This document shows, in pieces, positions 1-64,000 of a stretch of DNA of 64,000 nt; the stretch's first letter is position 1, and each line of letters starts with the position of its first letter. Origin of the DNA: a bacterium (GTDB taxonomy: Bacteria; Electryoneota; JAOADG01); assembly GCA_963681965.1 (NCBI GenBank), contig OY820579.1, positions 64,001-128,000 on the forward strand, written 5' to 3'. The notes under the pieces are model-generated. The model saw nothing but the letters and a program-made list of their open reading frames with translations. It had not been told where the DNA came from and did not search any database. Position numbers and translations under genes: made by a program.

Positions 1-333
1 CTTTTCCGATCCTCATTACTCTTGAAAAATAATCAAAAAAGGGAATTCGGACAAATTTTTCAGGCGAAACAAATGAACCGTTTCGCTTATAGACTTGTTT
101 TCGATACAACTAATTGCGTAATATTGGTTCAATCGGCAAGTTTCTTGTTGTTAAATAATAGTCTGTTATTTATAATCACCAGATTATTCGTGATTCGGTT
201 CACAATAATATTGTACGATCAAAACGAGTTTAGTGCGGTAACGGAAAAGATTTATCGATTTTGTACAAACGGCATTCAACCTAGCTTGATTGCATTACTA
301 TTACTATCGATCGAAATACTCGAAGGGAGGAAG

Positions 334-666
334 ATGAAAATTATCGATACTCCGTTTACGGTACTTGACTGGTCTGAAATCGCAAGCGATTCGATTTCGG
401 GATCAATCGGGATATGCGATTGGCAAACCCTCGAAACAGGCAATGTTCGGATTCGCAAGGTTCGATATCAGCCCGGTTTTCAAGCGGATCATTTCTGCAA
501 ACGCGGACACGTGGCACACGTCCTTTCGGGTGATTTGACGATTGCATTGAACGACGGTACGATTCACTTGCTTCAAGCCGGGATGAGTTTCGTAACAGCC
601 GACGACGAAGCCAACCCACATGCGGTTTCGACAATCAATGGTGCGACGGTGTTTATCGTAGATTAA
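334..666 (+). CDS. DHCW-motif cupin-fold protein
   Basis: MKIIDTPFTVLDW...RKVRYQPGFQADHFCKRGH matches the DHCW cupin family. RBS GGGAGG at 325-330 favours ATG 334 over the track start at 22. Confidence 0.8.
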   Translation: MKIIDTPFTVLDWSEIASDSISGSIGICDWQTLETGNVRIRKVRYQPGFQADHFCKRGHVAHVLSGDLTIALNDGTIHLLQAGMSFVTADDEANPHAVSTINGATVFIVD

Positions 667-678
667 GTTGGCGGTCGA

Positions 679-2922
679 TTAGACTGAAGGAAACTGCCAC
701 TGCAATAGGCGAGATTTATATTCGCGACAGAAGAGTTCCGCTTCCTGTTTCTTACCGTTGAACATCACGGCATGAATCAACCCAATACCAGCGACAAACT
801 CGAGTTCGTAACGCAATTCCTGATTGGTTTCGGTCGTGATGGCGAGTACCAGTCGCAGCAATTTGCTGCCATCGGTTTGTGGAATCAGTTTGTATCCATC
901 ACTTCGAGCCCGCCCACTCCCCGGCAATTCAAGCATCCGCTTCAATTGACTTGCCATCCGGAAACCGTGGACATCGTTTTCCCAAACGTAGTTTCCGAAC
1001 TGCAACGGCAATACCGCAAGTGCCGGACCGAACAGCGATAGCAATCCACTCTTGCCGGAACCAGTGTGATCGGGATCGGCTTCATCCAATGCATCCAAAT
1101 ACCAGTGTCCCGAAGTTTTTACCGCATTCAGAACTTGCTTGCCGTCATCCAATAAAAAGCGTCCGTATAGTCCAGAGCGTATTTTTACGATCACATCGTC
1201 TGTAGTAAATCCGGACGATAACCGGTAATTCCACTCCCCGCCGATAATCGAAAATGGAAAATAATCTTCCAATTTGGTGGGGAATTGAGCAACGAAATCA
1301 GTTATGAGATCGCCCGGTAGCAGCTCTCCCTCAGCCAGATAGTGGGTTTGATTGCCTCGTTTGGCGACGAGACTAGCCCACTTCGCTGACAGCGTTTGCG
1401 CACCGGGATACCAATCCGATTGGAGTTGGACATGGAGATGCGGTTCCGGCGAACGTCCACTGTTTCCGACACGACCGACTTCTTGACCGGCGTTGACATG
1501 CTGTCCGATCGCAACTTTCACGCTGCCATTCTGAAGGTGTGCTAACAAAGAATATTCACCCTTCGAATGATAGATCGAAACGTAGTTTCCGAAGGGATTT
1601 TCGGTATCGACCGTTTGCGGTGGATTGTCGGGAAGATAATTCACGAAAGCAACTACTGTTCCGGCAGCCGGTGCCAGTACCGGTAGTCCGTAACCATAGT
1701 AATCGGTCAAAGAGAGACAAGGATATGAAGCAGATCGTTTATCGCGATCCAGCAACATCAAATCCCAGGCATACTTACCAATTCCATTATGGGTGGGTTG
1801 ACCGTCCACGCTTTGTGTCAGCGTCCATTGTCCGTAGTGCGGCATGCGGAAAGAGGTCAGTGCGTTGCCAGAGGTTCTCCGCCAGCGCCAATATTGCCGA
1901 AGATTACTCTCGGCAGTCCCCACATTCGCCAGTGGATACACATGAATACCCTTTAATATTCCGAGCCGGAAGGGAAAGAGTAGTATTAGAATACCGATCG
2001 CAAAGGGGAAAGCAAGTGGCGGCAGGTCGCTGGGTGCGAGAAAAATCTTCGTTGCAACCGCGAGAACTCCAACCAGCACAGTTCCGAGCAATGCAAAGAA
2101 AATACCGCGCCAATTCGGCAACACAAAAACACCGCACAAAGCTCCAGCCGCGAAAACACAATTGAACGCGGTTAGCGCAGTTTCTTCACTGAATAATTGC
2201 GCATGCACAAAAAGATTAACGAACAGGATTCCGATACCAGCACCGACGACCATCGCAATTGCGGTGATACGGGTTCCGAGCAGGATCCCGGTTAAAATTA
2301 AGAGACCTGCCAGAACACTGGTCTGGAATGATGTTGCACCGATCACCCTAAGAAATAAATTCACCATATCGGGTAATCGCGCAGTTAAATGCTCATTGAG
2401 AGCGAGCAACCACGGAATGTAGTTTTCACTATGTGCCTGACTTATCGGGATCCGCGATTGTGGTACCATCCGCGTCGATAAAAGCCCCACCCAACTAGCC
2501 AACACAAAGGGTAATGCCGTAGCGGACAAACCGTATTGCCAGCCCAACCAACTGGTCAACATAGCACAGAGGACTGCGGCAAAGATCGCAGCAAGTGGTA
2601 CTAAAAAGAGCATCGAAAGGGACGGCGACAGATAGAGCGAAAGCGCCAATCCGGTTAACAAACCCGCCGCTCCAAAAATACCGGCACGGAAGTAAGCACG
2701 GTCGGCGAAATACAACTTTGCAAAGAGATGGGCAGAAAGCGCACCGAGTAAACCGTAAAATCCGTGGTGAAGTTGGAGAAAAGTGGCTGCTAAAAATAGG
2801 AGACCGGTGCGACGGCGACCGGTAAATAGAACGGCTCCATAGGCAGTGAGAAGATCGTTAATCAGCTCGCGCAACACTTGGAGCCGATTAGATTTGAGAA
2901 CGCTGCCGGTTGCATCACTCAA
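679..2922 (-). CDS. Urea-transporter(UT)-fold membrane domain fused to M23 family metallopeptidase
   Basis: About 10 hydrophobic helices with two UT-like repeats (GIFGAAGLLTG..ALPFVL / TAFNCVFA..AFPFAI). M23 motifs follow: THNGIGKYAWD, PVLAPAAGTV, GNYVSIYH, LAHL, GNSGRSPEPHLHVQ. Confidence 0.85.
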   Translation of the reverse strand: MSDATGSVLKSNRLQVLRELINDLLTAYGAVLFTGRRRTGLLFLAATFLQLHHGFYGLLGALSAHLFAKLYFADRAYFRAGIFGAAGLLTGLALSLYLSPSLSMLFLVPLAAIFAAVLCAMLTSWLGWQYGLSATALPFVLASWVGLLSTRMVPQSRIPISQAHSENYIPWLLALNEHLTARLPDMVNLFLRVIGATSFQTSVLAGLLILTGILLGTRITAIAMVVGAGIGILFVNLFVHAQLFSEETALTAFNCVFAAGALCGVFVLPNWRGIFFALLGTVLVGVLAVATKIFLAPSDLPPLAFPFAIGILILLFPFRLGILKGIHVYPLANVGTAESNLRQYWRWRRTSGNALTSFRMPHYGQWTLTQSVDGQPTHNGIGKYAWDLMLLDRDKRSASYPCLSLTDYYGYGLPVLAPAAGTVVAFVNYLPDNPPQTVDTENPFGNYVSIYHSKGEYSLLAHLQNGSVKVAIGQHVNAGQEVGRVGNSGRSPEPHLHVQLQSDWYPGAQTLSAKWASLVAKRGNQTHYLAEGELLPGDLITDFVAQFPTKLEDYFPFSIIGGEWNYRLSSGFTTDDVIVKIRSGLYGRFLLDDGKQVLNAVKTSGHWYLDALDEADPDHTGSGKSGLLSLFGPALAVLPLQFGNYVWENDVHGFRMASQLKRMLELPGSGRARSDGYKLIPQTDGSKLLRLVLAITTETNQELRYELEFVAGIGLIHAVMFNGKKQEAELFCREYKSRLLQWQFPSV

Positions 2923-2934
2923 GGGTAATGTCTT

Positions 2935-3060
2935 TCAATTCACCAACACTGCGCGATATCGTACAGAATTGGATCTTACCTGTGCTATTTCGTCCGCTTC
3001 ATCTTGCCGGAGTAATAATGTTACACTTGGTTCTTGAGCGGTTTGGACAGCAAATTTCAT
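2935..3060 (-). CDS. Unannotated 41-aa ORF inside the operon (candidate precursor/accessory peptide)
   Basis: Hand translation gives MKFAVQTAQEPSVTLLLRQDEADEIAQVRSNSVRYRAVLVN*. It starts 7 nt after the decarboxylase stop and ends 12 nt before the next start. RBS is weak. Confidence 0.45.
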   Translation of the reverse strand: MKFAVQTAQEPSVTLLLRQDEADEIAQVRSNSVRYRAVLVN

Positions 3061-3067
3061 CTCGTAC

Positions 3068-4450
3068 TCACTTTCGGAGATGTTCCGGTAGTTGATCGAG
3101 TTGCTTCCAATATTCGACAGTTTCCGCTTTGCGAACGATGTGTGTCTCGCCTTGTTCGTCGATTAAAATTACTGGCGGTCGTGTATGAATAAACTGCGTC
3201 GACTGGGTAAAATTGTATGCCCCGATGTTGCGGACGACTAAATGATCGCCGGTACGCATCTGCGGTAATGAGGTATCGTGACTCAACACGTCGATGTTCA
3301 TGCACAGATTTCCGAGGATCGTGGTTCCCTCGGTCATGACGCCGGTTTCCGCCGAAGCCCGCATATCGTACTTATACCAGTAAACATTCGAGAGCAAATT
3401 GATGCCGGCATCGACTACGATCGCTTTCCGATCGCCACTTAACCGCCGTTGACTGACGACAGTGGTAACCATGTGCATCGACTCGTCCACCATCGCTCGA
3501 CCGTGTTCGAACATTAACAGTGGCAACTCGTCGGTAGAGAACGGACCTTGCAATAGTATCGGACAAATTGCTTCGGCATACATATTGAAATCCGGGCAGG
3601 ACTGCTCACCCGGCAACCAAGCGGAATGGAGCGTATTTTTCGATGCAAAGCCACCGCCGAGATCCCAGTATTTGAGCTTTATATCAAAATCGTTGCGAAG
3701 CAGAGTGGCTAACTCGACGATCTTCGTTGCTTGCTGCGAATACATATTGACATCGTCGATGTAGGTTCCAATGTGACAGTGAATACCGACTAATTCGAGA
3801 TGCTGACTATCGACGATTCGCTTTGCGACGGTATAAGCATCGCCGCTTTCGTATTGGAATCCAAAACGCGACCACGGTGGATAGTTCAATTCCAGTGCGA
3901 TACGGATTCCAACTTCGACTTTTCGATTCAATTCGCGCGCAACTTCTTCCATCAAGTAATATTCATCGAAACTATCCAAATTGATAATTGCGCCATCTTC
4001 GACTGCTCGCGTCAAATCCTGACGCGATTTATCGGGACCATTGAAAACGATTTGATTTCCGGGAATTCCGTTTCGTCGAGCCATCTCGTATTCGGTACCC
4101 GAAACGACTTCCGCCCATGCCCCTTCGCTATGCAATGTCATCGTAACGGCATCGAGGTAATTCGTTTTATAACTGTATGCGAGTTGTACTCGAGGATATC
4201 GCGGACCGAAGGCTTGCATCAACATCCGGTAGCGACGCCGGAGCGACGATTCCGAAATCACATACAGCGGCGAACCGTACTTCTTGACCAATTTTGCAAC
4301 CGAGACGCTATCGATCGAACTGTAAGGATAGGCAGAGTGGGGACGACCGTATTTGTTGGTCAATCCGACCACATTGCGAATAATTGTCGGCTTTTCCCAA
4401 AACTCTTTACGAATGGAATCGCCTTCATTCGGGGTAAATTGTCCCGTCAT
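3068..4450 (-). CDS. PLP-dependent group IV (LysA/Orn-DAP-Arg fold) decarboxylase-like protein
   Basis: YSYKTN (PLP lysine), EVVSGTE, FNGPDK, SRFG, HCHIGT, DLGGGF, EHGR, GNLCMNID, GAYN. Confidence 0.85.
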   Translation of the reverse strand: MTGQFTPNEGDSIRKEFWEKPTIIRNVVGLTNKYGRPHSAYPYSSIDSVSVAKLVKKYGSPLYVISESSLRRRYRMLMQAFGPRYPRVQLAYSYKTNYLDAVTMTLHSEGAWAEVVSGTEYEMARRNGIPGNQIVFNGPDKSRQDLTRAVEDGAIINLDSFDEYYLMEEVARELNRKVEVGIRIALELNYPPWSRFGFQYESGDAYTVAKRIVDSQHLELVGIHCHIGTYIDDVNMYSQQATKIVELATLLRNDFDIKLKYWDLGGGFASKNTLHSAWLPGEQSCPDFNMYAEAICPILLQGPFSTDELPLLMFEHGRAMVDESMHMVTTVVSQRRLSGDRKAIVVDAGINLLSNVYWYKYDMRASAETGVMTEGTTILGNLCMNIDVLSHDTSLPQMRTGDHLVVRNIGAYNFTQSTQFIHTRPPVILIDEQGETHIVRKAETVEYWKQLDQLPEHLRK

Positions 4451-4452
4451 TA

Positions 4453-5559
4453 TTACTCCTTTTCTCCATGTCCAGCACGATCGTCTCGATAAACGACTTC
4501 ACCATGCACAATCAGTCCTTCCAACGCATCCAATTCACAAATAATATCGACTGCATGTCGAGCGAAAGTCACGCCACTACGATAGTTCGGCAACACTCCG
4601 GGATCTTGTCCCAGTGCCAATTGTAGGTTTGCATACGGTAGATTCTGCCCTGATCCGGTCGTAAGATAGCACCACGATGGAAACCGGGGATTGATTTCAA
4701 TCAGGTAAAACATCCCGCTCTGTTCGTGTCGCATCAATTCCAATTCACAGGGACCGCGCCATTGCAAAGCTTCGATGACTCGTCGCGACAGTTCCAAGAG
4801 TTCGTTATCGCGAATCGTAATCCCTGCCCACGCTTTGCCTTTTTCCGTCAACCGCAGTTTACGCATCGGTACTGCGCCGATTAAATTCCCTTTGCCATCG
4901 CCAACGGCGCAGACATTGTATTCCTCACCGGGAATCATGTTCTGCACCATGATCGGAATACCCCATTTGGCGCGAAGTTTTTCAAAATAGATCACCGCTT
5001 CCGACCAGGAATGCGCAATATATGCTTCGTAGAACACCCCTTTGATTACCGCCGGAAATCCTGTCCGGGCAATGGCTCGATCGAGCGACGGTAGGTCGGT
5101 AACGGTTTCAGTGATTGGAACCGGTAGGTCGTTTTTCGAACAAAACTCGACTAATCGTGCTTTGGAACGCATTCGCAACGATTTCAGATCGGGAATAAAA
5201 GTACCGATCCCCATCGTAGTAAGATCGTCGCGGATCGAATTATACAGATCGAGTTCGGAATCAAGATTGGGGATGATCGCATCAAGTTTCACGCGCGAGT
5301 TGATATAGTGAATTCGATCAAGCGTAACTTCGGCACCCGTGTTGGGATAAGGGATGAGATAAACCTGATCGACGATATCTTTATCGAAGCTTCCAGTATC
5401 ATAGGTGTCGTAAGTCAGACCAATAATCAAGCCATCGTACCCGCCTTGACGAATCGATTTCGCCACAGCGATTCCGGGGGCAGGATTATCGGTCGCTTGT
5501 AATCCGGTGATTGCCACAGCTTTCGGACGAGATGCACTGTAACTATCGCTTTTTATCAT
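4453..5559 (-). CDS. ATP-grasp carboxylate-amine ligase family protein
   Basis: GFPAVIKG, VQNMIPGEEYNV, ELELM, FYLIEINPRF. RBS GAGGA precedes ATG 5559. Confidence 0.85.
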   Translation of the reverse strand: MIKSDSYSASRPKAVAITGLQATDNPAPGIAVAKSIRQGGYDGLIIGLTYDTYDTGSFDKDIVDQVYLIPYPNTGAEVTLDRIHYINSRVKLDAIIPNLDSELDLYNSIRDDLTTMGIGTFIPDLKSLRMRSKARLVEFCSKNDLPVPITETVTDLPSLDRAIARTGFPAVIKGVFYEAYIAHSWSEAVIYFEKLRAKWGIPIMVQNMIPGEEYNVCAVGDGKGNLIGAVPMRKLRLTEKGKAWAGITIRDNELLELSRRVIEALQWRGPCELELMRHEQSGMFYLIEINPRFPSWCYLTTGSGQNLPYANLQLALGQDPGVLPNYRSGVTFARHAVDIICELDALEGLIVHGEVVYRDDRAGHGEKE

Positions 5560-5649
5560 CAGATGCTTCCTCTGCACAATAATCCCGAGCATCGCTTCCG
5601 ATCGAAATTCGGATCACACCGTCGTGAATATCGGCTCTTAAACATTCTA

Positions 5650-5886
5650 TTACAGTAAAGAGAATTTCTTAATTTGTGTCACGAATTGTTCGATATCGAA
5701 GCGTGCTTCACGCTCGTCGACTTCGAACTTATTCATCACATCCCGAAGGATTGAATTCGGTTCTTTCTCAGCCAGCAATTGCTGCATGATATAAGTTCCG
5801 GAATTGTTGAGTGTATAGGTAATGCCGGTAGCATGGTCGAATAAAAACCCGCTTTCGGTCAAGGTAATGCGGTCATTGAGGGGCAT
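5650..5886 (-). CDS. Stand-alone PqqD-family / RiPP recognition element (RRE)-like protein
   Basis: 78 aa; GFLFDHATGITYTLNNSGTYIMQQL..ILRDVMNKFEVDEREARFDIEQFVTQI fits the three-strand, three-helix PqqD pattern. Purine-rich GGGACGGAGA precedes ATG 5886. Confidence 0.8.
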   Translation of the reverse strand: MPLNDRITLTESGFLFDHATGITYTLNNSGTYIMQQLLAEKEPNSILRDVMNKFEVDEREARFDIEQFVTQIKKFSLL

Positions 5887-5935
5887 TCTCCGTCCCATCC
5901 AATCAAGCGAGATTTTCCAATCTCGACATTCTTCG

Positions 5936-5970
5936 ATACAACGGGTACGGCGGTAATACGTTGATTGCAA
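5936..5970 (-). promoter_or_regulatory. Candidate ECF-sigma promoter for the RRE operon
   Basis: Minus strand TGCAATCAAC-N16-CGTTGTAT, i.e. the AAC-N16-CGT pattern typical of ECF promoters, about 55 nt upstream of the PqqD-like start. Confidence 0.45.
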
Positions 5971-5997
5971 ACAATCCAGTAAGATCGACGACCCGAC

Positions 5998-6213
5998 TTA
6001 AAATATCGCCAGCAGTCTCGACCAATCGACATTTAATCCAAGCAAAGCGCGCTTTTCAGCCAATTGTGCCGTTTCACCATAACCTTCGCGTACGGAACCA
6101 TTGCTCAACGTAACGAAGCTGCGATACTGCTTTCCAAAAACTTCCGTTATCATCGAAATCACGATAACGCGTTCGATTTCTTTTTCCATGGTAACCCTCA
6201 ACGGACTGCTCAT
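5998..6213 (-). CDS. Small hypothetical protein (start uncertain: 6291, 6213 or 6189)
   Basis: ORF between the ECF sigma and the PqqD-like gene. RBS-like GGAG and GAGGG precede ATG 6213 and ATG 6189. Confidence 0.5.
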   Translation of the reverse strand: MSSPLRVTMEKEIERVIVISMITEVFGKQYRSFVTLSNGSVREGYGETAQLAEKRALLGLNVDWSRLLAIF

Positions 6214-6304
6214 TCTTTGCTCCAAGGTCACAGATAGGTATTTATCCGCTCGAGAGACAATACGATTGAAATTACGGTTTAAAACTCCCAAATCAACATC
6301 ATAA

Positions 6305-6865
6305 CTATTCTTCGATCATCGTCTTTAGTCTCGCTACCGCAAAGCTGAAATTCGCCTTCACGGAACCGACGGTTTTCCCGGTCAAACTCGCGATTTCCTG
6401 ATTGGAAAGTTCTTCTTCATGTCGCATAATAAATACCGAACGCTGTTTCGGCGACAATTTCTCCAATGCAGCCTTTAATTGAGCTTTTCGCTCTTTGAGC
6501 ATCACGATCTCATCGGGAATCGGATTATCACTCGGAACGTTCTGGAAAAGATCTTCGTCCTCGCCCCATTCGTCAGTGTTACGAAACACCGCCCACATTT
6601 TCCGACGCCGCATATGGTTCAGCGAAAGATTGTAGACAATCCTAAATACCCAGGATGAGAACGCACATTCGCTTCGAAACCGCGGCAGCTCTTCCCATGC
6701 TTTCAGAAAAGAATCCTGCACCACATCTTCCGCTTCCTGACGATTGCGTAGCAACCGGGTAGCGAGGATCAATGCGCGTTCGCGATGTGCAACCACCAAC
6801 CGATTGAAGGATTGCGTGTCGCCCGACACCGATGCGAGGATTAGTTCTGTTTCGTTCCGATTCAT
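6305..6865 (-). CDS. ECF RNA polymerase sigma-70 factor
   Basis: EAEDVVQDSFLKAW, FSSWVFRIVYN (region 2); LSPKQRSVFIMR..SNQEIA..GSVK (region 4). Confidence 0.93.
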   Translation of the reverse strand: MNRNETELILASVSGDTQSFNRLVVAHRERALILATRLLRNRQEAEDVVQDSFLKAWEELPRFRSECAFSSWVFRIVYNLSLNHMRRRKMWAVFRNTDEWGEDEDLFQNVPSDNPIPDEIVMLKERKAQLKAALEKLSPKQRSVFIMRHEEELSNQEIASLTGKTVGSVKANFSFAVARLKTMIEE

Positions 6866-6879
6866 CGGTGAATATAAAG

Positions 6880-6896
6880 AGCAACTAATGTGCCAA
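6880..6896 (-). promoter_or_regulatory. Sigma-54 (-24/-12) promoter
   Basis: Minus strand TTGGCAC-ATTAG-TTGCT matches the TGGCAC-N5-TTGC consensus exactly. It lies directly upstream of the ECF sigma and downstream of a sigma54 activator gene. Confidence 0.85.
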
Positions 6897-7026
6897 TAAT
6901 CTTATGTTATTGTTTAATCACGCATTAGATATAAATCAATTACATATTTACGCAGTCTTCGACTTTTTCTACGAGAAATTGAGCTTTCAATCACGAGATA
7001 ACCGATTAGAAATACTCATTTCACCG

Positions 7027-8154
7027 CTAATCTTGACGCTTATTCCACTTTTGCAATCGATCGCGGATATTTTTCTCAGATATTCCCAGTCTTCTGGCGG
7101 CTTCACTCCGATTGCCATTGGAATCGACTAGCGCTTGCTCGATTAACTTGCGTTCGTACTCTTCCACCAACTCGAACAGATTTTTCGATGGTTCGAAAGG
7201 ATCGGGATTCGATTGCGATTTCCTCTCACTTTCGTCAATTTCAGCCCGATCAGGTTCAATTCGATCAGGAGCATTCACTGAAAGTGTAGTGTTTACCGTT
7301 TCACTTGGTTGATTAAATAGGACCTGATTCTCATCATTATTCTTAATTTCAGACGCTGAAACCGGGAGAATGACCGTTTTTTCGACCGAACCGGAAAATT
7401 GAGGCGGTAAATCCTCTTCATCAATTAAATTTTTTGTCGCTAGAATGACAGCATGCTCGATCGCGTTCTCTAATTCGCGGACATTTCCGGGCCAATCATA
7501 CCGCAAAATTCGCTGCCAAGCTGCCGGAGTCAATCCACGAATTGATTTCTCATTGCGTGTGTTGATGGTTCTGACAAAGAAATCAGTAAGGGGTCGGATG
7601 TCTCGTCTTCGAAATCTAAGTGGTGGAATTTTAATAACTACCACATTCAAACGATAAAAAAGATCCTCTCGGAAAGAACCTTCTCGAACCATTTCCGCCA
7701 AGTTGCGATGCGTAGCCGTAACAATCCGAACATCGACGTTGATCTCTTGCCGACCACCGACCCGATAAAAAGAGTGATCTTGCAGGAATCGGAGAAGTTT
7801 TACCTGAGTATTGGCAGGTAAATCGCCAATTTCATCAATAAACAGTGTCCCTTGGTGAGTTTCTTCGATGAGACCCTTGCGATCATGATCGGCGCCGGTA
7901 AAAGCACCTTTATCGTACCCGAAAAGTTCCGATTCCAACAAGGCTTCGGGGAGAGCGGCACAATTCACTGCGGTAAAAGGACATTTCGCTCGAAATGAAG
8001 AGGAGTGCAAGAGACGAGCAATTAATTCTTTGCCAGTTCCCGATTCACCTTGAATGAGAACGGTCGCAACAGTCGGAGCGACACGTTTGGCAATATTCAC
8101 GACCGATTCAAATTCACCGGATTCGTAAATAATATTTTTTTGCCAATCGCTCAT
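7027..8154 (-). CDS. Sigma-54-dependent activator (AAA+ plus Fis HTH) lacking an N-terminal sensory domain
   Basis: [49 protein letters not shown]-terminal [13 protein letters not shown]. Walker A is about 36 aa from the N-terminus. Confidence 0.95.
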
Positions 8155-8251
8155 CTTGAATTCAATCTCAAATCTTTCAGCACCTTACACCATTCGTAGA
8201 TTTCGTCGAGATAAGATACTGAGAGCAGCGATTGCAATCCAAGAGTAAAAA

Positions 8252-9049
8252 TTAATTTCTCTTATTCGAGGTGATTCCTATCATTCGGAACAGTTCCCAA
8301 GCGATTTCTTTGGCTTTTTGTCCATAGGCATGATCAGGTGCCCTAATTGTAAATGCAAATACATAAATTTTAGTATCTTGCTCGATCCATCCAACATATC
8401 GACCCATCACCGATTTTCCATCGATCATTTGCGAGCCGGTTTTCCCGTGAAGGATATATGAATTCGTCGAGTCTTGGATCGTGATTGCTTTAACGATGTC
8501 AGTTGAGCGCTTGGAAAATGGGAGTTGATTTCGTGTTAACTCGGTGAGAAATTCGATTTGTTGCCAATCGGAGATCAGTATAGAACCCTTCGATAGCCAG
8601 AAGCGATCAATTCCTGCCGAAATATCGCGGTTTCCATAATGAATTGTATCAAGATATGCCTGCATTCGTGTTTTACCGATGCGGCGAGCTAATTCTTGAT
8701 AGAACCAAACTACCGAATTTTGAATTGCTGTCCGCAGACAATGGTCGTGATTCCAAGAAGTTATGTTATCGGAAACGCCATTCCACTTGATAATTTCTTC
8801 GGGATCGGCAATTGCTCCCGCTTCGAGTGCAAAGATTGAATTGGGGATTTTGAAAGTTGAACAAGGTAGATGGGGTATCGAGCAGCCGGATGCATTCAAC
8901 ACCAGTGTATCGCCGGATGTCAGCTCGACAATCGCACCAGAGGCAGTATAACCATTGAAAAGAGTATCGGTTTTCAGCTCCGAGACCGCATAAACCGAAG
9001 AGGAAATTACGAATAAAAGTCCAATCGAACTGATAAGCAATCGATTCAT
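8252..9049 (-). CDS. Class D (OXA/BlaR-like) serine beta-lactamase family protein
   Basis: Signal peptide; STFK, SVVW, YGN, FWL and KTG motifs. Confidence 0.88.
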   Translation of the reverse strand: MNRLLISSIGLLFVISSSVYAVSELKTDTLFNGYTASGAIVELTSGDTLVLNASGCSIPHLPCSTFKIPNSIFALEAGAIADPEEIIKWNGVSDNITSWNHDHCLRTAIQNSVVWFYQELARRIGKTRMQAYLDTIHYGNRDISAGIDRFWLSKGSILISDWQQIEFLTELTRNQLPFSKRSTDIVKAITIQDSTNSYILHGKTGSQMIDGKSVMGRYVGWIEQDTKIYVFAFTIRAPDHAYGQKAKEIAWELFRMIGITSNKRN

Positions 9050-9125
9050 GGCTATTCTCAGCAGTTTGGTGGATCGAATTAGATTCGAATAGAAGAGTGA
9101 ATCATGAATCAGAAGGCGAACGTGA

Positions 9126-9794
9126 TTATGCTTCTTTTTTCACCCAGATCCAGAAAATAAAACAGGTTTTTAGCGATTGTTTCCGCTTAAATTCAAACTT
9201 CGTCAACCAATCCAACGGAATTACTGGCGAAAAGGCATAATGTGACCGGATGTCGACGATTCGGAATTTCGCTTTGAAATAATCAATAATCACAGGATTG
9301 GACAACACGTTGTTCCAATAACTGTGCCAGCGGTGAATATATCGGCGATATATTCTGACGAGACAGTTACCGCTTCCGGTTTCGATAAATAAGCCTTGCC
9401 CATTGGGTTTTAACAACCGATGGATTTGCGCTACCCATTGTTGATAAACCTCACGGTCTTTGATGTGGTAGAGTACGCTTTTCGTGACGATGATATCAAA
9501 TTGATCTTGTAATTGGAATAAATCGCCAACAATAAACGAACATTTATCGGCAACTCCGGCATTCTTCACATACTCTATCGCATTTTCCCTGCAGGTCGCT
9601 TCACTCTCGATACCAACCACCTCGGCACCAAGATTCGCAAGCAGTGCCGCAAATCGCCCTTTACCGTAACCAATTTCCAAAACCCGCTTACCTCGAAAAA
9701 AATCCGGACCGACAGCTTCTAATGCTTCATTCAGCACCGGTCCCCAGAATTTGACACGCCATTCGGCAGCTTCTTCGATTAAACGGTAATCCAT
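9126..9794 (-). CDS. Class I SAM-dependent methyltransferase
   Basis: VLEIGYGKG motif I, FDIIV, LLKPNG. Confidence 0.85.
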   Translation of the reverse strand: MDYRLIEEAAEWRVKFWGPVLNEALEAVGPDFFRGKRVLEIGYGKGRFAALLANLGAEVVGIESEATCRENAIEYVKNAGVADKCSFIVGDLFQLQDQFDIIVTKSVLYHIKDREVYQQWVAQIHRLLKPNGQGLFIETGSGNCLVRIYRRYIHRWHSYWNNVLSNPVIIDYFKAKFRIVDIRSHYAFSPVIPLDWLTKFEFKRKQSLKTCFIFWIWVKKEA

Positions 9795-9939
9795 TATGTA
9801 CCCTTTTGTTGTTACGTTTGACTAGGAAATTACTAATTAATCAATATCCAAACAAGCATACTGAGTGGTTAATATGCGCGATCTAGCTGAACTAACCTAA
9901 AGAGCATTTTTGGAGGTGCTTTTCCGTCTTCGTATACTT

Positions 9940-10053
9940 TAGTGGTTCTTGAAAATAAGTTGTTATAATTCGGTGTCAGGCTTCGCCTGACCTGCGGGCA
10001 GACACGGGGGTCAGCCCCTACTACCGATAACAACTTATTTTCAAGAGATACTA
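9940..10053. repeat. Composite REP/MITE-like element, copy A
   Basis: TCTTGAAAATAAGTTGTTAT...ATAACAACTTATTTTCAAGA terminal inverted repeat enclosing GTCAGGC-TTC-GCCTGAC and a GTAG-REP hairpin. Confidence 0.9.
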
Positions 10054-10077
10054 TTTAGCGATATTTTGAGGTGTATT

Positions 10078-11001
10078 GTGAGCGATCAAGTCAATGTAGC
10101 GGGGCGTTCAGACGAGTCTCGCGAAGTAGGATCCTGGAAAGTGAAAGTCGGTTTAGCAGAGATGCTAAAGGGTGGCGTGATTATGGATGTCACGACCGCC
10201 GAGCAAGCAAAACTAGCCGAAAAAGCGGGTGCATCGGCAGTCATGGCACTGGAACGCATTCCCGCAGATATTCGTGTTCAAGGTGGCGTAGCCCGGATGT
10301 CGGATCCGAAGTTGATCCAAGAAATTCAAGCAGCAGTGACCATCCCGGTAATGGCAAAATGCCGGATTGGACATATTACCGAGGCTCGGATCCTGGAAGC
10401 GTTGGCAATCGATTTCATCGACGAATCAGAAGTCTTGACCCCAGCCGACGAGCAGTATCATATCTGGAAACACGATTTTAAAGCACCATTTGTGTGCGGA
10501 TGTCGAAATTTGGGCGAAGCGTTGCGCAGAATCGGCGAAGGCGCTGCCATGATTCGCACCAAAGGGGAAGCTGGCACCGGCAATGTGGTCGAGGCGGTTC
10601 GGCACATGCGATCTGTGACCGAAGAGATGAAACGGTTACAAGGACTTCCGCCGGAAGCCTTGATGGCGGCAGCGAAAAATCTTGGCGCACCATTCGATCT
10701 CGTGCAATATGTTGCGGAACACGGCAAATTACCGGTACCGAATTTTGCTGCCGGTGGCGTAGCCACCCCAGCCGATGCAGCGCTGATGCGTACCCTCGGT
10801 GCCGAAGCAGTTTTTGTCGGCAGCGGCATCTTCAAATCGACTGATCCATTGGCACGGGCAGAGGCAATCGTTCGAGCGACTACTTATTGGGACGATCCCA
10901 AAGTGCTTTTGGAAGTCTCAACCGGTCTCGGTGAGCCGATGAAGGGTTTGTCCATGGAGCAAATTCCCGAGAGCGATCGCCTCGCCGGTCGCGGCTGGTA
11001 A
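10078..11001 (+). CDS. pdxS: Pyridoxal 5'-phosphate synthase lyase subunit
   Basis: [51 protein letters not shown], ends RGW. RBS GAGG precedes GTG 10078. Confidence 0.97.
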
Positions 11002-11017
11002 AATTCTCGCAAGTAAG

Positions 11018-11049
11018 AAAAAAGAGGCACGAATGTGCCTCTTTTTTTT
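11018..11049 (+). terminator. Intrinsic terminator after pdxS
   Basis: AAAAAAGAGGCAC-GAAT-GTGCCTCTTTTTTTT. Confidence 0.9.
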
Positions 11050-11160
11050 ATTCAATCACTACCATTCAAATTCTCGTTGTGAAAGAATCGATTTATTGAT
11101 AGTTTATCTCGAATAATAACTCAAGTAACGGTATCGCAATGACGAAGACACTTATGGATA

Positions 11161-11297
11161 GTAGGATGAGTGCCCCCTGCTCGAGGATCGAGGCGTGAGT
11201 TACACCCTCGTTCCAATTATCGAGAGCATTCGCGCTATAGGTATTCCTCCTGCACGACTACCCCTTAGCGATGAAAGTCGTTAGGGGGTTTTTATTG
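11161..11297 (+). ncRNA. Candidate orphan structured small RNA with its own terminator
   Basis: Long irregular hairpin 11161-11253 with G-U pairs, followed by CCCCTTAGCGAT-GAAA-GTCGTTAGGGGG-TTTTT. It lies downstream of the pdxS terminator. Confidence 0.5.
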
Positions 11298-11320
11298 GAT
11301 GTAACCTATCGACAAAAATC

Positions 11321-11343
11321 AAGGGATGCGAGATGCACCCCTT
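11321..11343 (-). terminator. Probable terminator of the hybrid kinase gene
   Basis: Minus strand AAGGGGTGC-ATCTC-GCATCCCTT followed by GATTTTT. Confidence 0.55.
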
Positions 11344-11401
11344 GAAAACAAATACCCGTCTTAATTGGAGATAAATTCGATCCGGAATTATCGAATAATT
11401 G

Positions 11402-14400
11402 CTAGCTCTTAATCGAAGCGAGTGCTTTCCGAATTAATTCACCCATTTCGTTGATCTTGTACGGTTTTACCGCAACGGCAATAAATCCGAAATCGCGGTA
11501 ATTCGCAATGACCGGATCAGTCGAGTATCCACTGGAAACGATCGCTTTGACAGCAGGATTAATTTCGCGCAACATTTTCAATGTTTCCAAACCACCGACA
11601 CCGCCCGGGATCGTCAAATCCATAATCACGAGATCGAAAGTCCGGTTTTCGGCGATCGCTTTTTGGTATTCTTCGACAGTTTGCCGCCCATCTTCCGTGA
11701 TTGTCACCTCGTACCCGAAGTGCTTCAATCCCCGTTCCAGAACCGATCTAACGATATCATCGTCGTCTAAAACTAAAATCCGACCTTTTCCTTTGATATT
11801 GTTGATATCGAGTGATTGCGAAGCTTCAATGTTCGAATTTGCGCTCGCTACCGGCAAATAGACGGTAAAAGTGCTGCCGACCTTTTCCTGCGAACTAACT
11901 TCGATCGCACCGGAATGATATTTTACGATCGAGTAGGTAGTTGCAAGTCCAAGTCCGGAGCCACTCTCTTTCGTAGTGAAATAGGGATCGAAAATCTTGT
12001 CGATCTGCGTCGATGGAATGCCAATTCCGGTATCGATCACCTCGATCCGGATATAATGATCACCCTCAAGTGTGACTGGTAGTGCGTGCTCGCGCCTCGA
12101 TACGTTCTTTGCACGAATAATAATCGATCCGCCTTTCGGCATCGCTTGATCGGCATTAATCACAAGATTCTGGAATACTTGACTTATTTGCCCGGCATCA
12201 ATTTCCACCGTCCACAAATCAGCAGGAAGTTCGAATTTGCAGGTCGATTTCGATCCGCGAAGAGCAAACTCGACGGTATCGATCAGAATATCTTTAATCG
12301 CCTGCGATTTTCGGATCGGTGTTCCGCCTTTGGCGAACATCAACAATTGTTGCGTAAGATCTTTGGCGCGCAACGCGGATTTCTCCGCTTCGGCAAGCAA
12401 TTTGATGGTTTCATCTCGAGCATCAGGAAACATTCTAACAAACGAAATACTTCCAACAACACCGGTAAGCAGATTGTTAAAGTCGTGTGCTATTCCTCCG
12501 GCAAGGATACTGAGCGATTCCAATTTCGCAGATCGTTGCAACTCCTCTTGTACTTTCTTTTCGGATGTGACATCGCGGAAAACCAGTACGACACCAATTA
12601 CCACGCTATTGGCATCGAAAATCGGTGCTCCGGAATCGGCGATCACATATTCATTCCCATTGCGAGAAAGTAATTTGGTATGGTTTGCCAGACCGACGAT
12701 TTTCTTTGTTCGGAGGACAGCATCGACAGGACTTTCCAGCGGTTTGCGAGAATTGATATCGACGATCACAAAAATATCGTGTAACGGTTTTCCCAGCGCT
12801 TCCTCTTGTGTCCACCCGGTCAATTTTTCAGCCACTCGATTCAATAGCGAAACCCGACCAGCCCGATCGGTTGTGATGACACCATCGCCAATACTGCGGA
12901 GTGTCACTGCCAGTCGCTCTTTCTCTTCCTGCAAAGCCATACGATTCATCATACCATCGGTCACATCCCCGATCGTTCCGAGCAATCGAATCGGGAGTCC
13001 ATCGATGTTACGTTCGATAATTGATGAATTTTCCAGGCAGAGATATCCACCATCTTTTTTTCGAACCCGATAGGTTGCTTCGAAGAATTTATTGGAAGAA
13101 TCGACTGATTCAGCGACCTGTCTTTTCACAGAATCGAAATCGGAGGGGTGTATCCAGCTAATCCAAGTCTGAATCGTATTATCAAAATCCTCTGCATCAT
13201 ACCCAAGCATCGATAAAATGTTCTCATCGATGAAAAGCTGCCCGGAAATCGGATCCAGTTCGGAAATACCGACTTTTCCAGCCAAGGTTGCCATTTTGTA
13301 GCGAGCGGCAATTTCTTGAAGTCGCTCTTGCGTCTGCTTCAAAGCTGTCACATCGACATCGAGACAGAAAATTTCCTTGACAACCCCATCTTGAAGGACT
13401 GGGAACATCGATGAATATACCCAGACCCGTTCTCCAGATGAAGCGATCGTCGACCATTCCGATGGCTCTGTCGGTTTTCCACTGTTCCAAATACTATCGA
13501 TTGTCTCTAAAAAAACCGATTTATCGACGTCGGTGGTCAAGATTACATCTTGAATTTTCTTACCAATGACTCCTTCTTTTGGCTGCCCGTACAAAGTCTC
13601 GGACTTAGAATTCCAATGAATAATCGTTCCATCGCGATCATATCCCTGGATCGCAATCATAGGATTGTTTTCGATGATATTATCGAAGCTTTCACGAGTA
13701 TCGCGGATTAATTTATCGGCTTGGATTATTTGGGTGATATCTTTACTGACAAACAGCAGAAACTTTTCCTGTTCATAGTTTTCGAACATATCCGCCGAAC
13801 AAAGAAACGTTCTCACTTCTCCCGATTTGGTTCGATATTCTCTGATAGCGGTATTTAACTTGGGGTTTTCGAGCAGATAGGCAATCACGCGATTTCTTTC
13901 CGCTTGATCTTCGTAGAAGAAATCCGAAGCCAACCTACCAACCAACTCTTCGCGGCTATAGCCCGATACTCGAACGAACTCCTCGTTGACATCGACAAAT
14001 ATGCCATCGGTCATCGATGAGATTGTGACGGCATTCGGGTTATTATTGAACGCACTGGAAAATTTCAGTTCGGAAGCTTGCAGCATCCGTTCCATCCGTT
14101 TTCGTTTGGAAATATCTTGAAATGCCAGCAAGACGTGCCAATCGGATTGTATGGAATATGTCAATTGAAGATCGACAATCGTGGGTTTTTTCGAAAACCG
14201 GATTCGTGTTTCTTCTTCAATCACCAAATTTCCATTACCCAATTTCATTATCGCATTCGACATCGATTTTCGAAATTCTTCGGTCGAGAACGATTCAGGA
14301 TGCAATTTCGCTTGTTCTTTCGAATTCAATTCGAGAAGATTCAATGCCGCACGATTAATTCCGACAATTTTAATTTTCTCAATCATCGGCACGAGCGGCG

Positions 14401-15460
14401 TATAATCCTGAGTTAGATCCCAGCTCTCAAGTTGTCGGCAAAATTGCGGCAAAGACGATTTGAACGGGATCAATTCCGATGCATCGATCTCCATCATCGG
14501 GATTGGCGAGTCTTCGAACAAATGACGAAAACGAATTTCCCGATTTCTCAATTCCGCATGATTCTGCATCCGATCAGTTATGTCGCGGATGGTTGCCTGA
14601 ACGATGTTTTCACCGTCAATATCGATCGCATGCAAACTAATTTCCGTGTCGATTTGCTTACCGGATTTGGATTGATAAATCCATTCGAATACCGGTCGCT
14701 CTCCCGCATTTGCCACAAATAAATATTTATCAACTAGCGATTTTGAAGAAATTCCGTTTGCCTGAGTTTCGGGCGAAAAGTCGATCGGTGATTTGCCAAG
14801 AAAATCATCGCGACTGAAACCCATTAATTTTTCGGTGAGAAAATTGCAATCGCAAAAATAGCCGTCTTTCAATAACATGATAGCATCGTTGGCATTTTCA
14901 AACAGCAATCGATATTTTCGTTCACTCGTTTGTAATTGCAATTCAGCCAGTTTTCGTTGGGTAATATCTGTACGGGTACCAATAATTCGAATCGGATCAC
15001 CCGAAGGTTCGCGTTCGACAATATTCCCTTGCGAGAGCACCCACATCCAAGCGCCATCGCGTTTTTTTAAGCGGTATTCCGATCGGTATTCCGAAGCCGA
15101 ACCGTTAATGTAAGCGTTCAGATCACTCTGCATTCGCAGCAGATCATCCGGGTGAATCAGTACTCGCCACCGTGTATACAAGCGATTGAACTCATCCGGG
15201 TCGTATCCCAACATTTCTGCCCAATGAACGTTGATCGAATCCCCGGTTCTTCGATTCCAATCCCATACCGCTTGATTTGCACTTTCCAGAGCAAGCTGCA
15301 ATTGTTGTTCGCGCTTGCGCAATATGTCGAATACCGCTTTGGTCTCGTCTGTTTCCGACGGGAGATTCGTCATCCCATTAATTAATGCAAGCGCTATTTG
15401 AAAATCCGCTTCGGATTTGCAGGTAGCTCGAAGTTCTTTCATCAATTGCGAGGATAACAT
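11402..15460 (-). CDS. Cytoplasmic multi-PAS hybrid histidine kinase / receiver
   Basis: Multiple PAS/PAC repeats, AGGIAHDFNNLL H-box, NLVINA, DTGIGI, FDPYFTTK, GLGL, and a C-terminal receiver (ILVLDDD, MDLTIPG). Confidence 0.95.
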   Translation of the reverse strand: MLSSQLMKELRATCKSEADFQIALALINGMTNLPSETDETKAVFDILRKREQQLQLALESANQAVWDWNRRTGDSINVHWAEMLGYDPDEFNRLYTRWRVLIHPDDLLRMQSDLNAYINGSASEYRSEYRLKKRDGAWMWVLSQGNIVEREPSGDPIRIIGTRTDITQRKLAELQLQTSERKYRLLFENANDAIMLLKDGYFCDCNFLTEKLMGFSRDDFLGKSPIDFSPETQANGISSKSLVDKYLFVANAGERPVFEWIYQSKSGKQIDTEISLHAIDIDGENIVQATIRDITDRMQNHAELRNREIRFRHLFEDSPIPMMEIDASELIPFKSSLPQFCRQLESWDLTQDYTPLVPMIEKIKIVGINRAALNLLELNSKEQAKLHPESFSTEEFRKSMSNAIMKLGNGNLVIEEETRIRFSKKPTIVDLQLTYSIQSDWHVLLAFQDISKRKRMERMLQASELKFSSAFNNNPNAVTISSMTDGIFVDVNEEFVRVSGYSREELVGRLASDFFYEDQAERNRVIAYLLENPKLNTAIREYRTKSGEVRTFLCSADMFENYEQEKFLLFVSKDITQIIQADKLIRDTRESFDNIIENNPMIAIQGYDRDGTIIHWNSKSETLYGQPKEGVIGKKIQDVILTTDVDKSVFLETIDSIWNSGKPTEPSEWSTIASSGERVWVYSSMFPVLQDGVVKEIFCLDVDVTALKQTQERLQEIAARYKMATLAGKVGISELDPISGQLFIDENILSMLGYDAEDFDNTIQTWISWIHPSDFDSVKRQVAESVDSSNKFFEATYRVRKKDGGYLCLENSSIIERNIDGLPIRLLGTIGDVTDGMMNRMALQEEKERLAVTLRSIGDGVITTDRAGRVSLLNRVAEKLTGWTQEEALGKPLHDIFVIVDINSRKPLESPVDAVLRTKKIVGLANHTKLLSRNGNEYVIADSGAPIFDANSVVIGVVLVFRDVTSEKKVQEELQRSAKLESLSILAGGIAHDFNNLLTGVVGSISFVRMFPDARDETIKLLAEAEKSALRAKDLTQQLLMFAKGGTPIRKSQAIKDILIDTVEFALRGSKSTCKFELPADLWTVEIDAGQISQVFQNLVINADQAMPKGGSIIIRAKNVSRREHALPVTLEGDHYIRIEVIDTGIGIPSTQIDKIFDPYFTTKESGSGLGLATTYSIVKYHSGAIEVSSQEKVGSTFTVYLPVASANSNIEASQSLDINNIKGKGRILVLDDDDIVRSVLERGLKHFGYEVTITEDGRQTVEEYQKAIAENRTFDLVIMDLTIPGGVGGLETLKMLREINPAVKAIVSSGYSTDPVIANYRDFGFIAVAVKPYKINEMGELIRKALASIKS

Positions 15461-15783
15461 TCATTTCCTCCCGATCGATCGCGTAGCGCTATCAATCGCA
15501 ATTTCCAGTCGCATGTGAGCCGGTGGCATCTTTTAACATCCGAGTATTTATCGATGTATGATGGATGATTAAGCGATTTGTGATCTATTCGAGCAATATA
15601 TGAAAAAAAGCTCAAACGCTCTCATAGTCTTCACATACTTAACAAACTTTTAGCGTAAAATGGTCATCATCCGATTCTTTCGAATACTCACCGATTTTGC
15701 TATAACACGCGAGTATTTTTCAAGTAATACAAAAAACGATGCAAACAAATGTTTGCATCGTTTCGAAATCGGTCAGGATTTCA

Positions 15784-18765
15784 TCAGCTACAACCGGTCG
15801 CTGAAGCGCCACATTCGATACAATAGTAGCAACTTCCGCGCTGAATAGTCATGTTTCCGCAGACGGGACACGCGGGACCACTACTATCGATTTCAGATAA
15901 ATGCAATTCGGTTTGCTTTGGATCGGGTATTGTCGATTCCAATACTAAAGCGAATCTGCCGGGATTGCTGGTTGGCTCTTCATCGTCGGCACGCGACGTT
16001 CGCCGGTCGCCATCGACTTGGGCTTCGGGTTTGGCGATGAACTTCTTTTCGAGCCAGCGGAAGATATAATCCATGATCGATGTGGCGGATGGAACTTCGG
16101 GATTGATCGTGAATCCCGATGGTTCAAACCGCATTCGTTGGAACTTGCTCGACAGTATTTTCAACGGGACACCGTATTGCAGCGCCAACGAAATCGACGT
16201 TGCAAAGGCATCCATTAAACCGGAGATTGTCGAACCTTCTTTCGACATCTTGATGAAAATTTCGCCGGGTGAACCGTCCTGATACATTCCGACGGTGATA
16301 TAACCTTCATGTCCGGCAATCGAAAACTTATGCGTAATCGAGGCGCGTTCGTCAGGAAGTTTTCGGCGTGCCGGTTTGAATGGTTTTACCGGTTGTCCCT
16401 GCTTCTCGGCTTCTTTCAAGCTGGTGTTGAGCGGTTGGGTTCGTTTACACCCGTCACGATAGATTGCAATCGATTTCAGACCGAGTTTCCATGCTTGCAT
16501 ATAGATGTACTCGATCTCTTCGACAGTCGCCTTGTTGGGAACATTTACCGTTTTCGAAATTGCACCGGAAAGGAATGGTTGCGCCGCCGCCATCATTTTG
16601 ATGTGCGCATTGTATGAAATGTATCGCTCGCCGTTATGCGGTTTAAAGGCACAATCGAATACGGGAAGGTGCTCCGGTTTCAGATTGGGCGCGCCTTCGA
16701 TCGTATCCTTCGTCTCGATGTATTTCAGAACATCTTCGACCTGTTCGTCGTTGTAACCCAGTGTCCGCAACGAAACAGGAACAGTTTGATTGACGATCTT
16801 CAACATTCCGCCACCGATCAATTTTTTGTATTTGACCAGAGCGATGTCGGGTTCAATCCCGGTCGTATCGCAATCCATCATGAATGCAATCGTTCCAGTT
16901 GGCGCCAATACGGTAACTTGCGCGTTGCGATAACCGTATTCGGAACCGAGCATATAGGCTTTTTCCCAGGATTGTTGTGCGGCTTTCAACAGCGGTTTGT
17001 AAACGGTTTGACGCGCGTGGATATTGTCGACCGATGCCTGATGTTTTCGAATAACCCGAAGCATAGCGTCGCGATTCTTCTCGAACGATCGGAACGCACC
17101 CATTTTGACGGCGATTGTCGCCGAAGTCCGATAAGCTTCACCGGTCATCAAGGCAGTAATCGCACCAGCGGTAGCTCGGGCTTCGTCGCTATCGTACGAG
17201 TAACCGTAACTCATCAACAACGCGCCAAGATTGGCGTAACCCAAGCCCAAGGTGCGAAATTCCGCACTGTTCGCGGCAATCCGGTCCGTCGGGTAACTGG
17301 CGCTATCGATCAGGATTTCTTGTGCCAATATCATCGTACTAACGGTGTGCCGGAACCCTTCGACATCGAATCCGCGATTATCTTTACCGAATTTCAAGAC
17401 ATTGATCGATGAGAGATTGCATGCGGTATTGTCAAGGAACATATATTCGCTGCAAGGATTCGAGGCATAAATCCGATCGGTTGCAGCACAAGTGTGCCAG
17501 TCATTGATCGTCGTATCGAATTGCAGACCGGGATCGCCGCACTGCCACGCTGCCTCGGCGATTTTGTGGAACAGCTCGCGTGCTTTCATCGTATCTACGA
17601 CGAAACCGCCTTTCACTGCACGGGTCTGCCAAAAGCTGTCGTCCTCGACTGCGAGCATAAACTGATCGGTAATACGAACGCTATTGTTACTGTTCTGAAA
17701 GTAAACCGAAGAGTACGCTTCGCCGCCGAAACTGCCATCGTAACCGGCATCGATCAGCGCCCACGCTTTCTTTTCCTCGCTCACTTTACAACTGACGAAG
17801 TCAAGAATATCGGGATGGGTCACATTCAGAATCACCATCTTAGCGGCACGTCGGGTTTTTCCACCGGATTTAATCACACCGGCGAAGGAATCGTAGCCTT
17901 TCATAAAGCTGACCGGACCACTAGCCGAACCGCCACTGGACAATTTCTCGCGGCTGGAACGTAAGGTCGAAAGATTGGTTCCGGTGCCACTGCCGAATTT
18001 AAACAACATCCCTTCGGTTTTCGCCAGATTGAGGATCGATTCCATCGTGTCTTCGACACTATTGATGAAACATGCGCTGCACTGGGGTTTTTCCTCGACA
18101 CCGACGTTGAACCAGACCGGGCTATTGAATGCGGCAATCTGATGGAGCATCATATAAGTCAGCTCATCGTAAAAATTCTCAGCCGATTCTTCATTTTCGA
18201 AATAGCCGTCTTTCAAACCCCAGCCGGTAATCGTTCGGGTCACGCGTTCGATCAACTGTTTGAGACTGTATTCGCGTTGCGGTGTACCGTATTCACCTTT
18301 AAAATACTTCGACACGACGACATTCGTCGCCAGCATCGACCAACTCTTCGGCATTTCGACACCGCGTTGTTCGAATACAATTTCCCCTTTTTCGCTGTTT
18401 ATCTGGGCATCGCGAAATTCCCATTCTACCGTATCGAACACCACCATCCCGGGTTTAGTAAAATGCCGTTCGACGCGGAGACCGCGAGATTTCTCTTCGC
18501 GCAATGCTTCGGTTTCGGAGCCATTTCGAATCTTTTCAATTTCGGCTTTCATCGATTTTGATGGTTCTTCGGGTTGATACGGGATGGTTTCAGTCACAGT
18601 TTTCGATTCAGTGGATTTCGCAATTTCAACTGCCGGCATCTGACCTCCGTCGGTCAATATTTCTTCTACAAAACGCATTTGGTAATTTCCTATTTCGTTT
18701 TGATTAGTTGTAGTAGGTACGTTTTCGCGATTTGCTCGCGAACCGCGATTTGCTTGATTACTCAT
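15784..18765 (-). CDS. nrdJ: Class II (adenosylcobalamin-dependent) ribonucleotide reductase
   Basis: FNSPVWFN, PQCSACFI, GGKTRRAAKM, NPCSEY, APTGTI, AISKTVN, C-terminal TSCPD-like domain and CPVCG..CIECG Zn ribbon. Confidence 0.96.
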   Translation of the reverse strand: MSNQANRGSRANRENVPTTTNQNEIGNYQMRFVEEILTDGGQMPAVEIAKSTESKTVTETIPYQPEEPSKSMKAEIEKIRNGSETEALREEKSRGLRVERHFTKPGMVVFDTVEWEFRDAQINSEKGEIVFEQRGVEMPKSWSMLATNVVVSKYFKGEYGTPQREYSLKQLIERVTRTITGWGLKDGYFENEESAENFYDELTYMMLHQIAAFNSPVWFNVGVEEKPQCSACFINSVEDTMESILNLAKTEGMLFKFGSGTGTNLSTLRSSREKLSSGGSASGPVSFMKGYDSFAGVIKSGGKTRRAAKMVILNVTHPDILDFVSCKVSEEKKAWALIDAGYDGSFGGEAYSSVYFQNSNNSVRITDQFMLAVEDDSFWQTRAVKGGFVVDTMKARELFHKIAEAAWQCGDPGLQFDTTINDWHTCAATDRIYASNPCSEYMFLDNTACNLSSINVLKFGKDNRGFDVEGFRHTVSTMILAQEILIDSASYPTDRIAANSAEFRTLGLGYANLGALLMSYGYSYDSDEARATAGAITALMTGEAYRTSATIAVKMGAFRSFEKNRDAMLRVIRKHQASVDNIHARQTVYKPLLKAAQQSWEKAYMLGSEYGYRNAQVTVLAPTGTIAFMMDCDTTGIEPDIALVKYKKLIGGGMLKIVNQTVPVSLRTLGYNDEQVEDVLKYIETKDTIEGAPNLKPEHLPVFDCAFKPHNGERYISYNAHIKMMAAAQPFLSGAISKTVNVPNKATVEEIEYIYMQAWKLGLKSIAIYRDGCKRTQPLNTSLKEAEKQGQPVKPFKPARRKLPDERASITHKFSIAGHEGYITVGMYQDGSPGEIFIKMSKEGSTISGLMDAFATSISLALQYGVPLKILSSKFQRMRFEPSGFTINPEVPSATSIMDYIFRWLEKKFIAKPEAQVDGDRRTSRADDEEPTSNPGRFALVLESTIPDPKQTELHLSEIDSSGPACPVCGNMTIQRGSCYYCIECGASATGCS

Positions 18766-18768
18766 TTC

Positions 18769-19581
18769 CTAAGCCTCACTCAGGCTTCGGATAAAACTCG
18801 GTAGCTCCATCTCGATGCTCTCGATAGTTCGAAAACCATACCAGATCAGGCTTTTTCCCTCGATCTTGATCGGTTTCGTACAACAACCGTATTCGGCTAA
18901 CCGTTCTACCATCGAATTGATTTCGCTATTCGACCAGCAATACGGCTCAGATGGAAAAATGATAAATTCGGGATTTTCTTGTGCAACACTTTCCAGCGAT
19001 ACTATTGGATAACGTTCCACACGATCGAAAAACGGATTCACTACTCCTGCTCTACTCAACCAATCTGCCAGATAGGTATCGCCATTGGCAGTCATTAGCG
19101 GCGAATTCCAAACAAGAGCAACCGCGCGGTAGTTATGCATGTCGGTAGAGTCATGCGCGGTAAAGAGGGTTTTCGCAATACGCAGAGCGAATACTTCAGC
19201 TTTTGAATCGCACCCGGTAAGAAAACCCAGATGACGAAGTAAATCGGGAACATCGGATATCCGTCGCACATCACTGACATATACCGGATAGCGTTCGGAC
19301 AAGTAGCAATAATGTTCAATTCGATTTTCTTCGCGATTGAGAAGGATCAAATCCGGATTCAACGAATCAATCAATTCCAGATCGGGATTTTTCGGTCCAC
19401 CTAGTTTCGGAAGGAATTGGATCAAGTCGACCGGATCGGTACAATAACTCGATACTCCTACCACTTGCGAACCGCCACCAATTTCAAATAGCGTTTCCGT
19501 GATCGATGGAACGAGCGATACAATTCTTTTTGCCGGTTGATTGCACTTCACCAAATGTCCGCACGGGTCGATGAGATGCAT
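18769..19581 (-). CDS. BtuF-like helical-backbone (cobalamin/Fe-chelate) binding protein without signal peptide
   Basis: RIVSLVPSITETLF, VVGVSSYC, GGPKNPD, PDLIL, EEN, SEPY, WYG. It ends 3 nt before the nrdJ start. Confidence 0.85.
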   Translation of the reverse strand: MHLIDPCGHLVKCNQPAKRIVSLVPSITETLFEIGGGSQVVGVSSYCTDPVDLIQFLPKLGGPKNPDLELIDSLNPDLILLNREENRIEHYCYLSERYPVYVSDVRRISDVPDLLRHLGFLTGCDSKAEVFALRIAKTLFTAHDSTDMHNYRAVALVWNSPLMTANGDTYLADWLSRAGVVNPFFDRVERYPIVSLESVAQENPEFIIFPSEPYCWSNSEINSMVERLAEYGCCTKPIKIEGKSLIWYGFRTIESIEMELPSFIRSLSEA

Positions 19582-19613
19582 TCGTTTTCTCGATCTCTTT
19601 GTTCGTTGAATCG

Positions 19614-19672
19614 CACCTAAGAATAGTGTCTCGATAATCGCGAGTCAAGATTGTGAACTCAATCTATTGTGG
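19614..19672 (-). promoter_or_regulatory. Sigma70 promoter with two NrdR-box-like sites
   Basis: Minus strand TTGACT(19648-19643)-17-TATTCT(19625-19620). ACTCAATCTATTGTGG (19657-19672) is close to the NrdR consensus acaCwAtATaTwGtgg. A weaker box at 19614-19629, 43 bp away, overlaps the -10. Confidence 0.65.
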
Positions 19673-20190
19673 TCACACTCATCACTTCATACTATCGCTG
19701 GTAGAAAATCGGGGGTTTGATTTATTGAAGTCTCGATTCATTGAGTGGTTGTTTCATTCTCTTCCGGGAGGGAGTATTCATAAAAAATTAATTACTCTTC
19801 GGTGTAATTTTTCCGAGAGTCATTCGTGAGCGAAAATCACATAACTCTCCTCTCAAAAATATTCTTCGAGAGGAGAGAGTGTATAGAAGATTGTCTCCAA
19901 ACTCGAATCAAAAAAAAGTTGCAAATCGATCTCAATATCGACGGAAAATGCTCATAATTTTACATTTAGAGTTCAAGCAAAATTTTGTTGTGGGAGTAAT
20001 GTCAAATAAAGGAACACGGTTCAGCTCGGTTTTATTTTGAAAGTGCTCGAAAAAAGAGTATAATCCGGCGCGAATTTCAAAACGAACTTTTTAGGTCAAA
20101 TCGAGCCTTGGAAGCATCTAAATTTAACTCTATCCTCAAAACTCCAGAAGATTACTAAATAAAACTCGGTAATAAATTTGCTAGACGATC

Positions 20191-20769
20191 TTAGAACTGT
20201 AACGCACACATTCGAATCGGTAAACCGGTTTCCAGAATCCAATTACCGAGATGTTCAAACGTGACCGATTCCACCGGGATCATTTCCACTTGCGCGTGAC
20301 GAGTAAGACGATGAGTGCGGATGCGTTGTTTGGCATAATCGAACGATGCCTTGCTTTCGATGACAAACGCCATTTCATCATCTTCAGCTAATTCCGATAA
20401 TACTTGTTCGCTTGGTAATGCCGACGATTCCATGTTGGTTCGGGGTTTCGACCAAACGACGCGGCGATAGACACCATCGGGTAATCGACCCACCGAGATT
20501 GCACCTGAGGTAACGACGCGAACGCGATGTCCGGCTTCCATCAAGCAACTGCAAACCCCGGAGAGCGCGCCGTACGCCAACGGTTCGGCACCAAAGATTT
20601 CCACTGGTGCATCGGGCATACCACTGCATTCGACAGCAATTTCTTCCGCTTCCAGCACTTCGCCATGAGAAGTTGGATCGTCCGGTTCCGCCAATCGTAC
20701 TAGCCAGCCGGGAAATCCATGCCATCTTCCACCAGACAGAAATCCCAATGTTATCGACGCCACTCGCAT
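20191..20769 (-). CDS. QueE-like protein lacking the radical-SAM CxxxCxxC motif
   Basis: Collinear with QueE (GFPGWLVRL, VEIFGAEPL, VVTSG, DEMAFVI, WILE..LPIR), but the cysteine triad is replaced by AEPDDPTS. Confidence 0.65.
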   Translation of the reverse strand: MRVASITLGFLSGGRWHGFPGWLVRLAEPDDPTSHGEVLEAEEIAVECSGMPDAPVEIFGAEPLAYGALSGVCSCLMEAGHRVRVVTSGAISVGRLPDGVYRRVVWSKPRTNMESSALPSEQVLSELAEDDEMAFVIESKASFDYAKQRIRTHRLTRHAQVEMIPVESVTFEHLGNWILETGLPIRMCALQF

Positions 20770-20868
20770 AGAATCCCTCGCTCACAAATTCATTGACGAC
20801 AGTTCAAATGTATCGCTGTTTTACTCGAATCATTAGCAGAATATAAGCAGTTAACCGAGATTACTCTA

Positions 20869-20982
20869 TAGTGGTTCTTGAAAATAAGTTGTCATAATTC
20901 GGTGTCAGGCTTCGCCTGACCTGCGGGCGGACGCGGGGATCCGCCCCTACTACCGATAACAACTTATTTTCAAGAGATACTC
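20869..20982. repeat. Composite REP/MITE-like element, copy B
   Basis: Near-identical to 9940-10053. Confidence 0.9.
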
Positions 20983-21065
20983 TACGATACGAATGCGGAT
21001 TCGTACAACAGCACAGATCGGAGATCTGTGCTGGGAAATTGTACCGCATAATTATGAGCGAGCGA

Positions 21066-21662
21066 TTACTTCTTTGCGATCGGACCGATCGGGAGAACCA
21101 CCTTGCCATATACTTCATTCAGAACTTGCGCCATCGCACCGTAAATTGCCGAGAACCCGCAGAAGATTCCTTCTATTCCGGCAAAGGTTTTAATTGCACC
21201 GTTCTCGGTGATATCGCCAAGCGCCAACAAGAAAAACAACAATGCCAGCGATGCAAAGACTACCTGCAGCATCCGATTCAAGCGGAGAGTTCCGATAAAC
21301 ATGAATGAAGTAAATACGCCCCAGAGCGCCAAATAGGCAGCCATCTCGATATTATTCGAGGCGGCAGTCCAGCCCAATTTCGGCATCACCAATAATCCGA
21401 CCAGCGACAACCAAAATAATCCGTAGGCAGTGAATGCGGTCGTGCCAAAAGTATTTCCTTTTTTCCATTCCATGATTCCGGCAAAGATCTGTGCCATGCC
21501 ACCAATAAATATTCCCATCGCGAGGATCATTCCGCCGAGACCATAGGCACCGGCGTTGTGAAGATTGAGTAACACAGTGGTCATTCCAAATCCAAGCAGC
21601 CCAAGCGGCGCAGGATTGGAAGTCGTATCGATAATTTTCATGGCATTGTCGGGGGATGACAT
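21066..21662 (-). CDS. satP: GPR1/FUN34/YaaH family acetate/succinate uptake transporter
   Basis: [14 protein letters not shown] signature, [13 protein letters not shown]; RBS AAGGAG. Confidence 0.93.
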
Positions 21663-21785
21663 TTGCGCTCCTTTGTTAATGATTCGGGGTATCTTCCGAT
21701 ACCCTTTCCGATGAATAATTGTGAAAAAAAGGACTAGAGTTTGTCGAATCTGGAACTAATCAACACTGAATTCAAGCTTCTCTGA

Positions 21786-21920
21786 ACATGTACAGACAAG
21801 AGTGTCAGTACCTACGATAACAACATGTACAGACAGGAGTGTCTGTACCTACAAATACCTACGGGTTGACACGGGGGTCCGCCCCTACTACCGGTAACAA
21901 CTTACTTACAAGAGATACCA
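21786..21920. repeat. Partial composite element, copy C (two type-2 REPs, one type-1 REP, right end)
   Basis: GTACAGACA(A/G)GAGTGTC(A/T)GTACCTAC twice, then GACACGGGGGTCCGCCCCTAC and TAACAACTTACTTACAAGAGATAC. Confidence 0.8.
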
Positions 21921-21929
21921 AAGAATTAT

Positions 21930-22481
21930 TTACAGTCTGTTCCGGATTGGATCCGGAATGATCGACATCGGTTTTGCTTGTTGAATGGCATTGTATAATT
22001 CTTGTGCATTTTCCGATCCGAGGAAAAGATGCTCACCGATGGTCAATTTAATCAACACCCCATTATGCTTCGAGAACGGCGAACCAATTCGTCCAAGATG
22101 ATGTCGAACCCGCCACCATCGCGCATCGAAGACCGATCGCAGCGAGGTCATTTCGAAGCTTTCGACAATCTCAAACGGGATCGTATCCCAGCGTCGGGGA
22201 CGATGTCGCCATTGATAATAGATCGCTCGATTAGTAACAATCAAAGCACATTTCAAGCGGGTGGCAGCAGTGATTGCTACGATGAAAATACCTATAGCAA
22301 ATATCGATCCAGTTTCTGGTACCGAGCGATATTCGGGTGCTTGCTGCAAGAACATCCATAACCACATTACTACCACCGAACCGGGTACGACTGCGATTAT
22401 CAACAAGATTGCCCAAGTCGGGCTGCGATAGCTTTCGCGATAGACGATTTGTTCCGATAGATCGAGTCGCGGTTGTCTCAT
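21930..22481 (-). CDS. DUF6141-like membrane protein with bacterial PH-like domain (divergent paralogue)
   Basis: Two TM helices; YRESYRSP, GVLIKL..GEHLFLGS similar to its two neighbours. Confidence 0.65.
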   Translation of the reverse strand: MRQPRLDLSEQIVYRESYRSPTWAILLIIAVVPGSVVVMWLWMFLQQAPEYRSVPETGSIFAIGIFIVAITAATRLKCALIVTNRAIYYQWRHRPRRWDTIPFEIVESFEMTSLRSVFDARWWRVRHHLGRIGSPFSKHNGVLIKLTIGEHLFLGSENAQELYNAIQQAKPMSIIPDPIRNRL

Positions 22482-23017
22482 TCACTCGCGCCTGCAACCA
22501 TCCTCATGCGAATCACCGCTTCAAGATCGTTCATGTGCTGCGACCCCAATAGGATCGTCTTCCCCGATTTCAGTGTCAGTAGTACGCCTTCGCTACCGGA
22601 AACATTGAATGCGCGATCCTTGTTGCTGAATCGGCGATAACGAATACCCCACCCACCGTATTCGGCAAACGGTCGGTAATGCCGTGCTTCAGCCGATTCG
22701 ATCTCGGAATATGGAACGTTCTGCCAGCGGAAATGAAAAGGATAGTACCGGTATTGGATTCCGGTATCCTTCACCTGGATCACTAATTTACTCAGACTGA
22801 AAATCACGGGAACCGGAACAGTAATTACGATTACAAAGAGCCAATCCCACAGCGTGTTACCGGAATTGCTCAATCCCAATTCCGCTTCCGTCGTCAACAT
22901 GTAAGCAAACGATGCAAACACGAATACCGGAATTCCAATCACCAGCATCCACGCCCACCATTGAGTTGGATGTTGGGTTTCATGATAATGAACAGTTTCG
23001 CTATTGTTCGATGACAT
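22478..23017 (-). CDS. DUF6141-like membrane protein
   Basis: YHETQ, two TM helices, YRPFAEYGGWGIRY, AFNVSGSEGV, ILLGSQ. Confidence 0.75.
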   Translation of the reverse strand: MSSNNSETVHYHETQHPTQWWAWMLVIGIPVFVFASFAYMLTTEAELGLSNSGNTLWDWLFVIVITVPVPVIFSLSKLVIQVKDTGIQYRYYPFHFRWQNVPYSEIESAEARHYRPFAEYGGWGIRYRRFSNKDRAFNVSGSEGVLLTLKSGKTILLGSQHMNDLEAVIRMRMVAGASE

Positions 23018-23029
23018 TGTTTGACAGCC

Positions 23030-23578
23030 TCAATTAAATGGTACTTTCGCAACGGGAATATTGCTACGAAGTGCCATTTCCAATTCCAGCATTTTTCTCG
23101 AACCAAAGAGAACATTACTTCCATTTTTTAGAGCCAGAAACACCCCTTCGTTACCCGAGACATTGTATGCCTTCCCTTTCGCACCGTAGCGAATTCCCCA
23201 TCCACCGTAGTCAAGGATCGGTCGATAGGTTGTTGCAGTCGCAGTTTTGATTTGATCGAATCCAATAAACTGCCAGCGGAAATGAAGCGGGACAAAACGA
23301 TAGTAGAGACCGTCGGCATGCACTTCCACGATAAGTTTCATGCGCGTCATCAGATATGGCAAACCAAGTCCGATCACGATAAACATGGTGACATCGAGCC
23401 AGAGTGGAGACGGTTCGCTTCCGACGTGCCCAAAGGGTTGTTGCAGAACGAATCGAACATACGCTCCGTAGAGCATAATTCCGGAAGGAATGAGCAGAAT
23501 GAGGATCAACCACCACTGCTGGAAGCCTTGTACTTCGCGAAATTGCGGTGGCGATACCGGTCTATTGCTAGCTGCCAT
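23030..23578 (-). CDS. DUF6141-like membrane protein
   Basis: FREVQGF, two TM helices, YRPILDYGGWGIRYG, AYNVSGNEGV. RBS AAGGA precedes ATG 23578. Confidence 0.75.
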   Translation of the reverse strand: MAASNRPVSPPQFREVQGFQQWWLILILLIPSGIMLYGAYVRFVLQQPFGHVGSEPSPLWLDVTMFIVIGLGLPYLMTRMKLIVEVHADGLYYRFVPLHFRWQFIGFDQIKTATATTYRPILDYGGWGIRYGAKGKAYNVSGNEGVFLALKNGSNVLFGSRKMLELEMALRSNIPVAKVPFN

Positions 23579-23668
23579 GAGTTGTTTGTCCTTGAAGATC
23601 GGAATTGGGCGGGATTGATTACCCGCCCAAGCCAATTTCGTCAAGTCGATTGTATCGTAGTTAGACGA

Positions 23669-24790
23669 TTAAATATGATCGGCAATCGCCTGTCCCATTT
23701 CAGTAGTTGTATTCGAACCGCCCATATCGTAGGTGCGCACTTTACCTTCTTTAATCACAGCCGCAGTGGCTCGTTCGACCTCACGTGCGAGTTCCGGTTC
23801 GTCCAATTTATCGAGCATCATTTTCGCGGACAAAATGGTTGCAATTGGATTGACTTTGTACATTCCGGCATATTTTGGTGCGGAACCGTGCGACGGTTCG
23901 AACACTCCAAGTCGATCGCCGATATTGCCACTGCAACCGAAACCGAGACCGCCAACAAGTTGCGCACATAGATCGGAAATAATATCGCCGAATAGATTCG
24001 GTGCAATCAGTACATCGTAGCTATGCGGATTCTTGATTAACCACATGGTCATGGCATCGACGTTCGCTTCATCGAAAATAATTTCCGGATATTCGCGGGC
24101 AACATCCTTGGCGATATCCAGAAACAGACCATCGGTGGCGCGTACGACGTTTGCCTTGTGTACGATCGTTACTTTTCGGCGACCATGTCGACGGGCAAAC
24201 TCGAAACCGGCGCGAATGATCCGTTCACTGCCATGTCGCGTGTTAATTTTACATGAAATGGCAAATTCATTGCCATTCAACTTGCTGAAGTGGCTGAATG
24301 GTTTGGACAATTTAGTCAGAACTGCTTTTAGTTCGTCGGGAACCGGATTGAATTCTACTCCGCAATACATATCTTCGGTGTTCTCGCGGAACATCACGAT
24401 ATCGATCCCCTCTTTGAAATTGAGCGGGTTGCCGGGATAGGCTTTGCAGGGACGCAGGCAATTGTACAGGTCGAAGCGTTGACGCATGCGTACGATCGGC
24501 GAGCGGTAAATGAGCCCCTTTCCCTGCAATTCGGGAATCAGTTCTTTTTCAGCGATTTTTGCGGGTTTCGAGGTGATTGCACCAAACATAGCGCTATCGA
24601 CCGATTCCAGCATATCGATCGTTCGCTTCGGCAACGCATCGCCTTCCTTGCACCAATAATCCCAACCAATATCACCGTGAATATAATCGGCTTTGAAATC
24701 TAATTTATCGAGCACGATTCTGGTTGCTTCCAGAACTTCACCACCCACGCCATCCCCTGGCATCCAACCGATTCGGTATTTCTTGGTCAC
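23669..24790 (-). CDS. Isocitrate/isopropylmalate (beta-decarboxylating) dehydrogenase family protein
   Basis: MPGDGVGGEV, RENTEDMY, HKANV, NLFGDIISDL, FEPSHGSAP, TYDMGG; GTG start at 24790. Substrate cannot be assigned. Confidence 0.92.
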   Translation of the reverse strand: MTKKYRIGWMPGDGVGGEVLEATRIVLDKLDFKADYIHGDIGWDYWCKEGDALPKRTIDMLESVDSAMFGAITSKPAKIAEKELIPELQGKGLIYRSPIVRMRQRFDLYNCLRPCKAYPGNPLNFKEGIDIVMFRENTEDMYCGVEFNPVPDELKAVLTKLSKPFSHFSKLNGNEFAISCKINTRHGSERIIRAGFEFARRHGRRKVTIVHKANVVRATDGLFLDIAKDVAREYPEIIFDEANVDAMTMWLIKNPHSYDVLIAPNLFGDIISDLCAQLVGGLGFGCSGNIGDRLGVFEPSHGSAPKYAGMYKVNPIATILSAKMMLDKLDEPELAREVERATAAVIKEGKVRTYDMGGSNTTTEMGQAIADHI

Positions 24791-25121
24791 GGTATTCCCT
24801 TTCGATCTAGATTCAACTATTCGACCGGACGTATCGACGTTCCAATCGCAAAATTCAGGTACAATTCGAGCTGCAATCAAAGTCGCTTAGCTACAGAAAT
24901 TGCAGCTTCCATAAGCAATAAAGATAAGCAATTCGAAAGCATACTTCCAGAAATATCGAGAGTACCGCGTATAATGCGTTTATATTCAACATATATCATC
25001 AAAAATAGAAATGGATGATTGTACACAATTTTAATCAAACCTGTTGCGATTCCCTTCCATCAAAACATACATTTCGGTGTAGTTTTTTCACTGTCTCGTC
25101 AAACTATCGAAGGAGAAGATT

Positions 25122-25232
25122 ATGGCTTGCTGCAAGAAACCCGCAGGCGAAGCACCCGCAAAAAAAGAAGCACCGAAGAAGGAAGTCAAAGCTGCCGCCA
25201 AACCGAAAGCACCTGCTAAGAAAGCGAAGTAA
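25122..25232 (+). CDS. 36-aa Lys/Ala/Pro-rich histone-H1-like peptide (not in ORF track)
   Basis: MACCKKPAGEAPAKKEAPKKEVKAAAKPKAPAKKAK*; strong RBS AAGGAG at 25110-25115; terminator downstream. Confidence 0.8.
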   Translation: MACCKKPAGEAPAKKEAPKKEVKAAAKPKAPAKKAK

Positions 25233-25292
25233 TTTGTTTTCATTGCCGGATTGAACGGATTTTGGTTCACCCATTCAGTTTCGATAATAAGT

Positions 25293-25319
25293 AAAGGAGC
25301 AGATAAATCTGCTCCTTTT
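25293..25319. terminator. Bidirectional terminator
   Basis: AAAGGAGCAGA-TAAA-TCTGCTCCTTTT between convergent genes. Confidence 0.8.
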
Positions 25320-25344
25320 GCTTTCAAAAGATATCTGATGAGAC

Positions 25345-25866
25345 CTATGCACCCCAAAGTGTACCGGTATTGACCGGTTTCCCCATCAATTTCAAGTAAT
25401 AGAACAGTTGTCCTTTATGCTGGGAAAGATGCATATCCATCTGAAGCAATCTCTGACCGAGGCAGATGTCCATGTTGTCCCAAGGGGCTTTGGCGATCTC
25501 GGTATCGAGGCGTTCTTCCGAGCATTGATCGAGCATTTCGAATGCCAATTTCCGATCCTGCTTCAACATCCTTTTCGCTTCGGCAACCGAACCTACTGCT
25601 TTCATCTTCTCCGCCGGCGTCATCATTTCATCCGGTGGTTTGCTCGGATCATAATCTGCCGGTAAACCCCAATCGCCGGTGACAAAACCGCGACAGCAGG
25701 CGCCATTCGCTTCGGTGATGTGATACAGCAATTGACCCACTGTCATCCAATTAGAACCGGTCGATGGTTTCCAATTCAATTCAGAATCGTCAACTAGATC
25801 GAACAAATTGTTCGTTACAGCGTAATTGTAATGAAAAGCACCTGATAGCAACTTCTTCCATTCCAT
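25345..25866 (-). CDS. DinB/DUF664 family protein
   Basis: MTVGQLLYHI and HLSQHKGQLFYYLKLMG metal-binding His motifs. Confidence 0.85.
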   Translation of the reverse strand: MEWKKLLSGAFHYNYAVTNNLFDLVDDSELNWKPSTGSNWMTVGQLLYHITEANGACCRGFVTGDWGLPADYDPSKPPDEMMTPAEKMKAVGSVAEAKRMLKQDRKLAFEMLDQCSEERLDTEIAKAPWDNMDICLGQRLLQMDMHLSQHKGQLFYYLKLMGKPVNTGTLWGA

Positions 25867-25911
25867 CTTTAACCTCTTTCCATTGATAAATACTAGATCG
25901 ATATAACAAAA

Positions 25912-25934
25912 CAGAGGTAGATTTTCTACCTCTG
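25912..25934 (-). terminator. Terminator after aspA-like gene
   Basis: Minus strand CAGAGGTAG-AAAAT-CTACCTCTG followed by TTTTGTT. Confidence 0.7.
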
Positions 25935-25949
25935 CTCAGAACATAACAA

Positions 25950-27377
25950 CTATTTTTTGGCGACACCCGGCTCGGTCATCGCACGAATCGCTTCGGGCGA
26001 CAATATCCGATCGATCTCCTCTTCGGACAGGAAATCTTTTTCGATGACGATATCGCGAATTGACCGACCTGACTTTCCCCATTCTTTGACGACTTCGGCT
26101 GCCTTCAAGTATCCAATTACCGGATTAAGTGCAGTTGCTACCTGTGCATTACGTTCTAAATAGCTACGGCACTTCGATTCGTCGGCAGTAATTCCCTTAA
26201 CGCATTTCTCGGCAAGGTGCTTGGATGCAGTCCGAAGAATAGTCAATTCCCAGAACAAATTCAATGCGATAACCGGCATCATGACATTCAATTGGAACTG
26301 TCCGGCGCCGCTGGCAAGAGCGATCGTATTGTCGAATCCCATCACCTGATAACAGACCATATTCGTCATTTCAGGGATCACGGGATTGACTTTTCCGGGC
26401 ATAATCGAAGATCCGGGTTGCAATTCGGGAAGACGAATTTCCGCGATACCGGTGGTGGGACCACTAGATAACAAGCGGAGATCGTTGGAAATCCGCCCCA
26501 TTTCAATCGCCAATTCTCGACACGCACTCGATAATTCAACAACCGGACCCATCGACGACATCGCTTCGAAGTAATCGGTCGCCGGTACTAGCGGGAATTT
26601 GGTAATTTCTCCCAAGACTTTTGCCACGCGAGTGCGATACTCGGGATGGGTATTCAATCCAGTTCCGGCAGCACTACCACCGAGACCGATCTCATATAGC
26701 GATTTTTTCGCTTCGAAGACGCGCTTGTGCGATTTTTGAATGGCATGCGCCATTCCACCGAACTCCTGACCTAAGCGGATCGGCACGGCATCCTGCAGGT
26801 GGGTACGAGCACTCTTAATGATATGATCGAACCATTTAGCTTTACCGGTGAGTTCTTCTTCAAGCAATTTGACCGACGCAATCAGCGCACGAGCGCCGCG
26901 GAGCCCACCCAGTCGAATCGCAGTCGGAATAACATCGTTGGTCGACTGACCAAAATTGACGTGATTGTTCGGCGATAGATAACTTTCGTCGCCTTTCTCT
27001 CGTCCTAAAATTTCCAAAGCACGATTGGCAATCACTTCGTTCGCATTCATGTGATGCGACGTACCGGCGCCTGCCTGATAGGGATCGACGACGAATTGAT
27101 CCTGAAATTTGCCATCCATGATTTCTTGCGATGCTTGCATAATGGCATGTGCTCGCTCGGAATCGAGCATTCCCAATTCCATATTTACCTGTGCGGCAGC
27201 GCGTTTAATCGCAGCCAGCGACCAAATAAAGTAAGGGTGAGGATGTAAACCGGAAATCTGGAAATTCTGAACTGCGCGGATGGTTTGAACCCCATAATAC
27301 ACTTTATTGGGGATGTGCATTGGTCCGAAACTGTCGCGTTCGATTCGATAACCGGGTTTCGGTTCCAACTCGTTCAT
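25950..27377 (-). CDS. aspA: Aspartate ammonia-lyase (class II fumarase/aspartase superfamily)
   Basis: QAGAGTSHHMNANE, QSTND, RTHLQDAVP, GSSIMPGKVNP. The GAGTS motif favours AspA over FumC. Confidence 0.75.
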   Translation of the reverse strand: MNELEPKPGYRIERDSFGPMHIPNKVYYGVQTIRAVQNFQISGLHPHPYFIWSLAAIKRAAAQVNMELGMLDSERAHAIMQASQEIMDGKFQDQFVVDPYQAGAGTSHHMNANEVIANRALEILGREKGDESYLSPNNHVNFGQSTNDVIPTAIRLGGLRGARALIASVKLLEEELTGKAKWFDHIIKSARTHLQDAVPIRLGQEFGGMAHAIQKSHKRVFEAKKSLYEIGLGGSAAGTGLNTHPEYRTRVAKVLGEITKFPLVPATDYFEAMSSMGPVVELSSACRELAIEMGRISNDLRLLSSGPTTGIAEIRLPELQPGSSIMPGKVNPVIPEMTNMVCYQVMGFDNTIALASGAGQFQLNVMMPVIALNLFWELTILRTASKHLAEKCVKGITADESKCRSYLERNAQVATALNPVIGYLKAAEVVKEWGKSGRSIRDIVIEKDFLSEEEIDRILSPEAIRAMTEPGVAKK

Positions 27378-27693
27378 AGTAGTTCTCCAATCCTATTCTG
27401 TTTAGTGCAGATTGATGTGATTCAAAATAAAAATCACTCACACCGATCAATAGCCTTTAAGATTAGTGATACGATGAAGCCTAGTCAAGCTTGTACCGAT
27501 AAATCTGTCGCAATAGGCATTTTGTGATCTTTTCCACAAACAAATTCTTTAATTTTTTAGATCGGATTGTGGACACTTTTGGATCGCAACAAAATTCACA
27601 TTCATTTTTCCAAATTCCGACTCACACAATCGAAACGTCGTCGATTGGTTGATATTGTGAAATTATTAAGTCGATTAATTCTGATGAACTGCG

Positions 27694-28035
27694 TCACGGT
27701 GTAACGATTTCGTAGCCTTGTCGAAACCAAGCAATAATCCCATTTTGCAGCGACGACACGTTCGTATAGCCCATTTGTATCAGTTTTGCAGCACAACTAG
27801 CCGATCTGGCACCGGAATGACAGTAGACAACAATTTCTTGCGATAGGTCGGGGCATACTGTTCCAATTTGCTCACGGAGATTTCGCATCGGTAGTAAAAT
27901 TGCACCCTTTATAATGCCATCAGCGTGTTCTTCTCGCTCCCGGACATCGATCAATTTGGGTGGATGATCAGTTCGGGTTTTGCCGTGGAGTGTAACCGCA
28001 TCGATTTCCGGTACGGTATTTCGTCGAAAAAACAT
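27694..28035 (-). CDS. Single-domain rhodanese
   Basis: LIDVRE, VVYCHSGARS, LQNGIIAW. Confidence 0.9.
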   Translation of the reverse strand: MFFRRNTVPEIDAVTLHGKTRTDHPPKLIDVREREEHADGIIKGAILLPMRNLREQIGTVCPDLSQEIVVYCHSGARSASCAAKLIQMGYTNVSSLQNGIIAWFRQGYEIVTP

Positions 28036-28161
28036 TGATCCCTCTGATGAATTGGCGCTTGTATGTTCGAATTCGATGGTTCAAAAACTCTACTAACCAT
28101 AGTCATTTAACCAGCAACATCGGATTGAGTTGCATTAGTCTTTCGAATTCATAATCTTGGA

Positions 28162-30186
28162 ATGTGTTACGGAGTGAACTTGGATCGTATTGAACCGACT
28201 GTCCCAACTCGCAAAATGACCTTTACCGAGTGGTTGTTTATTGGCGCTTTGATTGCCCGTTGCGGGTGGCTTATCGGTATGATCAAAACCCCATTCTGGA
28301 AAACCCCACTCGTTGATGCATTGGTTTACCATGAACTTGCGCTTAAGATCAATTCCGATGGCTGGCTTCCGACCTCGGTTTTCGAGCGAACTCCGCTCTA
28401 TCCCTACTTAATTGCAATCGTGTATCAGTTGGTCGGATCCGAACCATTTTGGATCAGGATGTTGCAAGCCTGTATCGGGGCAGTGAATGTCGTACTGATC
28501 TATCGGATCAGTTCGAAGATATTCAATGAATCGGTAGGACGGGTTGCCGGAATTATCGCTGCATGTTACGGGATGTTCTGGATTCACGAAGCGGATTTAC
28601 TCGCACCGGTTTGGGTAATCTTCTTCATGCTGCTGTCGATCATCTTCGCACTTCCGACCAAGAATTCGAATACGTCACCGATCCTTAAATTGCTGCGTCC
28701 ACTCGCCAGCGGTCTCAGCATGGGTTTGGCGATACTCGCTTGGCCCACCGTCACCTTTGCAGCGCCGGGTATTTGGCACATCGTCGGGCGGTCCAAAGAC
28801 CCCGATCTCAAAAATGATGTGACACCGAAGCGATTTCTTGCTCGCCAGATGGCTGCGATCGACTTTCGGGCGACTTTGCTGGTGATTGTCGCTACCCTCA
28901 TTCTTCCGATGAGTCTTGTAGGATTTCAATACATCCGGTTCGGCGAACCGATGCTTTCATTACAAGGCGGGGTGAATCTCTATCTCGGGAATAACCCGAG
29001 TTCCGACGGATTTTCGGCAATTATGCCGGGCATTGGTCCAGCGTGGAGTTTCGATGAATTGCGTGCCGATCTCGATCGAAAACTGAATCATCATGTCAGT
29101 TGGTTGGAGTTCGACCGGTATTATCGCAACGAAGCAATTCGCTTTTTCCTCACGGAACCGGTAATGGCTGCCCGGTTATGGCTGCAGAAATTTCTATTTC
29201 TAATCATGCCGACCGAGATTCCGAATACTTTCGATCCGTACGTGTTAAGCATGGCTTATCCGTGGGCAAAATCGGCACTCGTCGTCGGTTGGTGGCTGAT
29301 TTTCCCGATGGCGATCGTTGGCATCGCGCTCCGATGCCGCAAGCTACTCCGAAATTCACTTTCACCCTTTCAGCGAACAGCAGAACAGGGATTGTGGATT
29401 GCGCAAGCAGGGCTGGCTATCGGTGTCATGCTGTTTTTCATCAATATGCGATACCGGTTACCGTTAGTACCACTTCTTATCCCCTTTGCCGGTGTAACCG
29501 CAGTTTCGATCTGGGAACAGCGGAAGTCAATCAAACAGCTCCTGGTTCCATCCGTTGCGACTTTACTGCTCATCGGTATTCTGAAGATCGATTTCTCGCA
29601 CTATGGCGGTGACGGTGGCACCTATGGAATGATGCAACTGGCGATCGCGTTTCGCGACCAACAAAATTTCGAGCAAGCCGAGCACTGGTTCAATTCGGCA
29701 ATGGAAGTGAATCCCGGCTATCCCAGTATCCGCCATGAACTGGCACGACTGGCAATTCGCCGAGGCGATTATTTCGATGCGAAGCGACTAGCAGACGAAG
29801 AGGTTCAAGTCTCGCAATCGACTCCCTTTAAGATTGATGTGGCATCGGTGTTACAGAATATCGGCACGATTTACGGTCACCTAGGAATGTTGGATAGTGC
29901 TGAATTCTGCTTTCGAGAGTCACTCGCTCGCAATCCATCCTATTTTCTCGCTCAAAAAAATCTCTGGCGTACCCGATTACAGATCGGTGTTCAAGCATTT
30001 CTGGCGAATGACTCTACCAAGGCGATTGCGATCTGGCAACAGATCAAACAAGAAGCCGGGAATCAGCCGATTGCGGATATGATCGATAAAGTGATGGTCG
30101 ATCTTGAGAATGGAACGCTGAAAAAACACTTAGACGCGCTACCATCGTTATCGGAATTCGGGTTTGAAGAAGACGATTTACAGTAA
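28162..30186 (+). CDS. GT-C (GT39/ArnT-like) membrane glycosyltransferase with C-terminal TPRs
   Basis: VDALVYHELA, PLYPYLIA, GGVNLYLGNNP, RYRLP, many TM helices, TPR-like helical tail. Confidence 0.8.
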   Translation: MCYGVNLDRIEPTVPTRKMTFTEWLFIGALIARCGWLIGMIKTPFWKTPLVDALVYHELALKINSDGWLPTSVFERTPLYPYLIAIVYQLVGSEPFWIRMLQACIGAVNVVLIYRISSKIFNESVGRVAGIIAACYGMFWIHEADLLAPVWVIFFMLLSIIFALPTKNSNTSPILKLLRPLASGLSMGLAILAWPTVTFAAPGIWHIVGRSKDPDLKNDVTPKRFLARQMAAIDFRATLLVIVATLILPMSLVGFQYIRFGEPMLSLQGGVNLYLGNNPSSDGFSAIMPGIGPAWSFDELRADLDRKLNHHVSWLEFDRYYRNEAIRFFLTEPVMAARLWLQKFLFLIMPTEIPNTFDPYVLSMAYPWAKSALVVGWWLIFPMAIVGIALRCRKLLRNSLSPFQRTAEQGLWIAQAGLAIGVMLFFINMRYRLPLVPLLIPFAGVTAVSIWEQRKSIKQLLVPSVATLLLIGILKIDFSHYGGDGGTYGMMQLAIAFRDQQNFEQAEHWFNSAMEVNPGYPSIRHELARLAIRRGDYFDAKRLADEEVQVSQSTPFKIDVASVLQNIGTIYGHLGMLDSAEFCFRESLARNPSYFLAQKNLWRTRLQIGVQAFLANDSTKAIAIWQQIKQEAGNQPIADMIDKVMVDLENGTLKKHLDALPSLSEFGFEEDDLQ

Positions 30187-30281
30187 TCTCCGAGGGTTTT
30201 GAACATCGATGTAAACAAACCGGAGTGTTTCCGAGTAGGATAGTTAGAGGGGGATCATCTAATATCCTAAAGGAGACGAAC

Positions 30282-30701
30282 GTGAACCGGATTTCGCTTT
30301 TTGTAACTGCTATTCTAGCAATCTTGATTTTTCAGATCGGGGTGACGACAAGTGTCACCAATGCTATTGCTGCCGATAAACCCGATCAAGTCACACTGAA
30401 AGACTTTCCTTCGATCGAAGGCGGAATGAAATCGTTGGCATCGAAGTTGATTTATCCGGCATCGGCTAAAAATGACGGTGTTGAAGGTAAAGTGATGGTC
30501 AGCGCGACGATCGGAAAAGATGGTTCGGTCGATTCGATCTGGGTTGTGAAAGGAGTTCGCACCGATCTCGACAGTGCCGCAATCACCGTTATTAAACGAC
30601 TCACTTGGAAACCGGGCAAAACCGAACAAGGCGAAGCAGTCAAAGCAACGGTGACGATTCCGATCATGTTTAAATTGAAATCCGATAAAAAGAACCAATA
30701 G
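30282..30701 (+). CDS. Short TonB C-terminal-domain protein
   Basis: N-terminal signal/TM, YPASAKNDGVEGKVMV, LDSAA, WKPG, TIPIMFKL. RBS AAGGAG precedes GTG 30282. Confidence 0.85.
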   Translation: MNRISLFVTAILAILIFQIGVTTSVTNAIAADKPDQVTLKDFPSIEGGMKSLASKLIYPASAKNDGVEGKVMVSATIGKDGSVDSIWVVKGVRTDLDSAAITVIKRLTWKPGKTEQGEAVKATVTIPIMFKLKSDKKNQ

Positions 30702-30744
30702 TAATCCATTTTCGCATCGGAAAATAAACGACTCGAGGTGAATC

Positions 30745-31284
30745 ATCGTCGATTACACCGAGATCATAACACAGATTCAAGCCGGCGATGTCGAACAGTA
30801 TCGCTATATCGTGCAGGAATGGAAAGACGAGTTACTGAAACTCGCTTTCCATTTCACGCACGATTGGAATGACGCGGAAGAAATCGCGCAGACGACATTT
30901 ATTAAAGTCTATCGGAATCTCCAGCAGTATGACCGATCTCGACCCTTTCGACCTTGGATATTACGGATCCATTTGAACAATTGCCGCAGTCATTACAGAA
31001 AAATCCAATTCGAACGTCTATTCTTTACCGGATTAATTTCAGCACAATCGATTGCAACACCTTCCGACAGCTCCGATATCACCGAACCAATCATCCAATC
31101 GGCAATCGATCATCTTTCCTGGAAACAACGGTCGGTCTTCGTGATGATCGAAATTGAAGCTCAGAGTGTCGAAGCGACTGCCGAAATGTTACAGTGTGCC
31201 AGTTCCACAGTACGGGTGCATCTAATGCGCGCCAAGCAGAATTTACAGAATCGCTTGAAGAAAGCGGGGATCAGTTATGAATGA
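30745..31284 (+). CDS. ECF sigma factor (probable non-canonical ATC start; first standard start 30811)
   Basis: DAEEIAQTTFIKVY, FRPWILRI, LSWKQRSVF, STVRVHLMRA. Sigma-like sequence continues in frame upstream to a stop at 30739. Confidence 0.85.
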   Translation: MVDYTEIITQIQAGDVEQYRYIVQEWKDELLKLAFHFTHDWNDAEEIAQTTFIKVYRNLQQYDRSRPFRPWILRIHLNNCRSHYRKIQFERLFFTGLISAQSIATPSDSSDITEPIIQSAIDHLSWKQRSVFVMIEIEAQSVEATAEMLQCASSTVRVHLMRAKQNLQNRLKKAGISYE

Positions 31285-31600
31285 TCTGCAACGATATTTA
31301 TCCGGACGACAATCCGAGCAACCACCCCAATCGCTCAGTCACCGATTGGAAGTGAAGGTAATGAATCGGATTCGTTCGCAACACGCTCCGCGCTTGCGAT
31401 ATCGGCTGAAACTGGTAACGGTTGGTATTTCTGCGATCCTACTCACTCTGCTGTGGATTTCATTTCGGTCAACGGACAATTTACCAGTCGAGGCGCTGAC
31501 ATATAACAATTACAATGAATCGATCGTGATTTTAGACGATCATCAAGCCATCCTCCTCACCCCTCTTTCCAACGGTTCGCAACCGGGAGGACACCGATGA
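31277..31600 (+). CDS. Single-TM putative anti-sigma factor
   Basis: Overlaps the sigma stop; PPQSLSHRLEVKVMNRI followed by one TM helix. Confidence 0.65.
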   Translation: MNDLQRYLSGRQSEQPPQSLSHRLEVKVMNRIRSQHAPRLRYRLKLVTVGISAILLTLLWISFRSTDNLPVEALTYNNYNESIVILDDHQAILLTPLSNGSQPGGHR

Positions 31601-32640
31601 AAATCATTCGAATTGGTTGTTTGTTAACGGTCTTACTGCCATTGCTACTCTCTTGTCAACGGTTCTTTCCGCAGCGGTATTTGGTTTCGGCGCGGGTGAC
31701 GCATTTCAGTATCGTCGGGAGAGAGGGCGATCTGAATTTTCCGATGATAGCGCAGATCAAAGATATCGACGCGATTACCAAGGACATCGACGAGGCGGAG
31801 TACTATTATAAAAAGCTATCCTCAGTATATCAGTTCAAATCGTTCGTATATCAGCAGTCGGATAAAATCGATACAATTCTTACGAAGCAATCACTCGAGA
31901 ATCCGCTATCCTTTTCGCGCTTGACGCACTCACCGATACCGGTAGCAGTCGAATTGACAGGGATTGACGACCAACGCATTCGTTTCATCGTTCGAAGCCA
32001 GTCAACGGGAGCGAAGAAATTAGAGTATCCGGTCGAAATTCTATCCGGTAAATCGGCGTCGGTCGGGATCTTACACGATACTGCCAGACTTGGTGGAACA
32101 CTGGTCGTGATATCGGTCTGGATAATGAAAGTCGACCATCGGACAACTTCGACAGAATTAGTTCGGTTGTTGGAAGAGAAAAATAGTGTGCGTGGATCAT
32201 TGCATTCTCATCCGCGATTCATCGCTTCCGATCAACGGATCATCGATCAAGTATTGGGAGTGGGTAAATATCAACTTCCGATGGAAACTTTCGAATCACC
32301 TCAGATTCAACACAAAAATCTGGCGGAGGTTGACATACCAACAACACAGGAATTGGATGAAATGCCGCGTATTGTCGGGGGTATGGCGAGCCTTACGAGT
32401 CACCTCTATTATCCAGCTTCGGCTCGGAGAGATAACGTCGGAGGTAAGGTTTTAATATCAATAATGATTGATACTTCAGGTAATATTGTAGAAAAACGTG
32501 TTCTCAGGAGTGTAAGAAATGATATTGATTCTATGGCTCTTAAAGCACTTGATTCGATACGTTTCACACAACCGCGGGTAAAAGGGCATAGTGTTCGGGT
32601 ATGGGTTACGCTTCCGATTGCCTTTCAACTGAACAAATGA
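31597..32640 (+). CDS. Lipoprotein with C-terminal TonB domain
   Basis: Lipobox LLSC; C-terminal YPASARRDNVGGKVLI..VTLPIAFQL. Confidence 0.8.
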   Translation: MKIIRIGCLLTVLLPLLLSCQRFFPQRYLVSARVTHFSIVGREGDLNFPMIAQIKDIDAITKDIDEAEYYYKKLSSVYQFKSFVYQQSDKIDTILTKQSLENPLSFSRLTHSPIPVAVELTGIDDQRIRFIVRSQSTGAKKLEYPVEILSGKSASVGILHDTARLGGTLVVISVWIMKVDHRTTSTELVRLLEEKNSVRGSLHSHPRFIASDQRIIDQVLGVGKYQLPMETFESPQIQHKNLAEVDIPTTQELDEMPRIVGGMASLTSHLYYPASARRDNVGGKVLISIMIDTSGNIVEKRVLRSVRNDIDSMALKALDSIRFTQPRVKGHSVRVWVTLPIAFQLNK

Positions 32641-32999
32641 AAAATCGAACTTTGTGTAACCGAGAGAAATTTGCCGAACTTATTTGAATGCGATTACGCT
32701 ACAAAAGAATTACATATGTCTGTAATTATCATACTATTATAAAACACTACTAGTAATTAGTAAGTTTACACAAAGTACGACTGATAATGCTTTTCCCAGA
32801 TACAATGCAAATGTGTATTCGGGGTCACACATTCGTGAAGAGCACTGTGAAACATCATTGCATTTCTCCTCTTTGTAGCTTACTATAAGACTAATCATTC
32901 GCGCTGTTACTTCTGCTTTGAATTTCTCACCGATGCGAAACCTATAGAATTCGATGCAAGTTTAGTCGATCTTGTGCCGATAAAATGAAAGGACATGGA

Positions 33000-33122
33000 A
33001 TGCGCAAAGTATCGTCTTGGATTACTTCCAGTGGACGAGCTAAACCGCTGCTATTCTGGTCAATGATTACGATCGCGATGCTCGTTTTATTACTGAGAGC
33101 CGAAGCCTGTACGTTGTTGTAA
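33000..33122 (+). CDS. 40-aa single-TM small protein (not in ORF track)
   Basis: MRKVSSWITSSGRAKPLLFWSMITIAMLVLLLRAEACTLL*; RBS AAAGGA at 32988-32993; perfect hairpin at 33211-33246. Confidence 0.5.
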   Translation: MRKVSSWITSSGRAKPLLFWSMITIAMLVLLLRAEACTLL

Positions 33123-33210
33123 ATCGAATCGGTGTTTCTACTTTCACTGCGCTTCGAAAAGAATATTGTTAGCGTTTTATCTGCGGATAAATCCGCAACC
33201 TCGATAAATG

Positions 33211-33246
33211 AATAAACGGGTAGACCCTTGGTCTACCCGTTTATTT
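33211..33246. terminator. Hairpin / bidirectional terminator
   Basis: AATAAACGGGTAGACC-CTT-GGTCTACCCGTTTATT. Confidence 0.75.
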
Positions 33247-33265
33247 ACTCAAAAAAAAGCATTTG

Positions 33266-33379
33266 TAGTGGTTCTTGAAAATAAGTTGTCATGATTCGGT
33301 GTCTGGCTTCGCCTGACCTGCGGGCGGACACGGGGGTCCGCCCCTACTACCGATAACAACTTGTTTTCAATCGATACTA
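33266..33379. repeat. Composite REP/MITE-like element, copy D
   Basis: Near-identical to copy A; ends 2 nt from the stop of the GlmL-like gene. Confidence 0.9.
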
Positions 33380-33381
33380 AA

Positions 33382-35211
33382 TTACTCGTCGAATGCCCAT
33401 CGTTTCAGTTTACCGAGTCGATCCGGCGTATTCTTCTCGAATGGAAGTGGACGTCCACGGGTATCGACAACCAACCCGACCACACCACCAGTAAGATCCG
33501 CTTCCATGCTCTTGCCCGGTCCGGCACCCACATCGAACCCACGTACTGGATTGACCGATACTTTAGCCGATTCACCCAGTTTCAATTCATAAAGCTTCAG
33601 CTCACCGTAGCGTTGGGTAATATCTATGGATCGACCAGCTGAAGTCGTTCCTTTCACACTTACGCAATCCTTGCCTTCCTTGCTGCTTCCTACCGGAGCG
33701 ATACAGGTTCCGAGCCAGACAATACAATCCTTCTCGAACACTTCCACTGCAGCTTTCTTCGCATCGGGATGGGGAACCGATGCCAACACACCGAGTTGCG
33801 GCATCATGAAGATCGAGTCCACTGCCAACTTGGTGACTCCTTCGGGTAAGAAACTGTCGATCATCATGTGCATCGATTGCGAACGGCGTGGGGCATGGGA
33901 TAACACACCACCGGAACCAACGATTAGATCCAATTCCATCATTTTTACCAGTGTTTCGCCGGAAGAGGTTTGCTCGAACGTGTCGCTGATCGTTCGTTCC
34001 TGTTGAACGCCCTTCAAGGAAACGGCAAAGGCTTTGTGCTGGACGAATGCAAGGCGCAATGCTTCGCGGGCAATCGCTTGCTCGACCATCAGTTCCTCCC
34101 GTGTCTGAGGAATGGTGGTCGGTCGAATCATTTTGTTCGCAATTCGATTTCGCAGTTCATTTTCCGGTAAATCGAAAGGTACCCAGCGCATGATATTGTC
34201 GAGTCCAGCCTCGGCGAGCACATTGGAAATAGAATAACTCATTCCGAGATTGGCGGATACGGTTCGGTTGAAGAGACTCGAAAAGACCGAGAATACGTCA
34301 GTAGTAGCACCTCCGATGTCGACTCCTACGACGTTGATTTTATGTTGTTTAGCAATTTCCTGCATAATATCGCCGACAGCACCCGGGGTTGGCATAATCG
34401 GAGCATCGGTCCAGCCCATTAATTTGGAGTAGCCGGGCGCTTGCTGCATCACGTGTTCCATGAATAACTCGTGGACGGCATCGCGTGCCGGTCGGGTATT
34501 TTCCCGTTCGAGTACCGGTCTGAGGTTGTCAACGACGGTTAATTTGACCGTTCCCTCAAGGGTTTTGGAGACTTCGGCTGCGGCGTCTTTATTTCCGGCG
34601 TAAATCACAGGAAGATTGTAACCGTGACCCAGTCGTGCTTTGGGTCGGGCAGCACGCAACAATTCCGCCATTTCGACGACGTGCTTGGTGGTTCCACCAT
34701 CGACCCCACCGGACAGCAGCAACATATCGGGGCGCAATTTTCTAATCCGTTCAATTTTCTGGTGGGGCAATCGCCCATCGTTGGATGCCAATGTATCCAT
34801 CACAATCGCACCGGCGCTGTATGCGGCACGAGTAGCCGATTCGGCACTCATCTGCTTGACCACGCCAGCTACCATCATTTGCAAACCACCACCGGCGGAG
34901 GAAGTGGAAATGTAGATGTCACATCCTTCTTTCTCGGTTGCAGGTCGGAGGATCCGGTCTTCGTTTTTTGAATCCTGTTCGATAAACTTCTTGCCGCGCA
35001 GTTCTTCGACTTCCATGACCGCGTTCAGTACCCCGCGGGTAACATCTTCAAATGGCGCTTCAACGGTAGTCGGCGCTTCACCGCGGATGGTCTGTCGATA
35101 TTCTTCGACGCCGGTTTCGGGATTCTTCACCAATTCGATCAGAATTGCTTTCGTAGTCGTAGAACCGCAGTCGGTTGCAAGAATGGTTTTGATTCGTTGT
35201 GGCAATGCCAT
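33382..35211 (-). CDS. Glutamate mutase L (GlmL/MutL)-family ASKHA ATPase
   Basis: ATDCGSTTTK, STSSAGGGL, LSGGVDGG, MPTPGAV, VDIGGATTDVFS, GSGGVL; ATG at 35211. Confidence 0.85.
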   Translation of the reverse strand: MALPQRIKTILATDCGSTTTKAILIELVKNPETGVEEYRQTIRGEAPTTVEAPFEDVTRGVLNAVMEVEELRGKKFIEQDSKNEDRILRPATEKEGCDIYISTSSAGGGLQMMVAGVVKQMSAESATRAAYSAGAIVMDTLASNDGRLPHQKIERIRKLRPDMLLLSGGVDGGTTKHVVEMAELLRAARPKARLGHGYNLPVIYAGNKDAAAEVSKTLEGTVKLTVVDNLRPVLERENTRPARDAVHELFMEHVMQQAPGYSKLMGWTDAPIMPTPGAVGDIMQEIAKQHKINVVGVDIGGATTDVFSVFSSLFNRTVSANLGMSYSISNVLAEAGLDNIMRWVPFDLPENELRNRIANKMIRPTTIPQTREELMVEQAIAREALRLAFVQHKAFAVSLKGVQQERTISDTFEQTSSGETLVKMMELDLIVGSGGVLSHAPRRSQSMHMMIDSFLPEGVTKLAVDSIFMMPQLGVLASVPHPDAKKAAVEVFEKDCIVWLGTCIAPVGSSKEGKDCVSVKGTTSAGRSIDITQRYGELKLYELKLGESAKVSVNPVRGFDVGAGPGKSMEADLTGGVVGLVVDTRGRPLPFEKNTPDRLGKLKRWAFDE

Positions 35212-35530
35212 CTGGTAACTCCATACCCTAAGTTTTCGGTTTCTTCCAATACAATCTTCTAATATAAGTATTGGGAATGTGATTGGGAATAGACGATTTT
35301 CGACCGGGCACAAGCCACCGATTTCCAAATTACCCGGCAACTCACCATAGAATTCGGTTACCGATGATATTGCCCCGATAACCGTAATTACTGATTAATT
35401 TTCGAGATCTCGGTGGAGTGAATTGATATTCCTATCACGTTCGGTTATACTGTAATTATGAATAAGGGATTTCCACAGCGATTAACCTCCATTGACCCTT
35501 TCCATTCAACCCTTACAATCACGGTCCATT

Positions 35531-36760
35531 ATGTTTCAACAGACGACAACCTTGATTCTAGCTGGCGGTCGCGGCGAGCGTCTATATCCGCTAACGAAAA
35601 CCCGCGCCAAACCGGCTGTTCCATTCGGCGGCAGCTATCGGGTAATCGATTTTACACTTTCCAATTGCCTCAATAGCGGTGTCTCGCGCGTTCACATGCT
35701 CACTCAATACTCCTCTTTGACACTGGATCGACACATCCGGGAAGCGTGGAACGGTTTCGGTCGCGAACATGGGATGTATGTGGAGTTAGTTCCCCCTCAA
35801 GGACGGTTAGTCGATCGCTGGTACGCCGGCACTGCCGATGCGATTTATCAAAATTTATTTCTGCTGGAAGAAGAGCGACCCGAACGGGTGATGATTCTCT
35901 CCGGCGATCATATCTACAAGATGGACTACCGACTGTTTGCCGATGCCCACGAACGAAACGGTGCGGATTTAACTGTGGCAGTGCTACCGGTACCGATCGA
36001 ACAGGCTTCGAATTTCGGTGTCCTATCACTGGACAGTCACAATCGAATTACTCATTTTGCCGAAAAACCGGAACACCCCGAATCGATCCCCGACGATTCT
36101 ACTCGCGCGTGGGTTTCAATGGGTGTGTACTGTTTTCGGACAACTGAATTGGTAAAAGCTTTGGTCGCCGATTTACGCCGCGAAAACTCCTCACGCGATT
36201 TTGGAAAGGATGTCATTCCGTGGATGATCGCATCGGGGTTCCGCGTGTTTGGATATCCCTTCCGAGATGAAAACAAGAAATCGGAATTGTACTGGCGCGA
36301 TATCGGATCGATCGATCAATATTATCTGGCGAATATGGATCTGGTGGAAGTCGATCCGCAATTCAATCTGTACGATCAGAATTGGCGTGTCTTCACTGGC
36401 AACCGGTACGATCTGCCGCCGGCAAAAACGGTGTTTGACGACGACGATCGCCGCGGCGAAGCAGTTGATTCATTGTTATCTCCGGGTGTGATTGTAAGTG
36501 GTGCTACCGTTCGTCGCTCGGTTCTGTCTTACGGCTGTTTTGTCCATTCGTGGGCGACCGTCGAGCGAAGTATTGTTTTGTCATACGCCGATATCGGTCG
36601 TCATGCGAAAATTCAGAATGCGATTGTCGAAGGTGGCGTAAAGGTGGCAGAAGGCGACGAGATTGGTTTCGACCCAGTTGCCGATAAAGAGCGTTTTACC
36701 GTGACACCGGGGGGTATTGTCGTCGTAACGGCAACCGATCCCGAACGTCGACGGTTATAA
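35531..36760 (+). CDS. glgC: Glucose-1-phosphate adenylyltransferase
   Basis: LAGGRGERLYPLT..RAKPAVPFGG, YAGTADA, LSGDHIYKMDY, FAEKP, SMGVY, DFGKD, YWRDIG. Confidence 0.96.
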   Translation: MFQQTTTLILAGGRGERLYPLTKTRAKPAVPFGGSYRVIDFTLSNCLNSGVSRVHMLTQYSSLTLDRHIREAWNGFGREHGMYVELVPPQGRLVDRWYAGTADAIYQNLFLLEEERPERVMILSGDHIYKMDYRLFADAHERNGADLTVAVLPVPIEQASNFGVLSLDSHNRITHFAEKPEHPESIPDDSTRAWVSMGVYCFRTTELVKALVADLRRENSSRDFGKDVIPWMIASGFRVFGYPFRDENKKSELYWRDIGSIDQYYLANMDLVEVDPQFNLYDQNWRVFTGNRYDLPPAKTVFDDDDRRGEAVDSLLSPGVIVSGATVRRSVLSYGCFVHSWATVERSIVLSYADIGRHAKIQNAIVEGGVKVAEGDEIGFDPVADKERFTVTPGGIVVVTATDPERRRL

Positions 36761-36767
36761 TTTAATT

Positions 36768-39332
36768 TTGGTTTCGAATCGAGTTGTAGTGAGCAAAGGA
36801 CCAATTCACAGTCTAATCGTGTCGAACGATCCCTCACGCTGGGAAGAATTAATTCTTGCCGCGGGAATCGATTCTGTTTTGACTCCGATTGCGCCCGATC
36901 CCGAATTGGTACTGCAGGAAATCACAATTGGATTCTATCCATTAGTGATTCTAGCTCCCGATTCGTGTGTCTTCGACCAAACATTTTACGATCAAGCAGC
37001 TCATTTAATTCCCGGATCGAGTTTTCTGATTGCGACTACTACCGAATGCAATTACGACTCGATTCGATTTAGCGATCAAATTTCGGTTCGGTGTGTCGAT
37101 ATTAATTCTCCCATTGAATTCTGGACAACGACGATTCTTCAAGCGGTTGAACAGTGGCACGAGCGGAGTGCCACTCACGACGAAGCGGCAGTGGTTGAAC
37201 GTTTATCCGGGTTCTATCACACATTGCTGGAAGGGATTCCCCAAGGCATCGCGATATTCAATAATTCCTGCCGCTTGATTGTGTGCAATCGCGTTTTCGA
37301 GACAACAATCGGTCGATCCAAACTCGAATTGTTAAATCACACCTGCGCCGACATCTGTAGTTCGATTTGCACCGACCAATCGAGCTGTATCGTCGAACAG
37401 ACACTTCATTTCGGCGAGCAACAACGCTTGGTCATTCAGATACCCAATTCCGCCGGTGACCCGAGAACAATAGAATTTCGCACAGAACGATTATTGTCCA
37501 GCGATCAGAAGCCACTGGTATTGTTACTCAGCACCGATGTATCGAAGCGAATCGAATTAGAATCTCGATTATCGCAACAAAACGATTTTCTGGAACGACT
37601 GCTTTATCAAGCACCGATTGGCATCATCGTCACCAATTCCGATTTCATCATTCAGATGCACAACAATCGATTTTCCGATCGCATTAAACCGGAATTCGGG
37701 ATTCAGACCGGGCAATCGCTACGATTTCATCCGCTCAATGCAAACAACCGGTTGATCGAATATCTCGAATTCGCGTTATCGCATACCGAAACTCTGAAAC
37801 CGATTCAAATATGGGTTGAAGGAAAAAAAGAGAATCTGTATTTATCGCTCAGCGCGGGTACCGTACACGATTCGATGAATCGACCGGAAGGTTTGATCAT
37901 TACCATCGAAGATGTTACCGAAGAGTATAAACTGTTGCAGGAAATTGCGACGAAAGAAGAAGATCGCGGTCGCCGGATTTCCGAGTTGCAGATGCTCGGC
38001 GAAGTGAGTCGCGCGCTACATTCGGCAAAAGATCTCGACGAAGTACTTTATCTAATTCTGGTTGCTGTGACTTCCGATATGGGTATCGGCTTTAACCGCG
38101 CGTTCTTTTTACTGCTCGACCCGAGCACATCCGAATTGACTGGTCAATTAGCAATCGGTCCGGGCAGTTCGGACGAAGCCGGCAAGATCTGGAGCGATCT
38201 CGGCAATAAGAAATTAACGCTTCAGGAACTTTTCGCCGATTGGCGCGGTCAAATAGGATCGAATCGTGCCGTCAACGAGATGGTAAATCGATTGAAGATT
38301 TCGTTGAAAGTGGGTGAGTCGCAGATCTCGAAGGTGGTCTCGGAAAAGAAAGCCGCTATCCTTCGCCGAAGCGATTCCACTGACGATGCTATCTGGAATG
38401 TGCTCAACTGCGACGAATGCGCAGTGGTTCCACTCAATTCGAAAGAGCGAGCGGAAGGTGTACTGCTGGTCGATAACGCGATCAATCGAAATATGATCGT
38501 CGAACAACAATTAGATCAATTGGAACGATTTACCGATATTGCTGCTACCGCGGTGTTGCATGCTCGATGGTATAAGCAGTTGGAACAACGGCTACGCGAT
38601 CTTCGCAGCGCCAACACCGAATTACGGGAAAATCGCGATAAATTGATTCGAAGCGAGCGATTAATCGCTATTGGTGAGATTGCCGCCACAGTCGCACATG
38701 AAATCCGGAACCCGATGGCAGCAATTGGCGGATTGGCTCGATTAATTCAATCGGAACTCCCTCCGGAGAACTCGCTTCAGACTTATTTAACAACCATCGT
38801 TGATGAAATTCATCGGTTAGAACGTATTGTTAATGACACACTTGACTTTGTAAAACCGTGGCGCTCGAAATTTGCCATGACGCAACTCCCGGAAATTGTT
38901 AGTAAAACGCTAAAATTACTAGCAGCGGAGCTGGATAATGAACAATATTATATCCAGACGTATTTCGATCCGGGTGCCGAGTGGGTCGTACTCGATATTG
39001 ATCAAATTCATCAAGTGATTTACAATTTGATCAAAAATGCTATTCATGCGATGCCGGAAGGGGGCATCATTGTAGTCACGACGAAACGTACCGAGATTGA
39101 AATCGAACTCGATGTCCGGGATTACGGTAAAGGGATCTCGCAAGAGGTTTCGGATCGGATTTTCGATCCCTTTTTTACCACGAAAGCCACAGGGTCGGGT
39201 ATCGGATTATCGGTCAGTCGTCAGATCATGAAACAGCATGGCGGTCAATTAGCCCATATTCCAGTCGAAGGACCAGGCGCCATGTTCCGGTTAACATTTC
39301 CCATACCGGATAAGGAGAGTCACCATGATTAA
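36768..39332 (+). CDS. PAS/PAS/GAF sensor histidine kinase
   Basis: Two PAS-like regions, GAF with GIGFNRAF, AHEIRNP H-box, NLIKNA, DYGKG, FFTTK, GIGL. Confidence 0.92.
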   Translation: MVSNRVVVSKGPIHSLIVSNDPSRWEELILAAGIDSVLTPIAPDPELVLQEITIGFYPLVILAPDSCVFDQTFYDQAAHLIPGSSFLIATTTECNYDSIRFSDQISVRCVDINSPIEFWTTTILQAVEQWHERSATHDEAAVVERLSGFYHTLLEGIPQGIAIFNNSCRLIVCNRVFETTIGRSKLELLNHTCADICSSICTDQSSCIVEQTLHFGEQQRLVIQIPNSAGDPRTIEFRTERLLSSDQKPLVLLLSTDVSKRIELESRLSQQNDFLERLLYQAPIGIIVTNSDFIIQMHNNRFSDRIKPEFGIQTGQSLRFHPLNANNRLIEYLEFALSHTETLKPIQIWVEGKKENLYLSLSAGTVHDSMNRPEGLIITIEDVTEEYKLLQEIATKEEDRGRRISELQMLGEVSRALHSAKDLDEVLYLILVAVTSDMGIGFNRAFFLLLDPSTSELTGQLAIGPGSSDEAGKIWSDLGNKKLTLQELFADWRGQIGSNRAVNEMVNRLKISLKVGESQISKVVSEKKAAILRRSDSTDDAIWNVLNCDECAVVPLNSKERAEGVLLVDNAINRNMIVEQQLDQLERFTDIAATAVLHARWYKQLEQRLRDLRSANTELRENRDKLIRSERLIAIGEIAATVAHEIRNPMAAIGGLARLIQSELPPENSLQTYLTTIVDEIHRLERIVNDTLDFVKPWRSKFAMTQLPEIVSKTLKLLAAELDNEQYYIQTYFDPGAEWVVLDIDQIHQVIYNLIKNAIHAMPEGGIIVVTTKRTEIEIELDVRDYGKGISQEVSDRIFDPFFTTKATGSGIGLSVSRQIMKQHGGQLAHIPVEGPGAMFRLTFPIPDKESHHD

Positions 39333-39705
39333 GAGGGTATTAGTTGCCGAAGACGAAGCGGCATTGCGAATGCTATACGAACACGCATTCCGCAAGGCGG
39401 GTTTCGAACCGGTTATCGTCGGCTCGGCGAAAGAAGCGGTCGATAAAGCACATGAAGAGAATTTCGGTTGCATCGTACTCGATATAAAAATGCCGGGGAT
39501 GGACGGTATTGAAGGGATGCAACGGATCCTCGTCGGTGGAAAACGGTGTCCCATTGTCCTGAATACTGCCTATACATCTTACAAAGATAATTTTTTGACT
39601 TGGTCGGCTGATGCTTACGTGATCAAATCATCCGACACGCAACCACTGATTGACATCGTTGCCAAGCTAATGGACAAAAGCGGTGAACCAGAATCCCAGC
39701 GATAA
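39325..39705 (+). CDS. Single-domain response regulator
   Basis: VLVAEDE, LDIKMPGMDG, NTAY, ADAYVIKS; overlaps the kinase stop. Confidence 0.92.
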   Translation: MIKRVLVAEDEAALRMLYEHAFRKAGFEPVIVGSAKEAVDKAHEENFGCIVLDIKMPGMDGIEGMQRILVGGKRCPIVLNTAYTSYKDNFLTWSADAYVIKSSDTQPLIDIVAKLMDKSGEPESQR

Positions 39706-40024
39706 CTCGCGTATACGAGCCAAATTACGAATAATCGGCAACATATAATCTACTCCACGAGTAAATCTTACTCGTGGAAATCGCGTTTTGTTTCTGATCA
39801 AAACCGATGTCTCAATTAATAATTAATCCAATAATTACCATATAGATACGCCACATTATTTTTATCTATCCAAACAACTTCAATTTCAATTCCCGCGATC
39901 AAGCATAAACTTGTCCATCTGCGACAAAATTTCATTGCCTGAGCAGTAATAATACTGTATTATCCTAATGATTTAGTCGGTTTTCGATTCAAATTGATTC
40001 TTGTTGTATGTGATGGAGGATTCT

Positions 40025-43000
40025 ATGTGTAAGCGATCTTTTGGGTTATGGTGTGTGCTCTTTCTTCTGGCATCATTCCTTCCTGTTTGTGCATTTGCGC
40101 AAACGATAACTGTTACCAATCCCGAAGCCGGGGCAACTTGGGCGATCGGAACCACGCAAGTAATTCATTATACCGTTTCCGGTGCGACGACTGGATCATT
40201 ATCGATCGAGATCAATCGTAGTTTCCCGCTGGATTCCGGATGGGTTCGGATCGGTGAAGCGCGTGTTCCGAGCGAGAATTTTACCTGGACAGTGACTGGA
40301 CCGGTGAATCATACGAGCCGTATTCGCGTCGTCCTCGTCAATACGACTGTTGTCGGTTTATCTCCGGGTAACTTCTCAATTACCGAGTCGCCGACGAATC
40401 CGACTTTGACGATCACTGCGCCGGTTGGTGGCGAACGTTGGGCAATTGGTACTACACAACGAATCGGTTGGCGTGCGACCAATCTAACCGGAAATGTAAC
40501 GATTCGCATGTTGCGACTAAATGGAACCGATACGCTTTGGACGGAACTTGGTCACGCGGTTTTGCCATCGGATGGTTTTAATTGGGTCGTGGCTGGACCA
40601 GCCAGCGAGCGCGCGCGCATCTATCTGACAGCCGGAAACCTCACTGCAGTTTCGAACCTCTTTGCAATTGTGTCAAATGCTTTGCCATCGATAACAGTGA
40701 ATGCACCAAATGGCGGCGAGCGATGGTTGGTTGGCAGTACACAGCGCATCACTTGGACAGCGGTAAATTTAACAGGATCGGTTCTGATCGAGTTGAATCG
40801 GAGTTTTCCGGGTGACAGCATGTGGACTACTATCGGTCAGGCAACCCTACCGAGTGACGGCTTCTCGTGGGTGGTTACCGGTCCGATCACGACCACAGCC
40901 CGAATCCGGGTTCGAGTAGCAAATTCCTCGGCAAGCTATAGTGACATCTCGAATGAAAATTTTGCCATATATACTGAAAATCCGGCTCCCGTAGTTCGTG
41001 TGACTTCGCCCAATGGAGGTGAACGGTGGGCGATCGGTAGTACTCAACATATTACTTGGACTGCTCCGAATATGACGGGTACTGCAATTATTCGATTACT
41101 TCGATTCAATGGTACCGATTCGCTATGGACCGAACTCGGTCGAGTTACTCTTCCGTCCGAAGGGTTTGCATGGATAGTAACAGGACCGGCGTCGGAACGG
41201 GCGCTTATATCTGTAACGGTGGGTAACGTAAGCGATGTTTCCGATGGTACATTCTCAATCGTTTCAGTGGCTTTTCCAAGCATTACAGTCAATGCACCGA
41301 ACGGTGGTGAGCGCTGGTTGGTTGGCAGTACGCAACGCATCAGTTTTACCGCGGTCAATCTGACTGGTCTGGTTCAAATTGAATTGAATCGCAACTTCCC
41401 CAACGACAGTATGTGGGTACCATTAGGTCACGTTGCACTCCCGAGTGACGGCTTTTCTTGGGTTGTTACCGACCCAGTAACGACAACCGCTCGCATTCGG
41501 GTTCGCTCGCTCAATACTTCAGCGATTTACAGCGATATTTCGAATGAAAATTTCGCGATCTATACCGAAGAACCACCACCACAATTGATCACGGTCATTT
41601 CACCAAATGGCGGTGAACGCTGGCAGGTAGGAAGTACACAACAGATCACGTGGTCAACGCGTAATTACACAGGTCCCATCACGATCTTACTGAATCGGAA
41701 TTTCCCCGGCGATAGCAACTGGATCACGATTGGACAGATTACTGGAAACGTTCAAAGCTTTTCCTGGACGGTAACCGATCCGATCAGTGAACGTTGCCGC
41801 ATCAGATTAGTTTCTCCGACACTTCCCCCATTTCCGGTGGAAGACATCTCCAATGCGAATTTCTCAATCGTGGCACCTGAAACCACTGGGATGACAATTT
41901 TAAGCCCCAATGGTGGTGAGCGATGGGCAATCGGAACAACTCAGTGTGTCACCTGGGTCTCGCGCAATTACGGTGGCGCGGTCACTATCGAATTGAATCG
42001 GAATTTCCCAAGTGACAGTATGTGGGAAGTTATCGGTCAGGTTAATACCGCGACAATTGGGAGATTTGAATGGATCGTCACCGGTCATGTCAGTGAGCAG
42101 TGTCGCATTCGATTGACAACTCCGGTTGTTCCACCCTTTGCCGTAGACGACATTTCCGATCACAATTTCGCAATAGTCAATGGAGATGTACATCCATCGA
42201 TCGTAGTAGGCGCCCCGAATGGCGGCGAGCGGTGGATCATCGGCTCGAGTCAACGGATTAGCTGGCGAGCCACCGGATTAGTCGGGGATGTTTCGATTCA
42301 AATCAATCGACATTTCCCGTTGGATTCGATGTGGGAATTCATCGGTACTGCTACTTTACCGAGTGACGGTTTCACTTGGATTGTATCGGGACCGGTAACG
42401 AGCACAGCCCGAATTATGGTTCGGGCAATGAATTACAACGTCGATTATAGCGATATTTCGAACGAGAATTTCGGAATTGCCGAAAACAATCCCACACCCA
42501 TCACGGTCTTGACACCAAATGGTGGCGAGGTTTGGAATGTCGGTACCGAACAGCGAATTACTTACACTACCGCTAATCTCTCGGGCAGTGTAACAATCCA
42601 ATTAAATCGCAACTTCCCATCTGAAACCGACTGGGAGACATTGGGACAATCAACGATCGAACGCGGAGTGTACGTTTGGCGCGTAATTGGACCGGTGAGT
42701 CGTACTTGCCGCATCAGAGTGATGAATACTGTTGGGCACGATATTTCGGATAATAATTTCGGAATCGTCGAAGAGATTCCCAGCATTGTCGTTACAGCTC
42801 CAAACGGTGGCGAGCGCTGGCAAATTGGATCATCCCAACGGATTTCCTGGCATGCTTCCGCAGGACTTGTCGGGGGTGTCTCTATTCAACTGAGTCGACA
42901 TTTTCCATCCGATTCCGTCTGGGAAATTCTTGGAACAACACCCTCAGGCGACGGATTTACCTGGGTTGTTACCGGACCGGTGACCACGACGGCACGTATT

Positions 43001-44026
43001 CGGGTTCGGGCAATGAACTATAATGTCGATTATTTCGATATCTCCAATGAGAATTTCTCGATTATTTCTGCCGATACGACACGCATGCGCGTTGTACGAC
43101 CGAATGGATATGAAGTCTGGACGATCGGTTCGGATCAACGAATAACCTGGGCATCGCATCTAACCGCTGGTACGGCAGTAATCTCTTTGAATCGGAATTT
43201 CCCGGGCGATTCAGGCTGGGTGATTTTGGGACATGCCGTTTTACCGAGCGATGGATTCACTTGGCACGTAACTGGTCCCATCACCGAACGTGCTCGAATT
43301 CGAGTGATGGTTGAGCGGATTGGCGATGTTTCCGACGCCAATTTCCGGATTGTAGAAAGTCATCCGGTACCCGGACCGCGAATTGTGGTTACCTCTCCGG
43401 CTGGTGGCGATGCATGGGCAATCGGATCGCAACACGCGATCACATGGCAAACTGAAGGAGTTACCGGTGATGTGGTTGTCCAACTCAATCGCTCAGTCGA
43501 GTTACCGAGATTGGGAAGCAGTGGCATCGCCAGTACTGGTAATCCCAGTTCCAATCCACCTTCCCCCAATCCAGTTGCCGGGTGGGAAACCATCGGTACG
43601 GCAGCAGTGACTGCCCATCAGATGAATTGGGAAGTCACCGGACCGATCAGCACCACATGTATGATCCGAATTCTGTCTCGCACCAATTCGACTACGATTA
43701 GTGGTATGACTGTCGATAATTTCTCGATCGTGGGATCTCGTCCGATCGATGCACCGATCGTCGACAATGGCGATGCGATATCGATTCATCCCAATCCGTT
43801 CAACGCTTCAACGACCATCAGCTATACGCTTTTGACATCGGGAAGCGTTCGACTAGCGGTTTTCGATATCATGGGTCATGAAGTTGCGACCTTCGCCAAC
43901 GGAATTCAGGAATCAGGCATTCATTCGGTCAATTTCAACGGTTCGCATTTACCCAGTGGAATGTATTTTGTTTCACTGCGAGCCGCTAATCAGAATACTA
44001 TCAAGAAAGTCTATTTACTGAAGTAA
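40025..44026 (+). CDS. Secreted protein with 12 tandem ~100-aa Ig-like (PNGGE-x-W) repeats and T9SS/FlgD-like C-terminal domain
   Basis: Signal peptide; 12 units beginning (V/I)xxPxGGExWxxG; C-terminal HPNPFNASTTISY..SGMYF..KKVYLLK. RBS GGAGG precedes ATG 40025. Confidence 0.9.
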   Translation: MCKRSFGLWCVLFLLASFLPVCAFAQTITVTNPEAGATWAIGTTQVIHYTVSGATTGSLSIEINRSFPLDSGWVRIGEARVPSENFTWTVTGPVNHTSRIRVVLVNTTVVGLSPGNFSITESPTNPTLTITAPVGGERWAIGTTQRIGWRATNLTGNVTIRMLRLNGTDTLWTELGHAVLPSDGFNWVVAGPASERARIYLTAGNLTAVSNLFAIVSNALPSITVNAPNGGERWLVGSTQRITWTAVNLTGSVLIELNRSFPGDSMWTTIGQATLPSDGFSWVVTGPITTTARIRVRVANSSASYSDISNENFAIYTENPAPVVRVTSPNGGERWAIGSTQHITWTAPNMTGTAIIRLLRFNGTDSLWTELGRVTLPSEGFAWIVTGPASERALISVTVGNVSDVSDGTFSIVSVAFPSITVNAPNGGERWLVGSTQRISFTAVNLTGLVQIELNRNFPNDSMWVPLGHVALPSDGFSWVVTDPVTTTARIRVRSLNTSAIYSDISNENFAIYTEEPPPQLITVISPNGGERWQVGSTQQITWSTRNYTGPITILLNRNFPGDSNWITIGQITGNVQSFSWTVTDPISERCRIRLVSPTLPPFPVEDISNANFSIVAPETTGMTILSPNGGERWAIGTTQCVTWVSRNYGGAVTIELNRNFPSDSMWEVIGQVNTATIGRFEWIVTGHVSEQCRIRLTTPVVPPFAVDDISDHNFAIVNGDVHPSIVVGAPNGGERWIIGSSQRISWRATGLVGDVSIQINRHFPLDSMWEFIGTATLPSDGFTWIVSGPVTSTARIMVRAMNYNVDYSDISNENFGIAENNPTPITVLTPNGGEVWNVGTEQRITYTTANLSGSVTIQLNRNFPSETDWETLGQSTIERGVYVWRVIGPVSRTCRIRVMNTVGHDISDNNFGIVEEIPSIVVTAPNGGERWQIGSSQRISWHASAGLVGGVSIQLSRHFPSDSVWEILGTTPSGDGFTWVVTGPVTTTARIRVRAMNYNVDYFDISNENFSIISADTTRMRVVRPNGYEVWTIGSDQRITWASHLTAGTAVISLNRNFPGDSGWVILGHAVLPSDGFTWHVTGPITERARIRVMVERIGDVSDANFRIVESHPVPGPRIVVTSPAGGDAWAIGSQHAITWQTEGVTGDVVVQLNRSVELPRLGSSGIASTGNPSSNPPSPNPVAGWETIGTAAVTAHQMNWEVTGPISTTCMIRILSRTNSTTISGMTVDNFSIVGSRPIDAPIVDNGDAISIHPNPFNASTTISYTLLTSGSVRLAVFDIMGHEVATFANGIQESGIHSVNFNGSHLPSGMYFVSLRAANQNTIKKVYLLK

Positions 44027-44048
44027 CGGTCTCTTCAATCTAAACTAA

Positions 44049-44074
44049 CAGAGGCGGGCATTTGCCCGCCTTTG
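44049..44074 (+). terminator. Terminator-like hairpin
   Basis: AGAGGCGGGCA-TT-TGCCCGCCTTTG. Confidence 0.7.
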
Positions 44075-44138
44075 CTGTTTCTATCCGCACGCTAACAACG
44101 ATATTCTATGCTTCACCAACAAGACCAAAATAAAACAT

Positions 44139-44445
44139 CTGCGGGCGGGCATGGGAGCCCGCCCCTACTTCAGATAACAACTCCGATTCAAGAGATACTA
44201 TATTTTCTACTCGGCTTTGCCGAACGTGTACAGACCAGCGTGTTCATACCAACATTAGAGATCTGCAGGCGGGCATGGGAACCCGCCCCTACTTCAGATA
44301 ACAACTCCGATTCAAGAGATACTATATTTTCTACTCGGCTTTGCCGAACGTGTACAGACAGGAGTGTTTGTACCTTCAAATACCTGCGGGCGGGCGTGGG
44401 AGCCCGCCCCTACTTCAGATAACAACTCCGATTCAAGATATACTA
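44139..44445. repeat. Tandem array (about 2.5 units, period 121-124 bp) of REP-containing modules, copy E
   Basis: CTGC(G/A)GGCGGGC(A/G)TGGGA(G/A)CCCGCCCCTACTTCAGATAACAACTCCGATTCAAGA at 44139, 44263 and 44384, separated by type-2 REP modules. Confidence 0.9.
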
Positions 44446-44453
44446 TATATCAA

Positions 44454-47400
44454 TCAAGAATTTGGTGTTACGTTTCCAGCCACCGAAGTGACCATCGATT
44501 CGATCGTAGTATCGGAGATATGGACTTTCTGCTTTGTCTTTGCAAAGCGATCCATAAAGGAGTACATCACCGGAACAAGTACAAGGGTTAATACTAACGA
44601 TGAAAGTAGACCTCCGATAATTACCACGCCCATACCGGCACGCATCTCGGCACCTTCACCCAAAGCAATCGCCAGCGGTAACATACCGATGATCATAGTC
44701 GAAGTAGTCATTAAAATCGGTCGCAACCGCAATGGACCAGCAGTCAAGAGCGATTCTTTCATCGACATTCCGGTGTCCCGCAACTGGATTGTGAAATCCA
44801 CCAGCAGAATTCCGTTTTTCGTCACCAATCCGATTAGAATCAGAATACCGATCATCGAGAACATCGACAAAGTATACCCGGTTAGCGCCAAACCAAATAG
44901 CGCACCGATCATTGCCACTGGCACGGAAAACATAACGGTAAAGGGGTGGATATAACTTTCATACAGCGTCACAAGAATCATGTAGACAAATAGAATCGAG
45001 AGCATGATTGCCTGCATCATGTCGGTCATCATTGTCCGCATATTCTCGACATCGCCAAAAGCGTAGAACGAAACACCTTGCGGTGGTTTGTATTGTGCAA
45101 TTTCCCGGTCGAATGCGCCTTGCACTTCCGATAGAGAGTGACCCATGATATTCGAGGAAACCGTTACATAACGCTCGCGGTCTTTCCGGGATATTCCGGA
45201 AGGTCCACTATTACGTTCAATGTTGGCGACTTCGGATAATTTCACCATTTGACCGATGTGATTCTTGATTTCAATCTGTCCGATCAATGATGGATCGTTA
45301 CGATATCGTGGAATCAGAATCGAGCGCATGTCGACTTCGATTTCACCGGTTCGGAATCGGGTTAACTCGGCGCCATTGATAGCATTACGCAATGCAATTG
45401 CGACTTCACCCGGTGTCAGGAAGCTATTGGCGGCTTTCTCGCGATCCACGATAATTTGCAATTCCGGCGATCCGAGATCGTAGGACGATTTGACATCGCG
45501 TGTTCCGGGGATCTTTCGCATGACGCTCAATACATGCTGAACTGCAACTTGTACCGAGTCGAGATCCTGTCCGCGGACTTCATACTGAATCGGTGCGTCA
45601 TCGGCATTACCGAATAGTCCGATTTCATTGATTTGCACTTCCATTCCGGGAATCTGCTCGATATAGCGCCGGATCTCGTTTTGAATGACAATCGTCGGTC
45701 GATTACGCTCTTTTCGTTTCACCAATTTGACTTGAATATTTCCGAGACGCGAATTTTCTTCCAACCCCATTCCCGATTCTTGTTGTCCGATCACCGAAAA
45801 GACCTGTTTCACTTCCGGGATCTGGAGAACGAAATTCTCGATACGCGCCATGACAGCACTATTTTCGGTTAATGGAGTACCTAGCGGCATCTTCGTGAAT
45901 ACCGCAAATTCGCCGCGGTCGGTTTTCGGAATAAAATCGGCGCCCACAAATCCCAATGGAACGAGGGCAATCGAAAGCAACATCAATCCCGATATAATCA
46001 GGATCACCCGGATTCGATGATTCAACGCCCAAACCAAGATTCTTCGATAGAAGTTTTCCAATACATGGAATTTCTCCTCGAACCAAGATCCGAACCGCCG
46101 CATCCACTTCTCACCCTCGACATTCTCGCTAGAATTCAACCGACTGGCAAGTAAAGGGGTGACAGTAAATGAAACCAACAGCGACATTAACACTGCCGAT
46201 ACAAATACCCCGGAAAATTCCCGGAAGATATTTCCGACCAAGCCGCCGAGGAACGCTACTGGCAAGAAGGTAACCACGTCGACCAGCGTGATCGAAACGG
46301 CAGCCAAGCCGATTTCGTTTCGACCTTTCACTGCGGCAGTAACCGGATCTGCACCTTTCTTCATCCACCGATGAATATTTTCCAAGACGACAATCGAATC
46401 GTCGACCAACACACCGATGACCATACCGAGCGCCATCATCGTCATCAAATTGATCGAGAAATTGAATGCCGCCATCGCAATAAAGGTCGAGACGATAGAA
46501 AGAGGGATTGCCACCAATACAATTAATGAGTTTCGCGCCGAATGCAAAAAGATCATTAAAATCAAGGCAACAGTGATTAGCGCTTCAACGATATTCTTTT
46601 GAACTTCGGCAATCGAAGATTTATTGAATACAGTGATATCCTGCGCAATTTCGAATTTCACCAGACCTTTGTACTCTTTTTCCAGCTTTTTCAATTCGCT
46701 TTGAACTTGAGCTGACGTCTTGACACTGTTGGCTTGTGCCTGTTTGACAATCTGCATTCCCAACGATTGATTTTTATTTAAGCGAGCAATCGATCGATCG
46801 GATTTAATCGTATCGCTAACAACCGCAACATCGCGCAGAAAAATTGCCCCACCGTTGCGAAGACCAATTCTGGTACGCTCGATTTCAGCAAGCGTCTTGA
46901 ACTTACCCGCAACGCGAACGATGAAGTCCTGCGATTTTCCATAGACTTTTCCCGCAGGAATATCAAGATTTTCGGCTGCCAAAACTTGATTGACATCATC
47001 GAGCGACAAACCATGCGTTTTCAGTTTATCGGGATCGATTGCGATTTGAATTTCCCGGGTCTCCGCACCTGACATGGTTACTTGCCCGACACCGGGAATC
47101 TGCTCAAGACGCGGGCGAATTTTTTTATCGACAAACGTGAATAGATCGGCATTCGATAGATCGCTGCTCACCGCCAACCGCAAGATTGGCAATGCGCCAA
47201 TATCCGATTTATATAATTGGGGTTCTTTGGAGTCGACTGGTAAATTTGCCCGGGTCGCATTTACCACACGTTGCGTTTCCTGCAATGCGATATCGCCGTT
47301 GGCAGACATATCGAATTCAAGAACGACCACCGAAACATTTTCCCGATTGAATGTTCGGATGTGTTTCAATTTATTCAGCGAGACCACGGCATCTTCGATT

Positions 47401-47597
47401 GGCTTCGAAACCATTGTTTCGACTTCTCGCGGTCCCGAACCTGGCCAAATCGTCACAATCGAGACCCACGGCCAGTTCATGGATGGCAGTAGATCTACTG
47501 CCAGGCGCTGATAGGATATTAGACCCAAGACAGCGATCGCGAGGAAGAACATCACCACCGCTGCTGGTCGTTTTATTGCTAATTCAGTCAATGTCAT
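44454..47597 (-). CDS. RND efflux permease (AcrB/AcrD/AcrF family)
   Basis: AIKRP, GVLVDDSIVVLENI, KNGILLVD, RLRPILMT; 1047 aa. Confidence 0.96.
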   Translation of the reverse strand: MTLTELAIKRPAAVVMFFLAIAVLGLISYQRLAVDLLPSMNWPWVSIVTIWPGSGPREVETMVSKPIEDAVVSLNKLKHIRTFNRENVSVVVLEFDMSANGDIALQETQRVVNATRANLPVDSKEPQLYKSDIGALPILRLAVSSDLSNADLFTFVDKKIRPRLEQIPGVGQVTMSGAETREIQIAIDPDKLKTHGLSLDDVNQVLAAENLDIPAGKVYGKSQDFIVRVAGKFKTLAEIERTRIGLRNGGAIFLRDVAVVSDTIKSDRSIARLNKNQSLGMQIVKQAQANSVKTSAQVQSELKKLEKEYKGLVKFEIAQDITVFNKSSIAEVQKNIVEALITVALILMIFLHSARNSLIVLVAIPLSIVSTFIAMAAFNFSINLMTMMALGMVIGVLVDDSIVVLENIHRWMKKGADPVTAAVKGRNEIGLAAVSITLVDVVTFLPVAFLGGLVGNIFREFSGVFVSAVLMSLLVSFTVTPLLASRLNSSENVEGEKWMRRFGSWFEEKFHVLENFYRRILVWALNHRIRVILIISGLMLLSIALVPLGFVGADFIPKTDRGEFAVFTKMPLGTPLTENSAVMARIENFVLQIPEVKQVFSVIGQQESGMGLEENSRLGNIQVKLVKRKERNRPTIVIQNEIRRYIEQIPGMEVQINEIGLFGNADDAPIQYEVRGQDLDSVQVAVQHVLSVMRKIPGTRDVKSSYDLGSPELQIIVDREKAANSFLTPGEVAIALRNAINGAELTRFRTGEIEVDMRSILIPRYRNDPSLIGQIEIKNHIGQMVKLSEVANIERNSGPSGISRKDRERYVTVSSNIMGHSLSEVQGAFDREIAQYKPPQGVSFYAFGDVENMRTMMTDMMQAIMLSILFVYMILVTLYESYIHPFTVMFSVPVAMIGALFGLALTGYTLSMFSMIGILILIGLVTKNGILLVDFTIQLRDTGMSMKESLLTAGPLRLRPILMTTSTMIIGMLPLAIALGEGAEMRAGMGVVIIGGLLSSLVLTLVLVPVMYSFMDRFAKTKQKVHISDTTIESMVTSVAGNVTPNS

Positions 47598-47684
47598 TTC
47601 AATTCCCCTTCGGGAAGTGGTTCTATTCTGTGCGAGTCGATTCGATCAACTCAAAATTCTTTACTAATCAGTCGATTGGTGGAA

Positions 47685-48734
47685 TTATTCCATCACCAAC
47701 GCGATCGGCGAACCTTGCGAGAGTTGTTGGTTGCCAACCGTAATCACGGTATCGCCTCGGGCAATTCCTTCCACTGCAATTCGATCGCCGAAATTGCCAA
47801 CCACGCGAATGATCTGTTTCTCGGCTTTTTTATTTTTCGCCAAGTAGACGACGGATCGTCCTGCATCGGGCAATACTGCCACTCGCGGGAGGAGAATCCC
47901 ATTCGTAACGGTTCCACCGGAAACAACCGCTCGTGCAAACATTCCCGATTTCAGTTTACCATTGCCCGCGATTCGGATTTCTACCGGGAAGGTCCGTTGA
48001 CCGGTGGTCGCGCGACTACCGATTGCAAATACTTTTCCTTGAACCGTATCGCGCAACGCATCGACAATCACCGTCGCAGTCGCACCTTGTGGAATGAAAC
48101 GGAAATTCTCTTCCGCCACTTGGATCGTCAATTTAAGCGATCCGATGTCGACCAGTTGCACCACCGGTACACCGCGTTCGACCATTTGCCCGACTTCCGT
48201 GAGCTTCGCAGCAACCGTACCGGAAAATGGCGCACGAACTGTCGCTTCGTTGTAAGTCTTCAAAGTCACTTTGTAACCGACTTCGGCACTCTTCATCCCC
48301 AACCTTGCACTCTCCAAATCGCTTTCCGAAATGCTTTTTTGATCGTACAATCGCGTCAATCGATCGTAATCCATTTTGGCTTTATCGAATGCGATTTTCG
48401 CGCGGTCGGCATCGAGTTTATACAATTCGTCATCGATTCGGACCAGTGGGCTACCCTCTTTAACGAAACTCCCGACCTCGACTAGAATTTCTTTTACTCG
48501 TCCACCGGTTTCGGTAGCAATCATCGACTCTTTGTTGCCAGTAAGGGCGCCAGTTTCCTCGATATATCGAGTGTATTCCGTGGTGTCGGCGATTAACCCT
48601 CTCACAGCGACTATTCCGGTATACGCTTCACTTAAAGAATCGCTTTTCGCTTCGCGAGTGATTTTTCCAACGACGATCAGAATTAGAATGACGAGGACTC
48701 CACCATACATATACCATCTAATTTTTTTACCCAT
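47685..48734 (-). CDS. RND efflux periplasmic adaptor (MFP)
   Basis: GRVKEILVEVG, VRAPFSGTV, LKSGMFAR. Confidence 0.93.
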   Translation of the reverse strand: MGKKIRWYMYGGVLVILILIVVGKITREAKSDSLSEAYTGIVAVRGLIADTTEYTRYIEETGALTGNKESMIATETGGRVKEILVEVGSFVKEGSPLVRIDDELYKLDADRAKIAFDKAKMDYDRLTRLYDQKSISESDLESARLGMKSAEVGYKVTLKTYNEATVRAPFSGTVAAKLTEVGQMVERGVPVVQLVDIGSLKLTIQVAEENFRFIPQGATATVIVDALRDTVQGKVFAIGSRATTGQRTFPVEIRIAGNGKLKSGMFARAVVSGGTVTNGILLPRVAVLPDAGRSVVYLAKNKKAEKQIIRVVGNFGDRIAVEGIARGDTVITVGNQQLSQGSPIALVME

Positions 48735-48867
48735 GGCAGGTAACTCCTTTATAAACTGAAATGTTTTATGATGTAACTTTCCAAACTCATTCCGGCTATC
48801 TTCCCATAACCATAACTTGATCTCAACCCGATACTTTTGGGGATCTCAGTAAATCTCGGTCGGTCGT

Positions 48868-50190
48868 CTATTGACGATAGGGAGTCGTTCCGGCAGCCAT
48901 TCTCGTTTCGGCACACGCCACCAATCGATCGAATTTCGCTTGCGCTAATGCGACTTTGGCAACCATTTCATCGAGGTGTGCCGCATCCATTTCCAATGGA
49001 GTAATTTGACCTTGTGCGAGTTTGGTTTGTGCGATTTGCCGTGCTTGTACTGCTTGCTCAACGGTAGTTGAAGCAGCTTGTTCATTCATTATCGCCGTTC
49101 GATACGAATCGATTGCGGATTCAAATTGGAGCTTCGCGCCACGTTCGGCTTGTTCGAGAGATAATTGGGACTTTTTCCAGTCGGCTTTGAATTGCTGTGC
49201 CTTTCCGGATACCTGACCACTGGTCCAAATCGGAATCTGAATGGCGACACTTCCGACGAGCGACGATGCATTGTTGTAGGGATTGATCGCCCACTTTTCG
49301 TTGCCCCACTGCCACGCATACTTCAATTGTGCACCGATCGTAGGCATACCCATGTTTTTGTAAATGGTATAGCCATTCCGGTACACATCGGTGTAGTATT
49401 TCAAACCCTGAAGATCGGGACGAGAATTTATGTGACTGCGGAGTTGGTCGATCGATTCGACGATTGTATCTGTTGCAGAAATCGAAAGCGCACCATCGAC
49501 CGTGACGTTCGAATCAAGTGCAATTCCCAATGCTTCGCGGAATGCCATTTCGGAGAGTTTGAGATTGTTTTCAGCTTGCAGCATTTGCGGCTTCTGGTTA
49601 TTGACTTGGACTTGCGCGCGTAACACATCGTAGTCACTCATCATTCCGACATCGCGCAAGCGCTTGACTTTCGTCAACGCACTATCACTAACTGCCAACC
49701 CATTCCGCCGGACATCGACCACTTCTCGCAGCAATTGAACCGTCCAATACTTCTTCATGATATCGAGTTCAAGTTCGCGTGTAGTATTTTCCGTCAAGTG
49801 CATGTTAGCGGTGCGTGCCGAATATGCTGCTGCCAATCCGGCACCAATACGACCGAAAGTATAGAGTGGCTGTGAAAGCGTTGCTTCACCGATAGCACCG
49901 TTATCAAGCTGTTGCGGTACTTTTTGCATTTCGCCGGTCGACATATTCGGTTGATAGATTTCGAGCTTTTTCCAAGCGCGCTGATATGCGACCGTTCCGG
50001 AAATTTGCGGTAGCGCATTCGACCAGGCTTCTTTGATTTGCCCATTCACTTTCATTTGGTCGATAACGGGACCCTGTTGCTTGAGCGAACGTTTTTTCCC
50101 GAGGGCGATCGCCTCGTCGAGTGTTATCGCTTGCGCGGAAAAAACGCAAATCAGTAGCAACAGCAGAACTTTAAGAGTTCCTGTGTTCAT
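48868..50190 (-). CDS. TolC-family outer membrane efflux protein
   Basis: Signal peptide, ITLDEAI, LSQPLYTFG, IQIPIWTSG; upstream of MFP and RND genes. Confidence 0.9.
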   Translation of the reverse strand: MNTGTLKVLLLLLICVFSAQAITLDEAIALGKKRSLKQQGPVIDQMKVNGQIKEAWSNALPQISGTVAYQRAWKKLEIYQPNMSTGEMQKVPQQLDNGAIGEATLSQPLYTFGRIGAGLAAAYSARTANMHLTENTTRELELDIMKKYWTVQLLREVVDVRRNGLAVSDSALTKVKRLRDVGMMSDYDVLRAQVQVNNQKPQMLQAENNLKLSEMAFREALGIALDSNVTVDGALSISATDTIVESIDQLRSHINSRPDLQGLKYYTDVYRNGYTIYKNMGMPTIGAQLKYAWQWGNEKWAINPYNNASSLVGSVAIQIPIWTSGQVSGKAQQFKADWKKSQLSLEQAERGAKLQFESAIDSYRTAIMNEQAASTTVEQAVQARQIAQTKLAQGQITPLEMDAAHLDEMVAKVALAQAKFDRLVACAETRMAAGTTPYRQ

Positions 50191-50220
50191 GAGAAATGAC
50201 TCCCATATCGTAGTTGGTTA

Positions 50221-50832
50221 CTACGATTCCGAATGGTTGTTTTTGTTTACTGCCAAGGCATCATAGAAGAGTTTGGTCGCTACTTCAAGAACACCTAGTA
50301 CATCGACATTCGGATCCAATTGTTTACGTGTAAAAAGCCCGTTGTACATGGCGGAAATCGCCTGCGAAACGTACAACGGATTGGTCGATCGAAACTTTCC
50401 GTCCTGCACTGCTTCTTGAATAAGCGTACTGACAATCTGATCCCAATCCCGGAGGTAACCTGCTAGCTTTCCACCGATCTCGGGAAACCGACTCGCCAAA
50501 CTGTTCAATTGGCAGAAAACTTGATCGCGTTCCGGATTCGTCATTTTGGTTCGATACAACTCGGAATGAACTTTATAGAGCGTTTCGGCACCGTAATCAT
50601 TCTGTGCCATTTGAACGACATCCATCTGTTCGTCGTGGATATATCGGTCAGTCAAGGCAAACAGGATTTCCAACTTGCTCTTGAAATACCAGTAAATCGC
50701 ACCTTTCGAGAGACCCGCCTGCTTGGCGATCTCATCGACAGTTGTATTTTCATACCCGTGTTCAACAAACAATGTTGTTGCAGCATCAAGAATTTGTTCC
50801 CGACGCACGTCTTCGGTTTGATGCTCAGTCAT
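50221..50832 (-). CDS. TetR/AcrR family regulator
   Basis: RREQILDAA..FVEHGY..TTVDEIA..AGLSKGAIYWYFKSK. RBS AGGGAG precedes ATG 50832. Confidence 0.93.
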   Translation of the reverse strand: MTEHQTEDVRREQILDAATTLFVEHGYENTTVDEIAKQAGLSKGAIYWYFKSKLEILFALTDRYIHDEQMDVVQMAQNDYGAETLYKVHSELYRTKMTNPERDQVFCQLNSLASRFPEIGGKLAGYLRDWDQIVSTLIQEAVQDGKFRSTNPLYVSQAISAMYNGLFTRKQLDPNVDVLGVLEVATKLFYDALAVNKNNHSES

Positions 50833-50847
50833 ATTACAAATCTCCCT

Positions 50848-50979
50848 ACTGACTGGTCGGTCTTGGTGTAAGTGTGAAAGAAAATTCAAAAAGTTGCAGT
50901 TCGGATTCACTCAATCTGACTGCTCTCATTTAAACCAACCAGTCAGTATATGATACGAACTTTATAGTCGGTTTGTCAA
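50848..50979 (-). promoter_or_regulatory. Sigma70 promoter and two putative TetR operators
   Basis: Minus strand TTGACA(50979-50974)-18-TATCAT(50955-50950). Imperfect palindromes ACTGACTGGTCGGT (50848-50861) and ACCAACCAGTCAGT (50934-50947). Confidence 0.65.
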
Positions 50980-51129
50980 GTGAGATATTATATAGTTGTA
51001 AATTAACGTGATAATATATTATGATCCAATAAGTATTCAATTCTTAGAATCTTATACCGACTTAGCGGTCGAGATGCAGTTCTCGTACATATTCTGGAAA
51101 AGACCCAACATATAAAAATGTCAGAATCG

Positions 51130-51166
51130 AAAAAAAACCGGGACTGGTCGTTGACCAATCCCGGTT
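51130..51166 (-). terminator. Intrinsic terminator for the gamma-CA gene pair
   Basis: Minus strand AACCGGGATTGGTC-AAC-GACCAGTCCCGGTTTTTTTT. Confidence 0.8.
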
Positions 51167-51235
51167 GAAATCAAGTTAAAAAATGTCTGATTCTCGGAGT
51201 GAAAAACTCGGCACTATGTCGATGCAGCGAGATTA

Positions 51236-51348
51236 TAGTGATTCTTGAAATAAGTTGTCATGATTCGGTGTCAGGCTTCGCCTGACCTGCGGGCGGACGC
51301 GGGGGTCCGCCCCTACTACCGATAACAACTTATTTTCAAGTGATACTC
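51236..51348. repeat. Composite REP/MITE-like element, copy F
   Basis: Near-identical to copy A; abuts the gamma-CA stop codon. Confidence 0.9.
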
Positions 51349-51887
51349 TACTTACCAGTTAGTCCCTTGGCAAATCGAATTGCATTCTGCACGTAGTGAT
51401 CGGCGTTATGCCAATTGATCGTTCTTTCTTCTTCGGTAAGAATACGTTTCACTTTCGCTGGAATACCCATTACGACTGCACCTTCCGGCACTTCCATTCC
51501 GGGAGGCACAACCGCACCAGCTCCGATTTGTGCCCCTTTTCGGATAATGGCTCCATTCAGTACTATCGCTCCAATTCCGATCAGGGCTTCATCTTCGATC
51601 GTACAGCCATGCAAGATTACATTGTGTCCGACAGTGACATTATCGCCAATCTTAGTGGGATACCCTCGGTCGACATGAACAACGGTGCCATCCTGGATAT
51701 TGGTTCGCTCGCCGATTACGATATCATCGATATCGCCGCGAATGGTCACATTGAACCAGACACTGGCAGCAGCGCCGATTTTAACTCGACCGACAACGAC
51801 GGCATTGGGAGCGATCCAAGCCGACTCGGCGATCTCCGGTGCAATCCCATCCAGCACACCGATAACTGGTTGTGGTAGATTACTCAT
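51348..51887 (-). CDS. Gamma carbonic anhydrase family (YrdA/PaaY-like) hexapeptide protein
   Basis: IRGDI, TNIQDGTVVH, VGHNVILHGC. Confidence 0.92.
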   Translation of the reverse strand: MSNLPQPVIGVLDGIAPEIAESAWIAPNAVVVGRVKIGAAASVWFNVTIRGDIDDIVIGERTNIQDGTVVHVDRGYPTKIGDNVTVGHNVILHGCTIEDEALIGIGAIVLNGAIIRKGAQIGAGAVVPPGMEVPEGAVVMGIPAKVKRILTEEERTINWHNADHYVQNAIRFAKGLTGK

Positions 51888-51956
51888 TGCTATGCTCCAT
51901 TTAATATGAAATGCATCCGAGTCGATGCATCTTTCGAAGTTGTGTGATTGGTAGGG

Positions 51957-52553
51957 TTACTTTCCAGTCGGCATCAATCGACCGATGATTATACCGATCA
52001 CGATACCGGTTAAAAAGACGACTGTTACGGTACGCCAGTTCAAGACTTCGCGTCCTTTTCCTTCGGCCGTGAATTTGATCGTGAAGACATAGCCCAATCC
52101 ATTCATGATCCAGATGAATGGTAACGACAGTGCCCATACTAAGATCGGACCGACTACCGGGATTAAACCGATCAATGCGACAAGACCGGTGAAGAGTTGC
52201 GAGATCAAACCAAATACAACCAGTACGGTTGCGATAAGCGGTTTATCGACACCGAGCAACACAGCAGTCACTGCAGCAAAGACGGCGATAAAAAGGACGA
52301 TGAAGCGATTACGGAACCACTTTTTACGGTGGCTTGGATCTTTTGGCGGTTCAAGCAGTTTTAAGAAAGCGCTTTTCGAGCGATCCAGACTCCCTTCCGT
52401 GGTTTCACCCGGTTGTGAAGGGAGTTCATCAGGCAGTGGTTCTTCACGCTCGGGTTGGAGCATGTGAACCAGATTGACTTCGACTTTTTTTAATTCGTCG
52501 CCAATCCGATTGATCTGATCGACCGTCTGTTTGTTTTTTCGCTTCTTGGCCAT
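51957..52553 (-). CDS. Hypothetical membrane protein
   Basis: Charged N-terminus followed by 3-4 TM helices. Confidence 0.7.
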   Translation of the reverse strand: MAKKRKNKQTVDQINRIGDELKKVEVNLVHMLQPEREEPLPDELPSQPGETTEGSLDRSKSAFLKLLEPPKDPSHRKKWFRNRFIVLFIAVFAAVTAVLLGVDKPLIATVLVVFGLISQLFTGLVALIGLIPVVGPILVWALSLPFIWIMNGLGYVFTIKFTAEGKGREVLNWRTVTVVFLTGIVIGIIIGRLMPTGK

Positions 52554-52709
52554 CGCCTAAACATAATATTGAGAAAAGACGATGACAACTAACTGCGTAT
52601 ATTCTGGTGTTTCAAATCATAACAGTAGGATTTTCAGTAATCAGGACATTTCCGCAGAAAACAGTTCCGGGACTTGTCCGATTGCATTGATTAACTGTAG
52701 ATTACAACC

Positions 52710-53465
52710 ATGCACATATTTTTCTCCGATGTCCACCTAATGAGTGGTCGCGCCGACGATCTTGAGCAGCGCGACCGCGTGATCCGCTTTCTGAAAAATG
52801 TCGCTAGCCAAGCAGAAGGGCTGTGGATTGGCGGCGACCTCTTCGATTTCTGGTACGAATGGCGTCATGCGATCCCGAAAATTCATTTCGAAGTTGTTGC
52901 CGCACTCAAGAAATTGGTCGATCAGGGTGTTGCCGTTCATCTGATACCTGGTAATCACGATTTCGCCATTTCCAACTTCTTCACCGATCAAATTGGAGCA
53001 ACAATTCACCACAGTCCGAGTGAAATCGAGCTCGATGGTCAGCGGATTTACTGGCACCACGGCGATGGCGTGGCTCCCAGCGATGGTGGATATCGATTGC
53101 TCAAGCGGGTGTTGCATAATCGCACAGCGCAAGCGATGTTTCGCTGGATTCATCCCGATGTCGCGATGGGTATTGCTTTAATGACATCGAAAAGTTCTCG
53201 ATACAAATCGGACACAATCGGCGTTCCACCCGACGAAGAATACGAGGCATTTGCCAAAGAGATACTAGCTCTCGGAAAAAACGACGTTGTGCTAATGGGT
53301 CACACGCATATTCCTCGAATCGATCGATTCGGACAAGGGTGGTATATCAATACCGGCGATTTCATTATCGAACGAACCTACGTCGTGTTGGAAAACGGAA
53401 AGTGGCGAATGGAACGCTTCGAATACGATCCGAAGTTGGGTCACAATCAAATTCGAAAAAAGTAA
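52710..53465 (+). CDS. lpxH: UDP-2,3-diacylglucosamine diphosphatase (LpxH-like metallophosphoesterase)
   Basis: SDVHL, GDLFDFW, GNHD, HGDG, GHTH motifs. Confidence 0.75.
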   Translation: MHIFFSDVHLMSGRADDLEQRDRVIRFLKNVASQAEGLWIGGDLFDFWYEWRHAIPKIHFEVVAALKKLVDQGVAVHLIPGNHDFAISNFFTDQIGATIHHSPSEIELDGQRIYWHHGDGVAPSDGGYRLLKRVLHNRTAQAMFRWIHPDVAMGIALMTSKSSRYKSDTIGVPPDEEYEAFAKEILALGKNDVVLMGHTHIPRIDRFGQGWYINTGDFIIERTYVVLENGKWRMERFEYDPKLGHNQIRKK

Positions 53466-53501
53466 CGACACACTCGAATCGAAAATCGTAGATTAGAAAC
53501 A

Positions 53502-55628
53502 ATGAATTTATTACAACGCGAACCAACACCAATTTTACCCAATCAACCGCGCGAGTTTCATCTTCCGACGCCGCGTAATTACTATCTCCATTGGTTTCGA
53601 TGGGTGTTGTACGGCGTGCTTTGTTTCAGTTTCGGGTTGGGAATTGGAGCGGGTGTCTGGTGGTATTACAAAGATGAACTACCCGCGATATCGGTACTGG
53701 AAAAATACGAACCGAAACTAGCATCGAAAGTCTTTTCCGCCGATGGTGTGATGTTGACCGAATTCTTCGAAGAGCGCCGTGAATATGTCACCTTGAATCA
53801 CATCCCAGCCGACATGAAAAACGCGGTGTTATCGATCGAAGATCAACGATTCTACTCACACTGGGGTCTGGATTTAATCGGTATTTTCCGCGCGATTGCG
53901 GAGAATGCGCTCACTCACGCCCGTAGACAAGGCGCCAGCACATTAACGCAGCAGCTCGCGCGCAATCTCTATTTCGGACCGGAAAAACGCCTCAGCCGGA
54001 AAATCAAAGAACAACTCACAGCGATTCAGATCGAACGAACCTACGCGAAAAATGAAATTCTAGAGATGTACTTAACACAGGTATATTTCGGACACGGAGC
54101 ACACGGTGTCGGTGCTGCGGCACGCCGATTTTTCTCGAAGGACATCACGAAGTTAACGCTTCCGGAATGTGCATTGTTAGCTGGAATGATTCAGACGCCG
54201 GGTCGCAATTCACCAATCAAATATCCGACGAAAGCGAAATCGCGCCGCGACATCGTCTTGAAAAAGATGTACGAACTGGATTTTATTTCATCCCGGCAAT
54301 ATGCCGCCGCAGTCCAGTCACCGCTCGGTCTAAATCCTTCCGAAGGGAACGATGCGCTCGGGATCGCACCCTATTTTACTGAAATGGTGCGACAAGAGAT
54401 GGAAGAGCGTAATGATTCCCTCGGTGTCGACTATTTGAAAGACGGATTGAAGATCTCCACGACACTGGACGCTAAACTGCAGGGGTGGCTGGAGCAATCG
54501 ATCCGCGATCACATGCGCGAACAGGATAAAATTTATTCAGTTCAATCCTACAAGCGGTTAGGGGGAGAAAACTGGCTTCGACGCGCGCATCCTAAGATCT
54601 TTGTTAAATACGGCAATATTGAAAACAATCCGGTATTATTAGATTCACTTCTACCCGAACGCGATAAACTTCAGGTCGCGGCAGCAGCGATCGATCCAAA
54701 GACCGGCGGGATCCTCGCGATGGTAGGCGGTCGCAGTTTTGCACGATCGAAATACAATCGAGCAGTTCAGGCAACCCGACAACCGGGATCGACCTTTAAA
54801 CCGTTCGTGTATGCGACTGCATTGAATATGGGTTTTGAACCGGACACGAAAGTATCGAATGCATCGATTACGATCTCGATACCGGGTGCGAAAGTGTGGC
54901 ATCCAACGAATTACGATGGGAAATCGGGTGGAGTTTTTCAGTTTCGGGACGCCTTAAAACAATCTTTAAATCTTTGTGCAATAAGAGTCTGCAAAGATTT
55001 TACCGGTATTCAACCGGTGATCGATTTCGCTCACAAAATGGGGATCACCTCCCAAATTCAGCACTATCTACCGATCGCAATTGGTGCGAACGGCTTAAAA
55101 CTGATCGAAGTGGTTAATGCTTACGGAGCCTGGGGACAAGGCGGTGTGCTTCCGAAGACATATTATGTGTCGAAGGTCGAAGACAATACGAATGCGATGC
55201 TGTTTCAACGTCGCACGCAACGCACCGAAGTCGTGGATGAGACGACCGCATACCTCATCACCGATATGCTTCGCGATGTGATCAATGCCGGTACTGGCGC
55301 TCCGGCACGCTATACCTATCATTTTCGCGCCGATGCTGCCGGTAAAACGGGTACCACGAATAGCTTTACCGATGCTTGGTTCGTCGGTTACACTCCGCAA
55401 ATTGCACTCGGAGTGTGGGTTGGTTTCGACGACCCGGCTCGATCGCTCGGTCCGAAAAAAACCGGTGGTGTAATGGCACTTCCGATCTGGGCGAATACAA
55501 TGGTGAAAGCATTCGATGCCGGCAAGTTTACCGACGAACGATTTCACTGCCCCGCAACTGTGGACACCGTAAAACGAAAGCGAAAAATCGAAACTCCGAA
55601 TAGAGACCGCTCCAAAAAGCAATTATAA
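53502..55628 (+). CDS. Class A penicillin-binding protein (PBP1A family)
   Basis: EDQRFYSHWG, GASTLTQQL, RKIKE; transpeptidase STFK, SLN, KTG. Confidence 0.95.
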   Translation: MNLLQREPTPILPNQPREFHLPTPRNYYLHWFRWVLYGVLCFSFGLGIGAGVWWYYKDELPAISVLEKYEPKLASKVFSADGVMLTEFFEERREYVTLNHIPADMKNAVLSIEDQRFYSHWGLDLIGIFRAIAENALTHARRQGASTLTQQLARNLYFGPEKRLSRKIKEQLTAIQIERTYAKNEILEMYLTQVYFGHGAHGVGAAARRFFSKDITKLTLPECALLAGMIQTPGRNSPIKYPTKAKSRRDIVLKKMYELDFISSRQYAAAVQSPLGLNPSEGNDALGIAPYFTEMVRQEMEERNDSLGVDYLKDGLKISTTLDAKLQGWLEQSIRDHMREQDKIYSVQSYKRLGGENWLRRAHPKIFVKYGNIENNPVLLDSLLPERDKLQVAAAAIDPKTGGILAMVGGRSFARSKYNRAVQATRQPGSTFKPFVYATALNMGFEPDTKVSNASITISIPGAKVWHPTNYDGKSGGVFQFRDALKQSLNLCAIRVCKDFTGIQPVIDFAHKMGITSQIQHYLPIAIGANGLKLIEVVNAYGAWGQGGVLPKTYYVSKVEDNTNAMLFQRRTQRTEVVDETTAYLITDMLRDVINAGTGAPARYTYHFRADAAGKTGTTNSFTDAWFVGYTPQIALGVWVGFDDPARSLGPKKTGGVMALPIWANTMVKAFDAGKFTDERFHCPATVDTVKRKRKIETPNRDRSKKQL

Positions 55629-55643
55629 CCGATATGAATTGTT

Positions 55644-55794
55644 AAGTTGTTCTTGAAGGTTAGTTGTCATGATTCGGTGTCCGCCATACGGCGAACAGGT
55701 AAAGACAAGCGTATCTGTACCTACATTAGATACCTGCGGGCGGACACGGGGGTCCGCCCCTACTTCCGATAACAACTGATTTTCAAGAGATTCT
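55644..55794. repeat. Composite element, long variant, copy G
   Basis: Same (diverged) termini; internal CCGCCATACGGCG hairpin plus type-2 REP plus type-1 REP. Confidence 0.85.
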
Positions 55795-56057
55795 GTAGTA
55801 TTCTTCATCCCACACGGAAACTTCTCTCCGATAATCCCTTCAAATTCCACTAATTACATCCAAAACCGCGATAATGCACTGAGCGGTGGATCGATTATCA
55901 CGGGCTATTCAGCGGAAAAAACACGAGAAATAAGATTCTGGGCGAATATTTTATTAGCCCGTTTTGTTTTTGGGTTGAATTTCACAAAAAATGAAGATAC
56001 ATTGTTTGTTAGCTTCAAATTAATACTTCTTGTTCACCTCAAAATTGCGAGATTACC

Positions 56058-59000
56058 ATGTACAATCTTTGCCGAAAATCTGCTTCTTTGGTATTGTTAT
56101 TTGTGGTCTTTTCAGTGTTCGCTATTCAGGCTTTTGCAACCGAGATATCTTCCAGAGCGAGCAAACAGAACGCGAATACTCAATTTCCCGTGACGATCGG
56201 TTCGAATAACGAAATCGACGTTGCAGTGGGTATCGGAAGCGGCGTGTATGTATCGCGCTATCCGATCACAGAATATTACTGGTTCACCCGAAATCAATCG
56301 CTCTATACCGCTGCCGAGATCGGTCGTGCGGGAATGATTTCGCATTTACGGTGGTATCCCACTACAGCGCGAAGCTGGGCAAATACCGGTGGTTCGAATC
56401 AAGTAAAGATTTACATTGGCACCACCAGTTCCTCGAGCTTGACGAGTCAGACTTATTCCACGAGTGGTTTGACTCTGGTCTATCAGAACAACTCGTATAC
56501 AGGTGTATCAGTCGCAAATGCGTGGCAAGAATTCGACATCACCGACTATTATTACAACGGTACCGAAAATCTGATCGTTGTCACCGAAATCAATCTCGCC
56601 AACTGGAGTTCTCCCAGTACCGGCGAAGACTACCGCAATAGCGGTACAAGCGGTATTTACTTGAATCAGCACTGGGAACGCGACAACACCCCACCGGTCG
56701 TATCCGGAACGCTCGATACGTTACGTCCGAATCTTCAAATTGAATTCAGTACTTCTGCTCCAGCATTACCGATTCTGGTATCGCCTGCGAACAACGCAAC
56801 CAATATTGCGGTCACGACTGCAGTTAACTGGACGAATGGTGCGAATACTGCGAATGTCGATCTATTCTTTTCAAACAACCAAGCACTAGTTTCGGCAATG
56901 GATACGACGGTTCGCGTACTTTCGGCATCGACGGCAACGACATTCGATCCGACTGGCGACTTGAATGCGGGTGTAACCTATTACTGGCGAGTGCTGGCGC
57001 GTAATGCCGGCGGCGAAACAACCGCAGGTACAATCTGGCAATTCACCACCGCTTCCCCCCCATTGACTGGAACGAAAACAGTTGGTGGCACCAGTCCGGA
57101 TTATCCCACTTTTACCGATGCGATCAACGCGTTGATTGCATACGGGGTAGGTAGCAGCGGTATCACATTCAGTGTTCGTCCGGGTACTTACAACGAACGT
57201 ATCGTGATTCCACAGATTACCGGTGCATCGACCACTTCTCACATCATCTTCCAGAAAGAGAGCGGTACGGTTACAGTCGCAATGGCTGGAACGAGTGGCT
57301 CGAGCGATGCAATTGTGAAATTGAATGCTGCAGACTACATCGAATTGCGCGGAATTGACGTACTCGATCTTGGAACCGACGACACGAACTATAACGAGTA
57401 TGGTTTTTATGTAACCAACTCCACTGCGACGAACGGTGCAAATGGCAATATTATCGCCAATTCAACGATCACCATGCACCGCGCGAATGTCAATAGCCGA
57501 GCGATTTTCCAAAATTACAGCATTACACCGACGGCTCAGACCGGTGCCAATAGCGACAACAAGTACTTGGACTTGAAAATATCCAATACGGCATACGGTA
57601 TTTTCATTAATAGCCACAGCACCTATCGCGATCTCAATACCGAAATCGGTTCGACTTCTTCCGATTTAGCGTATGCCAATCGTACCGTAATCGGCAATGG
57701 TGGAATTGACGACATCGGTTCCATCAATACTACCTATGGTATCTATATCGGTTATGCTCAAAGAACGCTGATTCACGATTGCGATATCCAAAATCTATTC
57801 ACGTCCAGTCCCGGAACAAGTGTTTATGGCGTAACCATGATGAACACTTACGGTATTTCGGAACTCTACAACAATCGAATTTTCAACTTACGCAATACTT
57901 CCGGTTCGATTTCCGCTACTGGATACATGTACGGCGTTTATGCCAATGCTTCTTCAGGGGCAGGCAACGAGATCCGAGTTTACAACAACTACATCTCGGG
58001 TTTTTCGAATCCCCGCACTTCGGAAGTCACCACTGTTTATTTGTACGGTATCTATAGCAGTCAATCTTCGGGACTTTGCTATATCGACCACAACGCCATT
58101 CTGATGAATCCGTCGACAGTCGGTGCTTCAACGACATGTTTGCAGGTTTCGAACACATCATATGTTCGCAACAATATTCTGGCGAATACGACACCGAACC
58201 AGTTCACCGCCAAGCATTACATCATTCTCACGATTACGAACAATCCGGTATCCAATTACAACAGCTATTATCTGCCCAATTTGTATGGTGGATATTTCGG
58301 AATCAGCGCGAGCACCGATCGGCTGGGTATCGACGATTGGCGCGCTTACACTTCGCAAGACAATCAATCGACCGAAGGAAATCCCCGATTTGTCGACGGC
58401 TCAAGCGGCAATCTTCATATTCAAGCCGGTGTGAAAACGGCAATCAACAATACCGGTACACCGATCGCATGGGTGACAACCGATATCAACGGAATTATTC
58501 GAAATACCGGAACCCCCGACATCGGACCGAACGAAGGGATTTTCGTTTCGACGACGCCATTGATGGGAACAAAGACAGTTGGCGGTACATCGGCAGATTA
58601 CGCGACGCTAGTCGATGCCGTAGAAGCCCTCGCAAAATATGGCATCGGTACGAATGGGGTCACATTCAGTGTTCGACCCGGCACCTATAACGGTCCAATC
58701 ACGATTCCTTATTTGCCCGATGCGAGCGACCGCACGCCGGCGAATTTCATCAAAGAATCGGGGACTGTTACTGTGACTGCCACCGGAACGAGTGGCAATT
58801 ACGATGCAATTTTGCGGTTGCAGGGGTGTGACTGGGTGACATTCGACGGTATCGATTTTGTCGATGGCGGGTCGAGTTCAGCCGATTATTGCGAGTTTGG
58901 TGTATGGGTTGGTGGTACATCGGGAACCAACGGTGCGACCAATAATACGATCAAGAACTCGACGATTACGATGCATCGCGCGAATAGCAATGCAAATTGC

Positions 59001-62000
59001 GTATACCAATATTCGTACAACCAGCCTGTGACTTACGCCGGAACAAACAATTACAATCATTATCTCAATTTGAAACTATCTAATGCTCGCAATGGCATCT
59101 ATGTGTTCGGCAATTCGAGTAATTACGACTACGGTACGGAAATTGGATCAACGTCGACCGATCCCTCCTTCGCTTCGCGTTTCACCGTGGGTTCAGGCGG
59201 TGTCGACGATATCGGTACATCCGGTTATCATTGTTACGGCATCTTTGCCTATTATCAGGATGGAATTCGCATTCACGATTGCGATGTCTCGAATGTCACC
59301 GCTAGCGCATCCGGCTACAACGTGTACGGTATTGCAATTTCTTATACTAGCGGAACCTGCTATCTCAACGGCAACCGGATCTACAATCTCCGTCAGACCT
59401 ATCCCTCATCGGCTACGACGGGAAATATCTACGGAATTCTGTTGAGTAATTTTGCCGAAATGCGTGTTACGAATAACATGATCTCGGGATTGAGTCACGC
59501 GCGCACTACCGAAGTTGGTTCTTTTTACATTTATGGTATCTACCAAAGTTCCGGTACAACAATCTACGTCGATAACAACTCGTTTTTACTCAATCCGACC
59601 AACGGTAATGTAACCAACGCTTGTTTGTTCTTGACTAGTGGTACTCAATATGTCCGGAACAACATTTTCGTCAACCGAACCCCGAATCAGACGACCTCGA
59701 AGCATTACGCCATCTACATGAATGGCGGTACTTTGACTTCGAATTACAATTTATTCCAGATTCCGAATCAAACGAATGGAATTGTCGGGTACAACTCATC
59801 CGATTACGCCACGCTCGATGCATGGCAGCAAAATACCGGTCGCGATTATAATTCGCTTCAAGGCGAACCACGGTTCCGCGATGAAGCAAATAACAATCTT
59901 CGCATCACTCCAAACGTTTATACTCCGATCAATAATTCGGGTACTCCCGTGGCAACGGTTTTGACCGACGCTTTCGGTACGACTCGCAACGCAACGACTC
60001 CCGATATCGGCGCGGAAGAAGGCAACTTTGTCGCTGCCACCCCGTTGACCGGGATCAAGACAATCGGTGGAACTACCCCGGATTACCCGACCTTTACCGC
60101 TGCATTATCCGATCTGCAATTGCTGGGTGTCGGTACCGGCGGTGTGATATTCCTCGTTCGACCGGGTGTTTACACCGAACAGTTAGTGGTATTGCCGATC
60201 AACAATACTTCATCAACCAATCCGGTGATTTTCCAGCGCGACACTGGTCCAGTCACATTGACTTGCACTGGAACAGTGGCATCGAACGATTATATCGTCA
60301 AATTGATGGGTTGCCGTTGGGTTACATTCGACGGAATCAATGTCACTGACGCAGGAACTTCCACTTCGAATTATGTGGAGTATGGTTACTATGTAACGAA
60401 TTTATCCGGTGCGTCAGGTGCACAGAATAACACAATCAAAAATGCGACGATTATACTGAACCGCGTCAATACCGGTTCCATCGGCGTCATGCAAGATTAC
60501 AGTTTGACTCCGGTTGCGCAAACGGGCGCAAACAACAGCAATCATTATTTGAATCTCAAGATCTCAAATGTCCGCTATGGTATTTATCTCCGGGGTAGCA
60601 GTAATTACCGCGACCAGAGCGTCGAAATCGGTTCGACTTCGACAATGATCGGGGATACTACTCGTTTGACAATCGGTTCGGGAGGGGTCGACGATCTCAG
60701 TGGCAGTGGCTCTATATACGGCATTTACATGACTTATCAGGAAGCCGTGCGGGTCCACGATTGCGATATTAGCAACCTGACAACAACTTCTACCTCCAGC
60801 GGGGTGTTTGGTATCTATACCAGTTATTTGTATGGGGTCAACGAAATCAGTGCGAACCGCATTTATAATCTCAAGAACGGTTCCGGCGATATCTCCGCCA
60901 GTGGCAGTTTGTACGGCGCTTTTCTGTATGCTGTTACAGGTACTGGAAACGAAATCCGATTCTATAACAATACAATATCAGGTTTCACTCATTCGCGAAC
61001 TACTGAAGTCAATACAATATACACTTCCGGTGTCTATGCCTCGAATGGTTTTTGCTACATCGATAACAATAGTATCGCGATTACACCGTCGATGATTTCG
61101 AACTCTTCGACCGGTATTTACATTGTCGGCGCTACCACCACGATCCGGAACAATATTATCACCAATGTCACCGGTACTCAGACGACCGCGAAACATTACG
61201 GTATTGTTTATAACAGCGGTTCATTTTCCAATTCGAACAATAATTTATTCCACATTCCCAATGTTCGGAACGGTTTTATCGGATATTACACCGCCGATCA
61301 ACTTACTCTCGATTCTTGGCAAGGCGCTACCGGTTACGACTATACCTCGAAAATCGGCAACCCTCTATTCTTGAATGAAAGTGCCAACGATTTACGAATT
61401 TTACCGGGTACAGCTTCTCCAGTCAACAATTCAGGTACTCCAATTGTCTGGATTACGCGCGACTTGGAAAATACTACTCGCCACGTTACCACTCCGGATA
61501 TCGGCGCTCAAGAAGGCAACTTCATTTCCAGCGCTCCGTTAACCGGAACGAAAACTATCGGGGGCACTAGTCCCGATTACGCAACATTTACCGATGCACT
61601 CACAGCATTGCAATTGTACGGTGTCGGAAGCGGTGGCGTGACGTTCAGTGTTCGACCAGGAGTTTATTCAGAACAGTTGGTCGTACTGCCGATATCGGGC
61701 ACCTCGATGAGCAACCCGGTCATTTTCCAACGGGAATCGGATGCTGTGACGGTCAGCGTTGCCGGTACATCATTGACCACTGATGCAGCAATCAAGCTAT
61801 TTGGCTGCGATTGGGTAACGTTCGACGGAATCAATGTGCAGGACGCCGGAACGAGTTCAGACAATTATCTTGAATACGGATATCAGGTCATGAATCAAAC
61901 CGGTGCGAACGGTGCGACCAACAACACGATCAAGAACGCGCGTATCGCAATGAACCGGATTTATACCGGTTCCTACGGCGTCTACCAAAATCTCTACGTC

Positions 62001-64000
62001 ACTCCTTCGCAGCAATCGGGCGCCAACAGCAGCAATCATTATCTCAATCTGAAGATCACGAATTGCCGGACAGGTATGTATTTTACCGGCAATGGATCTT
62101 ATCACGATCAATTCAACGAAATCGGTTCGACGACTAGTGTCCTAGCCGATACGAACCGGATGGTGATTGGCTGCTACGGTCCTGACGATATCGGAAGTGC
62201 TACCTCTTCTTACGGTATGTATCTGATCAATCAGGATGCGATTCGGGTTCACGATGCCGATATCTGCAATGTCGGTAGCACTTCAGTCAGTGGTGCTTCA
62301 TACGGTATCATGACATCGTCATTGTACGGCACCAGTGAAATCTTCAACAATCGGATCTACAACATCCGCAATGCATCGGGCGATGCGAATGCCAGTGGTG
62401 GTGTCTACGGAGCTGTGTTGAATGCCAGCACGACCGGCACCAACGAATTACGGTTCTACAACAATACGATCTCGGGCATCAACCATCCCCGTACGACTGA
62501 AACCACCAGTATTTATATGATGGGAATCTATGCTACCAGTGGTGTTTGCAATGTCTATAACAACAGCGTTCTGGTCAATCCGACCACAATTGGATGTTCG
62601 AATACTGTAGTTTATGTCAACGGTGCTACCCTCACACTGATGAACAATATTCTGATGAATCGCACTGCCAATCAATCGACTGCGAAGCATTACATCATTT
62701 ATTACTCGGGTGGAACATTAAGCAATTCTAACTACAACTTGATCTACTACCCGAATGTTACTAACGGTTCAATGGGATATTACACTAGCGAATTTTCAAC
62801 GCTGGATGCTTGGCAACAGTATTACGGGTACGATCCGCAATCGCGTCAAGGGAATCCATTTTTTGCGAATGAAGTAAACAACGATTTGCGCATCGTAAGC
62901 GGTGCAGCTTCTCCGGTCAACAACAACGGTTATACGACCGCCTGGATCACCCGAGACATCGAAGGTACGCTTCGCAACGCAACCAATCCGGATATCGGTG
63001 CACATGAAGGTAACTTCACTTCCTCGGCACCATTGACCGGAATCAAGACGATTGGCGGAACATCACCGGATTACGCATCATTTACCGACGCATTGAACGC
63101 GCTTCAGATTTTCGGAGTTGGCACTGGTGGCGTCACATTCAACGCTCGACCCGGTACTTATGCCGAACAGCTCACAGTTTTACCGATCACTGGTGCGTCA
63201 ACATCGAATCCAGTCATTTTCCGTCGCGAATCGGATCCGGTAACGATCGCTGTCGTCGGTGGTTCGGGAACAACCGACGCAGCCGTCAAGTTGAACGGTT
63301 GCGATTGGGTTACATTCGATGGGATCAATGTCACCGATCTCGGTACCAGTAGCTCGAACTACCTCGAGTACGGTTATTACATCGTCAATTTCGCCGGTGC
63401 AAACGGTGCAACCAACAACACGATCAAGAATGCGACGATCGTGTTAAACCGCACCAATACAAGTTCCTCGGCAATTTACCAGAACGTGGTTTTATCACCA
63501 ACTTCCACCAACGGTACTAACAGTTACAACAAGTATCTGAATTTGAAAATATCGAATACCCGCTGGGGTATCTCATTATTCGGGCACTCAACGTATCGGG
63601 ATATCGGGTGCGAAATCGGATCGATCAGCGGTAGCTTGACTGATCTCAATCGTTTGTCGATCGGTTTCGGGGGTAGTGACGATATCGGCAGCACCAGCCA
63701 GACCTACGGTATGTATATCAGCGCTCAAGAAGGAATCCGAATTCACGATTGCGATATCGGTAATTTGGTTTCTTCGAGTACTTCTTCGTCGGTAATCGGC
63801 GTGTACATGACGAACTGTTATGGCGTAAACGAAATTTCCGGGAGCCGGATTTACAACTTGAAACTCTCCGGCGTCGATGCCAACTCGACAGGCTCTCTGA
63901 TCGGAATTTATGTAAATAATAACACCACTGCCGGTATTGAAGTGCGGTGCTTCAACAATATGATCTCCAACTTCTCGCATCCTCGAACGGTGGAATTGGC
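56058..64000 (+). CDS. Giant secreted protein with ~500-aa beta-helix-like repeats (runs off the window)
   Basis: ATG 56058 begins MYNLCRKSASLVLLFVVFSVFAIQAFA (signal peptide). In-frame repeat starts PL(T/M)G(T/I)KT(V/I)GGT..DY at 57060, 58557, 60042, 61536 and 63030. The frame was spot-checked only; absence from the ORF track is consistent with no stop before the window end. Confidence 0.9.
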   Translation, partial: MYNLCRKSASLVLLFVVFSVFAIQAFATEISSRASKQNANTQFPVTIGSNNEIDVAVGIGSGVYVSRYPITEYYWFTRNQSLYTAAEIGRAGMISHLRWYPTTARSWANTGGSNQVKIYIGTTSSSSLTSQTYSTSGLTLVYQNNSYTGVSVANAWQEFDITDYYYNGTENLIVVTEINLANWSSPSTGEDYRNSGTSGIYLNQHWERDNTPPVVSGTLDTLRPNLQIEFSTSAPALPILVSPANNATNIAVTTAVNWTNGANTANVDLFFSNNQALVSAMDTTVRVLSASTATTFDPTGDLNAGVTYYWRVLARNAGGETTAGTIWQFTTASPPLTGTKTVGGTSPDYPTFTDAINALIAYGVGSSGITFSVRPGTYNERIVIPQITGASTTSHIIFQKESGTVTVAMAGTSGSSDAIVKLNAADYIELRGIDVLDLGTDDTNYNEYGFYVTNSTATNGANGNIIANSTITMHRANVNSRAIFQNYSITPTAQTGANSDNKYLDLKISNTAYGIFINSHSTYRDLNTEIGSTSSDLAYANRTVIGNGGIDDIGSINTTYGIYIGYAQRTLIHDCDIQNLFTSSPGTSVYGVTMMNTYGISELYNNRIFNLRNTSGSISATGYMYGVYANASSGAGNEIRVYNNYISGFSNPRTSEVTTVYLYGIYSSQSSGLCYIDHNAILMNPSTVGASTTCLQVSNTSYVRNNILANTTPNQFTAKHYIILTITNNPVSNYNSYYLPNLYGGYFGISASTDRLGIDDWRAYTSQDNQSTEGNPRFVDGSSGNLHIQAGVKTAINNTGTPIAWVTTDINGIIRNTGTPDIGPNEGIFVSTTPLMGTKTVGGTSADYATLVDAVEALAKYGIGTNGVTFSVRPGTYNGPITIPYLPDASDRTPANFIKESGTVTVTATGTSGNYDAILRLQGCDWVTFDGIDFVDGGSSSADYCEFGVWVGGTSGTNGATNNTIKNSTITMHRANSNANCVYQYSYNQPVTYAGTNNYNHYLNLKLSNARNGIYVFGNSSNYDYGTEIGSTSTDPSFASRFTVGSGGVDDIGTSGYHCYGIFAYYQDGIRIHDCDVSNVTASASGYNVYGIAISYTSGTCYLNGNRIYNLRQTYPSSATTGNIYGILLSNFAEMRVTNNMISGLSHARTTEVGSFYIYGIYQSSGTTIYVDNNSFLLNPTNGNVTNACLFLTSGTQYVRNNIFVNRTPNQTTSKHYAIYMNGGTLTSNYNLFQIPNQTNGIVGYNSSDYATLDAWQQNTGRDYNSLQGEPRFRDEANNNLRITPNVYTPINNSGTPVATVLTDAFGTTRNATTPDIGAEEGNFVAATPLTGIKTIGGTTPDYPTFTAALSDLQLLGVGTGGVIFLVRPGVYTEQLVVLPINNTSSTNPVIFQRDTGPVTLTCTGTVASNDYIVKLMGCRWVTFDGINVTDAGTSTSNYVEYGYYVTNLSGASGAQNNTIKNATIILNRVNTGSIGVMQDYSLTPVAQTGANNSNHYLNLKISNVRYGIYLRGSSNYRDQSVEIGSTSTMIGDTTRLTIGSGGVDDLSGSGSIYGIYMTYQEAVRVHDCDISNLTTTSTSSGVFGIYTSYLYGVNEISANRIYNLKNGSGDISASGSLYGAFLYAVTGTGNEIRFYNNTISGFTHSRTTEVNTIYTSGVYASNGFCYIDNNSIAITPSMISNSSTGIYIVGATTTIRNNIITNVTGTQTTAKHYGIVYNSGSFSNSNNNLFHIPNVRNGFIGYYTADQLTLDSWQGATGYDYTSKIGNPLFLNESANDLRILPGTASPVNNSGTPIVWITRDLENTTRHVTTPDIGAQEGNFISSAPLTGTKTIGGTSPDYATFTDALTALQLYGVGSGGVTFSVRPGVYSEQLVVLPISGTSMSNPVIFQRESDAVTVSVAGTSLTTDAAIKLFGCDWVTFDGINVQDAGTSSDNYLEYGYQVMNQTGANGATNNTIKNARIAMNRIYTGSYGVYQNLYVTPSQQSGANSSNHYLNLKITNCRTGMYFTGNGSYHDQFNEIGSTTSVLADTNRMVIGCYGPDDIGSATSSYGMYLINQDAIRVHDADICNVGSTSVSGASYGIMTSSLYGTSEIFNNRIYNIRNASGDANASGGVYGAVLNASTTGTNELRFYNNTISGINHPRTTETTSIYMMGIYATSGVCNVYNNSVLVNPTTIGCSNTVVYVNGATLTLMNNILMNRTANQSTAKHYIIYYSGGTLSNSNYNLIYYPNVTNGSMGYYTSEFSTLDAWQQYYGYDPQSRQGNPFFANEVNNDLRIVSGAASPVNNNGYTTAWITRDIEGTLRNATNPDIGAHEGNFTSSAPLTGIKTIGGTSPDYASFTDALNALQIFGVGTGGVTFNARPGTYAEQLTVLPITGASTSNPVIFRRESDPVTIAVVGGSGTTDAAVKLNGCDWVTFDGINVTDLGTSSSNYLEYGYYIVNFAGANGATNNTIKNATIVLNRTNTSSSAIYQNVVLSPTSTNGTNSYNKYLNLKISNTRWGISLFGHSTYRDIGCEIGSISGSLTDLNRLSIGFGGSDDIGSTSQTYGMYISAQEGIRIHDCDIGNLVSSSTSSSVIGVYMTNCYGVNEISGSRIYNLKLSGVDANSTGSLIGIYVNNNTTAGIEVRCFNNMISNFSHPRTVEL

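Follow-up and report, generated by a model that had tools for sequence, protein, structure and literature searches.

The window analysed here is a 64,000-nt stretch of a bacterial contig (OY820579.1, positions 64,001 to 128,000), and its positions 679 to 8154 carry, on the minus strand throughout, genes for a sigma-54 activator, an ECF sigma factor, a PqqD-like protein, an ATP-grasp ligase, a PLP decarboxylase and a fusion of a urea-transporter (UT) domain with an M23 peptidase. Open reading frames and family profiles confirmed every gene of the first-pass annotation in its place. From the upstream end, the locus begins with a sigma-54 enhancer-binding protein having AAA+ and HTH_8 domains (7027..8154; Sigma54_activat, 235 bits, from residue 8), followed by a zero-mismatch sigma-54 promoter, TGGCAC-N5-TTGC, found by motif scan (6881..6895), and an ECF-type sigma-70 factor with Sigma70_r2 and r4_2 domains (6305..6865). 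After a 97-aa ORF without a family match (5998..6291) comes the PqqD-like (RRE-type) small protein of ~78 aa (5650..5886), which matched PF05402 with 38.2 bits (cut-off 23.4, E 1.8e-9); its longest ORF spans 5650-5970 with a TTG at 5970, and an alignment of 28 homologues places the likely start at the ATG at 5886. Family profiles identified an ATP-grasp ligase of the PF15632 type with a carbamoyl-phosphate-synthase-like annotation (4453..5592) and, 2 nt further on, an Orn/DAP/Arg-type PLP decarboxylase of the alanine-racemase fold (3068..4450). A 41-aa ORF from the ORF list, matching no Pfam or NCBIfam family (2935..3060), lies in the gap before the gene for the 747-aa UT-M23 fusion (679..2922; UT PF03253, 150.7 bits, and M23 PF01551, 60.6 bits).

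The locus holds all the elements of a sigma-54-dependent operon, that is, an enhancer-binding protein, a predicted -24/-12 promoter and rpoN, which is present in the host genome. The promoter sits on the correct strand in the 161 nt that separate the activator gene from the ECF sigma gene and is the sole zero-mismatch site in the window, and the 4.24-Mb genome contains 16 such perfect sites versus ~7 expected. The activator has neither an N-terminal sensor domain nor a receiver domain, and the ECF sigma factor has a 61% identical paralogue elsewhere in the genome. This part of the proposed two-tier sigma cascade was borne out by the perfect promoter between the two genes, but the cascade is not dedicated to the operon: the arrangement is missing at the corresponding locus in a genome of the same family and at almost every other locus, and the relatives have no perfect sigma-54 promoter. 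Judged from these sequence comparisons, the sigma wiring is local to the host genome and lies outside the system proper. The 97-aa ORF between the ECF sigma and PqqD genes, which the first-pass annotation did not list, matched nothing in Pfam, NCBIfam or PADLOC; it has one paralogue (43% identical) elsewhere in the host genome, is absent at related loci and is specific to the host lineage.

At least 592 species, counted as species representatives and spread over many phyla, have a relative of the ATP-grasp ligase; cultivable Bacteroidota are among them, for example an Algoriphagus isolate. We fetched 80 loci, which are the best-matching of these and not a random sample, and built profile HMMs from them; where a fetched locus had enough flank, these profiles detected PqqD in all 77 loci, the decarboxylase in all 69 and UT-M23 in all 51. 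The order PqqD, ligase, decarboxylase, UT-M23 and the tight packing recur across the 80 loci, which are labelled as Bacteroidota, Ignavibacteria/Chlorobi, Balneolales, Neomarinimicrobiota, Lentisphaeria, Myxococcota, Deltaproteobacteria/Desulfobacteraceae, Leptospiraceae and Gammaproteobacteria. Because the four-gene core keeps its order in 80 loci from many phyla, the recurrence of the arrangement is far beyond chance. Reading frames inside the operon overlap or nearly abut, with intergenic gaps mostly below 30 nt. Among 31 genomes of the host's phylum, orthologues of the ligase and of full-length UT-M23 occur in the same nine (on different contigs in one of them); the remaining 22 have neither. 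Furthermore, the ligase and the decarboxylase occur as single fusion proteins, one confirmed by Pfam (P0146) and three from precomputed domains (P0148, P0150 and P0152). The co-occurrence of the four genes in other genomes, on which the first-pass annotation had staked its proposal, is thus found in 80 loci, and synteny, overlapping or near-abutting frames, matched presence and absence and the fusions together mark the four genes as a conserved functional unit.

Where a PqqD/RRE protein is present, a genetically encoded precursor is usually expected. The 41-aa ORF is indeed present at 2935-3060, but it is probably no conserved gene: tblastn found no match to it in the 80 loci or in four loci of phylum relatives, and the gap that holds it measures 145 nt in the window versus less than 30 nt in most other loci. 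Scanning 79 of 81 loci (the 80 fetched loci and the window) from 4 kb before to 9 kb after the start of the ATP-grasp gene, we found no small ORF of 18-75 aa conserved in more than two loci. A precursor peptide is not co-encoded in the operon, whose intergenic gaps leave no room for one. PQQ biosynthesis places pqqA, pqqB, pqqC and pqqE beside pqqD, but the families of PqqB, PqqC and PqqE matched none of the 12 proteins of window positions 1-11001 in Pfam or NCBIfam, and no peptide-maturase family is among the ligase's 12 NCBIfam matches; in line with the first pass, this is neither a PQQ nor a graspetide locus. Across its aligned homologues, the PqqD-like protein keeps no Cys or Lys and no acid at the C-terminus. 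The AF2 model of the ligase (pLDDT 89) is nearest to 2pn1, a structure of unknown function, and to biotin carboxylases, CPS and RizA, and its motif E-I-N-P-R-F-P and its K/G motif are invariant in 17 homologues.

The decarboxylase scored 263 bits against FslC NF041039 (cut-off 500) and 238.8 bits against LysA TIGR01048 (cut-off 297.9) in NCBIfam. Its best solved relative is FigC (7kh2; 3e-71, 243.6 bits), ahead of DAPDC (1e-45, 159.6 bits) and BtrK (1e-24). The active-site motifs YSYKTNY, HxHIGT, GGGF and CMNID, which supply the PLP lysine, the His, the Gly loop and the catalytic Cys, are kept across 65 family members, and GPLCMNIDV and FWY are invariant in the family. We assign the enzyme by sequence to a FigC/FslC-like subfamily of the alanine-racemase fold. 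According to PMC7857480, an Arg and an acid beside the catalytic Cys of DAPDC bind the free distal end (amine or carboxylate) of the substrate, and FigC contacts citrate via His357, Arg387 and Asn389. In the window protein, the position of M. jannaschii DAPDC Arg343 is Ser (Thr in the family consensus), Cys-Met replaces Cys-Asp/Glu as in Cys354-Met355 of FigC, and the three citrate contacts are Ile, Gln and Thr. Since the score lies below the FslC cut-off and the citrate contacts are replaced, the substrate would differ from that of FigC. The pocket is lined with many Trp, Tyr, Ile and Met residues. PMC7857480 also describes conjugates as the substrates of the enzyme's closest characterised relatives in the clade, and the decarboxylase probably acts on the conjugate made by the ligase.

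The UT-M23 protein comprises a urea-transporter fold (~aa 18-343), an M23 domain (~aa 360-520) and, at ~aa 549-739, a beta-rich C-terminal domain of low conservation. The UT domain matches dvUT (3k3f) over aa 18-343 with an E-value of 2e-28 and far exceeds the Pfam cut-off of 25 bits, whereas it misses that of the equivalog TIGR03441 (129.6 versus 274.6 bits). Urea recognition relies on a polar Gln-Thr-Thr-Gln relay, as stated in PMC11589576. The Gln, Thr, Glu and Thr of dvUT align with Ala30, Ala136, Ala196 and Ala304 of the window protein, and none of 59 family members has Gln or Glu at the second pore-helix position; the predicted pore of the window protein has lost the polar urea-recognition residues. 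In the AF2 model of aa 345-747 (pLDDT 76), the peptidase matches M23 structures with Z scores of 15.6-12, and H378, D387, H452, H462, H495 and H497 are invariant in 30 homologues. The M23 motif is HxxxD, and here the first His and the Asp are spaced by 8 residues versus 3 in that motif; by this alignment, the metal-binding and catalytic residues are all intact. The M23 domain probably lies on the cytoplasmic face, as suggested by homology to the UT topology and by the charge of the linker. Given this pore and this placement, the cleavage and export proposed at first pass are less certain. The C-terminal domain, modeled with low confidence, resembles lipovitellin, BDI_3050 and LolA-like open barrels weakly (Z 6-9).

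Downstream of the core, most loci add a TPR/outer-membrane-barrel-like gene and a TPR gene, neither of which is found at the window locus; tblastn detected no homologue of either anywhere in the host genome. Among loci with enough flank, the TPR gene is present in 38 of 43 and the TPR/barrel-like gene in 31 of 44, and in most loci they overlap the preceding gene by 4-26 nt. Synthase-dependent exopolymer export is marked by an outer-membrane barrel with a TPR domain; of these two elements, TPRs were confirmed in the 210-aa and 456-aa proteins, and the likeness of the 450-aa protein to a YaiO barrel is a language-model lead only. These added genes point to delivery across the envelope. In the wider neighbourhood, five Bacteroidales-type loci have PBP2 and RodA genes immediately upstream, and others have LytTR two-component systems and an Acyl_transf_3 gene close by.

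We tentatively favor a reading in which the operon encodes a cytoplasmic ligate-then-decarboxylate pathway coupled to the envelope, yielding an amide-linked, amine-ended product. The ATP-grasp enzyme would activate a carboxylate as an acyl phosphate and amide-link it to the side chain of an amino-acid building block, leaving the alpha-amino-acid end free, and the FigC-like decarboxylase would then strip the alpha-carboxylate of the conjugate to give an amine-ended product, as FigC, SbnH, BtrK and MccE, its characterised relatives, likewise decarboxylate their conjugates. PqqD may hold a peptide-like partner, encoded outside the operon, for the ligase or the decarboxylase. UT-M23, with the peptidase tethered to a trimeric-transporter fold, would act on the product at the membrane by trimming or releasing it, and in most other lineages the two co-translated genes, TPR/outer-membrane-barrel-like and TPR, would deliver it across the envelope. 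The order of ligation and decarboxylation is one that we infer from relatives alone.

The reverse order, put forward at first pass, has the decarboxylase turn a free amino acid into an amine, which the ligase joins to the carboxylate of a PqqD-held peptide or protein, leaving maturation or export of the product to the M23 fusion. Pathways combining ATP-grasp and PLP-decarboxylase enzymes with a decarboxylase-supplied amine are described in the literature, and a pocket rich in Trp, Tyr, Ile and Met is compatible with a neutral or hydrophobic free amino acid. We nevertheless regard this order as unlikely, because the residues that bind the side chains of free diamino acids are missing and because conjugates are the substrates of the nearest characterised relatives (PMC7857480); the ligase also leads in gene order and in fusion order, which is a weak argument. 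A FigC-like enzyme without the residues for a free distal amine or carboxylate is probably not a supplier of free amine to the ligase. Less probable again is a true, lasso-like RiPP pathway, in which PqqD would be the RRE, M23 the leader peptidase, ATP-grasp the amide former and decarboxylation a tailoring step, with a precursor located elsewhere or too short or too variable to be recognized. PqqD scores above its Pfam cut-off, in NCBIfam it comes closest to the lasso-peptide PqqD chaperone (weakly, at 46.5 bits, below the cut-off of 70), and an intact peptidase shares one operon with an ATP-dependent ligase. Against this stand the 79 scanned loci without a conserved small ORF, the operon gaps of mostly <30 nt or overlaps and the lack of a match to the lasso cyclase and B2 protease families in Pfam and NCBIfam; moreover, the substrate of a PLP alpha-decarboxylase must be a free alpha-amino acid, and in a ribosomal peptide only a side-chain-linked residue provides one.

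We find it quite improbable that the operon is a cell-wall system that ligates to or decarboxylates a meso-DAP residue in peptidoglycan stem peptides or precursors, with M23 cutting the same type of bond. M23 enzymes are mostly peptidoglycan endopeptidases (here from weak NCBIfam matches and fold matches), the decarboxylase belongs to a DAPDC-related clade, a DAP with an acylated distal amine would fit the lost amine-binding acid, and PBP2/RodA, LytTR and Acyl_transf_3 genes lie near some loci. However, signal peptides are lacking in three of the core proteins (PqqD, ligase and decarboxylase), the fourth probably has its M23 domain in the cytoplasm, only closely related loci have PBP2/RodA as neighbours, and the conserved core contains no Mur-ligase-type or other wall-precursor gene. 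Meanwhile, the idea that the decarboxylase is the lysine-forming LysA of the organism and that its neighbours are unrelated is very hard to credit. The host genome, which is 99.9% complete and has DapF, contains no other LysA-like gene and no other PF02784 gene, so that part of the first-pass concern stood, but it does not refute the proposal, as 17 of the 31 phylum genomes have no LysA-like gene (and no cassette either), making the missing LysA a trait of the phylum, and as other cassette genomes carry a separate LysA above the cut-off (three of five; canonical genes at 375-450 bits). We rejected the LysA identity because the score falls below the cut-off and the DAP-binding Arg and acid are replaced by Ser and Met; in addition, the decarboxylase always accompanies the ligase and PqqD.

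On a broader view, which we hold as doubtful but possible, the ligate-then-decarboxylate operon would belong to a widespread envelope-directed class: PqqD would recruit a peptide lacking a dedicated precursor gene, the ligase and decarboxylase would cap it with an amine-terminated group, and UT-M23, its urea site lost and its M23 cytoplasmic, would release and translocate the product, feeding the TPR/outer-membrane module. No cassette protein scores above the cut-off of a curated family with a named function, and we found no description of the cassette in full-text literature, NCBIfam or PADLOC, in agreement with the earlier view that it matches no known class. Solving the cassette would lead to a new product or envelope modification, assign a function to a large orphan branch of the FigC/SbnH/BtrK decarboxylase clade, and test whether RRE proteins act outside classical RiPP pathways. 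The parts (RRE, ATP-grasp, conjugate-type PLP decarboxylase and M23) are individually understood; their architecture is without a described counterpart, and the urea-transporter fold is repurposed.

In butirosin biosynthesis, BtrJ/BtrK pair an ATP-grasp ligase with a decarboxylase whose substrate is bound as a thioester to a small acyl carrier protein. They resemble the present system in pairing ATP-grasp with a decarboxylase of the same fold (matched PDB entries 2j66 and 7ru7), whereas the small protein here has a PqqD-type fold without the conserved Cys, Lys or C-terminal acid. Split-B lasso-peptide systems likewise unite a PqqD-type RRE, a peptidase, an ATP-dependent amide former and a membrane component in one operon; in contrast to them, the cassette has no precursor gene that we could find, an M23 instead of a transglutaminase-like peptidase, an ATP-grasp instead of an asparagine-synthetase-like ligase, and an extra PLP decarboxylase. 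The FigA/FigC (FslA/FslC) rhizoferrin pathway of Francisella, as given in PMC7857480, forms an ATP-dependent side-chain-linked conjugate and then decarboxylates it at the alpha position, as proposed here, and FigC and the window decarboxylase have the Cys-Met pair in common. The Fig pathway uses an NIS synthetase where the cassette would use an ATP-grasp enzyme, and in that description it has no counterpart of the PqqD, UT-M23 and TPR genes. Finally, compared with dvUT (3k3f), the UT domain shares the same fold over its whole length, but here it is fused to a peptidase, and the urea relay is all Ala in the window protein.

The gene description given by the first-pass annotation for 679-8154 proved correct, with the named genes recovered as ORFs with matching families, all on the minus strand. 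The row opens with a sensor-less sigma-54 enhancer-binding protein (7027-8154) and an ECF sigma factor (6305-6865), both identified by ORF and family matches, and a 97-aa ORF without a family match (5998-6291) sits between the ECF sigma gene and the gene for the PqqD-like protein. The ORF of the latter spans 5650-5970, and the alignment of its homologues begins at the ATG at 5886. The ATP-grasp ligase follows (4453-5592; ORF and family matches), then an Orn/DAP/Arg-type PLP decarboxylase beginning 2 nt past the ligase gene (3068-4450), a 41-aa ORF (2935-3060), and a 747-aa protein in which a urea-transporter (UT) domain is combined with an M23 peptidase domain (UT-M23; 679-2922; ORF and family matches). 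UT-M23 is the last gene of the operon, and a cupin gene on the opposite strand comes after it. None of the four core proteins (PqqD, ligase, decarboxylase and UT-M23) was named by an NCBIfam model above its cut-off, and PADLOC matched 0 of 6 proteins. The 97-aa ORF has one paralogue, 43% identical, near position 1,712,000 of the window's genome. Directly upstream of the activator gene, an ORF at 8252-9049 (minus strand) resembles class D beta-lactamases (231.6 bits against a cut-off of 250) and matches the BlaR1 sensor model too. The stretch at 11402-15460 (minus strand) encodes a hybrid histidine kinase of 1352 aa that combines many PAS domains with a receiver domain.

The grouping of the four core genes into one co-occurring unit was borne out by their distribution. 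Databases list more than 5000 relatives of the ATP-grasp protein, at ~50% identity across many phyla, and a scan limited to one genome per species yielded at least 600 pattern matches, at least 592 of them confirmed. The carriers include a cultivable Algoriphagus isolate (locus L023). We fetched 80 loci, picked by likeness to the ligase, and the counts given here describe close orthologues rather than a random sample. In tblastn searches with the window proteins, the decarboxylase lay directly downstream of the ligase, followed by UT-M23, wherever the contig was long enough, and PqqD lay upstream of the ligase in most fetched loci; clustering of all ORFs in these loci returned the same gene set in the same order. 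Profile HMMs, which were built from the counted loci and make the counts partly circular, found PqqD in 77 of 77 loci with at least 300 nt of upstream flank, the decarboxylase in 69 of 69 with at least 1.5 kb of downstream flank, and UT-M23 in 51 of 51 with at least 5.5 kb of downstream flank. The core reading frames abut or overlap in the fetched loci, and the catalytic motifs are intact. Within the host's phylum, ligase orthologues occur in nine of the 31 genomes compared, and full-length UT-M23 orthologues in exactly those nine, the other 22 having only generic M23 matches. UT-M23 is kept in a genome of the same family (G007), though on another contig than PqqD, ligase and decarboxylase.

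The ligase and the decarboxylase also occur as a single polypeptide. This was confirmed for the metagenome protein P0146, in which the ATP-grasp domain precedes the decarboxylase domain as in the gene order, and the precomputed domains of three further metagenome proteins (P0148, P0150 and P0152) show the same fusion. P0114 (436 aa) was rejected as a fusion, its N-terminus being low-complexity. The metagenome proteins P0127-P0145 (~710 aa, 32-40% identity to the ligase) resemble tandem double ATP-grasp enzymes, as judged by length and precomputed domains, and the ATP-grasp orthologue at G013:C4:336161-337213, in a related genome, has one in-frame TGA.

The decarboxylase might be read as the meso-diaminopimelate decarboxylase (DAPDC, LysA) of the host, a reading that the first-pass annotation had set against its own proposal. 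One part of it stood: in this 99.9%-complete, single-contig genome, with DapF present, the decarboxylase is the sole LysA-like and the sole PF02784 gene. Arguing against LysA, however, are its score of 238.8 bits against the LysA cut-off of 297.9; the separate LysA (375-450 bits) that three of five other cassette genomes carry in addition to the cassette paralogue (217-228 bits in all five); the 17 of 31 phylum genomes with neither a LysA-like gene nor the cassette, only two of the 31 having a LysA above the cut-off; and LysX of the alpha-aminoadipate route, which was not found in the window's genome. The best solved relative is the N-citrylornithine decarboxylase FigC/FslC (3e-71), with archaeal DAP decarboxylase at 1e-45.

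Residues were compared by setting HMMER alignments against the specificity analysis of PMC7857480. The acid next to the catalytic Cys, which binds the free side-chain amine in the reference enzymes (PMC7857480), is replaced by Met, like in FigC, and the position of DAPDC Arg343, which binds the distal carboxylate of DAP (PMC7857480), is Ser. Thr327, Thr330 and Tyr331 of the FigC specificity helix (PMC7857480) correspond to Asn, Trp and Tyr, and the citrate-contacting His357, Arg387 and Asn389 of FigC (PMC7857480) to Ile, Gln and Thr. The pocket is neither that of LysA nor a citryl pocket, and the motifs at the specificity positions are invariant or nearly so among 65 family members. PMC7857480 groups FigC with SbnH, AcsE, MccE and BtrK, enzymes that each decarboxylate a conjugate. 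The pocket residues, together with these conjugate-acting relatives, suggest that the decarboxylase acts on the product of the neighboring ligase, and the distal part of this substrate would not be citrate or a free amine.

The ATP-grasp protein was modeled with a pLDDT of 89, and its nearest structures in fold and sequence searches were 2pn1 (function unknown), biotin carboxylases, CPS and the L-amino-acid ligase RizA; these relatives are generic, and neither search gave a substrate clue. PqqD conserves the usual strand-turn residues, and a conserved Cys, Lys or C-terminal acid fit for a covalent carrier was not found in it. The predicted complex of PqqD (A3) with the ATP-grasp protein (A1) scored 0.09 against a mark of 0.32, which is uninformative either way. 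Among longer PqqD relatives, our search returned no PqqD-ATP-grasp fusion, only TetR-PqqD, which is weak evidence; in the 272-aa P0153, the PqqD domain is fused to a TetR DNA-binding domain.

No conserved precursor peptide was found alongside these enzymes. Neither the 80 loci nor four loci from relatives in the phylum gave a match to the 41-aa ORF, and a search reaching 4 kb upstream and 9 kb downstream of the start of the ATP-grasp gene found no small ORF (18-75 aa) outside the large genes that was common to more than two closely related loci. The gaps in the operon are too small to hold a precursor gene. The negative result applies to the loci, where BLAST is insensitive for short peptides, and a precursor may be encoded elsewhere in the genome.

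The UT domain of UT-M23 aligns with the Desulfovibrio urea channel along its entire length. A 2024 structural study (PMC11589576) names four polar residues, the Gln-Thr-Thr-Gln relay, and the relay positions are Ala30, Ala136, Ala196 and Ala304 in the window protein. Among 59 full-length family members, the first position (Gln) is Gln in 39, the second (Thr) is Ser in 53, the third (Gln/Glu) is Gln or Glu in none (Ala in 40, Ser in 15, Asn in 3 and Gly in 1), and the fourth (Thr) is Ser in 34 and Ala in 19. These residues make it doubtful that the UT domain is a canonical urea channel. The M23 domain has a clear fold (Z ~15) with invariant His and Asp residues, and comes after the last UT helix and a Lys/Arg-rich linker. 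Since both the N- and C-terminal ends of UT proteins are cytoplasmic, no hydrophobic segment lies between the last UT helix and the M23 domain, and the linker is Lys/Arg-rich, the M23 domain is probably cytoplasmic, which would be unusual for the M23 family. Conservation is poor over the last 200 residues, which were modeled as an open beta-structure; this C-terminal domain reached only Z 6-9, to lipid-binding open barrels, in a model region with pLDDT 40-85, and we claim no fold for it.

The regulatory genes of the window locus are not part of the conserved system, and the dedicated two-tier sigma cascade of the first-pass annotation has to be given up. The sigma genes are absent from L096, a same-family locus; an activator or ECF gene lies nearby in only few of the 80 loci; and AraC-type, LytTR or Crp-type regulators take their place in other lineages. 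Three same-family genomes carry ECF sigma homologues on contigs that differ from the cassette's, two of these assemblies being fragmented. In the window itself, the sole perfect match to TGGCAC-N5-TTGC is a predicted sigma-54 promoter at 6881-6895 (minus strand), within the 161-nt gap from the activator gene to the ECF sigma gene; the genome has 16 perfect matches, compared with ~7 expected, and rpoN is present. A scan of 400-8400 for terminators and sigma-70 promoters gave nothing above shuffle level, and the minus-strand intergenic gaps down to UT-M23 have no terminator-like site. The promoter and the terminator-free gaps indicate that the whole row may be one sigma-54-dependent transcript. 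An AAC-N16-CGT motif upstream of PqqD was spotted by eye.

In other loci the operon extends beyond UT-M23. Downstream of it, genes for a ~450-aa protein and for a ~210-aa TPR protein with a signal-peptide-like start are found in 31 of 44 and 38 of 43 loci with enough flank, respectively, each overlapping its upstream neighbor by 4-26 nt in most loci; tblastn found homologues of neither in the window's genome. Neither Pfam nor NCBIfam gave a match for the 450-aa protein, and a language-model search puts it beside TPR proteins and YaiO outer-membrane barrels, which serves as a lead only. In L027, L032, L034, L046 and L047, PqqD and the ligase are separated by an additional gene, whose 267-aa product carries a type IX secretion sorting tail. 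An AraC-type regulator gene lies just upstream of PqqD in 15 Bacteroidota loci (e.g. L061:5934-6527 and L104:7224-7793), and in five related loci of Bacteroidales type (L038, L050, L059, L075 and L083) the AraC-PqqD operon is directly preceded by genes for PBP2 and RodA. The N-terminus of the AraC-type regulator gave a weak CopZ-like NCBIfam match (E 2.5e-4, 21 bits against 91) and no HMA domain by Pfam, even at E 5. L027, L049, L053 and L080 have a DUF2202 gene within or next to the operon, and a YHS-domain gene adjoins the unlinked UT-M23 of G007. The CopZ-like match, the YHS gene and DUF2202 may link the system to metals, as a lead only.

We infer a pathway in which the ligase would first join the parts, on, or together with, a peptide-like partner bound by PqqD, and the decarboxylase would then decarboxylate the conjugate; membrane processing of the product would follow and, in most lineages, its transfer to envelope proteins. 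Our full-text literature search found no paper describing the cassette, and the two closest reviews or analyses, in the portions available, mention PqqD or ATP-grasp in other contexts only. Among known systems, we file the cassette as a ligase-plus-conjugate-decarboxylase pathway with an RRE, and it may, with fair probability, represent a class of its own.
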